64,000 bases of DNA from an uncultured Planctomycetaceae bacterium (GTDB taxonomy: Bacteria; Planctomycetota; Planctomycetia; Planctomycetales; Planctomycetaceae), in contig CAWFGE010000023.1 in the NCBI GenBank assembly GCA_963815195.1, positions 192,001-256,000 of the forward strand, read 5' to 3'. This document shows, in pieces, positions 1 to 64,000 of this stretch. The notes under the pieces were generated by a model that did no database searches, was not told the DNA's origin, and worked only from the letters and a program-made list of their open reading frames with translations. The position numbers were made by a program, and so were the translations under genes. Positions within the stretch are counted from its first letter, which is position 1. Each line of letters starts with the position of its first letter.

Positions 1-600
1 CGGGGAATTGTCCTTCCCAATGGTGGCCGCACGCGGGACACTGCTTCGATTGAAGATTCTCAACCGAAAGATCATGCTGACATTTGGGGCAACGCGACAT
101 CGATATTTCTCGCCCAGTTAGAAAACCAAAACGCTAGGAATGAGCAGAACAGTGCACCCTCCGGCGGGTGCGGGATTCGGCAAAAACCAGAATTCATCCT
201 ACCCTGGCAAAACCCAACCTCTCAACAGGGAAAGCTGCGGGACAAGAGGAATTCTCCAAAACCGGACTATGCGATTTCGCCCTCGGATCGGCGGGCCGCA
301 ATCGACCGGCATCACGGGATATTGCGGAAAACCTTATGAGAAAAGCGCATATTCCCCCCTTGGAAAACATCGGCCGCTTCCCCACGTTCAGCTTGGCAGG
401 TTTTACCGCAAACTGCCAGCAAGAAATCCCCAAAGTTCCCGAATTCCTACAACCCCGCAATCCCGCACCGGCCAACTCGCGAAACCGCGCAGGCGAAATC
501 ATTCGCCAAGAACCGCATATTGCGTATTCGGGCCACAACGTGATCGATCAAGAAAAACCGGAACCAGGCTCTCCAAAAACCACCAACCGAATCCCAAATC

Positions 601-1638
601 ATGAAAATCACCAATGTACGAGCCCTTCAGCCGATCGCCGAGAACTCCCCGGCCGATTGGCGGACGAGCATGGGACAAATCCTGGTCGCGGTCGAAACCG
701 ATTGCGGGCTGACCGGCTTCGGCGTGGGCGGCGGCGGGCTGGCCGGGTTGCACGTCGTTCGCACGGTGCTTCGGGATCTGCTTTTGGGCCGGTCTCCCGA
801 ACCGGTGGAATCGCTGTGGGACGAAATGTTCGCCGCGACGTTGCCGTTCGGACAAAAGGGCCTGGCGATCATGGCCTTGAGCGGCGTCGACCTGGCTCTG
901 TGGGATCTCCGCGGCAAAGCCGAGAAAAAACCGGTCGCCGAGCTGTTGGGCGGCCGCGTGGGAGAACCGATTCCCACCTACATTACCGTGTGGGAAAACA
1001 TCGCCCCAGACCTGGCGGATGCCCATGCAGCTTTCAAGCTGCACATCCCTCCGGTCGATCCCGCCCGGAGAATCGAGGACGCCATTCAAAGAGTCGAGGA
1101 GGCGAGAGCCGTCATCGGCCCCGAAAAATCCCTGATGATCGACTGCTGGATGAAATGGGATCCGCCCAGCACTTTGCATGCGGCAAAGGCCTTAGAAGAA
1201 TTCGGCCTTCGCTGGATTGAAGAACCGCTGCCGGTCAACGATCTGGCCGGTTATGCGGAGTTGGCGGCGGCGTCACCGATTCCCATCGCCGGGGGCGAGC
1301 ATGAGTTTACCGCCGACGGCTTTCGCCCTTGGATCGAAAACCGCTGGCATCAAGTGCTTCAACCCGACATCTGCTGGTGCGGCGGGATGACGGAGATGGT
1401 GAAGATCTACCAAATGGCCGATGCAGCCGGTTTGGAAGTCTGTCCGCACCGCGGGGCCGAACTTTGGGGCCTGCACGCCATCGCGGGCCTGTCCAAAAAT
1501 CCACTCGCCGAGTCCGGCCGCCCCTGGATGACCTGGATCGGCGGCCAACCACCCATCGAAAACGCCTGCATCACGCCAACCGACGCCCCCGGTTTCGGCG
1601 TCACGATCGACGAAGCCCGACTGCCCCATTCGGTGTGA
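601..1638 (+). CDS. Mandelate racemase/muconate lactonizing enzyme family (sugar-acid dehydratase-like)
   Basis: Motifs ALSGVDLALWDLRGK, KxH, MID, WIEEP, GGEHE and QPD..WCGG typical of the enolase superfamily. Confidence 0.9.
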   Translation: MKITNVRALQPIAENSPADWRTSMGQILVAVETDCGLTGFGVGGGGLAGLHVVRTVLRDLLLGRSPEPVESLWDEMFAATLPFGQKGLAIMALSGVDLALWDLRGKAEKKPVAELLGGRVGEPIPTYITVWENIAPDLADAHAAFKLHIPPVDPARRIEDAIQRVEEARAVIGPEKSLMIDCWMKWDPPSTLHAAKALEEFGLRWIEEPLPVNDLAGYAELAAASPIPIAGGEHEFTADGFRPWIENRWHQVLQPDICWCGGMTEMVKIYQMADAAGLEVCPHRGAELWGLHAIAGLSKNPLAESGRPWMTWIGGQPPIENACITPTDAPGFGVTIDEARLPHSV

Positions 1639-1817
1639 ATTCGCGAGACGACGAACTTCGGCGGTTGAGTCGACAAATTTGCAGATTCGCGCTCTGTCTG
1701 CACAAGACGGGCTTTTCACGTCTTTGACATTCGATTACCCTTCGCCGCTTCATAAAAAATCGCCTTGGAGTCCGTCCAAGGCGAACACGTTGGTCCAAAG
1801 GCAATTTGGTCCCGCCG

Positions 1818-2198
1818 TTAATCATCCACATCGACATACCACAATCCGTGGCGGAATTTGTATTTGACTTCCAGACCGTTTCGGGGATAGATCGGCGCAT
1901 AACCAATCGGAGCCACGGCGGGATAAGCCGTGTAATACCCGCCATAAGCCACCGGAGCGGGGGCCGCGTAACCGCCATACGGGTAGCCGCCGTAATAAAC
2001 GGGAGCCGAATAGGTCGTATAAATCGGTGTGGAATAAACCGCAGGGGGCGCATAGTAGGTTGTGACGGGAGAATAGACGCCCACGCCGTATCCGCCATAC
2101 ACCATGACCTGGGCGTTCGCGGGCTTCTGGGCAAACGAAACCGCAGCGGAACACGCCGCCGCCAACAACAGCAGGGCAAAACTTCGACGACACCTCAT
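1818..2198 (-). CDS. Small secreted Tyr/Gly/Pro-rich hypothetical protein
   Basis: Signal peptide followed by low-complexity YYAP/GGY repeats. Confidence 0.7.
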   Translation of the reverse strand: MRCRRSFALLLLAAACSAAVSFAQKPANAQVMVYGGYGVGVYSPVTTYYAPPAVYSTPIYTTYSAPVYYGGYPYGGYAAPAPVAYGGYYTAYPAVAPIGYAPIYPRNGLEVKYKFRHGLWYVDVDD

Positions 2199-2736
2199 CT
2201 TACGTTCCTTCCAGTACGAGTGACTGTTTCGAGATATTAACCTGGGGGCTTTAGGTTAGACAGGAAGATTCTATCAACCCCGCGGCGGAAATCCACCTGC
2301 GAGGCGGGGTTTTGTGAGAATCTGCATCACCAACAGGGAGTCTTTGGGGCCGGGATCAACTTAACACCTTAACTCGAAATGGTTTATTCACTGCGGAGAA
2401 GGCCCAAGCTCCTGATTTCATTCCAAGTTCTTCGTAGGGCTCTCACTCCATCCTTCAAAAACCACCCCTTATCAATCCTGAATATGTCTTGGCGGCGGTC
2501 TGTGCATTTCCCGGCCGGTGCTTGCCCAGTCTGCCGGACCCGCACGACCGATTCTGCCTCATGGCAAAGTCTGCGTAGATGGATTGCGTGTCACAACCCA
2601 TGAAGCCGTTAGGATATTCCAGCCGATAACTTCAAGCGTTTGGGACCGGGCCGCCCGCGCCCGTGGATGGCTTCGCCCGGCGACGTATCGTCGGACGACG
2701 CCCCTACTCGACCTTATGAATTTCGACTCGGAGCCT

Positions 2737-4215
2737 ATGATTTCACCGCATACACTTCGCCGTCGTCCCGCGCTTGCCCCGATTGCTTTGCCTTCGGGTC
2801 GGGAAATCTCGTCCATTCATCTTGTGGGGATTTGCGGGTCTGGGATGAAAGCGCTGGCGGAACTGGCGGTCGGCTTGGGCTGGAAGGTGAGCGGCTCCGA
2901 TTCCGAGCCGTCTTCGCCCGCCCTCAAAGCCATGGCCCGCCGGGGCTTGCGGATCCATCAAGGCCACAACGACCGCTTCTTGCCGCCGGACGCGGACGTG
3001 CTCGTCTACAGCCCAGCCGTCGCGGCGAGCAATCCCGAACGCCAAATGGCCGCCCGGCTGGGCATTCCGCAAATGTCCTACAGCCAGATGCTCGGGCATT
3101 TGATGCGGCAGAAGACCGGCCTCTCGATCGCCGGCACCCACGGCAAAAGCACCACGACCGCCATGACCGCCACGATTCTCCAGCACGCGGGCCTCGAACC
3201 CTCCGCGATCATCGGGGCCGAGTTGTGCGAAAGCTCGGACTCGCCCGGCGAGGAAAACCACGCCACCAGCGGTTGGGCCGGCGAGGGGAATTACTTCATC
3301 GTCGAAAGCTGCGAATACCAGCGGAGCTTCCTGGCGTTTCATCCCCGGTTCGCGGCGATCACGGGCATCGAACCCGATCATTTCGATTATTACCACAGCT
3401 TCGCCGACACCAAATCCGCCTTTGCCGATTTCGCCGGTCAGGTCGAACCCGCGGGCGTGCTGGTGATCAAAGGCGAATGCGCCGCATCGCGGGAGGTCGC
3501 CTCGGCCGCGGAATGCGACGTGGCCACCTACTCCCGAAAACCCGGAGCCGACTGGTGGGCCGCGGACATCAAACGGACCGAAACCGGCCTCCGGTTTCGG
3601 GTGTTTTATCACGGCTGGTTCTTCTGCGAGGTTTCGCTCAAAGTGCCCGGCCTCCATAACGTCGAAAACGCCCTGGTCGCGATCGCCCTCAGCCATTATG
3701 CCGGCGTCGATCCCGCCGACATCCGCGACAGCCTCTCCCAGTTCCCCGGCATTCGCAGGCGGTTTGAACGCCTGGGTTCCTGGCGGGGCATCGCCTTAAT
3801 CGACGACTACGCCCATCATCCCACCGCCGTCGAAACCACGCTTCGCACGGCCCGCGAATGCTACCAAAACCGCAACATCTGGTGCGTGTTCCAGCCGCAC
3901 CAACTCACCCGACTCAAGGCTTTGATGCCCGAATTCGGCACGGCCTTCACCGACGCCGACCGCGTGATCGTCGCCCCCGTCTTCGCCGCCCGGGAAACCG
4001 CCGATGGCGAATCCGTCGCTGCCGCGGAAGAACTCGCCCGCCTGATTCGCGAATCCGGAACGCCCGCCGAGTTCAAGGCTTCTCTTGACCAAATCACGGC
4101 AACATTAGACGATAACGCCCGGCCAGGAGACGTGCTTCTCACCCTCGGAGCGGGCGACATCAACCGGATTCATCATGAGTTCCATCGACGACTTCAGCGA
4201 CATTCTGGAATATAA
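2737..4215 (+). CDS. murC: UDP-N-acetylmuramate--L-alanine ligase
   Basis: [29 protein letters not shown] and FQPH motifs; GGAG RBS before the ATG at 2737. Confidence 0.95.
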
Positions 4216-5053
4216 CAAACCGCTGGCCCCTTTGACGTGGCTCAAAGTCGGCGGGCCGGCCCAGTATTTCCTCGAACCGACCAGCGTCAACGAACTTGTC
4301 GCCGTCATCCGCTGCTGCCACGAAAACAGCATTCCGGTCCGCATGCTCGGCGGCGGCTCGAATCTTTTGATCCGCGACGACGGCGTCAGCGGCGCCGTGC
4401 TGCACCTCGCCCACGAGGCGTTTTCCGAAATCACGCTCGAAGGCTGCGAAGTCCGCGCCGGAGCCGGGGCGCTCTTGTCCAACGTGATTTCCCAATCGGT
4501 CAAAGCCGGCCTCGCGGGGCTGGAACACCTCGCAGGCATCCCCGGCACCATCGGCGGCGCGCTCCGCGGAAACGCCGGCGGCCGCAGCGGCGACATCGGC
4601 CAGTTCGTCAAGAGCGTCCGCGTCGTCACTCTGAGCGGCGAGATTTTCACCCGCACCGACGATGAGCTGTCCTTCGGCTACCGCGCGAGCAGCATCAACG
4701 AGCTGGCCATCATCGACGCCGTCTTCGGGCTCGCCGAGGATGACCCGGACGAAATCACCCGCCGGATGCGGACGCTGTGGATCATGAAAAAAGCCACGCA
4801 GCCCCTGGGCTTCCAGTCGGCCGGCTGCATCTTCAAAAACCCGCGCGGCCTAAGTGCCGGGGCCTTGATCGAACAAGCCGGCCTCAAAGGCACAAAGATC
4901 GGCCACGCCTCGATCAGCGACCGCCACGCGAACTTCATCATCACCGAAGACGCCGCCGCCTTCGAAGACGTCCACCGCTTAATCAACCTCGCCAAATCCC
5001 GCGTCACGGAACAATTCGGCGTGGAGTTGGAACTGGAACTGCAGATCTGGTAA
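4175..5053 (+). CDS. murB: UDP-N-acetylenolpyruvoylglucosamine reductase
   Basis: [30 protein letters not shown] and HANF motifs. Confidence 0.96.
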
Positions 5054-5058
5054 CAGGT

Positions 5059-6128
5059 GTAGCGTCTCCACTTCGCAGCGCAACACCTCGGTCAGAGTTT
5101 GGAAGGCTTCTTCAATCGTCCAGCGCTTGCGATACAGAAAAGCCACTTTTGCGCATTGGCGACTTTGACAGGCAAGTTGGTCAGGATGTGAATCTCAGTG
5201 TCACCATTCTCTGTGGGCGTATCCAATTGGATGGTGATCCGCCGGACTCGCAACGTCTCTTCACCCTGGGACAGCTCGGCCGACTGCTCGAAAACAAGAC
5301 CCGTTTCGATGCGTCCGATGCGTTTCCGGCGACCGACGAGTTTCCAGGTGAGTGTCGAAGCGTGTTGGCGAATGACAAAGTAGGCCGACTGCTTGACAAT
5401 TCCAAACAGAAACTTGGTCGTGCAGAAGTTCCGGTCGGCGATTGTCACCGTCTCGGCCCGGATCCATTCCAGAAGCTCCGGCAGAAGCGAACGTTCCTGA
5501 GCATGCGCCGTCTTCACACGGGAGCAGTTCCGAAATCAGATCCCACTGCGCATCCAGAAGCGCCAAGGTCTGGCCGGGCAAAGGGCCTTCCCGCGTGACG
5601 CGCAATTCCGCCAGCCGATGCTCAGTCGCCGCCAAATGATTCCCGTCCAAATACTGCACGTGATAGCCCGGCAAAAGTTCGCGGCATGCTCCCGGCATGG
5701 CATCGATGACTTGAGCCGCGTCCTGGCTCGTTTCCCGGATCATCGTCGCCGAAAGGCCGGGTTCCAGACGGTTCAACTTGCCATAAAGTGCGGCCGGCGA
5801 AACCGCCAGTCGATCCTTGGCGGCCAAGTACCCGGCATGGACCGACGTGTGCGTCCGCGTCGCCACGCCCATCATCAGGGCCACCAATTGCGAAAACAGC
5901 AATTCTTTCTCGTATTGTCTCTGCGAAGCGTCGGCGAAAATCTCATCCAGGCGATCCGACGACACAAGATTCTCGAGCGTCGCTCGAACCATCACTGCCG
6001 CTGGACATTCTTCCACAAAACGATCAAGCACAGCGTCGGGCCACATCCTTGCCGCCTCCATAAGGTTTGATACAACAATCCCTGTAGAAGCGACTTATAG
6101 CAAAAAACTAACATGTTGAAAGGGGTGG
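5059..6128 (-). mobile_element. Truncated IS4-family element (frameshifted transposase starting at 6046, 3' end deleted)
   Basis: LDGNHL and IADRNF DDE motifs plus the YRKRWTIEEAF (YREK) signature across three frames. Putative terminal IR CCACCCCTTTCAAC (minus strand, ending at 6128). Coding breaks off after LRCEVETL just past the murB stop. Confidence 0.85.
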
Positions 6129-6188
6129 GTGGGCACCGCCCACCAGCATCAGAAATCACAAGCATCTGGTGGGCGATGCCCACCCTAC
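6127..6188. repeat. REP-like palindromic pair (GTAGGGTGGGCATCGCCCACC type); left copy abuts the IS4 end
   Basis: ggtgggcaccgcccaccag ... ctggtgggcgatgcccaccctac inverted repeat. Confidence 0.75.
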
Positions 6189-6273
6189 TTGCTCTTGGGC
6201 TTCGCCCCCAGGTTGGCAAGCAACCTGGGCCACCGCGCGTTGAAATCCGATTTTTGATAAGAGGTTTCCTTAA

Positions 6274-6843
6274 ATGAATCGATCATTTTTATCATTGTTT
6301 TTCCTGACCTGTTTATTCATTGTTTCTCCATTAATATGCCCAATTGCTAACAGTGCTGATCCTGGGTTTTCCAGTGGAGCTTTCGAGAAACTTAAGGAGT
6401 TCGACTTTCGCATAAATGATCTTCGGATTCGTGACGGACGAATCTTCGCAGATTGTCGCTTGATATACCTAAAACGGACGCCCAATGCCCCACGTTTCGT
6501 TTTGATCGACGCAGATAGGCTGCCTTGGTCTGATACCACTCGTCATGCATTTGAGATAACGGGTATACCTAAAAAATTGGCAGCATGTAGAATCGGTTAC
6601 TCATGCGGTGATTATGTTCGTTTATGTGTCCGCTCGATAAGGCTAGAGGCAGGAAAGCCGATTCGCGGTGAAATGGACGTGACGCGGTATTTTCGTAGGG
6701 ACGTTCCGACGACAAGCTTTGATGAACTCAAAGGTGAGGTCAAAAATCTGCGTGTCGTGGGACTCGTAGTATTTAGTAATGGGACGAAATGGTCAAGCGG
6801 TTTGGCATTTTCTCACGTGCGCGACTGTCGTAGAATTGACTGA
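6274..6843 (+). CDS. Low-GC secreted hypothetical protein
   Basis: 189-aa ORF with a signal peptide; visibly AT-richer than the flanks; bracketed by REP halves. Confidence 0.7.
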   Translation: MNRSFLSLFFLTCLFIVSPLICPIANSADPGFSSGAFEKLKEFDFRINDLRIRDGRIFADCRLIYLKRTPNAPRFVLIDADRLPWSDTTRHAFEITGIPKKLAACRIGYSCGDYVRLCVRSIRLEAGKPIRGEMDVTRYFRRDVPTTSFDELKGEVKNLRVVGLVVFSNGTKWSSGLAFSHVRDCRRID

Positions 6844-6880
6844 TTCTGCTCAGCGAAGTCGTGCGGGCCGGAAATTCCGC

Positions 6881-7126
6881 GGGGTGGCCCAGGTTGCTTG
6901 CAACCTGGGTCGCGCAGCGACAAGAGGTTATTATGGTCGAGGAAGAGGTGTCACAGATTACCCGTTGAGAACAAACCTCTTGGGCTTCGCCCCCAGGTTG
7001 GCAAGCAACCTGGGTCGCGCAGCGACAAGAGGTTATCATGGTCGAGTAAGAGGTGTCACAGATTACCCGTTGAGAACAAACCTCTTGGGCTTCGCCCCCA
7101 GGTTGGCAAGCAACCTGGGCCACCCC
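6881..7126. repeat. REPIN-like element containing two tandem 105-bp units; a related half copy lies at 6192-6234
   Basis: caacctggg recurs at 6901, 7006 and 7111; the units differ at 2 positions; ends ggggtggcccaggttgc / gcaacctgggccacccc are inverted. Confidence 0.9.
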
Positions 7127-7175
7127 GCGATCAACGTTTTGGGAATAGGTGCATCCTCCGCCTTATTCCAGCGAA

Positions 7176-7244
7176 GTAGGGTCCGCTGTGCGGACCGTTC
7201 CTTCCGATAGGGATCGTCAAAAACGGTCCGCACAGCGGACCTAC
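7176..7244. repeat. REP-like palindromic pair (GTAGGGTCCGCTGTGCGGACC type)
   Basis: gtagggtccgctgtgcggaccgtt ... aacggtccgcacagcggacctac; a related half copy near 7379. Confidence 0.8.
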
Positions 7245-7495
7245 ATCAACTGATTTTTCTTGGAATCCGTAACAATGGTTCGAATTCCATTCCTCATCGT
7301 TGTTTCGCTGTTGCAATGTCAGCCTTTCCTCTTGGCCGATGATCCGCCGACGAAGCACGAGATTTTCTCCATTAGTGAGTAGGGTCGGCTGTGCCGGCCG
7401 TTTGTGGTCTGAAAGTTGATACTACGATTTCACGCGCCAATTGGCCGGCCCGCCTCGCTTAACAAGCAGCCGGAAACGAAGGGGGCGAAGGTGGG

Positions 7496-7810
7496 ATGAT
7501 GGAGGAGGTCAAGTCGGTTTGTGCTCAATGTAACGCGCCCGCGGAATCGCGTTGTCAAAAGTGCGGGGCCCCGGTCTGCGCCGCCCATTTACAAGCCGTT
7601 TACGAAATGGCCCTGCGAGATGTCCTGTCGTCTTTTTGGGGCGGCTTTTTCGCGTCCGCGCACGAAAAGTTTCGAGTTTGCCGTCTATGTCACAAGACGA
7701 TGAGGCGGCGAAACATAAAAGCCATGTTGGCGATCCCAGGCGCAGCTTTGGCGATGTTGCTCATTGTCATCGTCTTGGCGACAGTGGCCCATTACCTTTG
7801 GGCACCGTAA
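7496..7810 (+). CDS. Small Cys-rich (zinc finger-like) membrane protein
   Basis: CxxC-x7-CxxC-x4-CxxH, a later CxxC and a C-terminal TM helix. Confidence 0.65.
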   Translation: MMEEVKSVCAQCNAPAESRCQKCGAPVCAAHLQAVYEMALRDVLSSFWGGFFASAHEKFRVCRLCHKTMRRRNIKAMLAIPGAALAMLLIVIVLATVAHYLWAP

Positions 7811-7894
7811 CCGCAGTGCGTTTGTTTCAGATTGCTTGCAACCCGCGTTCCGAAGTCACACGAATCAAAGACAGATCCCAAGGAGGGGAACACC

Positions 7895-8145
7895 ATGCAG
7901 ACTTCCAACAAACCTCGCATCGTCATCGTAGCCGGCGGAACTTCGGCGGAGCGGGAGGTGAGTTTGGCCGGGGGGCGGGCGGTGGCTTTGGGCCTGGAAG
8001 CTCGGGGCCTGGAAACGGTTTGGCTGGACCCGGCGGAGGGTTCGATCGAAACTTTTGACTGGCGGGGCGGGGATGTGGCGTTTCTCGTGTTGCACGGCGA
8101 GTTCGGCGAAGATGGGCAGGTCCAATCGCTGTTGGACGAGCGGGG
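7895..8145 (+). pseudogene. ddl: Truncated 5' copy of D-Ala-D-Ala ligase
   Basis: Own AAGGAGG RBS and ATG; 7955-8145 matches 11966-12156 with 1 mismatch, then similarity stops abruptly. Confidence 0.92.
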
Positions 8146-8469
8146 CTCCTATTCCCGTTGTTGCCATCCGATGAAACCAACGACTCGCAACAGCCTAGTG
8201 CGGCAGTCTCTTCCCCGCAGGAGCCTGCCGTACATGATTCTCACGGATGACAATTCCAGTTTTGGCCTCCATACCGCCCCATAGCCTTCACAAGACATGG
8301 GAATCTGGATAAACTCGTCCCTAATTCGATTTGGCAGGAACGGATTCTACAGCCATCGCGCTTTGTTTTTTTTCAAATGTGCCAGGCCGTTTCCTGCGAG
8401 GCTCGCATGGTTTTTTCTGGTGGGCCTGCATTTTAACGCGCAACAATTCATTATCCATTGATGAATCAC

Positions 8470-8970
8470 ATGAGTGATCCGACGACAAAACCTGATGCAA
8501 CGGAAAACCGGCGGTCTTTTTTGGAACGGCTTTCCACGTTCTTCATGGCCGGCGGTTTGCTGGCGGGGTATGGAACGTTTGCGGCCTATTTGCTGCGGTT
8601 TTTGTTTCCCGGCGACAATCATCAGACCGGGTGGCAATATGTGGCCAGTTTGTCGAACGTGCCGGTGGGGAGTTCGATGACCTATACCTCGCCCGCCGGC
8701 CAGCGGGTCGTGATCTCGCGATTGGGGAGCGAGGGGAACGTCAACGACTTGATCGCCTTATCGAGCGTGTGCCCGCATTTGGGTTGCCAGGTGCACTGGG
8801 AGGTGCAAAATAACCGGTTCTTCTGTCCTTGTCACAACGGGGCTTTCGATCCGCAAGGCAACCCCCTTTCCGGTCCCGTGAAAGAGGCCAACCAGTCTTT
8901 GGCCCGCTATCCCCTGAAGATTGAGAAAAACCTGTTGTACATCGATGTGAATCTGAAACCTCTCGTCTGA
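8470..8970 (+). CDS. Rieske [2Fe-2S] subunit of a Rieske/cytochrome b complex
   Basis: Tat motif RRSFL, TM helix, CPHLGC and CPCH boxes. Confidence 0.93.
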   Translation: MSDPTTKPDATENRRSFLERLSTFFMAGGLLAGYGTFAAYLLRFLFPGDNHQTGWQYVASLSNVPVGSSMTYTSPAGQRVVISRLGSEGNVNDLIALSSVCPHLGCQVHWEVQNNRFFCPCHNGAFDPQGNPLSGPVKEANQSLARYPLKIEKNLLYIDVNLKPLV

Positions 8971-9017
8971 CGCGCGGCAGATTATTCACCGGAAAAGAAT
9001 CCTCCCCAGCAATCAGG

Positions 9018-10076
9018 ATGGCCGTGATGCCCGGAATCTCCAAATGGGTTAAAGAACGCGTTCCCGTCTCCGGCGTGCAACTGGCCGAGCTGACGAACGA
9101 ACCCGTGCCCAACCATCTTAGGCGGTGGTGGTTCTGTTTGGGCGGCACGCCGGCCTATTTGTTTGTCGTGCAGATCGTCACCGGGATCTTCCTTGCGTTT
9201 TATTATCAACCCGCCCCCGCGACCGCCTATCAATCGGTCGAACGGATTACCGAACAGATCCAATACGGCTGGTACGTGCGCGGCGTGCACAAATGGGGGG
9301 CGACGCTGATGATCGCCGCCGTGATTTTGCACCAGATGCGCGTGTATTTCACGGCGGCCTATCGCAAGCCGCGCGAAATCAATTGGATGATCGGCATGGG
9401 CCTGCTCTTGTGCACTTTGCTCATTGGGTTTACGGGCTACAGCCTCGTGTTCGAGCAGTTGAGCTATTGGGGGGCGACCGTCGCGGCCAATATTTCCGAT
9501 CAAATTCCCGTCGTGGGCGGCTGGGCCAAACAAATGCTCCTGGCAGGGGCGGCCTACAACGAAAACACCGTGTCCCGATTTTACATTCTGCACGCGGCGG
9601 TGCTGCCCGCCCTGTTGATTTTGATGCTCATCGTGCACATCGCGCTGATCCGCTTGCAGGGGGTGTCTGAACTTCAGTTTGAGGATGAACCGGAAGAAGG
9701 GCCTCGCACGTTCAATTTTTTCCCGGACCATCTCTACACGGAGTTGATCGTGGGATTGATTCTGATGGTGGTTCTCAGCGTGCTCGCCACGGTGTTTCCT
9801 CCCGAAATGGGACCCAAAGCCGACCCATTGACCACGCCGGAGGTCATCAAACCGGAATGGTTTTTCTATGCGACCTTCCGCTGGTTGAAATTGTTCTCCG
9901 GAATGACGGCGGTCCTCAGCATGGGCTTTATCGTCTTTGTCATGTTGATTTGGCCGTTTATCGACGCCTGGCTCTGCCGAGTCACCGGGCGGGACGATGC
10001 CAATGTTTGGGTCGGCATCGTCGGCGTATTTTTATTGGTGGGACTGACGATTTGGGAAGCCGCCGTGGCCCATTGA
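9018..10076 (+). CDS. Cytochrome b (b6-like domain fused to subunit IV-like domain)
   Basis: FCLGG, VHKWGA..ILHQMR, SYWGATV, FYILH..IVH and PEWF motifs. Confidence 0.94.
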   Translation: MAVMPGISKWVKERVPVSGVQLAELTNEPVPNHLRRWWFCLGGTPAYLFVVQIVTGIFLAFYYQPAPATAYQSVERITEQIQYGWYVRGVHKWGATLMIAAVILHQMRVYFTAAYRKPREINWMIGMGLLLCTLLIGFTGYSLVFEQLSYWGATVAANISDQIPVVGGWAKQMLLAGAAYNENTVSRFYILHAAVLPALLILMLIVHIALIRLQGVSELQFEDEPEEGPRTFNFFPDHLYTELIVGLILMVVLSVLATVFPPEMGPKADPLTTPEVIKPEWFFYATFRWLKLFSGMTAVLSMGFIVFVMLIWPFIDAWLCRVTGRDDANVWVGIVGVFLLVGLTIWEAAVAH

Positions 10077-10134
10077 ATCGGGGATTCTCAAGACATTTGC
10101 AACATCTTTCGCTTTAAAACGGATTCGACTTCAC

Positions 10135-11824
10135 ATGAAGCTCCAAACAAAACGAATTGTGATTGGCCTCTTGGGGTTCTTGTTTTTGTTATCGCTGGTG
10201 TTTGTGCAGGGCATGGAAGTTTTAAGGCGTCGGCAAGAGGCGGGGCTTTCCAACGCCCTGACCGCCATCCCGGTGAAGTCCAAAAACTGCGTGGAATGCC
10301 ACGGCCAGGCGACGCAGACGCCGGGCATCGTCGATCATTGGGAAGGCAGCACCCATGCCAAGAAGGGCGTGGGCTGCGTGGAATGCCACCAGGCACAAAA
10401 AAACGATGTGGACGGCTTCGAGCACTACGGGGCCTGGATTGCAACCATCGTGACCCCCAAGGACTGCTCGCGCTGCCATCAGAAAGAGTTCGAGGAATTC
10501 GAACACAGCCACCACGCCAAGGCGGGCAATATCCTGGCGTCGCTGGATAACTTCCTCGCCGAGAAAGTCGAAGGTTTTCGGGATGATGACAGCAATCGTC
10601 ACTTTTTCAATCCCCACTCGCCCACGCCGGGCCGGCCTGAAATCGACGAGGTGAATGGTCTGTCCAGCGCAGTTCGTCGGCTGCCAACAATGCCACGGCA
10701 GCAAGGTGGCGCTGGTTGGCAAGGACGGTTCCCGGATTACGATGGATGACCTCAAACCGGACGAAAAGGGCGTCCCCACGAATTTGCCGGTTTTGGAGAA
10801 CATCGTAAAAAAAGAAGGACGCCCCGTATTTCATGTGGGGTCTTGGCCCAATACAGGCATCGGCCGGATCAACTTGGACGGTTCGCTTGGGTCGTGCTCG
10901 GCTTGCCACAGCCGCCACGATTTCTCTCCCCGCCGGGCACGCCAACCCGAAAACTGCGGCAAATGCCACCTGGGCCCGGACCATCCCCAAAAGGAAATCT
11001 ATGAGGAATCAAAGCACGGCGTGGCCTATCGCGACTTGAAAGATCAAATGAATCTGGATGCCAAGGAATGGATTCTCGGCAAGGATTACACGCAAGCGCC
11101 GACCTGCGCGACGTGCCACATGTCGGGGCACTCGCGGAATCAAGGCGAAGTAACGCACGACCCCGGCAAACGGATTTCCTGGACGAATCGTCCCCCCATA
11201 AGTCTGGTGATGGACACGGACAAGAATGGGCAAATCATTAAAGAAACCGATCCTGTTGAGCGAAGAAAACTCATCAAGATCTCAGCCGAAGAACGCCGCA
11301 CCAACATGAAACAAGTCTGCCTCCACTGCCATACACCGAGTTATGTGGATTCGTTCTACAAACAATATGACGATTTTGTGGTGCTTTATAACGAAAAGTT
11401 TGCCAAGCCCGGTGAAGCGATCATGGGGGCGTTGAAAGCGCAGAAGCTGCTCACGCCTACGCAGTTCGATGAAGAAATCGAATGGACGTGGTTCTATTTG
11501 TGGCATCATGAAGGCCGCCGGGCGCGGCATGGAGCGGCCATGATGGCTCCGGACTACGCGCATTGGCATGGGATGTTTGAAGTGGCGGATCGCTTTTACA
11601 TGCACCTCATCCCGCAGGCCCAAGAAATCGCGCAACAGGCCGAGGAGCAAGGAAAGACCGAGGCCGCCAATGCGGTCCAGGCCGTGATCGACGGAATTCT
11701 GGCGCGTCCCGAACATCGTTGGAAGTCCAAGGATTTGGGCGGCGGTGAGGCCGTCAAAAACAACGCAGCGGATGCGGGCAACAAACCCAATCCCGCTGCC
11801 AATGCCGAAAAGCCCACGAAGTGA
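10135..11824 (+). CDS. Octaheme cytochrome c, hydroxylamine oxidoreductase (HAO) family; frameshift near 10670
   Basis: N-terminal TM; 8 CxxCH motifs (CVECH x2, CSRCH, CQQCH, CSACH, CGKCH, CATCH, CLHCH); CHLGPDHPQ and WHHEGRRAR..PDYAHWHG motifs. Confidence 0.88.
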
Positions 11825-11905
11825 AGGAAGAAACAAAGAGGAACCGTCCGCAGAGTTGACGGTGCCTTCATTTAAGTGTTGCAACAAATCCAAGGAGGGA
11901 AGATC

Positions 11906-12853
11906 GTGACGACAGCGAATAAACCACGAATCGTCATCTTAGCAGGCGGCACTTCCGCAGAACGCGAGGTGAGTTTGGCCGGGGGGCGGGCGGTGGCTTT
12001 GGGCCTGGAAGCTCGGGGCCTGGAAACGGTTTGGCTGGACCCGGCGGAGGGTTCGATCGAAACTTTTGACTGGCGGGGCGGGGATGTGGCGTTTCTCGTG
12101 TTGCACGGCGAGTTCGGCGAAGATGGGCAGGTGCAATCGCTGTTGGACGAGCGGGGTATTGCCTACACCGGGAGCGATGCTCAATCTTCGCAAATCGCCT
12201 TCAGCAAATCGGCGACCAAGGAGCGGTTGCAGATCGCTCACATCCCGACGCCGGTTGCGGTGGTCGTTCACCGGGCGGACGCGGCGGGTTCGCTTCGGCA
12301 GCGGGCGGAGGCGTTAGGGTTTCCGCTGGTCGTCAAACCCGATCGGCAAGGGTCCAGCCTGGGCGTGAGCGTGGTTCTTGAGGAAAGCGAACTGGAAGCC
12401 GCGCTGGACCGCTGTTTTGAACTCGATCCCTTCGGGCTGTTGGAAACTTACGTCCCCGGCAGCGAATGGACGGTGGGTTTATGGAACGATGAAGCACTGC
12501 CGGCGATTTGCATCGAGACCCCGCGCGGCTTCTACGACTACGCCGCCAAGTACCGAGACGAGGAAACCCAATACCATTTTGAAACCCAGATTCCCAAAGC
12601 CCAACGGGAGTGGATGCAGCGAATCGCGGTCCGCGTGGGCGAAGCCATCGGCACCCGCGGCATCGCCCGCGTGGATTTCCGCCTGGACGCCGAGGGCCGT
12701 CCCTGGGTGCTGGAAATCAACACCATTCCGGGCATGACCGACCACAGCCTGATCCCCAAAGCCGCCGCCCGGTTGGGCATTGCTTTTCCGGAACTGTGCG
12801 AGCGAATCGCGCTTGAGGCGGTCCAGGCTCCTCGCGCGAAGCATGCTGCTTGA
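11906..12853 (+). CDS. ddl: D-alanine--D-alanine ligase
   Basis: GGTSAEREVS, LHGEFGEDG, GSSLG, FYDYAAKY and EINTIPGMT motifs; GTG start with AAGGAGG. Confidence 0.96.
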   Translation: MTTANKPRIVILAGGTSAEREVSLAGGRAVALGLEARGLETVWLDPAEGSIETFDWRGGDVAFLVLHGEFGEDGQVQSLLDERGIAYTGSDAQSSQIAFSKSATKERLQIAHIPTPVAVVVHRADAAGSLRQRAEALGFPLVVKPDRQGSSLGVSVVLEESELEAALDRCFELDPFGLLETYVPGSEWTVGLWNDEALPAICIETPRGFYDYAAKYRDEETQYHFETQIPKAQREWMQRIAVRVGEAIGTRGIARVDFRLDAEGRPWVLEINTIPGMTDHSLIPKAAARLGIAFPELCERIALEAVQAPRAKHAA

Positions 12854-12858
12854 GCTAA

Positions 12859-12980
12859 GGACCGTTCGAGAAAAAACTGTCCGATCATCAGCCGGAACGC
12901 GCTCCCGTCCGGTTCTTGGCGTGAACCGGGGCTAGCCGCCCTGCGGCTAATAAATGCGACAGTTATTTATCGAGCGATCC
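12859..12980. mobile_element. 122-bp MITE-like element with 23-bp imperfect TIRs and TAA flanks
   Basis: ggaccgttcgagaaaaaactgtc vs reverse complement ggatcgctcgataaataactgtc (19/23); TAA at 12856-58 and 12981-83. Confidence 0.65.
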
Positions 12981-13162
12981 TAAGGGGCGGAGGATAAAGG
13001 TTGGAGGAGAGAGAATGGCGGTTGGCTTCCGTCTGCCCTCCGTCTTCCATCCTCCAACCTCAGCCGCATCGCGAGCCGTTGAACTCACCGCGCATCCCGG
13101 CTAATGTTTTTAGATGGTGGAGTTTGCGCCGGTTTTGTGTTCTTGCGTGAGGAAGACGGCTC

Positions 13163-14416
13163 GTGATTGATTTGAGATGCGGGCGTTGGCTCGTTGGATG
13201 TTGGCTGGTGGGGCTGCTGTTTGTTTCCAGCGAATCGAATGCGGAGAATTGGACGCGGTTTCGCGGGCCGAACGGTTCGGGGCTCAGCGAGGCGACGGTG
13301 CCGGTGAAGTGGGACAGCGATGACATTCGCTGGACGGCGGAGCTTTTGGGCGCCGGGCATTCCTCGCCGGTGGTCTGGGAGCAGCGGCTGTTTGTGACGA
13401 GTGCCGACGTGGACGCCGGCAAGCGGTATCTCATCTGTCTGAATGCCGATTCCGGCGAGCGGAACTGGATCAAGGAATTCGATTTCGCGAAACACAAAAA
13501 ACACAACAACAACAGCTTCGCCTCCAACACGCCGGCGGTGGATGCGGACGCGGTGTATGTGCTCTGGCAATCGCCCGAGGGGTCTTCGCTGAAGGCTTTT
13601 ACGCACGAGGGCGATGAGATCTGGAACGCGGATTTAGGTCCGTATCGCCACGGCCAGGGCGGGGGCACGTCGCCGATTGTGTTTGAGGATCTGGTCGTGG
13701 TCTCGAACGATCATGGCGAAGGCAGTTTTCTCGGGACGTACGATCGGAAGACCGGCAAGGAGCGCTGGCGGATTCCCCGCGAAGGAAAGCGGGCCTGTTA
13801 TTCCACGCCCTGCGTCTACCAACCGGAAGGGCACGCGCCGGAGTTGATCTTCACGCACTGCTTCGAAGGTGTGACCGGCGTCGATCCGCGATCCGGCAAG
13901 GAACTTTGGATGATCGATGTCTTCGGCCGGTTCCCGCAGCGGGCGGTCGTGTCGCCTTTTGTTGTCGGAGATTTGATCATCACCGGCAGCGGAGCCCGCG
14001 GCGGCGAGCGGAATATCGTCGCGATCCGCCCTCCCGCCGGCAAAGAGGCAAAACCCGAAGAGGTTTACCGCATTTCCAAAGCCGGCACGCCGCACGTGCC
14101 CACGCCGATCGCTTATAAAGATTGGCTGTTCTTGTGGGGCGACAACGGCATCGTTTCCTGTGTAAGGGCCGACACTGGAAAGACCGTGTGGCAAAAGCGG
14201 ATCGGCGGGAACTTTTTCTCTTCGCCCGTCTGCATCAATGGCAAACTTTATGGCGTCGATCTGGAAGGGACGGTGGTCGTGCTCGACGCTTCGGACAAGT
14301 TCGCCGAGCTCGCCCGAAACCCGCTGGCCAAACCCACAAGAGCCACCCCCGCCGTCGCGAACGGCACGCTTTACATTCGCAGCGAGTCCCACGTGTTCGC
14401 CATCGGCGGCAAGTAG
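13163..14416 (+). CDS. PQQ-binding-like beta-propeller protein (BamB-like)
   Basis: Signal peptide, ENWTRFRGPNGSG, GHSSPVV and repeated TGKE.W blades. Confidence 0.9.
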   Translation: MIDLRCGRWLVGCWLVGLLFVSSESNAENWTRFRGPNGSGLSEATVPVKWDSDDIRWTAELLGAGHSSPVVWEQRLFVTSADVDAGKRYLICLNADSGERNWIKEFDFAKHKKHNNNSFASNTPAVDADAVYVLWQSPEGSSLKAFTHEGDEIWNADLGPYRHGQGGGTSPIVFEDLVVVSNDHGEGSFLGTYDRKTGKERWRIPREGKRACYSTPCVYQPEGHAPELIFTHCFEGVTGVDPRSGKELWMIDVFGRFPQRAVVSPFVVGDLIITGSGARGGERNIVAIRPPAGKEAKPEEVYRISKAGTPHVPTPIAYKDWLFLWGDNGIVSCVRADTGKTVWQKRIGGNFFSSPVCINGKLYGVDLEGTVVVLDASDKFAELARNPLAKPTRATPAVANGTLYIRSESHVFAIGGK

Positions 14417-14464
14417 CCTTCATCTCATCCAGCACCATTGACACACCAACCGGGATATTCTTCG

Positions 14465-15580
14465 ATGACGATTGCCTTGATTCTGATTGCAGCGGTTTGT
14501 CTCGCGTATGCGAACGGGGCCAACGACAATTTTAAAGGCGTGGCCACTTTGTTCGGCAGCGGGACGACGAATTACCGCGGGGCCTTGACCTGGGCGACGG
14601 TCACGACGTTTTTGGGATCGCTCACCGCGGTGTTCCTGGCGGGGCAGTTGCTCAAGAGTTTCAGCGGCAAGGGACTGGTGTCCGATGAACTGGTGGCCGA
14701 CCCCAATTACGGAGCCGCCGTCGCGTTGGGGGCGGGCCTGACGGTGCTCCTCGCCACGAAGATCGGCATGCCGATTTCCACGACGCACAGCCTCGTGGGG
14801 GCATTGGTCGGAGCGGGCTGGGCGGCGTCTTCGCCACTCGACTTCGCCAAGCTGGGATCGGGCTTTTTCGCGCCGCTGCTGGTCAGCCCGCTGATGGCGG
14901 TCGCGGCCGCGGTGGTGCTCTATCCGATTCTGCACTTCGCCCGGAGGCGGGTGGGAGTCAGTGAAGAGACCTGCATCTGCGTCGGCAATGAGACCGTGGA
15001 GGTGCACCCCTGCCTCAGTCACACCGCGGCCCTCGAGCGCGTGGAGCAACTCACCGTGACGGTCGGCGATGCCGTAACTTGCAAAAACCAGTATCACGGC
15101 CAAGTGCTAGGCGTGCAAGCGGCGACCATCTTGGACCGGCTGCATTATTTGTCGTCGGGCATCGTGAGTTATGCGCGGGGGCTCAACGACACGCCCAAAA
15201 TCGCGGCCCTGCTCTTGTTGGCCCCGGCTTTGGGGGCCGCGGGCAGCACGACTCTGGTAGGTGTCGTGATCGCCTTGGGCGGCATTGTGAGCGCCCGTAA
15301 GGTCGCGGAAACGATGAGCCAGAAAATCACCGCGATGAATCACGGCCAGGGTTTTACCGCCAACGTGATCACGGGAGCCATCGTCATCGGAGCGAGCCGA
15401 TTGGGCCTGCCCGTCTCGACGACGCACGTCAGTTGCGGGGCATTATTCGGCATCGGCAGCGTGACGCGACAAGCCCACGCCGGCATGATCGGCCGGATCC
15501 TAATCGCCTGGATCACCACGCTTCCCGTGGGCGCGGCCTTGGGAGCCGGGCTGTATTGGGCGATCGGCACTTGGATCTAA
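14465..15580 (+). CDS. Inorganic phosphate transporter (PiT) family
   Basis: NGAND, PISTTH, GLND and PVSTTH motifs. Confidence 0.88.
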   Translation: MTIALILIAAVCLAYANGANDNFKGVATLFGSGTTNYRGALTWATVTTFLGSLTAVFLAGQLLKSFSGKGLVSDELVADPNYGAAVALGAGLTVLLATKIGMPISTTHSLVGALVGAGWAASSPLDFAKLGSGFFAPLLVSPLMAVAAAVVLYPILHFARRRVGVSEETCICVGNETVEVHPCLSHTAALERVEQLTVTVGDAVTCKNQYHGQVLGVQAATILDRLHYLSSGIVSYARGLNDTPKIAALLLLAPALGAAGSTTLVGVVIALGGIVSARKVAETMSQKITAMNHGQGFTANVITGAIVIGASRLGLPVSTTHVSCGALFGIGSVTRQAHAGMIGRILIAWITTLPVGAALGAGLYWAIGTWI

Positions 15581-15613
15581 AGAGATTTATTGGCGACGCC
15601 GATCAATGGGTAA

Positions 15614-17923
15614 TCACTCCGGCTTCGGCCACTTGAGGTGTTTGTGCAAAAAGTCGAACGTGCCTTGGCCGTGGATGGTGTGGGGGCCGGTGAACCATTC
15701 GATTTCGGTGCGGCCTGCGATGCCTAGCTTCGCTTCATAAAGATACCGGATTTTGGCGTATTCGTAGGCGACGGTCTCATCGGGGGCGACGCCGTCGAAG
15801 TGGCCGCGCTCCACCATGAACGGGCGGGGGGCGATGAGGGCGGCCATCTCGGCATAGTTAAACGTGTGGCCCAGGTTCCATTCGAAAATCTCATACTCCC
15901 CGGTCCACACATAGCTGTAAGGAGAATGCGTGGAGGCGTTCTTCCAGACCCATTCGTTGAAGTCGGCCGAGCAGATGGAGAGGGTGTAATCGGTGACCAA
16001 AGGCGGGATCCGCATCGCCGACTTCCCGCCGTAAGACAGCCCGTAAAAGCCGATCCGCTTGGCATCCACGGCGGGCAGGGTTTTGAGCCAATTCACAATC
16101 TGCTGATGCTGCGGGACGATGATGGAAAACAGCGACGTGCCCACGGGGTTACTTTTCCGCTGCAGCGTGCGGAAGCGGTCGTGAAACAGATACAGGTTCT
16201 GCGGCGCGAAGGTGATAAAACCCCGCTCGCAGAGCTTGGCGGCGAAGTCGTGATAGGCCCGGTGGTCGCCTTCGATGACATCGGCGGGCCGGCCTTCCAG
16301 ACCGTGCTGGCAAACGACCACCGGCCGTTGTTCGCCTTCGCGGATGTCCTTCGGCCAGAGCAGAATCCCATACGCGAACACATCGGGAAACACATCGAGC
16401 ACCACTTCGTAGGCGGTCCATTTTTCCGTGTCTTTCCAGACCCGCGTGCGGACATTCGGTGGCAATAACTCCAATGGATGCCGGCCGATGACCTCATCGC
16501 GGAAATATTCGCGATACCACTCGGCCGATTTCTGGTAAGCCTCCTGGGAACTCGTATCGAGCTTCTTCATAAACTCCCGGCGAACGTCGGCGCTGTCTCT
16601 GAGCAGGATTTGATTGTGATCGTCGATCTCCTGGATCAACCGCCGCTGCCGGGTTTCCGGATCAAAGTTTTTCCAGAGCATTTGCGGCGGATTGCTGGAG
16701 TCGCTGAGCTTGGCCTCGGCGGACAACGGCGACAAAAAGGCAGAGAGCGTGTGAGGATTGCCGAACTCTCCCGAGCCTTGCTCGATGATCGACAGGAAGG
16801 GGAGCGGCATCCACGTTTTGCCTTTGACCATTTTCTGCCAGCGCCCCACCTCGGCGGACACGGTCTGCGCGTTGGGAGTGACCAATCTCGCCGGAGCGCC
16901 GCCTTCGCTGGGCAGCGTGAGTTCCGGGGCTTTGCAGACTTCGATGAGGATGGACCGCGGAGTGACGAGACTCATCAGTTCCGCATCGCCGAGTTGTTTT
17001 AACAGCCCAAACACGTTGCGGTCGATCGGTTCCTGCCAGAGGTTTTGGCGGGAATCGAAATAGCCGCTGACGGCGACGGCATCGATCCGCTGATCCAAGG
17101 CCCCGGCATAGAGCGCCAGCATTCCGCCTTCGCCATAACCCATGACGCCGACGCGCGTCTTCGGATTCGCTTTTTGAAACCAATCGACGCCCGCGAGGAT
17201 TTTTTGGACTTCGTAGCCGATCAGCGTTCGGCCCATTTCGAAAGAGCTGCGGTAGAGGTATTCGCGATTGGTGAGGTTCGCCCGGCCGCGGCGTTTTTCC
17301 ATGTGCCGGCTGATGAGGGCGGGCACCAACACCCGGCAGCCGCTTTCCGCGAGGACGCGGGCGAACTGCGACTTCGCGGGAATGCCTGGCGTCAAGCCGC
17401 AGAGTTGTTCGGGCGTCTGGTCGGCATCGGGGACGGTGATGATATTCGCCACCGGATCTTGCGACGCGGGTTCCAACAAAATCCCTTCGCCATGAATCCC
17501 GCCCAGCACCGGCCAGCGGACCGCGTAGGCTTTATATGAGGAGCCTTCCGCTAACAGAGCCGACTGTTTCGTGGTGTCGCTGAGTTCCGGGGCGTCAAAG
17601 GCAATCCGCTCATCGACCACGCCCAACATGCGGGCCAACGCTTTGCGGTTCGATTCGACCGATTTGACGTACGCCTCCGGCGAAGACACGTCCCGATTCC
17701 AAAAGGCGGGTCGGCGTTCGATGGACTTCTGCAATTGATTGAGAAGAAACCGGTCGGCCCCATCCACCAGATGCGATGCCAGGTCGCCGGTCATCGTCAG
17801 CGGCTTGGTGCCGGGAAACACCGCGGGCTTCGCGGCATCTTGGGACATCGCCCGGCCGCTGATCGCGAGCAAGAGAAGCAAACCGAAAACGAGCAGCCGA
17901 TCGAGGCGAAGGTTAGTTGCCAT
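15614..17923 (-). CDS. Secreted double alpha/beta hydrolase (dienelactone hydrolase-like)
   Basis: Signal peptide; GYGEGG and GLSYGG nucleophile-elbow motifs in two domains. Confidence 0.8.
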   Translation of the reverse strand: MATNLRLDRLLVFGLLLLLAISGRAMSQDAAKPAVFPGTKPLTMTGDLASHLVDGADRFLLNQLQKSIERRPAFWNRDVSSPEAYVKSVESNRKALARMLGVVDERIAFDAPELSDTTKQSALLAEGSSYKAYAVRWPVLGGIHGEGILLEPASQDPVANIITVPDADQTPEQLCGLTPGIPAKSQFARVLAESGCRVLVPALISRHMEKRRGRANLTNREYLYRSSFEMGRTLIGYEVQKILAGVDWFQKANPKTRVGVMGYGEGGMLALYAGALDQRIDAVAVSGYFDSRQNLWQEPIDRNVFGLLKQLGDAELMSLVTPRSILIEVCKAPELTLPSEGGAPARLVTPNAQTVSAEVGRWQKMVKGKTWMPLPFLSIIEQGSGEFGNPHTLSAFLSPLSAEAKLSDSSNPPQMLWKNFDPETRQRRLIQEIDDHNQILLRDSADVRREFMKKLDTSSQEAYQKSAEWYREYFRDEVIGRHPLELLPPNVRTRVWKDTEKWTAYEVVLDVFPDVFAYGILLWPKDIREGEQRPVVVCQHGLEGRPADVIEGDHRAYHDFAAKLCERGFITFAPQNLYLFHDRFRTLQRKSNPVGTSLFSIIVPQHQQIVNWLKTLPAVDAKRIGFYGLSYGGKSAMRIPPLVTDYTLSICSADFNEWVWKNASTHSPYSYVWTGEYEIFEWNLGHTFNYAEMAALIAPRPFMVERGHFDGVAPDETVAYEYAKIRYLYEAKLGIAGRTEIEWFTGPHTIHGQGTFDFLHKHLKWPKPE

Positions 17924-18197
17924 AAAATTCTCCCGCGTTTTTCTGTGGGGGTCGGACAACAGAATGTTGTGAATATAAACGCGGTGAGGTGGCTGGGGCG
18001 CAAAGCAATGGATCGAGCGAAAAACGCGTTCCGGAAACTGGGGCCATGGGAATTGATTCTCTCGCGTCCATCGCCCCAGTATTCGCTTGCCTCACTTTAT
18101 GCAAAAATATCTGCGCCCCAGCCACCCGACCGCTTACCATTTGGCTGAGTATAAACGCGGAGCACACTGAGCACACGCCTGGCAGCAAGTCCGCGCC

Positions 18198-20655
18198 CTA
18201 ATCGCCGTCCAGGTCCGCGCCAAATTCTTCCAGTTCTTCGTCGAGGTTCTCCACATGCTCCACTTCCGCGGCCGCGGTTTCGCCTTTGATGAGATCGACC
18301 TGGGCCTGGGCGGCGGCGATGGCTTTGTCGGTGCTTTCGGGATCGACGGCCCGGCAGCTTTCCGTAAGCTGCTCGCTTAACTCCCGCAGGAAGCTTTGCC
18401 ATTCTTCCGGGTCGGCTAGCCGCGGGGCAGACCTGCATAAACTCGCCGCAGAACAAAATCAGCCGCAGGAAATGCCGAAACACCATGCCCTCCTGCCGGG
18501 TCAGGCCCTTGGCGGTGACATATTTGTTGAAGTCGCCGCCCTGCGTCAAGAGTTCCCCCGCCGCCCAGACCGGCATGATTCGCACATCCTTGACGCCGGG
18601 GTACTGCGAATCGAACAACAGCTTGAGCTTCTCCGCCAGCGTGGGCGTCCAGCGCTCTTCCCAGTTGAGCGTGGGGTCATCCTTCACCGACAAATCGTGA
18701 GGCGTGACCAGGCCCCGCTGCAAAAGTTCCTCATCCAACCGCGTCTGGGCCAGATTCCCCGGCGGCAAATCTTCGATCCTCGGCACGCGAACGAACTTCG
18801 CCATCGAGCCCGGCAACTCCAATACGCTTTCCAGCGCCTGAATCCGCTCCTCGGCATCGGCGATGCCCAGGTGCTCCAACAGAAACGCCCCATATACCGG
18901 ATTGACGCTGCGAAACTCCAACAGCTCCGCGAGCCGAGGCGTGGCATGGGCCAGCCTGGGTTCGTATTCCTCCTGTTCCGATTCGTCGTCGTCGCCGGGG
19001 CTTTTCTGTTTGGGCTTGTTCTTTTTCGGGTCGGCTTCGGCGCGGGCTTCCAGGATCAAAGAACCCAACAGCCCGGGCTTGGGTTTCTTTTCCGCCGGCT
19101 GTTCCGCGGGGGCTTGTTCCTCTTGCTTCACATCGGGCGGAGGCGGGGGTTCGGGTTCGAGTTTGACGAACCCGCCCGCCCACAAAGTTTTGAGCATGCG
19201 ATTGAGCTGCTTCTGTCCCGCGGCGAGGCGTTTGTCGTCCATCAACCGCTTGCGGACGACCTGCCGCAGCCGTTCTACTTCGGGCGAAAGCTCCAGCAGA
19301 TACGCCAACAACCGCCAGGGCAATTGGCCCCGGCTGGCGAGTTTGCCCGGCGGGGCTTCGACGAGTTTTTGGAACTGCTCCTCGTTCCAATACTGCTCGG
19401 TCTTCCGCCGGGTGGGCATCTTTTTCAGGATGCGTTTGCGGGCCTTGATGAGGTTGGGATCCTTCGTATCTTCGGGGATCGTGTCGTGCTTTTCTTTCCA
19501 GCGGGCGATCTTGACGTCGTCTTCGTGACCGAGGGCGTACACAAAACCTTCGGTGTCGAACTGCGGCCGGCCCGCGCGGCCGAACATCTGATGGGCGGAG
19601 CTGGCGTCGATAACTTTCTTGTCGCCCGGCGGCCCTTTCAGCAGCGTGGTCAGGAGCACAGAGCGGGCCGGCAGATTGATCCCCGCCGCCAAGGTTTCGG
19701 TCAGACGCAGACGCTCAACAGCTTTCGCTGAAAGAAGCGTTCGACGACCCGGCGGTACTTGGGCAACAGTCCCGCGTGATGCACCCCGACGCCTCGCATC
19801 AAGATCGATTTGAGCTTCGGCCCCGCTCCGTGGCTGAAGTCGTGCTCGTCGATCTCGGCGGCCAGCTTCTTTTGCTGGCCGTCCGAAAGCAAACTTTTGC
19901 CGCGAAGCTGCTCGGCCACGTTCCAGCATTGATCGCGGTTGAAGCAAAACACCAGGGCCGGGCGTCTTGCGGGTTTCCTCATCGCCCGACGCCATGTGCT
20001 CGAGCTGCTCGTTGAGGAGTTGATCGCCGATCCAGAAAAACCTGAGCGGCACCTTGCGTTCGGTGCTCTGGACGAGTTGCAGTTTGCGATTGTGGCTGCG
20101 GGCGAGCCAGATGATGAACTCCGCCGAGTTCCCCACCGTCGCGGACAGAAGCAGCAACCGCGCCTGCTCCGGCAAGAGAGCCAGCGACAATTCCCACACG
20201 ATCCCGCGGTCCGGCGAGTTGAAGGTGTGGAACTCGTCCATCACCACGGCCGAGACGTTGTGAAAATCAAAGCCTTCGGGATGCAAGAGCCGATTGAGCA
20301 GAATCTCGGCCACGACCACCAGCACGCGGGCATCGGGATTGACTTTGCGGTTGCCGGTGACGAGGCCCACATCGTCTTTGGAGAAGCCCCACTTGACGGC
20401 GGCTTCTTGGATTTCATGAAACTTCTGCTCGGTGAGCGCGATCAACGGCGTGGTGAGATAGGCGATGCTCCCGGAATGCAGGGCTTCAAACAGGGCCGCC
20501 TCCGCGATCAGCGTTTTCCCCATCCCGGTGGGAGCACACACCAACACGCCCTCTTGCGCGGTGAACCACGCCAGCAACGCCTCCTCCTGAACCGGATAAG
20601 GCTCGAACGCCAACTGGTCGAGATACATCGAACACAGTTCATCGCGGCTGAACAT
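18198..20655 (-). CDS. Ski2/HelY-like DEAD/DEAH-box helicase (several frameshifts)
   Basis: [38 protein letters not shown] and QMFGRAGR; frame changes near 19960, 19705 and 18425. Confidence 0.88.
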
Positions 20656-20819
20656 CAATCGCCAATCGCCCAAAAGATCAAAAACAAGCCCGCAGGCAGG
20701 ATAGAGCATCGCGGGGGGATTGTCCAAGGCAGTTTTCCTCGTCTTGCCCCCAAGCGGGGCGGGGGTATATCATGCTTGCGGGTGCTCCGGTTATCGCCCT
20801 TGTCGAGAAGTATCGAAAC

Positions 20820-22334
20820 ATGTTTGAAGGAATCAGCCAAAACCTGAAGGGGGCGTTGTCTTTCCTCGATCGCGGAAAGATGACCGAGGCCAACATCCGC
20901 GAGGGGATGAAGCAAGTCCGCCTGGCCCTCCTGGAAGCCGACGTGAATTACGACGTCGCCCAGCAGTTTATGGACCGGGTGACGGAACAAGCCGTCGGCG
21001 AGCGGGTGCTCAAATCGCTCAGGCCCAGCCAGTACGTCATCAAGATCGTGTATGACGAACTCGTGCGGCTGATGGGCGGCGACCCCGACGAGCAGGAATA
21101 CGTCCCCAAAAGCGTCGCCAGCACGTTGGGCGTCAAACGCGACGGCGTCACCGTGATCATGATGTGCGGGCTCCAGGGCTCCGGGAAAACCACGACCTGC
21201 GGCAAGCTCGCCAAGATGCTCTTGGACAATGGCTATAAGTCCATGCTCGTCGCGGCGGACCTCCAGCGGCCCGCGGCCATCGAGCAATTAAAAATCGTCG
21301 GCGAGCAAGTCGGCGTGCCGGTCTATACCGAAGACCCGCAAAAAAGCTCCCCGGTGCAGGTCTGCCGGAACGGCCTCAAAGCCGCCAAGTCCGCCGGCGA
21401 TGTGCGCGTGCTGATTTTGGACACCGCCGGCCGGTTGCACGTCGACAGCGCTCTGATGAAAGAACTCGAGCAGATCGACAAGCACTGCGACCCGGACCAG
21501 GCGCTCCTTGTCTGCGATGCGATGACCGGGCAGGACGCCGTCAACAGTGCCCGCGCATTTAACGACTCGCTCGTGCTCGACGGGGTGATCCTCACCAAAC
21601 TCGACGGCGACACCCGCGGCGGGGCGGCGCTGTCGGTCAAAGAAGTCACCGGCGTGCCCATCAAGTTCGTCGGCGTCGGCGAGCAGCTCGACAAGCTGCA
21701 GCATTTCTACCCCGACCGCATGGCCAGCCGAATCCTCGAAATGGGCGACATGCTCAGCCTGATCGAGGATCTGCAGTCCAAGGTCGATCAGGACGAAATG
21801 CTCAAAGCCCAAGAGGCGCTCGAAAAAGGGAAGTTCACCCTCGAAGACTTCCAGAAGCAGATGCGGCAGATCAAAAAGCTCGGCTCGATGGGCGAGATCA
21901 TGAAAATGATCCCCGGCATGGGCGGCATGGCTGACCAGATCGCCGGCATGAACCCCGACCAGGATCTCAAGCGGATCGACGGCATCATCAACTCGATGAC
22001 GCGCGAGGAACGCAAGAACCCCGACATCATCGACCGCAGCCGACGCCAGCGGATCGCGGTGGGCAGCGGCACCGACCCGGCGGACGTCAACAAGCTCCTC
22101 AAAGACTTCAAAGGCATGTCGGGCATGATGCAAAAGATGGCCGGCCTGGGCCTCCGCGACCGCATGCGGGCCATGAAGGAAATGGCCGACGGCGGAATGC
22201 TCGATCCCGGCGCCCAAATCCGGCAGAAAAAAGAGCGCAGCAAACGCGGCCCCCAAGACATCCAAATGGCCAAGCAGAAAAAAAAGGACAAACGCAAAGA
22301 GGCGAAAAAGCAGCGAAAAAAAAACCGCCGGTGA
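20820..22334 (+). CDS. ffh: Signal recognition particle protein
   Basis: [20 protein letters not shown] and TKLDGD motifs; Met-rich M domain. Confidence 0.97.
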
Positions 22335-22355
22335 TCGACGATCGTAATTTGTTTA

Positions 22356-22460
22356 AGGCGAGCGGGGGCGTGAGCCCCCCCGGTTACTTGGAATGTTCCA
22401 GAACCCAGCCGAACTTAAGCGCTCGTGATTCACCGGCCAGCTAACGCTGGCCGCTCGCCG
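22356..22460. repeat. REP-like palindromic pair downstream of ffh
   Basis: ggcgagcgggggcgtgagccccccggt ... accggccagctaacgctggccgctcgcc. Confidence 0.65.
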
Positions 22461-22483
22461 AAGGTATTGACCATCCATCTATC

Positions 22484-23321
22484 ATGCACCAAGAGCCGGA
22501 TTATGCAAAAGACAGCGAGTTTAAGAAGCTCGTGGTCCGTCAAAGCGATGTGGACTTGGTCCGCGTCGCCTTGGAGTTGGCGCGGGATGCTTATCCGGAA
22601 CTTGACCTCTCCGAACCTTTGAAGTGGATTCGCGAGCGGGCCGGGGAACTCAAGCCGGGCCTCGCGGTGCGGGATGAATTGGAATCGCTCCAGGCGATCG
22701 CGGAGTGTCTGTCGGAGCGGCACGGGCTCACCGGCAGCCCGGAGGCTTACGAAGACCCCGATGCCAGCTACTTGCAGAAAGTGATCGAGACCGGGCGGGG
22801 GATCCCAATCAGCCTGTCGGTGATTTATATGGCGGTGGCCGAGCGGTTGGAGCTTCCGCTGCTGGGCGTCTCGGCTCCGATGCACTTTCTGGCCCGGATG
22901 GAATCTGGCGAGGGGCCGCTGTTTGTGGATGCCTACGCGAATGGCCGCGTGCTCACGCTGCCCGAGTGCCTGGATTGGCTCGGCGGCCTTACCAATTTTT
23001 CCGAAGCCCAACTTCTCGCTGCGCCTGGAACCCGCCGGCCCGCGGGCGATCATCGTGCGGATGCTGAATAACCTCAAAGTCATCTATGCAAAGCGGGAGG
23101 ATTGGCCGGCCGCGTGGAAAGTACAGCACCGCCTCAGCACCTTGCAGTCCGCCTCTTACAACGAACGCCGGGACTTGGGCATCATCTCGCTGCACGCGGG
23201 CCGATTGAGCCTCGCGGTCGATGTACTCGCGGCGTGCTTAACCAAGTGCCCCGAGGCCGAACGCGAAATCCTCGAAGGCCACCTCAAACAAGCCCGCCGC
23301 CAGTTGTCGGAGTGGAATTGA
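22484..23321 (+). CDS. SirB1-like transglutaminase/TPR protein (frameshift near 23015)
   Basis: SYL.KVIE.GRGIPISL, PMHFL, RMLNNLK and ERRDLG motifs over two frames. Confidence 0.8.
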
Positions 23322-23489
23322 TGGAAGAAGGGGCAAAGGCCACACAGGCCACAAAGGGGCAAAGGGCTGCGGGGCAAAAACCGGAAGAACCTCGGTGCGG
23401 ATTGGGCACGGTTGACATTCCAATTGTTCCACGATCTTCTATCGTCTATCCTCGCCGTCGGATTGGGAACACCTTGAAAGGAAGATTCG

Positions 23490-24977
<1,488 letters not shown>

Positions 24978-24983
24978 ACGGCA

Positions 24984-25094
24984 TGCTTCCAAAAGAGCCG
25001 CGCACGAAGTAAGCGGTGGCTGCTTCCAAAAGAGCCGCGCACGAAGTAAGCGGTGGCTGCTTCCAAAAGAGCCGCGCACGAAGTAAGCGGTGGC
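24984..25094. repeat. Three exact tandem 37-bp copies carrying REP core AGAGCCGCGCACGAAGTAAGCGG
   Basis: tgcttccaaaagagccgcgcacgaagtaagcggtggc at 24984, 25021 and 25058; no spacers. Confidence 0.92.
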
Positions 25095-25098
25095 TTCG

Positions 25099-25785
25099 CT
25101 ACTCCTTGGGCAATCGGGCAAGGGCTTCGTTGCTGCCGACGACGACGAGCACGTCGCCGGGCTCGATCACGTCGTTGGCGCGGGGGACGCCGATCACGTT
25201 TTGTTTTTTGATCGTGTTTCCCACATCGTCGGCGCCCTCAAACGGGCGTTTGATGGCGATGAGGTTGACGTCGTATCGTTTTCGCAGTTCGAGAATCTGC
25301 AGCGACTTCCCGCAGAATTGCTTCGGGGCATGAAGTTCGATCAGCGTGTAACCGTCCGCGAGCGTGACGAGGTCTTCGAGCTGCGGATTGGCGAGGCTGT
25401 GCCCCAGCCGCTCGCCGGCTTGAATCTCGGGCTGGATGACTTCGTCCGCGCCGATCTGCTTAAAGATTTCGCCGTGAAACGCCGTCTGCGCCCGGCAGAT
25501 GATTTTGGGCACGCCCATTTTTTTGAGGATCACCGTCGTCAACAGCGCGGCTTCAAAATTCTCTCCGATCGCGACCACGGCCACGTCCACGAGGTCGATC
25601 TCCTGACCGCGAAGGGCCGCCTGGTCGGTCGAGTCCAACTTCACCGCGACCGCGACCTCGTCGCGCATTTCGTTGACGAGCGACATGTCGCTATCGACGG
25701 CGATCACTTCCGCCCCGCTCGCGGTCAACTGCCGGGCGAGCGCCGTTCCAAAACGCCCCAATCCAATCACGGCCACTTTTTGCAC
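25099..25785 (-). CDS. TrkA/KtrA family K+ uptake NAD-binding subunit
   Basis: VIGLGRFG Rossmann motif and a TrkA-C domain. Confidence 0.92.
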   Translation of the reverse strand: MQKVAVIGLGRFGTALARQLTASGAEVIAVDSDMSLVNEMRDEVAVAVKLDSTDQAALRGQEIDLVDVAVVAIGENFEAALLTTVILKKMGVPKIICRAQTAFHGEIFKQIGADEVIQPEIQAGERLGHSLANPQLEDLVTLADGYTLIELHAPKQFCGKSLQILELRKRYDVNLIAIKRPFEGADDVGNTIKKQNVIGVPRANDVIEPGDVLVVVGSNEALARLPKE

Positions 25786-25810
25786 AGGAGATTCCTTTTG
25801 AGTTGTCAGT

Positions 25811-27691
25811 TTATCCGAGCGTCACGCGTTCCACGGGGTAATCGTAGTTCGGTTGTTTGGTTTGACCGGCGAGGCCGATCAGGACCGTCAACGGCCCCAC
25901 GCGTCCGAGGAACATCGTGACGATGATGACGTATTGTGAGGGCACCGTCAGCGTGGAGGTATTCACCGAGGACACGCCCACGGTGGCAAAGGCGCTCGTG
26001 GCCTCGAACAGGTGATCGAGAAACAAGGCTTCGTTCCGCTCGAAGATCACGAGCAGCATGGTGGTGGTCATCGTGACCAGGACGCCGAGCGCCAAAACCG
26101 TCAGCGCCCGGTTGACGACTTCATCGGGAATCACGCGGTTGCCGACTTCGACCCGCTGCCGGCCTTGGAGAATGCTCGAAAGCCGCAAGAGTGCGAGCGC
26201 CAAGACCATGACTTTCACGCCGCCGCCGGTCGAACCGGGGGCGGCCCCGATGAACATTAGAAAAATGGCAAACAACTTTGTGGCCGGCTGCAGGGCCGCG
26301 TGATCGACGCTGTTAAACCCCGCCGTCCGAAACGTGACCGACTGAAACCACGCGTGGGCGATGCGGGTTAGGGCGCCGGGCGATTCTTCTTCGGCGACGG
26401 CGCTCGGGGAACCGAGATCGGGCGAGGTGGATTCCAGCAGATAATAGATCACCGCGCCCAAGATCAACAGCGCCGCCGTGGTGACCAGCACCAGCCGCGA
26501 CGAGATCGACAAATGCGTCCGCACCCGCGACAGGTTGAACAACGGCGGCTTCTGGAGCGACCGCACGTACGAAAGCGAAACGATCGCCACGTTGTAGAGC
26601 ACCGCAAAGCCCAGGCCGCCGATGATAATGAGCGCCGGCACGACGGTCAGCACCTGCCAGCGCGTGTCCCAGCCGACAAAACTTTCGGGTCGGAGCGAAA
26701 ACCCCGCATTGCAAAACGCGCTCACCGAATGGAACACGCTGTAAAACGCCCGCTCGTGAAACGGCCGATCGGACCACAAGCCGGAGACGAGCACCGCCCC
26801 GATCAATTCCGTCGCGAACGTGAACCCGAAGATTCCCAAGACGAGCCGGCGGACGTGTTCCAAACCGTTGGCTTCCAGCACGTCGTGGAGCGTCGCGCTT
26901 TCGCGCATCCGCATCGCCCGCCCGGAGACCACGGCGAAAAACGCGCCGCAGGTCATAATTCCCAACCCCCCGATCTGGAACAAGCCCATGATGACCGTCT
27001 GGCCCATCCGGCTCCAATAGGCATCCGGACCGCCGGTGTCCACTACGATCAGGCCCGTCACGCAACTCGCGCTCGTGGAGGTGAAGAGCGCCACGCGGAG
27101 CCGTTCGAGAAACGCGACCTCGTCGAACGTCTTCGGGTCGGCATAGGCTTTGGGAAGCATCAAGAGCACCGTGCCCGTGGCGATGAGGACGAGGAACGAC
27201 CCGACGAGCAATAGCGCCGGGTTCGTGCCCATCCGCGCGGTGGATTGCCGGGTGAAGAGGATGGAACTCACAATCGCCCGCGGCACCAGGCACAGCTCCG
27301 CCCAGAGCACGAGAGCCCAGGGCCGATTCAGCGCGAGGCCCTGACGCTCGGCAATCCAGGGACCCAAGAAAATCAGGCCCAGCGTGCCCGCGGTCCAGGC
27401 CGCGCTGATAATCACAAGCGCCCGGTGCCTGCGGTAAAACGACGGCCTCGCCAGGCTCCAATAGTAGCGAAAGCCCAGGATCACCGTGAGCGCAAACATA
27501 AACAAGAACACGGCGATGCCGAGTTCCCATTGCACGCGCGGGCTGAGGTTGTGGAGGCCGTGCTGAATCGCCGTCGCCCCCACGCCCAGGACCAACAGCC
27601 CCGCTTCCACTCCCTTGAGCCATTTGACGGCGGTGGGGCGGATCGTGTTCTGCACCGTGATCTGACGAATGGGATCGGTCGGCTTGCTCAT
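25811..27691 (-). CDS. TrkH/KtrB family K+ transporter membrane subunit
   Basis: SASCVTGL, SAFCNAGF, RTAGF, PGSTGGG and SAFATVG filter motifs. Confidence 0.92.
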   Translation of the reverse strand: MSKPTDPIRQITVQNTIRPTAVKWLKGVEAGLLVLGVGATAIQHGLHNLSPRVQWELGIAVFLFMFALTVILGFRYYWSLARPSFYRRHRALVIISAAWTAGTLGLIFLGPWIAERQGLALNRPWALVLWAELCLVPRAIVSSILFTRQSTARMGTNPALLLVGSFLVLIATGTVLLMLPKAYADPKTFDEVAFLERLRVALFTSTSASCVTGLIVVDTGGPDAYWSRMGQTVIMGLFQIGGLGIMTCGAFFAVVSGRAMRMRESATLHDVLEANGLEHVRRLVLGIFGFTFATELIGAVLVSGLWSDRPFHERAFYSVFHSVSAFCNAGFSLRPESFVGWDTRWQVLTVVPALIIIGGLGFAVLYNVAIVSLSYVRSLQKPPLFNLSRVRTHLSISSRLVLVTTAALLILGAVIYYLLESTSPDLGSPSAVAEEESPGALTRIAHAWFQSVTFRTAGFNSVDHAALQPATKLFAIFLMFIGAAPGSTGGGVKVMVLALALLRLSSILQGRQRVEVGNRVIPDEVVNRALTVLALGVLVTMTTTMLLVIFERNEALFLDHLFEATSAFATVGVSSVNTSTLTVPSQYVIIVTMFLGRVGPLTVLIGLAGQTKQPNYDYPVERVTLG

Positions 27692-27893
27692 TGGCAGATT
27701 CCCAATGCCCTAACGCGGCAAAGCCGCAACCAACGTATCGGCGGCATCCAGCCGCCGGGGATCGATCTCGGCGGCAAGATGCCGCCGCTCCGAGACTCGA
27801 AAACGAAATCTCGCGCGAACTCCTTTTCAAAAGGAACGCCGGGGGAATCCTAATGGATCTCTGAAAAACCTGCCAACAGAGAAAGGCCCGCCG

Positions 27894-28652
27894 TCACGAG
27901 CGCGGACGTTCCTTGTTTTCCGAGGGCTCCCGCGGGCTTCGCTTCTGCTCGAGCAGCCATTCGTAGAGCTTGGGGTTGTCGTAAGTCTCGGTCCAGGCAT
28001 CGTGGCCGGCTTCGGGGTAGATCGTCAGCATCGCATCGCCGCCGGATTTTTTGATCGCTGCGATCATGGATTCGGACCGCGCGACGGGCACGCCCGGGTC
28101 TTTGCCCCCGTGAAAGGCCCACACGGGCAGGCGGGCGATTCGCTTGGCCCAATAAGTCTCTCCGCCGCCGCAGATCGGGGCGATCGCCGCAAACTTCTCG
28201 GGGGCATAAAAGGCGAGCCGCCACGTTCCAAAGCCGCCCATGCTGAGGCCCGTCACGCAAATGCGGTCTGGATCGACTTTGTAATTTCGGCTGATGTCGT
28301 CGAGCAGCGCGAGCAATTCCATCGGCTCCCACCAGCGGTCCTTGGGGCATTGGGGCGAAACCACGATGAACGGGAACTCTTTGCCTTGCGCGATCCGCTT
28401 CGGCGGCCCGTGCTTCTTGACGAGTTCCAGATCATCGCCCCGCTCGCCGGCACCGTGGAGAAACAGCAACAACGGCCACGACTCCTTGGCTGCGTAATCT
28501 TTGGGCAGATACAGCAGATAGTCGATGCGGACTTTGATCTCGGCATCGAGCCGCGCGGACTGCTGCGTGCCGGGCTGATCTTTGCAGAGCGCCGCGGCCG
28601 GATTGACGATCCATGCCGCGAGAGCCAGGGAACAAGCGAAGAAGAATTTCAT
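27894..28652 (-). CDS. Secreted alpha/beta hydrolase (phospholipase/peptidase-like)
   Basis: LHGAGERG, TGLSMGG, FHGGKD and GHDAW motifs. Confidence 0.88.
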   Translation of the reverse strand: MKFFFACSLALAAWIVNPAAALCKDQPGTQQSARLDAEIKVRIDYLLYLPKDYAAKESWPLLLFLHGAGERGDDLELVKKHGPPKRIAQGKEFPFIVVSPQCPKDRWWEPMELLALLDDISRNYKVDPDRICVTGLSMGGFGTWRLAFYAPEKFAAIAPICGGGETYWAKRIARLPVWAFHGGKDPGVPVARSESMIAAIKKSGGDAMLTIYPEAGHDAWTETYDNPKLYEWLLEQKRSPREPSENKERPRS

Positions 28653-29123
28653 GGCGATTCCTTGTTCTGAGGTGTCAATAAAACGCGCAAGAGCCGATTC
28701 TACCAAGCCGATTTTCCCTCCGATAGAAAGGCGAAAGACGATAGGCCTGAAATTTGCTTCATCCATTCCCGCTTTCTCCATGCAGGAAGACGAGGTCCTC
28801 GAAACATCCGCATGAACCCAGTGCAATCAGGACGTTCGCGATCCCGCCGCGGAGAGAAGAATCAGCACGATGCCGATCTCAACAAGGACGGGAACGCTGC
28901 AAAGGATATAGAGCAGGGAAATTTTCCAAGACCGATGCAGCAAGGCGGCGACAGACCCCGCGCCGCCCAAAGCGCTGCGACCACGTAAATCGCCCATTCC
29001 CAAGTTGCCGACGGCCGAATGACCAGAAGAAAACCGCCCGCCGCCCACAACACAACGTGCGACCAGACCGCGGCGAATCCCAACGCCTTTTGCCAGCTCA
29101 TTTCCATCAGGCGTGAACCCCAT

Positions 29124-29345
29124 TCATCCGCGAGGGCTGAAAATCAAACCCGCGCTCGCTGTCAGCAGGAAGAGGACTAAAGAAACATAACAAGCCCAGG
29201 CATCGACCCGGCCGCGAGATTCGCCGAGGCCAAACCTCGGCCCCAGCCGATGCCAGAGCCAAAAACCAACCGGGATCGTGACAAGGCCGAACAACCACAG
29301 CATCCACGCCGGCAGAAAATATGGCACTATGAAAGACTCGCTTTC
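29124..29345 (-). pseudogene. Probable C-terminal fragment of a membrane protein
   Basis: Two hydrophobic helices (WMLWLFGLVTIPVGFWLW...); no convincing start. Confidence 0.35.
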
Positions 29346-29349
29346 CCAG

Positions 29350-29841
29350 CTATTGAGGTGACACTTTGGCGTCTTTTTCATGCTGGAGCCGTCGGCGCAG
29401 CAGCACGGCGCCCCAAATTGCGAATGGGAGAAAGTAGACCATCATCAGGAGCACGAAACATTGCACAATGGTGGGAACCACCAGCAGCGAGCGGTGCCAG
29501 AGATTGAAGGCAACCGTCACCGTGAGCGCGACGGCAATCATCCACAAGATCGAGACGACCATATACAAGGCGCCTGGGTCGTCAGCACGCGGAATGACGA
29601 GAAAGTGAAAGGAGGCGAGGGACGCAAGACAAAATCCCACCGCCAGGATCACGACCGCGGAATAGATTTTTTCAGCCGTCGTCATTCCGTCCGCCGACTC
29701 CGCGGGCTCCGTTTCTCTCTTATCCCAATCCAATTCTGGGGGCGAAGTTGCGGGCATTTCGATTTCGAGTCCGCACTCGGAGCAGAACGCATCATGCACC
29801 CGGGGACGTTCCGCTCCGCAATTGGGGCACCATTCAGTCAT
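29350..29841 (-). CDS. Zinc-ribbon membrane protein, hypothetical
   Basis: CPNCG...CSECG followed by 3-4 TM helices. Confidence 0.7.
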   Translation of the reverse strand: MTEWCPNCGAERPRVHDAFCSECGLEIEMPATSPPELDWDKRETEPAESADGMTTAEKIYSAVVILAVGFCLASLASFHFLVIPRADDPGALYMVVSILWMIAVALTVTVAFNLWHRSLLVVPTIVQCFVLLMMVYFLPFAIWGAVLLRRRLQHEKDAKVSPQ

Positions 29842-29954
29842 TGGAAATCTTGATCAGGCTTTCCGAACCCGCCGCTGCCTGGCATTGGATCGACGGTCGG
29901 CGATTAAAAACGAATCGACCGGGGAAGATTTCCACGGTCAAATTGAAGGACGCC

Positions 29955-30491
29955 CTACGACTTCTCCTTCGTGACCAGTTTCGGCTTCGGCAAGGTCGGC
30001 AGCACGAGTTTCTCCGGCAACTTGGGCAAGATCTTTTTCCGGAGGGCTTTGTCTTTCATGCCGCTCCCGTCCAGGAACTTCCAGGTTTTTCCGCCGTCGG
30101 AGGAGATTCCCAAAAGGTATGATTCGCCGAGTATTGTTTCCTTGCGGGATGACATCTCCATTTTCGTGGGCAGAACTGCAAAGGTGTTTTTACCTTCGGT
30201 GTAGAACTTTTTCGGAGGACTGGCTTCAAATCTGTCGAAGGTGAACCCCTCATTTCTCATCTGTTCGAGGGACTTCTTCGTGAAATCAATCGCCGATTTT
30301 CGGCCGCCCAGAAGTTCGACCAGCGTCGGATAGGTCGAGTCGATGACCGTTTCCGCATCCCCGTCGATCGTGGCCTTCGCGATCTTATCGGCCATAGCCT
30401 TTACGGCCGCTTCAGCCGGTTCATCCGCATGGACCATCGGGAATCCGACGACGAGGAGAGCCAACACGCTCAATAGAGGAAAGTGCCGCAT
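29955..30491 (-). CDS. Secreted hypothetical protein
   Basis: Signal peptide ending VHA-DE; typical codon usage. Confidence 0.75.
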   Translation of the reverse strand: MRHFPLLSVLALLVVGFPMVHADEPAEAAVKAMADKIAKATIDGDAETVIDSTYPTLVELLGGRKSAIDFTKKSLEQMRNEGFTFDRFEASPPKKFYTEGKNTFAVLPTKMEMSSRKETILGESYLLGISSDGGKTWKFLDGSGMKDKALRKKILPKLPEKLVLPTLPKPKLVTKEKS

Positions 30492-30552
30492 GATGTGCCT
30501 CAATTCAGATAGGGAAGGGCTTGATCGGTGATCCATACATAGTATCTAATGA

Positions 30553-31101
30553 ATGGAGGAATTTGGCTTTTATTTGACGCTTTGTCGCTTGGAATGGCGC
30601 AATCAAATGGAATCCCCGGAATCTTTTCTGGATCATTTGCAATACTGGTTCGCAGCCATTGCCAGCGAAGACATTGTTGTCACCAATGATCCATTTATCG
30701 AAGCCCAAGCGAATCTCTGGACAATTTCACTAACGAAGGAAATGGCATCCAATCTTTCGATTCGGGACCTTTGTGTTTGCGTAAGCACTTTTATCGAGAG
30801 AAAGCGTAGCGAAGCGAAACGAAAAAATCTGGTTCCACTTCTCTTTTATTTATGGTTTGACGAGCAAGCTGGGCAACTGCGATTCAGCATAACGTCCATT
30901 GCGGATCCATCACGATTGCCTTTCCAATGTGCGATCAACACTGATGCCAAGCTCAGTGAGATCGCTTCTCAAGTTTTGGCTGGGCCTCATTTAGACGGAA
31001 TTCCATTTGAGGAGCTGGAAGAAGAACATTCAAACTCCCCTCGCTTAAGGTTGTCCGAACCAGTTGTTCTGGATGTGTTTGTGACAAAACTGAATAGTTG
31101 A
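30553..31101 (+). CDS. Low-GC hypothetical protein
   Basis: 182-aa ORF in an AT-richer patch; start uncertain. Confidence 0.65.
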   Translation: MEEFGFYLTLCRLEWRNQMESPESFLDHLQYWFAAIASEDIVVTNDPFIEAQANLWTISLTKEMASNLSIRDLCVCVSTFIERKRSEAKRKNLVPLLFYLWFDEQAGQLRFSITSIADPSRLPFQCAINTDAKLSEIASQVLAGPHLDGIPFEELEEEHSNSPRLRLSEPVVLDVFVTKLNS

Positions 31102-31116
31102 TTGTTTCGTGGGTCG

Positions 31117-32029
31117 TTACTCGATCACATTCGGCTTGGGCGTCTCTTCCACGCGGGGGTCCTGGCCGCCTCTTAACACGCTGCTGCCTTCGAAGAGGGT
31201 TCGTTGGTCGATGGCCGGCGGGTTGAGCCAGTCGGATTCTTTCATCTGGCCGCTTTGGCCGTACGCGGCGAGGGCGTTGTTGTAGACGACATCTTTGATC
31301 TGGGTTTCGGGAATGCCTCGCTCTTTCATCAGCCGGACCGTTTTGGGCACGGCGAGCGGATCGGAGACGCCCCAGTCGGCGGCGGAATCGACAATGATCC
31401 GCTCCGAGCCGTACTTCTTCACAATCTCCACCATCCGCTCGTTGCCCATCTTGGTTTTGGGGTAGATCGTAAACGCCGCCCAGAAACCGCGGTCCAAGAC
31501 TTCCTGCACCGTCTCTTCGTTATTGTGATCGACAACGACCATGCCGGGCTCGAGGCCCATCTCGATGCAGACATCCATGCTCCGCGAGGTGCCCCGCTTT
31601 TTGTTGCGGTGCGGCGTGTGGATCATCACCGGGCAATTCGACTTCCTTGGCGAGTTCGAGCTGTTCGCGGAAGAAGCGGTCCTCGGCGTCGGTCTGGTCG
31701 TCGTAGCCGATTTCCCCCACCGCGACCACGCCCTCTTTGGCGAGATACAAGGGCAGGATTTCCATGACCTGCTCCGCGAGCGGGATGTTGTTGGCCTCTT
31801 TGGAATTGAGGCCGATGGTGCAGTAATGCCTGATCCCAAACTGGGCCGCCCGGAACCGCTCGAACCCGACGAGGCTGGAGAAATAATCCTGAAACGTGCC
31901 CACGGCGGTGCGGGGCTGGCCGAGCCAGAAGGCCGGCTCGATAATCGCCACGATGCCATTGGCGGCCATCGCTTCGTAGTCATCCGTGGTGCGGGCACTC
32001 ATGTGAACGTGCGGGTCGATGATCTTCAT
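31117..32029 (-). CDS. TatD-family hydrolase, EboB-like (frameshift near 31635)
   Basis: IDPHVHM..RTTDDY, EPAFWLGQPR, GEIG, HTPHR and DSAADWG motifs. Confidence 0.85.
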
Positions 32030-32221
32030 GAGGTTCTGTCCCTTTAAAGTCAAATAGGTTACGCTGCCAACGGGCGGAAAGTTTTGGAAGAAGGCGGGCG
32101 CCACGCCCTTCGCTGCGCTCAGGGACGTGCCACCCGATTCTCCTATAGAATACAGCCATGAAACGCGGTCCGAAACCGTTAGAATGATGGTTTTGAATCC
32201 TCCCCAATTTGAATCGGTCCC

Positions 32222-33841
32222 ATGAAGAACGACCTCCGCGAAGATTGGCAAGCTCTCTTACAGACATTTCGGCACGAACGCGACGAGATCGCGCTCGGCG
32301 GCGGCGAGAAGGCGATTCGCCGGCAGCACGAAAAGCACCGCATGACCGCCCGCGAACGGATCGCCGCTTTGCTCGACCTGGGCAGCGAGTTTTTTGAATT
32401 GGGGCGGTTCGCGGCGCGGGGGATGTACGCCGACTGGGGCGGGGCACCGTCCGCGAGCGTGGTCTGCGGGATCGGGCGGATTGCGGGTCGGCAGTGCATG
32501 GTGATCGCCAACGATGCCACCGTCAAAGCCGGGGCGTTCTTTCCGATGACCGCCAAAAAAGTCCTCAGGGCCCAGCGGATCGCGCTCGTCAATCGCCTGC
32601 CTTTGGTGTATCTGGTGGACTCGGCCGGCGTGATGCTGCCGCTTCAGGATGAGGTCTTCCCCGACGAGGACGACTTCGGCCGCATCTTCCGCAACAACGC
32701 GGTGCTCTCGGCGATGGGCGTGCCGCAACTCGCGGCGATTATGGGCAACTGCGTCGCGGGCGGCGGGTATTTGCCCGTGCTTTGCGACAAGCTGGTGATG
32801 ACCGAAGGCTCGGGGCTGTATCTCGCCGGTCCCGCGCTGGTCAAAAGCTCCATCGGGCAGACCGTCTCACATGAGGAACTCGGCGGGGCGAAAATGCACG
32901 CTTCGATCAGCGGCACGATCGATTTCCGCGAACCCGACGAACCCGCGTGCATTGCCCGGCTCAGGTCGCTCGTGGAAACCTGGCCCACGGATCCGCAGGC
33001 GACGCAATTCCGCCGCGGCGAATCCACGCCGCCCGCTCGGCCTATCGAAGATCTCTATGATCTCTTTCCGCTCAACCCGCAGATGACTTACGAGGTGCGC
33101 GATGTTCTCGATTGCCTCGTGGATGCGGGGAGCTTTCAGGAGTACAAGGCCGAGTACGGCGGCACGCTCGTGTGCGGCTATGCGAAGCTCGGCGGGTTTT
33201 CGGTGGGCGTGGTCGCTTGCCAGCATCACCCGGTGCATCCGCCGAAGTCGGGACTCCAGTTCGGCGGGGTGATCTATCACGACTCCGCCGACAAAGCCGC
33301 GCGCTTCGTGATGGACTGCAACCAGACCTGGACGCCGATCGTTTTTCTGCAGGATGTGTACGGCTTCATGGTCGGGCGGGATTCGGAGCAGTCCGGCATC
33401 ATCCGCGCGGGGGCGAAGCTGGTGAGCGCCATCTCCAACAGCCGCGTGCCCAAGCTGACGGTGATCGTCGCCGGCAGCTACGGGGCGGGGAATTATGCCC
33501 TGTGCGGGAAGGCGTTCGATCCGCGGTTGATCTTCGCGTGGCCGAACGCCCGCTGCGCGGTGATGGGTTCGAGCCAGGCGGCTTCGACGCTTCTGGACAT
33601 CAACATCGCCGCGCTCAAACGCGCCGGTCAGGAGCCCGACGCCGAGGAGCTTGAGGCCCTCCGCGAAAAGACGGTCGCAAGCTACGAAGAGCAAACCGAC
33701 ATCCGCTACGCCGCCTCGCGGGGCTGGGTGGATGAACTCATCGAACCGGCCGACACGAGAAACGCCCTCATCACGGCCTTAGAAGTCGCCTGCCGCCACG
33801 CCGACGAGGAACCGTTCCGCACGGGGGTGTTTCAGGTTTGA
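32222..33841 (+). CDS. Acyl-CoA carboxylase carboxyltransferase (beta) subunit
   Basis: MTARERI, ANDATVKAG, LGGAKMH and GSYGAGNY motifs. Confidence 0.92.
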   Translation: MKNDLREDWQALLQTFRHERDEIALGGGEKAIRRQHEKHRMTARERIAALLDLGSEFFELGRFAARGMYADWGGAPSASVVCGIGRIAGRQCMVIANDATVKAGAFFPMTAKKVLRAQRIALVNRLPLVYLVDSAGVMLPLQDEVFPDEDDFGRIFRNNAVLSAMGVPQLAAIMGNCVAGGGYLPVLCDKLVMTEGSGLYLAGPALVKSSIGQTVSHEELGGAKMHASISGTIDFREPDEPACIARLRSLVETWPTDPQATQFRRGESTPPARPIEDLYDLFPLNPQMTYEVRDVLDCLVDAGSFQEYKAEYGGTLVCGYAKLGGFSVGVVACQHHPVHPPKSGLQFGGVIYHDSADKAARFVMDCNQTWTPIVFLQDVYGFMVGRDSEQSGIIRAGAKLVSAISNSRVPKLTVIVAGSYGAGNYALCGKAFDPRLIFAWPNARCAVMGSSQAASTLLDINIAALKRAGQEPDAEELEALREKTVASYEEQTDIRYAASRGWVDELIEPADTRNALITALEVACRHADEEPFRTGVFQV

Positions 33842-33876
33842 GAAGAGGGATATAATTCACGCGAGGAGAACAACCT

Positions 33877-34107
33877 ATGAACATTACAAAAGAGCAATTG
33901 GAAGCCGCCGAACGCGGCCAGCCCGTCGAGCTCTCGGAAGACGGGAAGAATTTCATTCTCATCAGCCGAGACGCGTATGATCGCGTCAGGCATACGATCG
34001 AGTATGACGACGGCGAGTGGACGGAAGAGGAAATGTCCCGGCTGGCCGCGGAGACATTTGAAGATGCCGACAACGCGGGGCCGATCACGTTAAATGCCGG
34101 ACGTTGA
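33877..34107 (+). CDS. Small acidic hypothetical protein (antitoxin-like)
   Basis: GAGGAG RBS; 76 aa, acidic. Confidence 0.6.
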   Translation: MNITKEQLEAAERGQPVELSEDGKNFILISRDAYDRVRHTIEYDDGEWTEEEMSRLAAETFEDADNAGPITLNAGR

Positions 34108-34118
34108 GCGATTTTCCT

Positions 34119-35986
<1,868 letters not shown>

Positions 35987-36060
35987 GCTGCCATCCTTGT
36001 TCGGGGCTCTGGCGTCTTCTGGCGGTTTGGGGGAGTTGAATCCGTACCGGTCACAAAGTT

Positions 36061-36094
36061 CCCCTCACCTAACCCTCCCCCCAAGGGGAGAGGG
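36061..36094. repeat. REP-like GC-rich hairpin upstream of glmS
   Basis: cccctcacctaaccctcccccaaggggagaggg. Confidence 0.55.
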
Positions 36095-36293
36095 AACAAA
36101 TCCTTGCGAGCGCAGACCGGTCCCCATCAACGGGCGAAAGAGCGTACCGCAAACGAAAATCCCGGTCAAGACGGCGTGGCAAATGGCCGACCGCCTATGA
36201 CCGCCTATTGGACCCTATAAACAACAGCCGGCATTTATGTTACAATGAGGATGATATGGGGGCCTAAAGAGTTCATAGGAGAGAGTGTGCGAC

Positions 36294-37607
36294 ATGGCGA
36301 AATCTTCCTCTGCGGTGAGCCGGCGGTTTTTTCTCAAAGGGGCTGGGGCGACGATGTGCTTGCCCTGGCTGGAATCTCTGCCCGTCTGGGGAAAAGAAGC
36401 CGGCGCTCCGCCGCCCAAGCGGTTTGCGGTGCTGTTCATGGCGAACGGCGTCCATCAATCCGAATGGTACGCCCAAGGGGCCGGGAAGGAGATGCAGTTT
36501 GGGAACTGCTTGAAACCCTTGGAACCGCTCAAAGAACACGTCAACGTCATTTCCGGCCTGTTCAACAAGAACGCCACCGGCGTGGGGATTCATCCCGGTC
36601 AAACGGGCAATATCCTGTCGGGCGTGTCGCTGCAAAAAGGGGCGGTCTTGAAGGGCGGGATCTCCATCGACCAGGTCCTGGCCAAGAAGTTCGAGAACGA
36701 GACCGTCCAATCCAGCATCGTGCTGGGATGCGAGCAACCCGTCACCGGCTATCACGAAACCAACTTCTCGATGGCCTACAGCTCGCACATCTCCTGGCAA
36801 AACACCTCGGCCCCGGTGCCGATGGAAGTTTATCCCTCCCTGGCGTTCGATAGCCTGTTCGACAACCAGGGCAGCCGGCGAACGCAAAGCATCCTGGACC
36901 GGGTCAAGGATCACGCGAACTCCCTCAACCGCCAGGTCAGCCGGGCGGATCGGCTCAAGATCGAGGAATACCTGGGCAGCGTCCGCGAGGTGGAAAAACG
37001 CGTCGAACGCATGCGAGCCTTAAAAGACCGCGCCGAAGAACGTGCCAAACAGAAAGGCCCGGTCTTCACCATGCCCCGCCCAGACAACGGCATGCCCGAG
37101 GATTTTCGCGAACACATCAAGCTGATGCTGGACATCATCGCGATGGCCTTCCAGACCGATAAGACCCGCATCGCGAGCCTCCTCATGTGCCGGGATATTT
37201 CGGGGTTGGTCTATCCGTTCCTCAGCGTGCGGATTTCCCACCATTACGCCTCGCACAAAGACACCGAAAGCGAGTACGAGCGGATTTCGAAATTCTACTG
37301 CGAGCAACTCGCTTACCTGGCCCAGAAACTCGAATCCATGCCCGAAGGCGAGGGCACGGTGCTCGATCATTCCCTGCTCTATTTCGTGAACAACCTCTGG
37401 TCCGGCAAACGCCACGACAGCCGAAAGGTTCCCGTGATTACCGTCGGCAATCTGGGCGGAACCGTGGAAACCGGCCGGGTGCTCGATTACCGTAAGCGAG
37501 AAGACGAGGAACGCAAACTGTGCAGCTTGTACCTCTCGATTCTCGACCGCATGGGCGTGGAACTCGACTCCTTCGGCGATGCGACGATGCGTCTGGACGG
37601 ATTCTGA
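36294..37607 (+). CDS. DUF1552 (HXXSHH) family protein
   Basis: SRRFFLKGAGATMCLPWLES, ISIDQ, QTDKTRIAS and HHYASH motifs. Confidence 0.9.
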   Translation: MAKSSSAVSRRFFLKGAGATMCLPWLESLPVWGKEAGAPPPKRFAVLFMANGVHQSEWYAQGAGKEMQFGNCLKPLEPLKEHVNVISGLFNKNATGVGIHPGQTGNILSGVSLQKGAVLKGGISIDQVLAKKFENETVQSSIVLGCEQPVTGYHETNFSMAYSSHISWQNTSAPVPMEVYPSLAFDSLFDNQGSRRTQSILDRVKDHANSLNRQVSRADRLKIEEYLGSVREVEKRVERMRALKDRAEERAKQKGPVFTMPRPDNGMPEDFREHIKLMLDIIAMAFQTDKTRIASLLMCRDISGLVYPFLSVRISHHYASHKDTESEYERISKFYCEQLAYLAQKLESMPEGEGTVLDHSLLYFVNNLWSGKRHDSRKVPVITVGNLGGTVETGRVLDYRKREDEERKLCSLYLSILDRMGVELDSFGDATMRLDGF

Positions 37608-37928
37608 TCGATCGAATGAATGATCGACCGGAATCCCGATCGCATGGCGCAAAAAAATCTCCCCACTCACTCGGATAGGTGAACGGGGAGGAACTGCGCG
37701 TTGTCGGGGGGAATAATGGCTGGGAATGATCTCCGGAATCAACACGCGATAACAACAGGCGTATTGTTACACATCCTGCATCAAAATTTCAAGAGAAATT
37801 CATATTCTTTTGGAAAAATTGGGATCACTCGAAGAATTTTTGTCGCATTTATTCGCCGGAATCTTGAACGGTCTCGAAACACAAGCCCTGTTCGGTTTTG
37901 CGAACGCTGGGTCATCCACAAACGCGAA

Positions 37929-37959
37929 CGCCCCGAAGGGGGGGGAATCCTCCGGGGCG
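37929..37959 (-). terminator. Putative terminator hairpin after rpsI
   Basis: cgccccgaagg / cctccggggcg stem followed by a T-containing tail on the minus strand. Confidence 0.45.
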
Positions 37960-37989
37960 AAGAATCGACGCGTTGTCCAACGACTCGGC

Positions 37990-38643
37990 TTAACGTTTGG
38001 AGAACTGGAAGCTCTTGCGGGCTTTCTTGAAGCCGTATTTCTTCCGCTCCACCATCCGACCGTCGCGGGTGAGATAACCGCCTTCGGACAGTTTGTGGTG
38101 CAAGCCGGCGTCGCGGGCTTGCAAGGCCCGGGCGATGCCGAGCACGATGGCTCCCGTCTGGCCGGTGGTTCCGCCACCGTTGACGCGGACCCAAATATCC
38201 ACCTTGTCCAAGTTGCCGGTGGCTTTTAGAGGACCTTTGACCATTTCCTGGTCGCGTTCCGTGGTGAGGTAGTCATTCAATTCGCGGCCGTTGATTGTGA
38301 GTTGGCCGTTGCCGTCTTTGACCCGCACCCGCGCGACGGAGGTTTTCCGGCGGCCGGTGCCGAGGGCCGCCCCGAAGCGGTCGATTTTCCCGCGGATGAC
38401 GGGCTTGAAACTGGGAGTCACCGTTTCGTCCGCCGGCGCGCCTTCGCCCAGCGTCAATCCTGCCGCCAATGTGCCCGGGGTTTCCAGGGAGGGTTGCTCG
38501 GGTTCGGCGGGCGTTTCGCCTTCCGGTTCCACGGGCGTGACGCCGAGCGGATTCGGAGCCGCCGGCGAAACCGGCGTTGCCACTTGCTCAGGAGGCAAAG
38601 CATCCTGTTCTTGTTCGGGCGTGTCTTGGGATTCGTCTACCAT
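37990..38643 (-). CDS. rpsI: 30S ribosomal protein S9 with acidic N-terminal extension
   Basis: GTGRRKTSVARV, GGGTTGQ and ARKSFQFSKR motifs. Confidence 0.97.
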   Translation of the reverse strand: MVDESQDTPEQEQDALPPEQVATPVSPAAPNPLGVTPVEPEGETPAEPEQPSLETPGTLAAGLTLGEGAPADETVTPSFKPVIRGKIDRFGAALGTGRRKTSVARVRVKDGNGQLTINGRELNDYLTTERDQEMVKGPLKATGNLDKVDIWVRVNGGGTTGQTGAIVLGIARALQARDAGLHHKLSEGGYLTRDGRMVERKKYGFKKARKSFQFSKR

Positions 38644-38671
38644 GAGAGAAGGTCCGCTCTTATGAAAATTC

Positions 38672-39154
38672 CTACAGATATTCGGGGAGTTCTTTGGGGG
38701 TTTGCGACTGGTGGGGATGATGCGGCCCGACGTAAAGCTTCAGCTTCTTGAGCATCTGCCGACCGAGCTTGTTCTTGGGCAACATCCGGCGGACCGCTTC
38801 GTGCAAGATGCGTTCGGGATGACGTTCCCAGACCTCGGCCGCCGTTTCGATCTTCCGGCCGCTGGGATAGCCCGAATAGCGGTCGTAGATCTTTTCTTGC
38901 ATTTTCACCGTGAACTGCGGGTGCGTGGGATGCGCAATGCCCGCCCCGCTGAACCGCACCCGTTCCGCGTTCACCACGATCACGCAGTCGCCGCAATCGA
39001 CGTGGGGCGTGTACGTGGGCTTATGTTTGCCCATCAAAATCGTGGCCAGGCGGGTCGCAAACCGCCCCACAATCTCGCCGGTTCCGTCCACCACGTACCA
39101 ATCGGGCTGGGTGGTTTCCTTTTTTGCCATGTAAGATTTGGGTAAGGCAGGCAT
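38672..39154 (-). CDS. rplM: 50S ribosomal protein L13
   Basis: WYVVD, GKHKPTYTPHVDCGD, AVRRMLPKN and HPHQSQ motifs. Confidence 0.97.
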   Translation of the reverse strand: MPALPKSYMAKKETTQPDWYVVDGTGEIVGRFATRLATILMGKHKPTYTPHVDCGDCVIVVNAERVRFSGAGIAHPTHPQFTVKMQEKIYDRYSGYPSGRKIETAAEVWERHPERILHEAVRRMLPKNKLGRQMLKKLKLYVGPHHPHQSQTPKELPEYL

Positions 39155-39417
39155 GCCGAGCTTCACCTTGATTAGAGCGATTCGAACGGGCACAAGGCCC
39201 CCGCGGGTTTTTGTGTTTTCCAAACCGAAAAGCTTAGCGAGTTCGAGCCGGGCCATCAATGCAGCCGGCACAGAATTTTGGGATTCGCGACGCGATGGTA
39301 GTGCATCCGTCTCGGACGCATAGGCAGGTGAGCCGCGCAAAACAAATTCGCCCGAAGGGCAAGCGAGGGAGTCAGCAATTCCCAAGTTGGCGTTTCGGGC
39401 GATTCATGAATCCCCGA

Positions 39418-40599
39418 TCAGAGATCGACGACCTGGCGGTCTTTGGCGAGTTCGATGTGGGTGCCGCGGGCTTTGGATTCGCGCTGGAGCTGCTCATCGA
39501 GCGTCAAACGGTCCAGCCATTCGCGGTCGGGATCGTGATGGCCGATGTACGTGTGCTTGATCCCGCAGTCGTACGCCCGTTCCAAAACGTCTTCGATGCA
39601 GCTATGCCCCCAGTCCATGCGGCACACCCCGGGCGTGCAGCGTCCGGTGCCTTTCCGCCCGTGGTACTCCTCGAGCAAATATTGCCCGTCGAAATAAGCC
39701 ACATCCGCTCCCCTGGCCATCCGCCGAACGAGTTCCTCGGCCCTTTCGCTGCGTTTTTGCAGGGGATCTTGCGGATCGTCCCCGTGGCGAAGCTCGTGAT
39801 CCGTGCAGAAGACGAACGTCGCGCCCTGATGCTCAAACCGGTACGCCAGGCAGGGAGTCGCCGCATGATACACCGGAAACGGCGTGATCACCGTCTCCCC
39901 GAGGACGATGGGCTCGTTCAAATCGTGGATGCTGCAATTGGGCACCAGGCGTTCTTTGGGATCGGGATGTTTCAGGTCGCGGATTTGACACCCGTGGAAC
40001 GTCGCCGACATCATCCGGTAATCGAGGGGATCGTCCCGGTGGGTCGCTTCGGAAACCTGCTTGGAGAACACCGCAAACCGGTCGTCGAGCGCGGCCAGAA
40101 ACCGGTAATTCCCATACACAGAAAGGTCGAATCCGGGGCGGGCGAAACAAATGTCCGAAAACGGCAGCCCGATCCGGTGATCGAGGTGGTCGTGCGTCCC
40201 GAGGATGTACAGCGTGCGGTCGGCGTCGGGGTCCCAGTCCAGAATTCGATGGCGGGCAAAATGCCGAATGCCGCTGCCGCCGTCGAGCAGAATCACATAC
40301 CCGTCGGACGTTTCGACTTCGGTGCAGGTCGTTTCGCCGCCATAGACGGAATATCTCGCCCGGCCGATCCGCTCGAAAACTCGGGCGATCGTGTCCTGAT
40401 TCACGGGGCCGCCCAGGAGGGTTTCCAGATCGACCGGACCACCGGCGGACCGGGACTGCAAATCCCGCAAAACGCGTTCGATCATGTCGGTGGCGATTAT
40501 GTTCGTGTAATCGTCCACTTCGTCGGGGCCGGGGAAATGCTGCAAACTGCCCTGCGTTCCCCAAAAGGTAATTCGCAGCTTTTTGACGGGCGAATTCAT
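39418..40599 (-). CDS. MBL-fold metallo-hydrolase
   Basis: ITFWGTQGS, YGGETTC, THDHLDH, TDHE, WGHS and HHDP motifs. Confidence 0.88.
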   Translation of the reverse strand: MNSPVKKLRITFWGTQGSLQHFPGPDEVDDYTNIIATDMIERVLRDLQSRSAGGPVDLETLLGGPVNQDTIARVFERIGRARYSVYGGETTCTEVETSDGYVILLDGGSGIRHFARHRILDWDPDADRTLYILGTHDHLDHRIGLPFSDICFARPGFDLSVYGNYRFLAALDDRFAVFSKQVSEATHRDDPLDYRMMSATFHGCQIRDLKHPDPKERLVPNCSIHDLNEPIVLGETVITPFPVYHAATPCLAYRFEHQGATFVFCTDHELRHGDDPQDPLQKRSERAEELVRRMARGADVAYFDGQYLLEEYHGRKGTGRCTPGVCRMDWGHSCIEDVLERAYDCGIKHTYIGHHDPDREWLDRLTLDEQLQRESKARGTHIELAKDRQVVDL

Positions 40600-40793
40600 C
40601 CTGTCACCTGAGGGGAAGGCTAGTGGCAAAGCAGAAAGGCAGGCGAAGCTGCCCGGTTTGCAAAACGTGGGCGACGATGCGAGGCCCTTCTTTCCAAAAG
40701 TCATTGTCGGAATCGAACTTCATACAATAATAATACCGAGCCCGTCAATTTCAAAAAACCGCCGCGAAAATCGGTCCAGGATCCTGGTGTGAC

Positions 40794-41534
40794 ATGACGA
40801 GTCGTTTTCGATCGCCCTCCCAGTATTTGTCGGCCGCGGAATTTTCGGAGAACCCTCAGAATCTCGCCCGGCGGATGTTCCGACAAGCCTGTCGGTTAAA
40901 CTTTGAACAGGCGGGATTCGCGCTCGCCCAACTCGGCACCGACGGGGACTCCCGCCGGCTCCGGCAGTGGATGTTGGACATCTTGGACAGTTTGACGGAA
41001 TGCTCCCGGGAGCAATCGGGGCGAGAATTGCTCGCCCTGTCGATGAGCCGCTTCAACCAGCAGGCCACGACCAAACCGCACCGCGACGGCGGACCGGCCG
41101 AATCGCTGCTGCTTTTGGGTTATGAACCCACCCCGATCGACAGCCGACTTTCGATCGCGGACTATTCCCGCTGCGCATTCGATCTGGGTTTGACGCCGAC
41201 CGAGTTTCTGGATCGGCATAACCCGATGTTTCCCGCCGCGGGCGATTTGCTCAAGGAATACACAATTCCCGTGAGCGAGTTCGATCCGCGGCAGTATCAA
41301 ATCCTGCTGATCAACAACAGTTCCGCCGACTTCGATCCGCCCGACCCGCGCTGGCAAGGCGTGCTGCATCAAGCCACGATCCCGCACCCGCGGGAGGACG
41401 CGGTACGCGCTGTGAACTCCGTCCAACTGACCCCGGCGGGTTCGTCCGGTCTCGTTCCTATGACGGATGCCGAACGAGAACAGTTTCTGACCGACGACGC
41501 TTTGGGCCGGCAATACGGCCGGCAATCCGCGTGA
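40794..41534 (+). CDS. Hypothetical protein, possible Fe(II)/2OG (TauD-like) oxygenase
   Basis: HRD ... LH candidate facial triad; 246 aa. Confidence 0.55.
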   Translation: MTSRFRSPSQYLSAAEFSENPQNLARRMFRQACRLNFEQAGFALAQLGTDGDSRRLRQWMLDILDSLTECSREQSGRELLALSMSRFNQQATTKPHRDGGPAESLLLLGYEPTPIDSRLSIADYSRCAFDLGLTPTEFLDRHNPMFPAAGDLLKEYTIPVSEFDPRQYQILLINNSSADFDPPDPRWQGVLHQATIPHPREDAVRAVNSVQLTPAGSSGLVPMTDAEREQFLTDDALGRQYGRQSA

Positions 41535-41549
41535 AGAACCGATTCGGTT

Positions 41550-41846
41550 TCAAGGGACATCCGTTGAGTCTGTCAAAGCCGGTTCCTGGAGACTCCGCGC
41601 GACGCGAAAGCCAATATCTGCCACATCCTGCTCCAGGTCAAAACCACGAAACGCGGATCGGCAGTGATAACTCCCCCGAAACGATCCCCCGCGAACCACA
41701 CATAGGTTAGATGCTTTTTCGCACACCGGATCCTCGATGGGCGATCTCAGATAAAATCCGAGATCATGCCGGTCGTCATACCATTCCGAAACGTTTCCAT
41801 GCATATCGTAGAGACCAAAAGCGTTCGGCGGATAGGAACCGACGGG
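41550..41846 (-). pseudogene. C-terminal fragment of a formylglycine-generating enzyme (SUMF1) domain protein
   Basis: [26 protein letters not shown] and IGFRV motifs; 5' part missing. Confidence 0.8.
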
Positions 41847-42070
41847 CTCAAGAAAATCATCAAACGCGCCGGACTCAAAGTTTGGCCGAAGATTTGGCAG
41901 AACCTCAGGTCAACCCGGCAAACGGAATTCGAGAGAAGACTTCCCGGCCCACGTTGTCTGTGCTTGGATGGGGAATCGCGAACCCGTCGCCAAACCGCAT
42001 TACCTCCAAGTCACCGACCAGCACTTTGAAAAAGCTGTGTTTAACGCGCTGCAAAACCCGGTGCAGACAT
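41847..42070 (+). pseudogene. C-terminal remnant of a tyrosine recombinase/integrase
   Basis: [21 protein letters not shown] then HVVCAWMGN...HYLQVTD (box II and catalytic Tyr) across a frameshift; adjacent to the tRNA 3' end. Confidence 0.75.
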
Positions 42071-42172
42071 TGCACGCTCGGCAGAACTCGCCAAAGGTGA
42101 ACAACGCGAATTCGCCAAGTGCCTCAAGGCGAGCGATGCCGATATTTGGCGAACATCGACAGTGTGCAAAAG

Positions 42173-42246
42173 TAGGGCCGGAGGGACTCGAACCCCCAAC
42201 CAACAAATTATGAGTTTGCTGCTCTAACCGATTGAGCTACGGCCCC
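42173..42246 (-). tRNA. tRNA with CAT anticodon, probably tRNA-Ile2 (lysidine-modified); CCA not encoded
   Basis: GGGGCCGTAGCTCAATCGGTTAGAGCAGCAAACTCATAATTTGTTGGTTGGGGGTTCGAGTCCCTCCGGCCCTA folds as a cloverleaf; G27-U43 and C5-G68 pairs favour Ile2 over Met. Confidence 0.92.
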
Positions 42247-42473
42247 AATCTTTTTGGTAACGGCTTGCGTCACATGGATTTGTGATGCAAGCCGGTTTTG
42301 TCTGTGTCTGTCCCGGGTGCGTGTTTAATTCCTATTTGCAGCCTGTGGAACCTAGCTCTCCAAATCGGCCCGAGGTCCGCGGGCAGGAAATGGGTTAACT
42401 CTATCGGCGGATTGGGGCCGGGTCCAGTCCGCGCGCGGCGGCCACTGGCAACTTGTTGTCACTGCTTCCCACG

Positions 42474-43782
42474 TTATCGCGACGCCGCTTGCGACAGGCC
42501 GGCAAGTTGTTCGAGCAGGCTCTCGCCAAGTTCTGGCTCGCTCATCGCGATATACGCCGCATAGCCGGCGAGGGTTTGCGGCGTTTCGCCGTCGCGGAGC
42601 GGTTTGCCCTTTGTCAGATTATGGATCGCCGCGCGGATTTGCCGTTTGAGCGTTCGGGAAACGCGGGGCGGGCGGTCGCCGTTGGTGACGAGGCCCGTCA
42701 CCTGCTGCCGGCTGCCTTGGCGGTTGATGCGGGTTTTTTCGGGATGAATCTGAAACCCCTCATCGGCCACCGTCCGCTTGACGAGGCCCATCAGCCGGCC
42801 CAAACTCGGCGGCCCCTTATGCTCCGCCGGCAGGCTGAACGTCAAATCGTCCGCATACCGCGTGTACCGCCAACCGTGCTTTTTCGCGAGCCCCGACAGC
42901 CTGCGGTCCATCCGCAAGCAGAGCGTGTTCGTCAAGCCGGGGCTCGTCGGCGCGCCTTGCGGCAAACACCTCGGGCCCAAGGCGATAAAGTAAGTCTTGC
43001 CGTTGTGCTCGACGATCTCGCGGGGCGACTCGGTGCACAGGAGCGCGAGCAGCGTGGCGATCTGCTCGCGGTAGCCGGCCTTGCGGAACACGCCCTTCAC
43101 CCGCGGCAGCGTGACCGTGGGGAAGAAATTCTGGATGTCCATCTTCAAGAGGATCTGCGAATCGGTGTGCATCTTCGCGTTGGACAAAATCGACCGGCCC
43201 GGCAGGAAACCGTGGGCCGCCCCGTGGACGATCAGCTTTTCCACGATGTTCCGCAGAATCCAGCGTTGGGCGGCTTTGAGTTTCGGCAGCGGCGCCCAGA
43301 TCGCCCGCTCGCTGCCGTCGCGCTTGGGGATCGTAAACCGCCGATAGTGGATCAAAGTCGCCGCTTCGCGGTGATAGGCCAGCCAGCGAAGTTCCGCCAC
43401 GGAAAGATCCAGACTCTCGGCGAGCTCTTTCGGCGAATCCAGCGGCGGGCAGCTCGTTCTCGGCCGCGCGTTCCTCGGCGTGCTCCAGGTCCCACTTGTC
43501 CCAATCCAGGCCATCGTTCCAGAACACGTGCTCGCCCAGATGCACGATATAGTTGGCCCGGTACGCCTGCCAGGCTTCCGCCTTCAGCTTTTTCTTCTCC
43601 GCCGCCTCGCCCTTCAGTTGTTTTTTGTATGCCGCGAGTTCGCGTTTGGACATGCGGCCGGTTTCCCGGCGTTCGACGAGAAACCCGCGTTCGCGAAGCT
43701 GCTGCTCGATGTAAGCCTGCACGCTCCCCGCCTGCTCAATCGCCCGCCAAACCGCCGCCGCGTCCGACCGCCTTGCTGCCAT
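42474..43782 (-). CDS. Retron-type reverse transcriptase, Mx162-like (frameshift near 43448)
   Basis: IPKRDG, AAHGF, NAKMH (NAxxH), KMDIQNFFP, LPQGAPTSP, YTRYADD and VTG motifs; helical N-terminal extension; AGGA RBS before 43782. Confidence 0.92.
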
Positions 43783-43983
43783 GTCGTGTGGTCCTAAAGC
43801 CTTTATGTTTTGAAAAATCGAATCCGATGAGACAAGGTGTGTCACGATACGTCAGATCACAAGTGGACGCATCATTATTTTTTAGAAATCTGTTTCGGAA
43901 CATAAGCCCTATTTAACAAAATAGTTACCAAAAGTGCCAATCGTCGTCTGTCCAAAAAATCGCTCTGCAAGAAAATTTAGTCG

Positions 43984-44011
43984 TTGACATCCCTCCATAG
44001 CCGCATATAAA
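43984..44011 (+). promoter_or_regulatory. Putative sigma70 promoter divergent from the RT
   Basis: TTGACA-16 nt-TATAAA; purine-rich RBS-like GGAAAGGG and ATG downstream at 44109. Confidence 0.5.
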
Positions 44012-44139
44012 CGGGAAAATCACCTCAATCGGGTTTTCACTTCTTACCCGTTCCACTCAAAACGCCGTTGGATTCCGATCACTTCCCCATTTCGGAAAGG
44101 GCTGCACGATGTTGTTAAGGGATTGGCTCGATCCGCACT

Positions 44140-44228
44140 GGTGCCACTGGCAACTTGTTGCCAGTGTTTGCTTGATATTCGATCAATCACGCGTCAAAAG
44201 CACTGGCAGATAAGCCACCAGTGCCACC
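44140..44228. repeat. REPIN-like long imperfect hairpin; a half copy lies at 42441-42465
   Basis: ggtgccactggcaacttgttgccagtg ... cactggcagataagccaccagtgccacc; gccactggcaacttgttg also at 42441. Confidence 0.75.
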
Positions 44229-44285
44229 ATTGCCACCCCGGCGCCGGCTTTACTTGCCTATTGAGATGTGTTTGTGCCAGTTTGA

Positions 44286-44690
44286 TCAATTGGCTGGCCG
44301 GATAATCTTGTGGTTTGCATTCAATTTCGGAACGCGTTGGCAAGAGGCCAATCCTTGAAACTGAATCGATTTGGACTCATGCCATTCCTTCAGCCAATCT
44401 TTGAGATCGTGCTCCCAAACCATTGGAAACCGTAACGCCATCGACCACAACGCGTTGTAATCAACTGTTCGTTTTGTGATGATTTCATTCCAAACGGCTT
44501 GACGGGCCTTATCGAGGTATCGTTCTCTCAACTGCACGTAATGAGACGAGGGTTCACCTTCCTCATCGAAGAACAGTTCACCCTGTCCCGTTTTTTTAAC
44601 CCGACGATTCTGTTGTGATTTCGCCCTGGCCGATTCCATATCTTTCATGGCCTTTTTCTCGGCCTTTTTGAATTCCTCAATCCCTTTCAA
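44286..44690 (-). pseudogene. 5'-truncated low-GC gene fragment, possibly the C-terminus of a three-Cys-motif partner (TcmP-like) protein
   Basis: KGIEEFK.AEKKAM...TGQGELF then a wHTH-like tail; abuts an unrelated fragment at about 44690. Family recalled from memory only. Confidence 0.45.
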
Positions 44691-45645
44691 ATGCCCTCAA
44701 CTCCGACACGCTTTATCTTCTCGGCACCAACGTTGATAATGGATTTTATGAAGCGATGGTCAAGGTGGAAAACTCCTTGGGGGCCTCTGTGGAATCCTGC
44801 TTCCAAATCGATGTCGGCAACACGCCGCCGACGATTACGGTCGATGGAACGAGCGAGTCGATGGCCGGGGACGAGTATTCCATCGACATCTCCACGTCCG
44901 ACCTCGGGCCGGACACCGTCAGCTCCTTGAGCATCGACTGGGGCGATGGGACGGTTGACACCGCGGCAGCGGCAGGCGGGACTTTCACCCATGCTTATGA
45001 CACCGCCGATGGATACACCGTAACTGTCACCGCAACGGACGAGGACGGCAGCTATGACGCCGATCCGCATTACGTCATCGTTCACGGCACGGATCCCGTA
45101 ATCTTCTATGCCTTCGCAACGCTCATTGATTCGTCGACCGCCGAGGTTTCTGTTGAGGTGGACGATTATACCCAGACCTCCTTGGCACTCGATTGGGATC
45201 TCGACGCCGACGGGGTCTTTGACGACGCCACCGGCGACGCCGTGACAATCACCGCTGGCCAAGGGGTGTTTCCGGGAACCAACGGCGAGCCATTCCAGGC
45301 GAAATTAAGGGCCACGAACGGACTTGGCGGCGCGGCAAGTCAAGTTTTTGCATTCCAGCAGGGGGGCCAATTAAAGCCTGAACTTCAAGACATATTGACT
45401 TCTCTCACCAAAGTTGAGAATCGGTTCCAAATAACAGGAGCCAACCCGAAGGGTATTCCAACAACACTTAAATTTCCACCGAATTCAGATACGGTAGTAG
45501 TTACGGTAGTAGTTACGAATGCTCAATTGAAGTCATTGTTTAACAACATGATGGTGCTAGTAACTATGCACAACGGAGCATTTCTTGATGCCGGTTATTT
45601 AACTCAACAACCACCTACTCCAGTTGCTTTGATGGAGTATTTCAT

Positions 45646-47424
45646 CCCGGATTATTCACCAAAAAAGCTGAAAAAAGAAGGAACCATCGCGTGACCCCCT
45701 GCGTTTAAGTGTTATATGCAATCCCAACACCATACGGAGGAATCACGCGATGGGTGAAGTTCAGCCTAACATTTTCGAGCCCGATTTCAATCGTTCCATC
45801 AAGGTCAAGGCCGTCGATGGGCGGCTCACGTCACACTCCGGTGCCGTTCTGCTGCGGGACTTCGATCATCGGCTCGGACTCACCGAATCGCTCGCGGATC
45901 AACTGATCGATCCTCGCCAGCAAGACCGCGTCCGCTATCAAGGCGTCGAACTGCTGCGGGAAAGAATTTATGCCATGGCTCTGGGAGAGTCCGATCAGGA
46001 TGATCTCGACCGGCTCGCCCATGATCCCGCCATGAAGATGGCCGCCTGGGACCGGCCCGGCGAAGAAGTGCTCAACCAACGCCTGGCCAGCCAACCCACT
46101 CAGTCCCGGCTCATCGATTGGCTGGCCGACTGCAAGACGAATCTCGAGGCCGTGCGGAGCGCCTTGTTCGACTGGATCCATCGGCACATCAAAAGCACCG
46201 GCGACAGCGACCGCCGCGTCCGCTACGCCACCATCGACATCGACAGTTTCCCGATGCAGGTTTATGGCCAGCAGCCGGGGGCCCGCTATAACGGTTACTA
46301 TAAAGAGACGGTCTATCATCCGCTGGTCGCGAGTTTCTCGGTGGGCGGCGACTACGACGGCACGCGGGAAGGCCAGCGGCTGGGCAACGGCTTCATTCAT
46401 GCCATCCTGCGGCAAGGCAGCGTGCATACGGCCAATGGCATCCGGCGGTTTATTCGCAACGTGGTCGGCAAGGCCCGGCAACTGGCGTGGAGCTTCGACC
46501 TCCGGATCGATGCGGGTTTCATCGCCGGCCCGGTGTTGGATGAGTTGACCGACGAAAACATCCGTTTTTGCGGGAGAATCAAGAAGAACAACGTGCTGGA
46601 AGAGATGGCCGCGCCCTATCTGACACGTCCCGTAGGCCGGCCGCCCAAAGGGGGATATGAGGACGTGATCGAACTCGGAAAGTACCAAGCCGAGGGCTGG
46701 CGTCATCCGCAGCGGGTGATTCTGGTCATCGTCGACAAGCCGGAGGCGAAGACGGGCCAACTGGCTCTGTTTCCGCGTTACTTCTTCCTGATCACAAACT
46801 GGACCGAGGAGCAACGCTCGGCGGATGAGGTGTTGTCGCACTACCGCAAGCGCGGCACGTTCGAGGACCGGCTGGGCGAATTCAACGCGGTGATTGGCTG
46901 CCGTCTTTCGTCATCGGTGTTTGCGGAGAACGAAGTGACGTTGCTGTTGGGCCTGCTGGCGTTCAACCTGGCGTCGATGCTGCGGATCGAGTTCGAGGAC
47001 GAGTTGGGCGGTTGCTGGGACTTGCATCGTTTCCAGCAGTCGGTGCTGCGGACAGGAGCGCGGGTCGTGAAGCACTCCCGCCGCCTCGTGATTTACATTG
47101 AGGAAAGCGTGAGCGCGTTTTGGGCCGCGATGTCTTCCCGCATCCGATCGCTGCGTCTGGCCAACCTCTGGCCACGTCCGCGCGGAGCTCGCCCGCGGCC
47201 CTACACACCTCTCCCACGTCACGCCCATGAGCAACTGGTTCTTCGGGACTGAGCAGTTCGCCATCGTGGCATCCGCCTTTCTGTTTCTTTCCTTCACTCA
47301 CCCAACGATCGCCAGGCCCCAGGGGGGAAAGGGGGCGGTCCGCCCATCCTCCGCTCCCCAACCACCCGGTGCACTTTCCGCCACGGAAATACTCACCACG
47401 CACGGACCTGATGAATAATCCGGG
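45646..47424 (+). mobile_element. IS1380-family insertion sequence (1779 bp)
   Basis: Perfect 13-bp IRs CCCGGATTATTCA / TGAATAATCCGGG; 5-bp TSD TTCAT at 45641-45 and 47425-29. Confidence 0.93.
45750..47252 (+). CDS. IS1380-family DDE transposase
   Basis: LTSHSG.VLL, LASQPT.SR, IDIDS, RIDAGF and YRKRGTFE motifs. Confidence 0.92.
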   Translation: MGEVQPNIFEPDFNRSIKVKAVDGRLTSHSGAVLLRDFDHRLGLTESLADQLIDPRQQDRVRYQGVELLRERIYAMALGESDQDDLDRLAHDPAMKMAAWDRPGEEVLNQRLASQPTQSRLIDWLADCKTNLEAVRSALFDWIHRHIKSTGDSDRRVRYATIDIDSFPMQVYGQQPGARYNGYYKETVYHPLVASFSVGGDYDGTREGQRLGNGFIHAILRQGSVHTANGIRRFIRNVVGKARQLAWSFDLRIDAGFIAGPVLDELTDENIRFCGRIKKNNVLEEMAAPYLTRPVGRPPKGGYEDVIELGKYQAEGWRHPQRVILVIVDKPEAKTGQLALFPRYFFLITNWTEEQRSADEVLSHYRKRGTFEDRLGEFNAVIGCRLSSSVFAENEVTLLLGLLAFNLASMLRIEFEDELGGCWDLHRFQQSVLRTGARVVKHSRRLVIYIEESVSAFWAAMSSRIRSLRLANLWPRPRGARPRPYTPLPRHAHEQLVLRD

Positions 47425-47752
47425 TTCATTCAATATCAGACAGAATGGGTAACAGAAGTTAAGAACGGTCAGAGACAAGACGTGGGGAGGACACCGTGGG
47501 CACCCGACGGCCCCGACCTTGCTGCGAACTCGACCCATCCTTTTGGATATATAAATCAGGAACTTATCCTCGGTGGTGCGTTAATGGATGACACTCCAGG
47601 TACGAGCTTAGTGTTAAAACGCGGCATCCATTTCAAAGGTGTCACCGGGCAGTGAAAACCGGCCACTTGTGGGCAGTTCAAAACCGGCCATTTGAGAGGA
47701 AAGGGATTCGTCATTCTGTTCTCCTGGGAGTTTTCTCAGAGGAGAACAAGCG

Positions 47753-49365
47753 ATGTCGAATCAGCTCCCGATGGACACGGTTCAAGCCATTCATGCCTTA
47801 CACGCCCAAGACTGGTCTCAGCGCAAGATTGCCCGCGAATTGGGCATTCACCGTTCGACGGTGGCGGCCCATCTCGCTTCAAAACCGGCCAAAGTGCCCA
47901 CCGGGTCCGAGGATTCAAAACCGGCCAAAGTGCCCACCGGGTCCGAGGCCCAACTGCCCACCGGGTCGGAGGGCCAACCGCCCGTCGAATTCGAGGATCT
48001 TCCTGAGGCCCTTGGAGAAGATTCTGAGAAGGAAGAGGCGGAACCTTCGCGGAGTCGCTGCGAGCCTTGGCGGGATGTGATTTTGGAGAAACTCGGCCAG
48101 GGTCTTTCCGCGCAGCGGATTTTCCAAGACCTGTCGAATGACCATGATTATGTGCATGGCTACGACAGCGTGAAACGCTTCGTGCGGCATTTGCGATCTT
48201 CGAAAGAGTTGCCGTTTCGGCGATTGGAATGCCAACCCGGCGCGGAAGCTCAAGTGGACTTTGGCCAAGCAGCGGCCGTCGTGGATGAGAACGGCCGTCG
48301 CCGCCGACCTCACGTGTTGCGCGTGGTGCTGAGCCACAGCCGCAAGGGTTACACGGAAGCGATCGAGAAACAGACCACCGATGGCTTCATCCGTTGTTTG
48401 GAGAGCGCGTTCTGGCATTTTGGGGGCGTGCCCAAGACGCTAATCATCGATAACTTGCGAGCCGCGGTGAGCAAGGCCGATTGGTTCGACCCGGAACTCA
48501 ATCCCAAGATTCAATCGTTCGCCGAGCATTACGGCACGGTGTTTTTGCCCACGCGGGTTCGCACGCCGAGGCACAAGGGCAAGGTGGAACGCGGCGTGGA
48601 CTACGCCCAAGAAAACGCACTCAAAGGGCGGACGTTTCAAAGCCTGCGCGAACAGAACGAACATCTTTGGAATTGGGAATCCACGGTGGCCGATACGCGG
48701 ATTCATGGAACGACCAGAGAGCAAGTGGGCCAGGCGTTTCGCGAGCGAGAACAGTCGGCGCTGTTGCCGTTGCCGCTCGAACGCTTTCCGTTTTTCCATG
48801 AAGCCGAACGGAGCGTGCATCGCGATGGGCACATCTCCGTGGAGAAGGCGTATTACTCCGTGCCGCCGGAATTCTTGGAAGGAAAGTTTGGGTTCGCTGG
48901 GATGCGCGGCTGGTGCGAATCTTCAATACCAAGCTGGAACAGATCGCCTTGCATCCCCGTCAAGAACCGGGAAAGTTCAGCACGCAGAACACCCATTTGC
49001 ACGCACAAAAAATCTCGGGTGTGGAACGCGGAGCCACTTGGTGGTTGGCGAAAGTCAGCGAAATCGGCCCGGAAACCAGGGATTGGGCCGCGGCCATGCT
49101 GGGAGCACGGGGCATTGAAGGCGTGCGGGTGTTGATGGGTCTGAAGCAACTCGCCGACAAGCATTCGCGTGAGGACATCGAACGCGCGTGTTGCACGGCC
49201 CACTCGTATGGAGCCTACCGTCTTCGCACCGTTCGCAAGCTGATCGATCGCAACGCCCCCGTGCAAGGACAGTTCGAGTTTTTGGACGAACACCCGGTCA
49301 TTCGGCCGTTGGTGAGTTATTCCGAGTTTGTGCAATCCGCTTTACGAAAGGAACAGAATCGATGA
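47753..49365 (+). CDS. istA: IS21 transposase IstA (frameshift near 48878)
   Basis: N-terminal HTH, EAQVDFG, FGGVP..IIDN, KGKVERGV and YYSVP motifs. Confidence 0.92.
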
Positions 49366-50337
49366 ATGGGAACTTAATGCAGATGCTGAAGCAACTCCGC
49401 TTGAGCGGTCTGATCGAATCGTTGGAAGTCAGGCTTCAAGAGGCCGTCGGCAACGGATTGTCGCATGCCGAATTTGGAGTTGGTGTTGAGCGATGAGTTG
49501 GCGATCCGTCGTCAACGGGCGATCGATCGGCGATTGAAGCAAGCCCAGTTCCGCGAGATGAAAACTCTCGATCAACTCGATTTTTCCTTCAACCCCACTC
49601 TCCCCAAACGCCGAATTATGGACCTGGCCACGGGACAGTTTATTCGCGAAGCGGCCGACATTTTACTGCTCGGTCCGCCGGGCACGGGAAAAAGCCACTG
49701 CTGCCAGGCAGTGGGTCGCAGTGCAATCAAAGCCGGCTTCACGGTGCTCTACCGTTCGATCTTCGATGTGGTCCGCGACTTCCTGCACGAGGCCGCGTTC
49801 GAGGGTGATGACAAAACGCTGATGCGCTACCTCAAGCCCGACCTGTTGATCATTGACGACATGGGCATGAAGCAACTCCCGAAGAGAAGCGGGGAATGCT
49901 TGTTCGAGATCATCCTTCGCCGGCACGAAGTCCGCAGCACGATGATGACCTCGAATCGACCGTTACAAGATTGGGGCAAGCTCATCGGCGATGTGCCCGC
50001 CGCGACCGCGATCTTGGATCGCTTCTTGGAGCATGCCGAGATCATCCAGATCACCGGCCAAAGCTACCGCCTTCGCAACCGAACGAAAGAGAAACTGGAC
50101 CAAGAGGACAAGGCTCAACAGGACGCCAAAACCGGCCAAGACGAGAAGCCCAGACGGGACGCCAAAACCGGCCAAAAGGAGACGGGGAATCAAAGCCCCA
50201 AAACCGGCCAAAGTGCCCACCGGGTCGAGCCCGAAGAATCCTCTGAGAAAAACTGCCCAGAAAATAAGCAAGCCAAACGGCAAAGGATCAGAAAAACCCA
50301 CCTGAGACTTGAGCCACCGAGGTCAAGCATCCGATAG
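49362..50337 (+). CDS. istB: IS21 helper ATPase IstB (frameshift near 49475) with a repetitive C-terminal tail
   Basis: LRLSG, GPPGTGKSH, LLIIDD, TSNRP, AILDR and GQSYR motifs. Confidence 0.92.
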
Positions 50338-50768
50338 CAAAACTGCCACCGACAGAAAGATTGTGCGACCAAGTCGCGTTACTAATCATTCACACCCCTG
50401 TCGGTTTTGAAGTGCCCACCCCTGGCCGGTTTTGAAGTGCCCGGTGACACAAAGGGGACCGAGTTGCCAACGGCATTAAGATCACTCTCATCAAAACCCC
50501 AAAACAAATCTACGATGGCAGCGCGTCTTACCAGGCTTTTGTTGCCAATCAACGAGAAGCTGGCCAAGACTTTCAAACATACATCGCACAAGCACGACGG
50601 CCGGGGTTCGGGGCGGCCTTTAGTATTCATCCTTATAGATACGTTGAATGGGGTTTCAAGCTGACTGGGACAGCGAACGGCTGGGACGTTACACTTACCG
50701 TTACACTTACCCAACCATCTGAACATGTGGGCAACGATCAGAATGTTTGGAACTTGTGAGGTAGTTCA

Positions 50769-51503
50769 ATGGTAGGTCTTTCAACATTAATTACTGCATT
50801 AGGTATTTGTTTTGGAACCATCTACTACACATGCCTGATTACGATGAATACAGACCGTGCGGTAACGCGGTGTGGGGGTTTAGCGATCGGTGGATCAATA
50901 TTACCGGACTGGATTTCAAGCCGTCTCGGTGCCATTAATGTTGTAAGGGAGATTCACTGTGCAAATGCCGACGCTATCCAGTTTCCGGAATCTAAAGCTA
51001 TTCTCCATGATCGTTGGATGTTTGGTGGGTCCGCCAGGATTTCCACGGAATTAGTCCAAGTCCTAGCGAAAAACGACCATCTGGATTACGTGCATCTGGA
51101 TTTCACGGAATTCAATGACTCACACCTGCAAATGCTGAGTGCTTCCGACAACATCACGCTGCTGGGCATCTGCGGGACGAAGTGCACGGATGACGGGATG
51201 AAGCATTTGCGGAAATATCGGCATTTGGAGAGCGTCTATCTCTGCGAATTGCCGATACGCGATGCCGGGGCGGCGGAGATTGCGAAGTGCAAGACGCTGA
51301 AATACGTCAACATCTACGAAACCTCGATCGGCCCCAAGGGGTTGGAGAAGCTGTTCGAGCTCCCCAAGTTGGAAACCCTCGTGGTCAGCGACAACGCCCC
51401 CTTCAAGGAGGAACTGTCCTGGTTGAAAAAGAAGCGGCCGAAAGTCAAGGTGGTGGAATTTAAAACCCAATATGACGCCGAAGGCAACAAGCGAGTGGAT
51501 TAG
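50769..51503 (+). CDS. Membrane-anchored leucine-rich repeat protein (copy 1)
   Basis: N-terminal TM; LxxLxLxxTxxxDxG-type repeats; starts 9 nt after the stop of the PKD gene. Confidence 0.82.
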   Translation: MVGLSTLITALGICFGTIYYTCLITMNTDRAVTRCGGLAIGGSILPDWISSRLGAINVVREIHCANADAIQFPESKAILHDRWMFGGSARISTELVQVLAKNDHLDYVHLDFTEFNDSHLQMLSASDNITLLGICGTKCTDDGMKHLRKYRHLESVYLCELPIRDAGAAEIAKCKTLKYVNIYETSIGPKGLEKLFELPKLETLVVSDNAPFKEELSWLKKKRPKVKVVEFKTQYDAEGNKRVD

Positions 51504-51737
51504 GACTCGGACAGGCTTCATCGATCGGAGTGAGCCTGCCGCGAAGCTCACCCCGCGGTGGCGTCCAGGTAGCCTTTGGCGGCGAGGTTTTCCAGGCGGC
51601 TCAAGTACTCGGTTCTGGCTTCATCCGTCGAGTTGAAGCGGAGGTTTTGGGAACGCAACTCGTCCCCGGCCCGGCCCCAGCGGAGGCGGAGCTTGTGGCG
51701 GTCGAGGGTGATTTGAAAGACATCTTCGCCCGCGGCG

Positions 51738-52154
51738 GCCCAGAACCGAGCCGCCTGGGATGCCATCCTAAGAAATACGGCGGCCAGACGATTGGTGATG
51801 GGCTGGTAACTATGAGCGATGCGCTTGGGCAATATAAAACGCTTACAAAAGGTGTCGATTATTCGGAAACACGAGTGCCTGGAACAAACATAGTGCAATT
51901 CATGCTGATTAAGACTCCTCAGCAAATTTTTGCTGCCGACGATACCCACCAGTCTTACGCTAGTAATCAATTCGAGGTAAAACAGGACTTCCAGACCTAT
52001 TTGGTGAAACATATTGCCCCAGCGACGTTCATTCCGATCAAATACGTCGAATGGAGCTTTAAAGCCAGCGACAACGACGACTGGCTATAACATTACGATT
52101 CTTACGCAGCCTATGCAGCATAACGGCGCGGATAACAACGTTTGGAATCTATAA
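51738..52154 (+). pseudogene. Orphan second C-terminal domain homologous to that of the PKD gene
   Basis: Shares LIKTP.QI, NQ.E..QDFQTY, YVEW.FK and terminal VWNL* (after a frameshift near 52085); no start. Confidence 0.85.
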
Positions 52155-52171
52155 TGCAGCGAGGTCGTGTC

Positions 52172-53007
52172 ATGACATCGAAAACATCCATTGCCACAAT
52201 CGGAATCTATTTAGGAGCGTTATTCTGTTTTACAATTCAGAATAACCAGGATATTGAGGATAAGGTTTACGAGTGCGGGGGCACCACGATTTCTGAACTT
52301 ATTATGCCCGCTCGGATCGTAAGCAGAGTTCCCGCTGCCCGTCTTTTGAACCCAATCAGGGAAATCCACTGTATAAATTCTGACGCAATCAGATTTCCGA
52401 TGCAGTCAAAGGTTGTTCTCCACGATCGTGATATAATTACGTTCCGCAAGGAAAAGAATGCGTATCTTTCCAAGGAACGACTCATAGCCTTGGAGGGGTT
52501 ATTCCACCAGCTTAATCCCTCACCCCAATGCGCAGCCCGTGTTTCCACGGAATTAATCAAAGTACTAGCGCGGAACGACCATCTGGATCATGTGCATGTG
52601 GATTTCACGGGTTCAACGACTCGCACCTGAAAACTCTGAGTGCGCTCCGATAATATCACCTGCAATTGGGCATCAGCGGGACAAAGTGCACGGATGACGG
52701 GATGAAGCATTTGCGGAAGTATCGGCATTTGGAGAGCGTCTATCTCTGCGAATTGCCGATACGCGATGCCGGGGCGGCGGAGATTGCGAAGTGCAAGACG
52801 CTGAAATACGTCAACATCTACGAAACCTCGATCGGCCCCAAGGGGTTGGAGAAGCTGTTCGAACTCCCCAAGTTGGAAACCCTCGTGGTCAGCGACAACG
52901 CCCCCTTCAAGGAGGCACTGTCCTGGTTGAAAAAGAAGCGGCCGAAAGTCAAGGTGGTGGAATTTAAAACCCAATATGACGCCGAAGGCAACAAGCGAGT
53001 GGATTAG
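52172..53007 (+). pseudogene. Leucine-rich repeat protein (copy 2) with indels near 52610-52665
   Basis: Divergent N half sharing CGG, REIHC.N.DAI.FP and LHDR with copy 1; C half nearly identical to copy 1. Confidence 0.8.
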
Positions 53008-53051
53008 GACTCGGACAGGCTTCATCGATCGGAGTGAGCCTGCCGCGAAGC

Positions 53052-54929
53052 TCACCCCGCGGTGGCGTCCAGGTAGCCTTTGGCGGCGAGGGTTTCCAGG
53101 CGGCTCAAGTACTCGGTTCTGGCTTCATCCGTCGAGTTGAAGCGGAGGTTTTGGGAGCGGAGTTCGTCCCCGGCCCGGCCCCAGCGGAGGCGGAGTTTGT
53201 GGCGGTCGAGGGTGATTTGAAAGACATCTTCGCCCGCGGGATGCCGGCGGCTGAAGGTGCGGGTTTCGACGGTGATCGCCGCCCGCGACCGGCCGCCAGC
53301 GGCGCGTTCTTTTTCGCGGACCGCATAAGCCAGGCGGAGGGCGATCAGATGCGGGCAGGGGCCGTGCTGCAGGCCTTGCTTCCTAAAGAAGGTGCACGTG
53401 CACTCGGCTTTGCTCACGCCGCCGTCGTCGTTGACCAACAACTGCGGGCGGTACTCGCGCTTGTCCTCGGCCACGTTGACCTTGCCCGTCAGTTCCAAGC
53501 CGGTGCCGTAGATGCGGTTTTCGGTGGCGATGCTCACGGCGTTTTTGCGAGCGAGCAAATCGTGGGCGAGCCGTTCCCGCTGGTTGCGGTATTCCAGCCG
53601 ATCCAGATGCAGGGGGACATCGGTCAATGGCCGCAGGCGATAGACGTTCCGGGCCAGGTCGAACATCAACTGCCCCTGCTGGCAGCCCAATTGCAAGGCT
53701 TCGTGAAGCGCCTCGCCGGTGAGCTTGGTCGCTTTGGACAAGCCGGCTTCCTCATCGAACCAGACCTGGGAAAGGTGCTTGATGACCGCTTTGAGTTCCT
53801 TGGACTCCTGCGTTTTTCGCGGCAGAAGCAAATCGAAGCTCGCGGCCTCTGACCAGTTCGCGGATGTGAAGCCCGTCATGCCGAGCGTGATCGTCAGGTC
53901 CTCCGACCGGAGCACCCAAAAGCTCGGCAGGCCGCTGCCCAGGATGTGCACCTCGACCCCATCCACAAAAGGCAGCAGCCGCTGCAGAAGCATCAGCCGC
54001 CGCCGGCCCCAGATGCGAACGACTTTCGCCTGCCGGCCTTGATAGATCCCCGCCGACGCGGGCAGCACCTTTTCCCAAGGCTCCAACACGACGACGGGCT
54101 TTTCGCCGGGGATGAGTTCCACCCGCAGGCCGCGGCGTTTGCCTTTTTCGTCCGCGTGCATCCGCAAATGGCGGAGCACGTTGTACAGATCGAGCGGCGA
54201 CAGCGAGAACCGCTCCCGCGGCAAGGTCGCGGCGGACTGCACCTGCAGGAACCCGCGAATCCACGAGTCCGGCACGCGGATGTTTTTTTCGAGGACTTCG
54301 GGCTTCGATTCCGCGGGGGCTTCGGCCGCGTCCTGGGCGATCGTCAGGCTGGTCTCGCGGTAGCTCCGCATTTGCAACAGGCCGTCGAACAGCGTTTGGC
54401 TGAAGTCGATGTTCGTGGTGCCGAAGGCCGGCTCGTTTTTCTGTTCGGTGACCGATTCGAAAGCGTCGCGGGCGATGTTCAAGGAGGCATAGCTGCCTTC
54501 ATCCTTGCTGAAGACTTCCACCAGCACGGCGTCGGGATGCACGGTGATGACCGGATCGAGAATCAGCCACGCCAGCGGATCGTTGCGGGACAGCCATTCG
54601 AAGTAGGCCTGCTGGGCTTCCCACGCGGCGAGGTTCGAGGATTGCTGCTTCATCCGCCGATAGGCCTGGTACGCGGTGCGGTCTTTGGGGACGTAGCGGT
54701 AATCGCTGCCGACGATGGCGTAGATCGCCGCGAGCGCTTCGCGAAACTTGAGCGGATCGCGAATCCGCCCGTCAAAGCGCACCGGATCGCGATGCCGGTT
54801 CCCGAACAACCGGAGTTGCGATTTTCCCTCCGCCGAGACGACCCGGCTCTCGCCCTCGTACGCGAGCGAAACATCCGTCTGATCCGGCGCGGCCGGCTCA
54901 TCCGCTTCGGTGGATTTTTCATCGGTCAT
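53052..54929 (-). CDS. SWIM zinc-finger protein with a C-terminal WGR-like domain (retron type XIII-associated type)
   Basis: CTC-x12-CPH SWIM motif; LDPVITVHPD, SWIRGFLQVQSA, WGRRRL, GSGLPSF and a C-terminal RWGR..AKGY; GAGGA RBS. Confidence 0.85.
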   Translation of the reverse strand: MTDEKSTEADEPAAPDQTDVSLAYEGESRVVSAEGKSQLRLFGNRHRDPVRFDGRIRDPLKFREALAAIYAIVGSDYRYVPKDRTAYQAYRRMKQQSSNLAAWEAQQAYFEWLSRNDPLAWLILDPVITVHPDAVLVEVFSKDEGSYASLNIARDAFESVTEQKNEPAFGTTNIDFSQTLFDGLLQMRSYRETSLTIAQDAAEAPAESKPEVLEKNIRVPDSWIRGFLQVQSAATLPRERFSLSPLDLYNVLRHLRMHADEKGKRRGLRVELIPGEKPVVVLEPWEKVLPASAGIYQGRQAKVVRIWGRRRLMLLQRLLPFVDGVEVHILGSGLPSFWVLRSEDLTITLGMTGFTSANWSEAASFDLLLPRKTQESKELKAVIKHLSQVWFDEEAGLSKATKLTGEALHEALQLGCQQGQLMFDLARNVYRLRPLTDVPLHLDRLEYRNQRERLAHDLLARKNAVSIATENRIYGTGLELTGKVNVAEDKREYRPQLLVNDDGGVSKAECTCTFFRKQGLQHGPCPHLIALRLAYAVREKERAAGGRSRAAITVETRTFSRRHPAGEDVFQITLDRHKLRLRWGRAGDELRSQNLRFNSTDEARTEYLSRLETLAAKGYLDATAG

Positions 54930-55023
54930 GCGTCGGTTCCTCATTCGTGTGCTGTTCAAATCGCTCCCAGTCTGAGCAATCCCAGAAGCCGGGTCAAGCG
55001 GTTGCCGTGATCGATTTCGAGGC

Positions 55024-55127
55024 GATGACCGCTTACTTCGTGCGCGGCTCTCTTTGCAAAAAAGATGACCGCTTACTTCGTGCGCGGCTCTCTTCGCAAA
55101 AAAGAGCCGCGCACGAAGTAAGCGGTC
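55024..55127. repeat. REP cluster (core CCGCTTACTTCGTGCGCGGCTCT): two direct copies and one inverted copy
   Basis: 40-bp period followed by an inverted copy; same core as at 24984 and 57767. Confidence 0.9.
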
Positions 55128-55286
55128 CTTTGCCGGAAAAGGTCGGGGCACCCATCGTGATGACGGTTCCCGATGGACTGGCTCTCTGGAGTTCGCCGTT
55201 GTACGCTGTCGGAATTGTTTGCACCGATTAAGGTCTCAGTCAAAGGCTCAACACCAAAGCTGCCTCACCCCTTGGAAAGATTGCCC

Positions 55287-56447
55287 ATGCCTGGCCCGCG
55301 ATTTGGTTGTTTTCCTCTTGGTTTGGTTCTCGTCCTGGGGAATGGAATCTTCTCCAGCCTCTCCGCGGCAGAGCGGGAATATACGGGGGACGTTCGCGAT
55401 GTGGTCACGATCGACACGCTCGATCCCGAAGGGCCTTACAACAAGATCTGGGAACCCTACATCGCCCAGTGGACGAGCCAGCATTATGTCGCGGCGTATG
55501 GCCTCCAGGTGCGCGGGAAAGGCGACATGGGCGACATCGTGTGCTCGATCACGCGAGACGCCGGCAAGACCTGGAGCCCGCGGATCATGGTGTTCGACCA
55601 CAACCAGCGCAACGGCACGGTGCAGTATGCTTATAACAATTCGATCCTGTTCCGGCCGCCGGGGCAGGATGTGATCTGGCTGTTCGTGATGCGGGCCCCC
55701 ATGCATTACCGCGACAGCGAAAACGCCGACCTCGTCGCGGCCTACACCGCCGACGGCGGCTATTCCTGGCATCCCGTCGAGTTGGCGATGGACTACCAGG
55801 GCTCGCTGGTCACGGTGGCGGGGATCGAAACCGTGGTTCGGGACGGGGTGCCGCATTATTTGTTGCCGGCCCATCGCAACTCCCGCCGGCACGATCCGCA
55901 CGGCGACCGCCGGCAGTTCGTTTTGGAGAGCACGAGCCTCCTGCATTGGAAACTCGCGGGCTATGTGCCTTATGAGGAGAGCCGGCCCGTCTTTCTGCAC
56001 GAAGGCGGCATTGCTCAAGGCGAGAAGCCGGGCGAACTGAAAATCGTCATGCGAACCGCCGACATGGAGCGCGAGCGGCCGCTCGATCCGCCGCTCGCGT
56101 ATTCGTCCGTGAGCCACGACGGCGGCAAAACCTGGTCCACCGCGAAGCCCGAGCCCGACCTGCCCAACTACCGCGCGAAAAGCTTTTATGGGAAAAGCCG
56201 AGATGGCGATTTCATCTATGTCTATAGCAATCAAACCGAGCGACGGGGCCTGTTTTACCAAACCCGCACTGCAAACGGCGACTGGTCGGAGGCCAAGACG
56301 TTCTACGAAGCCGGCAACCGCAACAGCTATCCCACGCTGATCGAAGACCGCCCCGGCCGCTGGCTTACTGTGTGGGACAGCTCCAACGAACCGGGCCAAC
56401 CCCGCACCGCCATCCGCTTCGGCCGCCTCATCACCGGCTCCAAGTGA
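55287..56447 (+). CDS. Secreted sialidase/BNR-repeat glycosidase-like protein
   Basis: Asp boxes TRDAGKTW, TADGGYSW and SHDGGKTW; SYPT motif. Confidence 0.85.
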   Translation: MPGPRFGCFPLGLVLVLGNGIFSSLSAAEREYTGDVRDVVTIDTLDPEGPYNKIWEPYIAQWTSQHYVAAYGLQVRGKGDMGDIVCSITRDAGKTWSPRIMVFDHNQRNGTVQYAYNNSILFRPPGQDVIWLFVMRAPMHYRDSENADLVAAYTADGGYSWHPVELAMDYQGSLVTVAGIETVVRDGVPHYLLPAHRNSRRHDPHGDRRQFVLESTSLLHWKLAGYVPYEESRPVFLHEGGIAQGEKPGELKIVMRTADMERERPLDPPLAYSSVSHDGGKTWSTAKPEPDLPNYRAKSFYGKSRDGDFIYVYSNQTERRGLFYQTRTANGDWSEAKTFYEAGNRNSYPTLIEDRPGRWLTVWDSSNEPGQPRTAIRFGRLITGSK

Positions 56448-56490
56448 CCAAAAACCCCCAAATCAGGCGGGCATCATGGATGTGGTGGAT

Positions 56491-56531
56491 CTTCACAGAA
56501 TCTTAACATTCCGTTCATTGAATGATTCACC
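56491..56531 (+). promoter_or_regulatory. Putative PHO-box array upstream of pstS
   Basis: CTTCACA (56491), CTTAACA (56502), GTTCATT (56513) and ATTCACC (56525), at about 11-bp period. Confidence 0.6.
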
Positions 56532-56610
56532 AAACCGGCTATCTTGAACTTCGGCACCTGAAAACGATGGCCCAAAACCCTCTTAGGAAATAACCCTTTA
56601 AGGAATTCTG

Positions 56611-57672
56611 ATGAAACCTCTTCTGCGAAAAGCCTCCGGTTTGACGCTGGCGCATTGTTTCGCCCTGTTCACCCTCCTCGGTTGCGGGAGTGGTTGCAGC
56701 AACAGCAATCAAAGCGACGACGAGAACCCGGAAGTCAATACGCAACTCGCCGGCGACATCAAGATCAATGGCTCCAGCACTGTGGCGCCGATCAGCATTG
56801 CGGCGTCTTCCGAATTCAAGAAGACGTTTCCCAAGGTCAAAGTCACCGTGGGCAACAAAGGCACGGGCGACGGGTTCAAAATGTTCATCGCGGGCGAGAC
56901 CGACATCTCCGACGCCTCCCGGCCGATCAAGCCCGGCGAATTGGCCGACTTGCGAAAGAACAAGATCGACTTTATCGAACTGCCGGTGGCTTATGACGGC
57001 TTGACCGTAGTCGTGCATCCCGATCTGGCCATCGATCAGGTGACGGTGGAGGAACTCCGAGAGATCTTCGGCAACCAGACCAAGCCCCAAAAATACAGTG
57101 ACGTGAATCCCAACTGGCCCACGGTCGAGATCAAGATCTATGCTCCCGGAGACGAATCCGGGACTTACGACTACTTCAAGGAAGCGATTCTCAAGGGCGG
57201 CGAGATGCGCGGGGATTATTCGCCCAATGCGGACGACAATGCTTTGGTCACGTCCATCGCCGGAACGAAGGGCGCGATCGGGTTCTTCGGGGCGTCCTAT
57301 TACTTCGGGAACAAGGACAAGCTGAAAGCCCTCAAAGTCGTCAATCCGGAAACGAAACAGGCCGTGCTGCCGTCGCCCGAGACCGTGGAGAGCGGCGAGT
57401 ATTCCCCGCTGAGCCGGCCGCTGTTTATCTATGTGAACACCGAAAGCTACAAGAAAGCCCAAGTCCGCGAATTCGTGAAGGAGTACATCAACCACGCGGG
57501 CGAACTGGCGACGAGCGTGAATTACGTGGCCTTGCCCCAGGAAGTCTACGACCGGGCGAAAGAGCACCTCAAGGAAAAGAAAACCGGCACGCACTACGTC
57601 GATGCCGAAGGCAACAGCCGCTCGGGTTCGCTGAAGGAAATCTACAAAGCCGAGAATTTGACTGGGAAATAA
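56611..57672 (+). CDS. pstS: Phosphate ABC transporter substrate-binding protein
   Basis: INGSSTV.P, GTGDG, DASR, SGTYDYF and YSPLSRPLF motifs. Confidence 0.93.
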   Translation: MKPLLRKASGLTLAHCFALFTLLGCGSGCSNSNQSDDENPEVNTQLAGDIKINGSSTVAPISIAASSEFKKTFPKVKVTVGNKGTGDGFKMFIAGETDISDASRPIKPGELADLRKNKIDFIELPVAYDGLTVVVHPDLAIDQVTVEELREIFGNQTKPQKYSDVNPNWPTVEIKIYAPGDESGTYDYFKEAILKGGEMRGDYSPNADDNALVTSIAGTKGAIGFFGASYYFGNKDKLKALKVVNPETKQAVLPSPETVESGEYSPLSRPLFIYVNTESYKKAQVREFVKEYINHAGELATSVNYVALPQEVYDRAKEHLKEKKTGTHYVDAEGNSRSGSLKEIYKAENLTGK

Positions 57673-57766
57673 GCAGGGCCGGACGTTTTAGGTGATCGGG
57701 TTTTGACGCAAAGCTCGCAAAGAGAAGACGCAAAGGCCGCTCAGGACCACGGACAAGAGGCATAAG

Positions 57767-57886
57767 GAGCCGCGCACGAAGTCAGCGGATGTGTGATGCC
57801 GGAATGCAAAACCGCTTACTTCGTGCGCGGCTCTAGGACGACAGCATGCAAAACCGCTTACTTCGTGCGCGGCTCTAGGACGACAG
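57767..57886. repeat. REP cluster between pstS and pstC
   Basis: gagccgcgcacgaagtcagcgg followed by two ccgcttacttcgtgcgcggctctaggacgacag copies. Confidence 0.88.
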
Positions 57887-57955
57887 TCGTTCCTGTCCGT
57901 GCCGAGAATCCCGAACCTTGCGGACGGCCGGCATCTGAGGATTTGACATTGGCAG

Positions 57956-58913
57956 ATGAGTCATTCTGAGCCTACGAAGACTTCTCCATTGGAGAGGCTG
58001 AGCCATCGCTCCGCCTCCGCCCGGCGTTGGGTGCGGATTCGAGAACGCGGCATCGGCGCTGCTGCTCGGATCGGCGGCGTTTTTTTCGGTGCTGACGACC
58101 GCCGCCATCATCGGGATTCTGGCGTTCAATACGGCGAAATTCTTCGGCGTCGAAGGCGTGACGCTTCAGAAGTTTTTTCTGACGACGGAATGGTCGCCTC
58201 GCGAAGCCCACCATTTCGGCGTCTGGCCTTTGATCTGCGGGACGTTGCTTGTGACTGCCGTCGCGATGATGGTCGCCTTGCCTTTGGGGTTGATCACGGC
58301 GATCTTCCTGAGCGAATACGCCCCGCGGAAGTTGCGAGCCATCTTAAAACCCACGCTGGAAATCCTCGCGGGGATTCCCACGGTGGTTTACGGCTTCTTC
58401 GCGCTGACGTTTATCACGCCGCACATTTTGCAGGCGATCGATCCGCGGTTTGACTTGTTCAACGCTTGCGGGGCGGGGATCGCGGTGGGGATTTTGTGTT
58501 TGCCGATCGTCACATCGCTGACGGAAGATGCGCTCCAAGCCGTGCCCCGAAGTTTGCGGGACGCGGGCTACGGCTTGGGGGCGACGCGGTTTGAGGTGTC
58601 GTTGAAGATCGTGGTGCCGGCGGCGCTTTCCGGGATCATTTCCGCTTTTCTCCTGGCGGTGGCCCGCGCGGTGGGGGAAACGATGATCGTCACGCTCGCC
58701 GCGGGTTCCTTGCCTCATTTGACCTGGGACATCCGCGATCAGGTGGAGACGATCACCGGTTACATGGTGCGGATTTCCGGGGGCGACATCGAGCACACGG
58801 GCGCGGTGTATTACTCCTTGTACGCGGTGGCGGCGACTTTGTTTGTAATGACGTTCGGGCTGACTGTCCTGGGCCAAATCGTCCGCCGGCGCTACCAGGA
58901 GGTTTACCGATGA
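57956..58913 (+). CDS. pstC: Phosphate ABC transporter permease (frameshift near 58060-58090)
   Basis: LAGIPTVVYG, EDALQAVP and RAVGETM motifs. Confidence 0.92.
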
Positions 58914-60140
58914 CGACGAAGCCCGCCCTCCTCACCGATCCCAAGTTGCGGGAACAATCGCGGCGGCCCAACGCCGGCCGGCGGCTGAAGAATCAGATCT
59001 TCGTGGTGTTCTGCGCGATGACGGCGTTTTTTTCGATTCTGGTGTTGGCCGTCTTGCTCATCACGATTTTTCAGCAAGGCCTGCCGCATCTGAGTTGGGA
59101 TTTTCTGCAAAAGCGGAGCAGCGAAAACCCGGAAGACACCGGGATCATATCGTCCCTCGTCGGCACGCTGATCGTCTGCGGCTTGTGCGCTCTGATGACG
59201 CTGCCTCTGGGCGTGGCGACGGCGATTTTCCTCACCGAATTCCAGCCCCGCCGCCAATGGGCCAAGCGGGTGCGGGGGTTTATCGAACTCAATATCCATA
59301 ACCTCGCCGGCGTGCCTTCGGTCGTGTATGGGATTCTGGCGCTGACGGCGTTCGTGCGGATGTTCGGCGTGGCGGGCACGCCCGACAGCCCCACCTTCGA
59401 ATTCGGGGCCGACTACTATTACCAATACTTCAACGAAAGCCGATTCGGGATTTGGGTGCCCGTCGAGTCCTATGATTCCCCGCCGCCGAAGATGCGAAAC
59501 CGGGATGGAGGCCCGCACGCCTTCGGGGAAGTCCATCGAACTCAATGTGATTTCCTCGAACGCCCCCTGGCCGGAGGAGGACAAATCTCTCGCCCGGCGG
59601 ACGGTGCGGGAAGACGACGTGGGCGGGCCGCTCCGGGTGCCGAGCTGGTATTATTTCCGCGTGCCCTTCGGCCGGAGCATTCTCGCGATGAGCCTGGCGT
59701 TGATGCTCGTGATCTTGCCGATTTTGATCACGGCGTCGCAAGAGGCGTTGAAAGCCGTGCCCCAATCGCTGCGGGACGGGGCGCTCGGATTGGGGGCGAC
59801 CCGCTGGCAGACGATTCGCCGGGTCACCTTGCCCGCGGCCATTCCGGGGATCATGACGGGCTCGATCATTTCCATGAGCCGGGCCATCGGCGAAGCGGCC
59901 CCGATTGTGATCATCTCCGGGACGATTTTCATGTCGTTCCTGCCGGACAGCCTGATGAGCGATTCCAGCGTGATGCCCCTCCAGATTTTCTATTGGGCCA
60001 AGCAGCCCGAGTCGGAGCAATACACTGTGCAGTTCCGCGACATCGCCGCGACGGGGATCATCGTGCTCTTGGGCGTCTTGCTGCTGTTCAACGCGGCCGC
60101 GGTCTTTTTGCGTCACAAATTGGAAAAACCCCTGTCGTAG
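58910..60140 (+). CDS. pstA: Phosphate ABC transporter permease (frameshift near 59495) with a large loop insertion
   Basis: NLAGVPSVVYG, EALKAVP and RAIGEAAP motifs. Confidence 0.9.
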
Positions 60141-60322
60141 ATGGTAGGCTGTGTAGTCGGATGTGAGTAGATGAATCGACATATCGCAACGGAAACGCCC
60201 TCGGCGGCGACGTCTCGCAAGAGTTTCCTTGAGTTCAACATGACTTCTCCCAGTTCCAAGCCGGCTTCCGATCAGACACGAAAACGGACAACGGCCAAAC
60301 GCCCGCGGCGCCGGCACCGCCG

Positions 60323-61141
60323 ATGTCCTCCGTGAGCCAGGCCCTCAAAAGCAATACGCAGGCTCCCTTCGACTTCGAGGGGGAACTGGGGATCGCGGTG
60401 CACGTGCGGGACTTCAACGCCTGGTACGGCGATTTTCACGTGCTCAAAAACGTCAGCCTCGATCTGCCGGAAAAACGCGTCACGGCGTTCATCGGTCCCA
60501 GCGGCTGCGGGAAGAGCACGTTTCTCCGCTGGATCAACCGCATGAACGACACGATCGACGTGGCCCACGCCCGGGGCACGCTCAGGATGCACGATGTCGA
60601 TGTGCTCGATTCGCGGATGGACGTGGTCGATCTCCGCCGGCGGGTGGGGATGGTGTTTCAAAAGCCGAACCCCTTCCCCAAATCGATCTACGAAAACGTC
60701 GCCTTCGGGCCGCGGCTGCACATGAAAATCTCCGCTGCCGACATGAACGAGTTGGTGGAATGGTCGCTCAAGAAAGCCGCCTTATGGGATGAAGTCAAGA
60801 ACCGCCTGAAATCCTCGGCTCTGGGACTCAGTGGCGGACAGCAGCAGCGGCTGTGCATCGCCCGCGCGATCGCCGTGGGACCGGAGGTGCTGTTGATGGA
60901 CGAGCCGGCGTCTTCGCTCGATCCCAAATCCGCCGCGGCGATCGAAGACCTCATCGCGGAGTTGCGGGAGGATTACACGATCGCCATCGTGACCCACAGC
61001 ATGCAGCAGGCCGCCCGCACGAGCGACTACACCGCGTTTCTCTACGAAGGCGACCTGATCGAGTTCGGCCCCACGCAAAAAATCTTCCACAAGCCGAAGA
61101 AGAAAGAGACGGAAAACTACATCACGGGCCGCTTCGGTTAA
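60323..61141 (+). CDS. pstB: Phosphate ABC transporter ATPase (start may lie further upstream)
   Basis: [26 protein letters not shown] and YITGRFG motifs. Confidence 0.96.
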
Positions 61142-61146
61142 GTCTT

Positions 61147-61175
61147 CTCGTTCCCAAGCAGAGCTTGGGAACGAG
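61147..61175. repeat. REP-like hairpin / possible terminator after pstB
   Basis: ctcgttcccaagc aga gcttgggaacgag perfect 13-bp stem. Confidence 0.7.
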
Positions 61176-61343
61176 GGGGCCGCTGCGGTTGCAAAGCATG
61201 ATTCTGTGCCCCATGATTCTGTTGTTTCCCCGGGAGTGACCACGCGGCTGTTCTCTGTCTTTCTCGGTGATCACCGCGACCTCCGTGGGAGAACCTTTTC
61301 AGAGTCCTCCATGTGTTGATAGACCGAGTAAAGATTCGAGTGC

Positions 61344-62402
61344 ATGACGGCATTTTTTAAGAAGCGTTGGTTTCTGGTCGCTTTGGCGGTGTTGATTCCT
61401 CTGGGGCTCTCTGGCGGATCGCAGCTTTCCCCGGACGCCGACGCCGCGTGGTGGAATCAGTTGGGGCCGTTCTGGCAGGTCGTGTTCTCGCGATTGCCGC
61501 AGTTGGTGACGCCCGTGGTGCTCTTGCTCATGGCGTTCAGCCTGGACACGCACCATCTGAAGGCGGCGGTGCGGTCGCCGGGGCCGGTGCTGTGGGCGTC
61601 GCTCGTCAACTACGGGGGCATCCCTTTGATGGCCTGGGGCTTAGCGAGCCTCCAGCAAATCCCCGATTTTCAAATGGGATTGATGGTCGCGGGCACGGTG
61701 CCTTGCACGCTGGCGGCGGCGTCGGTGTGGACCCGCAAAGCCCGGGGCAATGATGCCGTCTCGTTGATGGTCACCTTGCTCACAAATACGCTGTGCTTCG
61801 TGCTCACGCCGATGTGGTTGAACCTGACCACCGGCCAAGGCGTGACGCTCGACAGCCAGCAGATGGTGATGCGGCTGTTGGTCATCGTGCTCTTGCCCAC
61901 GCTCGCCGGGCAGGGGATGCGGCAGATTCCCCGCCTGGGCGACTTCGCCACCCGCCGAAAAACGCCCATCGGCGTCGTGGCCCAATCGCTGATTCTGGTG
62001 CTCGTGTTCCTGGCGGCGTTCCGGGCGGGCCGGCAACTTGGGGGCGAGGGACCGAATCCCAGCGCCTTCTCGGTGTTCTTCGTCTGGGGAAGTTGCATCC
62101 TGGTGCATTTGACCGCGATGCTCGTTGCCTGGCTCGGCAGCGGGATGCTCGGTTTCGCCCGCGAAAACCGTGCGGCCATCGTGTTCGCCGGCAGCCAAAA
62201 GACCCTGCCCATCGGCGTGCTGATTGCCACCGATCCCACGATGCTCGGAAATCCCAACCTGCTGGGGGATGGGCTGGGCATTCCGTTCGCGGTGTTTCCG
62301 ATGCTGATGTATCACGCCTCGCAGCTTTTCATCGACACCGTCGTCGCCGACCAGCTCGCCGCCCGCGCGGAAGCCGCCGCGGCGCAAGAACACGCCGCTT
62401 GA
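61344..62402 (+). CDS. Bile acid:sodium symporter family protein
   Basis: PCTLAAASVWT..A.GN, SQKTLP and YH..QL motifs; about 9-10 TM helices. Confidence 0.87.
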   Translation: MTAFFKKRWFLVALAVLIPLGLSGGSQLSPDADAAWWNQLGPFWQVVFSRLPQLVTPVVLLLMAFSLDTHHLKAAVRSPGPVLWASLVNYGGIPLMAWGLASLQQIPDFQMGLMVAGTVPCTLAAASVWTRKARGNDAVSLMVTLLTNTLCFVLTPMWLNLTTGQGVTLDSQQMVMRLLVIVLLPTLAGQGMRQIPRLGDFATRRKTPIGVVAQSLILVLVFLAAFRAGRQLGGEGPNPSAFSVFFVWGSCILVHLTAMLVAWLGSGMLGFARENRAAIVFAGSQKTLPIGVLIATDPTMLGNPNLLGDGLGIPFAVFPMLMYHASQLFIDTVVADQLAARAEAAAAQEHAA

Positions 62403-62456
62403 TGAGAGCTTTCCCATCAAGCAGCGGATGTGTTTTTTGAGACGGTCGCGGGTGAT

Positions 62457-62735
62457 TTATTCGTCGGGAACGTAAGGCAAGAGCCCGATAAAGCGTGCCC
62501 GGAGCACGGCTTTGCGGACGGCCCGTTGATACAGGGCCGACGTTCCGGTGCGGCGGCGGGGCAGAATCCGGCCTTCGCGGTCGATCAGCGACCGGAGCGT
62601 TTTCAAATCTTTATAGTCCACATACACGGGACGCGGGATCGTGCCGTCCGGGCAGAATCGGCATTTGAGCTTTTTTTTGAGCCGAGCCCGCTTTTTGCGG
62701 CGTTTGCGAATTTCCGAGCGATTCATCAAAGCCAT
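62457..62735 (-). CDS. rpsR: 30S ribosomal protein S18
   Basis: [23 protein letters not shown] and LLPY motifs. Confidence 0.95.
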
Positions 62736-62889
62736 CAGACAATGTTCCTGCTGGTTGACCGAATTTCGTGGGGAAAAGTGAATTTCGTTATCATAGCAGC
62801 CGATTTCCGTTTTGCAATTCAACCGATTTCGGAAAACCCGGCCCGACCAAATTTTCCGATCTTCTGTCAGATTCTGGACTTACGCAGGC

Positions 62890-63691
62890 CTAGAATCTTT
62901 CCATGAATGAGAGAACGCGGTTTTTGTCCACGGGATTGGCGGATCGGCCTTCGTGTTTGAAAGCGGTCCCGACGATGAACCCCGCTGCCGCGGGCAGAAA
63001 ACTCGCGAGATTGTCCTCCGAAACGCCGCTGCCCGCGAACACCGGCACGTTTCCCGCAAGGGCTTTGACCTCTTGGACTTCCGCCGCGGAGGTTTCCCGG
63101 CCGGTGCCCTGGCCGGAGACGATCAGCCCATCCGCGCCGCCCCGCTCGATGAGGTCGGCTACTTCCTGCTCGAGAGGCTGCCGGGCCAGTGGCGCGGAAT
63201 GTTTGACATCCACATCGGCGAGGATCGCGATCTTCTCGGCCCCCAATCGGACCCGATCCCGAAGCAGATCGTGGGCGATGCCCTGGATCAACCCCTGATC
63301 GGTCACCCGCGCCCCACAGAGGATATTCACCCGCATAAAATTCGCCCCCACCGCCTGGGCAATCGCCAGAGCCGACCGCCCATCATTTCGTAACACATTG
63401 ATCCCCAAAGGCAAATCCGTTTGCGACCGGACCAACCCGGCGAGGGCCGTCATCTGGGCCACCGTCTCGGCCGGAACTCGCTGAGGGTAAAACGGCGCAT
63501 CGCCGAAGTTTTCGAGCATCAAGGCGTGGACGCCGCCGGCGAGAAGCGTCTGGGCATCCGCCAGCACCGCATTTTTCACCGCAGACCGGGTCCCCGCCAT
63601 ACCCGGGACTGCCCGCCAGCGGGGGAAGGTGCACCATTCCAATCACCGCCGGCCGGTTTTCTGCGAGCCATCCCAATCGACTTTCGGACAT
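62890..63691 (-). CDS. BtpA/SgcQ family protein (frameshift near 63600-63640)
   Basis: VIGMVHLPPL.GSP, ENFGDAPF, GINVLRND and DVDVKH motifs. Confidence 0.9.
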
Positions 63692-63780
63692 AAAGGATGT
63701 TTCTGGGAACGGGGACGATCAAGAAAACTTCGGGCCAAACTCCCTCAATGCCTGCGACACGCGAGGGCTTTCCGCTCACG

Positions 63781-64000
63781 TCAATCCGCGACGCTTTCTT
63801 TGAGGATCCCTCCATAAATCTCGCGGGCCTGGTCGTAGGCCTTGTTCGCGGCGGGGCGTTCGGATTCGCGGATTTGCGGACGCTTGGCGTTCCAGCACAC
63901 ATCGACCGCCTTTCGGCACCACTCCGCACTTTTGCGGCTCGCGCGGATCGGCTTTCCCTCGACCTCCACGAAGATTGGATTGGTGTGCACCGAAGGCAAA
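63781..64000 (-). CDS. C-terminal end of a protein running off the window (CehA/McbA-like metallohydrolase tail)
   Basis: HTNPIFV...PIRAS..SA.W and AY..AR..Y motifs. Confidence 0.6.
   Translation of the reverse strand, partial: LPSVHTNPIFVEVEGKPIRASRKSAEWCRKAVDVCWNAKRPQIRESERPAANKAYDQAREIYGGILKESVAD

Follow-up and report, generated by a model that had tools for sequence, protein, structure and literature searches.

The window, that is, the whole stretch of 64,000 nucleotides analysed from an uncultured Planctomycetaceae bacterium, most plausibly contains a decayed polymorphic toxin-immunity locus, in which an interbacterial effector would be paired with a signal-anchored, ribonuclease-inhibitor-like LRR immunity protein, and the tip would be swapped together with the LRR N half. 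The locus points to a putative, previously undescribed toxin-protector pair. In its intact form it would encode a long secreted Ig/PKD stalk protein displaying an exchangeable effector tip of ~265 aa, and the signal-anchored LRR protein of the next gene would bind and block that tip. The first tip (CT1) is a putative toxin that the first LRR protein (LRR1) is predicted to neutralise, and allelic exchange would leave the stalk on one side and the LRR C half on the other constant. If toxic, the putative tip may act in the cell envelope, a site that is slightly favoured because its partner looks membrane-anchored, with conserved cysteines in the N cap; the target would otherwise be cytoplasmic and of the nuclease type.

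Architecture of the locus

The stalk-toxin gene is a pseudogene in this genome: its middle is deleted and two IS are inserted (Table 1). The first-pass annotation had proposed that removing both IS rejoins a PKD gene with its tip, and exact target duplications bear this out. The IS1380-family element (1779 bp, terminal inverted repeats, 5-bp target duplication, matched transposase family, 13 more near-full copies elsewhere in the genome) and the IS21-family element (2810 bp, 6-bp target duplication, matched transposase and IstB families) can be excised, keeping one copy of each duplication, to leave an open frame of 495 codons (44672-50756) that joins the PKD stalk to a CT1 of 267 aa. An open frame is kept by 12 of 100 excision offset pairs, the true pair (5,6) among them. 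The PKD domain gives a Pfam match above cut-off. GC3 is host-like in the stalk (0.70) and LRR C half (0.79) and low (0.38-0.50) in the tips and LRR N halves; the AT-richer DNA noticed earlier near the tip start extends across all three CT1 pieces.

Table 1. Features of the locus, in window coordinates
Feature	Position	Strand	Evidence or remark
Type XIII retron reverse transcriptase, split frame	42474..43845	-	PADLOC RT_XIII E 3e-146; left slot flank
Surviving stalk-toxin upstream region and first codons, ATG 44109	43945..44136	+	gene start inferred
REP-like palindromic repeat	44140..44228	.	left edge of DNA replacing the middle of the stalk gene
Startless 3' fragment of unrelated gene	44286..44696	-	ORF list
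Last three Ig-like stalk domains (Ig-like, PKD, pre-tip), 5'-truncated	44672..45367	+	PF18911/PF00801
CT1 piece 1	45368..45645	+	GC3 0.38; starts at junction common to toxin-bearing relatives
IS1380-family element	45646..47424	+	5-bp target duplication
CT1 piece 2	47430..47639	+	aligns with N-terminal part of CT2
IS21-family element (istA, istB)	47640..50449	+	6-bp target duplication
CT1 piece 3 including stop	50456..50759	+	excised frame
LRR1, intact 244-aa candidate immunity protein	50769..51503	+	hydrophobic N-terminal helix, variable N half, ribonuclease-inhibitor-like LRR C half
Duplicated SWIM 3' end, 63 codons, WGR region	51548..51736	-	copy of the end of the neighbouring SWIM gene
CT2, homologous tip without first ~120 residues	51737..52154	+	frameshift near 52066
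LRR2, different N-half type, C half near-identical to LRR1	52154..53007	+	frameshifted
SWIM-WGR gene, type XIII retron	53052..55151	-	PADLOC SWIM_XIII E 3e-193; Pfam SWIM, WGR; right slot flank

The surviving promoter region and first codons of the stalk gene (43945-44136) had been overlooked in the earlier annotation. Over 199 nt it shares 79% identity with the 5' end of a further gene for a giant secreted protein (C10:7700-7898), and it appears to be the start of the stalk-toxin gene, separated from the PKD part by foreign DNA. The secretion or trafficking determinant is deleted in the window, where the start remnant alone survives; two relatives (L088 and L103) have at the N terminus what we take, by eye, to be a planctomycete-type leader. 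The REP-like repeat has 73 genome-wide matches with <=2 mismatches, in both orientations. The startless fragment, presumably three-Cys-motif-partner-like, gave no credible match in Pfam, NCBIfam or PADLOC. Rfam returned tRNA and no other RNA family, and a promoter scan of 49900-53300 gave a chance-level result.

Relatives of the stalk and their tips

The junction before the tip is the end of an Ig-like domain, and the domain preceding it (the pre-tip domain) was searched with a profile, A8. Toxin-like tips are present in seven of the 32 stalk-matching ORFs from 40 regions; these seven align up to the window's junction, with 32-47% identity to the window stalk over the pre-toxin block (BLAST alignments). 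The best five non-own stalk matches in 397 family genomes all have toxin-like tips. The pre-tip profile, run over 341 genomes, added two strong members, one with a tip that is HNH-like by eye and one tipless. There are thus nine close pre-tip relatives in the family genomes, eight with a different tip at the same junction, so that CT1 occupies a polymorphic-toxin slot; the ninth, a stalk alone, shows that the stalk does not require a tip.

The eight tips comprise five DUF2380/SitA6-like domains, one WHH nuclease, one C39-like domain and the HNH-like domain, so that pre-tip relatives have four tip kinds or none, and the window's tip is a fifth. The WHH nuclease (L103) is above the Pfam cut-off, as is SMI1/KNR4 in the next gene, and the C39-like tip (L086) is at the cut-off (E 1.5e-4). 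The five mutually homologous tips share an invariant HH..H..H; their toxin labels consist of this histidine pattern and sub-threshold matches, to DUF2380 in two of the five (E 0.005, 0.019) and to the SitA6 model TIGR02269 in one (E 0.014). The gene downstream of them is double-CXXCG-like in one of three scanned (E 0.034). They are 248-265 aa long, compared with 263 aa for CT1 measured from the same junction, and their profile does not match CT1. None of the nine relatives has an LRR neighbour. The polymorphic toxin-immunity class proposed at first pass is supported by the pre-tip domain with its unrelated toxin-like tips in eight of nine close relatives.

It is quite unlikely that an adhesin simply ends in CT as an ordinary structural or enzymatic domain, with the LRR protein as a chaperone, regulator or chance neighbour and the tandem as a plain duplication. 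The remaining 25 of the 32 PKD-matching ORFs do have non-toxin end domains or break off, exported repeat proteins are also encoded after other giant genes of this genome (one of which ends in an HExxH motif), and the genome has ~20 LRR-matching frames. However, those 25 ORFs match generic PKD alone and not the pre-tip domain.

The second tip, CT2, had been described as roughly one third identical to CT1, and the alignment agrees: 40 of 114 residues are identical (35%, E 7e-20) between 51737-52066 and CT1 residues 124-235, with a further 14 of 28 in the frame-shifted tail. Third codon positions diverge most between CT1 piece 3 and CT2 (0.64/0.63/0.34), and at the level of sequence the comparison shows purifying selection between the tips. 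H, D, Q, E and K residues are among those that the two tips share. CT2 has no stalk remnant; a fragment of the downstream flank lies in front of it.

In every search made, CT1 and CT2 lacked a homologue outside the locus, a known catalytic motif, a family and a reliable fold. CT homologues were absent from the 40 relatives, the 397 family genomes, GTDB and viral contigs (pattern scans), searches of 5.8 billion proteins (longer proteins only) and PDB sequences, plasmids gave chance-level matches only, and the CT pieces matched no family in Pfam, NCBIfam, PHROGs or PADLOC. Four weak matches in 400 phylum genomes were dropped because none matched whole CT1. Four hits among 1.84 billion representatives were also dropped, their scores having been added up from weak matches across Ig/fn3 repeat proteins; relatives as distant as CT2 would be borderline in a library of that size, and so these negatives do not show absence. 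The ESM Atlas gave recognition scores of 1509 and 1412 and no usable lead, and the CT2 model (pLDDT 49.8) reached a best structure-search Z of 6.6 with many ties. CT1 resembles by eye what we take to be an Rhs-tip motif (W..D, PF.Y, D.PG, F.T, WG), of which a regex scan found no member in this genome.

A CT with neither a catalytic motif nor a toxin family match would also suit a non-toxic ligand-receptor pair, serving self or kin recognition or adhesion on a stalk used elsewhere for toxins. Its partner resembles a membrane-anchored receptor, unlike the small cytoplasmic immunity proteins beside sister tips, and co-varying N halves suit recognition as well as immunity. This reading is nevertheless unlikely, given that all eight tipped pre-tip relatives have a nuclease-like or peptidase-like tip and that here the tip gene is destroyed and the partner intact. 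Toxin-immunity loci usually decay in that order, with the toxin lost and the immunity gene kept.

The LRR genes and the tandem repeat

LRR1 starts at 50769, 9 nt past the CT1 stop as first described, and LRR2 abuts the CT2 stop. The first-pass statement that nothing at the locus is intact in the ORF list is wrong for LRR1, which is listed as an intact ORF. The Pfam LRR match is below cut-off. The LRR1 model shows a predicted ribonuclease-inhibitor-like LRR fold, with best Foldseek matches to RI and NLR LRR folds (E 3e-7) and a match to Legionella LegL1 (E 9e-5); residues 1-73, the N cap, are modelled with low confidence (pLDDT <50). The supposed TM anchor is a moderately hydrophobic N-terminal segment with marginal scores, its best 19-residue mean being 1.73 (1.16-1.71 in five full-length relatives). 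Further LRR scans found three weak loci at 34-35% in JGI, none in GTDB and none in the 397 genomes at E 1e-25. In the same genome, the gene for an exported LRR protein lies directly behind that of an Rhs protein with an unknown tip.

LRR2 diverges from LRR1 in its N half (40% identity) and is near-identical in its C half (6 of 114 codons differ), as first noted; it also has an in-frame insertion of ~25-28 residues and clustered frameshifts near 52610-52670. Among relatives, the N halves form different groups from the C halves, and the relatives P0002-P0005 have LRR2-like N halves. However, the C-half grouping of LRR1 with P0002 is not rejected by the N-half tree (p-AU 0.17), and fast evolution can therefore replace recombination as the cause. 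The candidate linkage of CT and LRR is seen in two CT copies at one locus; LRR1 and LRR2 have seven close LRR relatives.

The near-identity had been ascribed to the LRR C half; it is real, but it continues past the LRR stop through a 44-nt spacer, identical in both copies, and into the last 63 codons at the SWIM 3' end. The whole repeat, from LRR C half through SWIM 3' end, is ~700 bp long with ~98% DNA identity, and its copies differ at 12 codons, eight of them synonymously. As read from the sequence, the near-identical C halves reflect a recombination tract rather than conservation of that half alone. Because the near-identity belongs to a repeat that reaches the SWIM 3' end, cassette 2 (CT2-LRR2) probably belongs to the same chromosomal slot, as an allele that has been displaced; the comparison shows two alleles apparently derived from one slot. 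The downstream "orphan module" of the first-pass annotation is thus present as a leftover tip-LRR cassette, but a displaced same-slot allele fits it better than a classical orphan module. The plain duplication expected of an ordinary end domain cannot give 35-45% protein identity in the tip and LRR N half beside ~98% DNA identity in the LRR C half and SWIM end.

Most likely, DNA of a close relative carrying stalk, CT1, LRR1 and SWIM 3' end entered by recombination and displaced the resident CT2-LRR2 to a downstream position, with deletion of the CT2 start; a single crossover that gained the CT2 block would give the same map. The toxin gene was inactivated afterwards, and LRR1 is the only intact survivor.

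It is very improbable that mixed strains produced the joined gene or the tandem as an artefact of assembly, even though four contig sets over 41000-57000 (depth 0-4 there) contain no piece spanning the tandem. The same contig sets show no joint that skips either IS. Indel noise (four private indels in 12 IS1380 copies, ~0.2 per kb), the single gap difference between one short-read contig and the RT region, and the bunching of LRR2 indels at the repeat edge would agree with an artefact. Against it, the exact target duplications of both IS restore the frame, the repeat copies differ at the 12 largely synonymous codons, and a strain chimera would likewise show two alleles at one slot.

A broader reading is tentative and rather doubtful: an undescribed planctomycete toxin platform whose Ig/PKD/cadherin stalks carry a dedicated pre-tip domain, in which CT1 and CT2 represent a new effector fold and a membrane-anchored LRR protein neutralises it. 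The specificity half of this LRR protein would be swapped with the toxin between constant stalk and LRR scaffold, which would make the immunity gene a recombining chimera. In the literature searched, mostly at the level of listings, neither an Ig/PKD-stalk toxin platform nor an anchored LRR immunity protein was described for planctomycetes, although the supplements of PMC3482391 may include PKD-stalk toxins or LRR partners from this group. Planctomycete interbacterial toxins are thinly described, and the pre-tip domain offers a handle for harvesting toxin tips from planctomycete genomes. CT1 and CT2, if toxic, would be a toxin domain without known relatives, and an exchange truly ending inside the immunity gene would provide a simple natural model of a repeat scaffold changing specificity in step with its target. 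What this locus can offer is limited, since its toxin gene no longer works in this genome and any activity of the tip is putative.

Comparison with known systems

Rhs and CDI systems are marked by tip polymorphism and by leftover CT-immunity cassettes downstream, and the locus shares both traits. It differs in that the window stalk piece and the nine relatives have no Pfam match to RHS/YD repeats, haemagglutinin repeats or a VENN-type pre-toxin domain, and in that CT2 lacks a stalk remnant. Rhs proteins also have a DPxG cleavage site before the tip, and the junction here is the end of an Ig-like domain. LRR1 resembles ribonuclease-inhibitor-class LRR inhibitors, and Legionella LegL1 bound to RavJ (PDB 4xa9), in fold only (17-20% identity), and differs by its hydrophobic N-terminal helix, next to an N cap that is modelled with low confidence.

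Myxobacterial SitA6 proteins are lipoproteins passed by outer-membrane exchange, with a DUF2380 (PF09533) tip and double-CXXCG immunity (PF09535) (PMC12077181). The five stalk relatives with DUF2380-like tips and Cys-rich downstream genes are similar (weak matches), whereas their tips sit on a long Ig stalk and the window's own tip is unrelated to them.

Polymorphic toxins, as outlined in the portion of the 2012 survey drawn on here (PMC3482391), have a constant 5' body, a swappable 3' tip, an immunity gene directly downstream and older cassette remnants behind, and LRR proteins are a listed immunity class. The WHH/HNH tips with SUKH immunity and the papain-like peptidases of that survey recur among the sister tips. 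In the same portion, the word "PKD" does not occur, whereas the stalk here is Ig/PKD, and the entry for LRR immunity proteins links them to T5SS toxins and names no planctomycetes, whereas LRR1 adjoins an Ig/PKD stalk gene. The window also differs in having a tip without a library family and an exchange whose boundary apparently falls within the immunity gene. It shares with polymorphic toxins a constant body with unrelated tips, a same-strand downstream candidate immunity gene and a leftover cassette.

The interrupted frame and its two tips

The first-pass annotation had proposed a single PKD-stalk gene lying under two insertion sequences and switching to AT-richer DNA at its tip, and this reading holds. 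With both elements taken out, 44672-50756 yields 495 open codons, encoding an Ig/PKD stalk of ~230 residues and a tip (CT1) of ~265 residues, and GC3, 0.70 in the stalk, falls to 0.38-0.50 where the tip begins. The frame stays open for 12 of 100 offset pairs, the true duplication lengths among them. The LRR gene placed 9 nt past the CT1 stop (LRR1) is intact. Within istA and istB, 36-nt tandem repeats (47878-47972 and 50100-50231) resemble the IS21 end motif.

The partial downstream tip, CT2, starts at 51737 and shares 35% identity with CT1's second half, matching the one third estimated by eye; it is frameshifted close to its end. By codon position, the CT1-CT2 comparison gives 0.64/0.63/0.34 for piece 3 and, with a weaker third-position signal, 0.40/0.40/0.31 for piece 2. 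Third positions are thus the most divergent, the mark of protein divergence under selection. No search found CT relatives outside this locus; the remote searches used pieces, and at the size of the largest libraries a 100-residue piece cannot reliably detect 35% relatives. Neither HNH, HExxH nor any other recognised motif was found in CT, and the CT2 structure model was unusable.

Features of the candidate toxin locus and its flanks (window positions)
Feature	Position	Strand	Remarks
Type XIII retron RT	42474-43845	-	split frame
Probable surviving upstream region and first codons of candidate toxin gene	43945-44136		79% identity to start of C10 giant secreted-protein gene
IS1380-family element	45646-47424		5-bp target duplication; interrupts stalk-CT1 frame
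IS21-family element	47640-50449		6-bp target duplication; interrupts stalk-CT1 frame
LRR1	50769-51503		intact
Type XIII retron SWIM-WGR gene	53052-55151	-	parted from RT by 9.2-kb candidate toxin locus

Relatives of the stalk and pre-tip domain

The stalk piece was matched in 76 of 397 family genomes, and 40 regions around the listed matches were taken. Among those listed are 32 stalk-matching ORFs, of which 25 have generic PKD alone in common with the window and carry other end domains or are cut off. The other seven, including the five best E-values, align through the last stalk domain (the pre-tip domain) to the window junction and then change to a toxin-like tip. One (L103) has a WHH nuclease tip with an SMI1/KNR4 gene downstream, both above the Pfam cut-off, and another (L086) has a C39-like peptidase tip at the cut-off. 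The remaining five (L087-L091) have one kind of tip, 248-265 aa long and marked by invariant histidines, matching DUF2380/SitA6 weakly in two of five, and Cys-rich genes downstream, one a weak match to the double-CXXCG family; these two families form a known myxobacterial toxin-immunity pair (PMC12077181). At L089:581-3520 (-), a glycosyltransferase family 2 domain shares one open frame with the stalk and DUF2380-like tip.

The pre-tip profile, which necessarily recovers the rows it was trained on, added two strong members from 341 genomes. One has a tip that is HNH-like by eye and truncated where its contig stops; the other (L157:2549-3913) is tipless, stopping 6 residues beyond the junction. 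A nuclease-like or peptidase-like tip therefore occupies the CT1 position in eight of nine pre-tip relatives, the main new support for the polymorphic toxin-immunity system first proposed. An ordinary adhesin is improbable. However, CT1-like tips and LRR neighbours are absent from all nine, and both absences count against the toxin-immunity reading. Recognition of a non-toxic kind, with which a CT of no recognised motif might also agree, is nevertheless rather unlikely given the tips of the relatives.

Candidate LRR partners and the second cassette

LRR1 residues ~90-230 are predicted to adopt a ribonuclease-inhibitor-class LRR fold; the N-terminal 73 residues, modelled with low confidence, begin with a moderately hydrophobic helix. 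LRRs are listed as an immunity class in PMC3482391, and LRR immunity is reported in an Rhs cluster in bioRxiv 10.64898/2026.07.13.738213. Among nine matches from 718 candidates are seven metagenomic LRR relatives (57-84% identity). Types can be told apart among the N halves: that of LRR2 is 52-66% identical to four of these (P0002-P0005), and those of LRR1 and P0006 are 35-42% identical to all others. The C halves share 59-87% identity and cluster in another pattern. In trees of the six full-length rows (partial P0007, P0008 and LRR2 omitted), the C halves pair LRR1 with P0002 (support 100/99) and reject the N-half grouping (p-AU 0.0006). Mosaicism is suggested but not proven: support for the N-half grouping is low (69/49), and the C-half grouping survives testing on the N-half data (p-AU 0.17). 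GC3 agrees with mosaicism (LRR N halves 0.41-0.46, C halves 0.78-0.79, SWIM gene 0.79).

LRR2 directly follows CT2 and is frameshifted. Its divergence from LRR1 in the N half and near identity in the C half stand as first described, except that the identity runs past the LRR: a ~700-bp repeat (51040-51735 and 52542-53239, 95% identity) takes in the C half of the LRR gene and 63 codons from the 3' end of the SWIM gene, with an identical 44-nt spacer between them. The copies differ at 12 codons, eight synonymously, and the cassettes differ at 55-65% of residues in the tip and LRR N half. The extent of this repeat places the origin of both cassettes in one slot adjoining the SWIM gene, in very closely related genomes. 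In the simplest history, incoming stalk-CT1-LRR1-SWIM-end DNA would have displaced a resident CT2-LRR2, with loss of the CT2 start; the reverse gain would yield an identical map. Assembly error may account for some of the CT2/LRR2 frameshifts, since the IS copies show ~0.2 private indels per kb and the RT has one gap relative to a short-read contig, but it does not account for the IS insertions. As an explanation of the locus, an artefact is very improbable.

Genomic setting and classification

The candidate toxin gene is dead in this genome: beyond its surviving first codons, a REP-like repeat and an unrelated opposite-strand gene fragment take the place of everything that preceded the last three stalk domains. 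The REP-like palindrome (44140-44228 and 42432-42467) has 73 genomic matches, with copies on either side of the RT gene. The whole locus sits between the reverse transcriptase and SWIM gene of a type XIII retron, as defined in PMC7736814. It was probably inserted there, since distant RT/SWIM homologues (39-51%) lie only 0.6-1.2 kb apart in two same-genus genomes. The RT split may be an assembly error, as region 43017-43732 shows a single gap against one short-read contig. A tRNA with a CAT anticodon (42172-42246, -) adjoins the RT gene and is a possible integration site. A second repeat family, ~40 nt, direct and inverted (55024-55127 and 57764-57888), has one cluster overlapping the SWIM 5' end, with hairpin-like joints in run X1.

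Exported repeat proteins recur at the immunity position in this genome, as an LRR protein follows an Rhs gene and an ankyrin-WD40 protein follows a PKD/cadherin giant. The former region (C15:324647-333184) has an Rhs gene with 27 RHS repeats, a frame split near its start and a ~320-aa tip of no known type, beyond which lie the exported LRR protein and, labelled by eye, a Clp-like ATPase. The latter (C14:65012-73245) has an FG-GAP/PKD/cadherin giant in two frames with an AT-rich end. A giant secreted gene on a third contig (C10:7766-17085; two frames, HExxH motif near its end), whose upstream region is homologous to that of the window gene, has downstream of it a gene that, by eye, is WD40-like and membrane-anchored. 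Judged in the same way, RAMP-like genes at C14:81000-91000 resemble a type III CRISPR module.

The locus passes the architectural tests for a polymorphic toxin-immunity system and probably is one; the original proposal stands on architecture and tip slot. Toxicity, tip-LRR binding and site of action are what we infer, with the envelope slightly favoured as target because the partner looks anchored. Among known systems, the locus belongs to neither Rhs, CDI nor SitA6.
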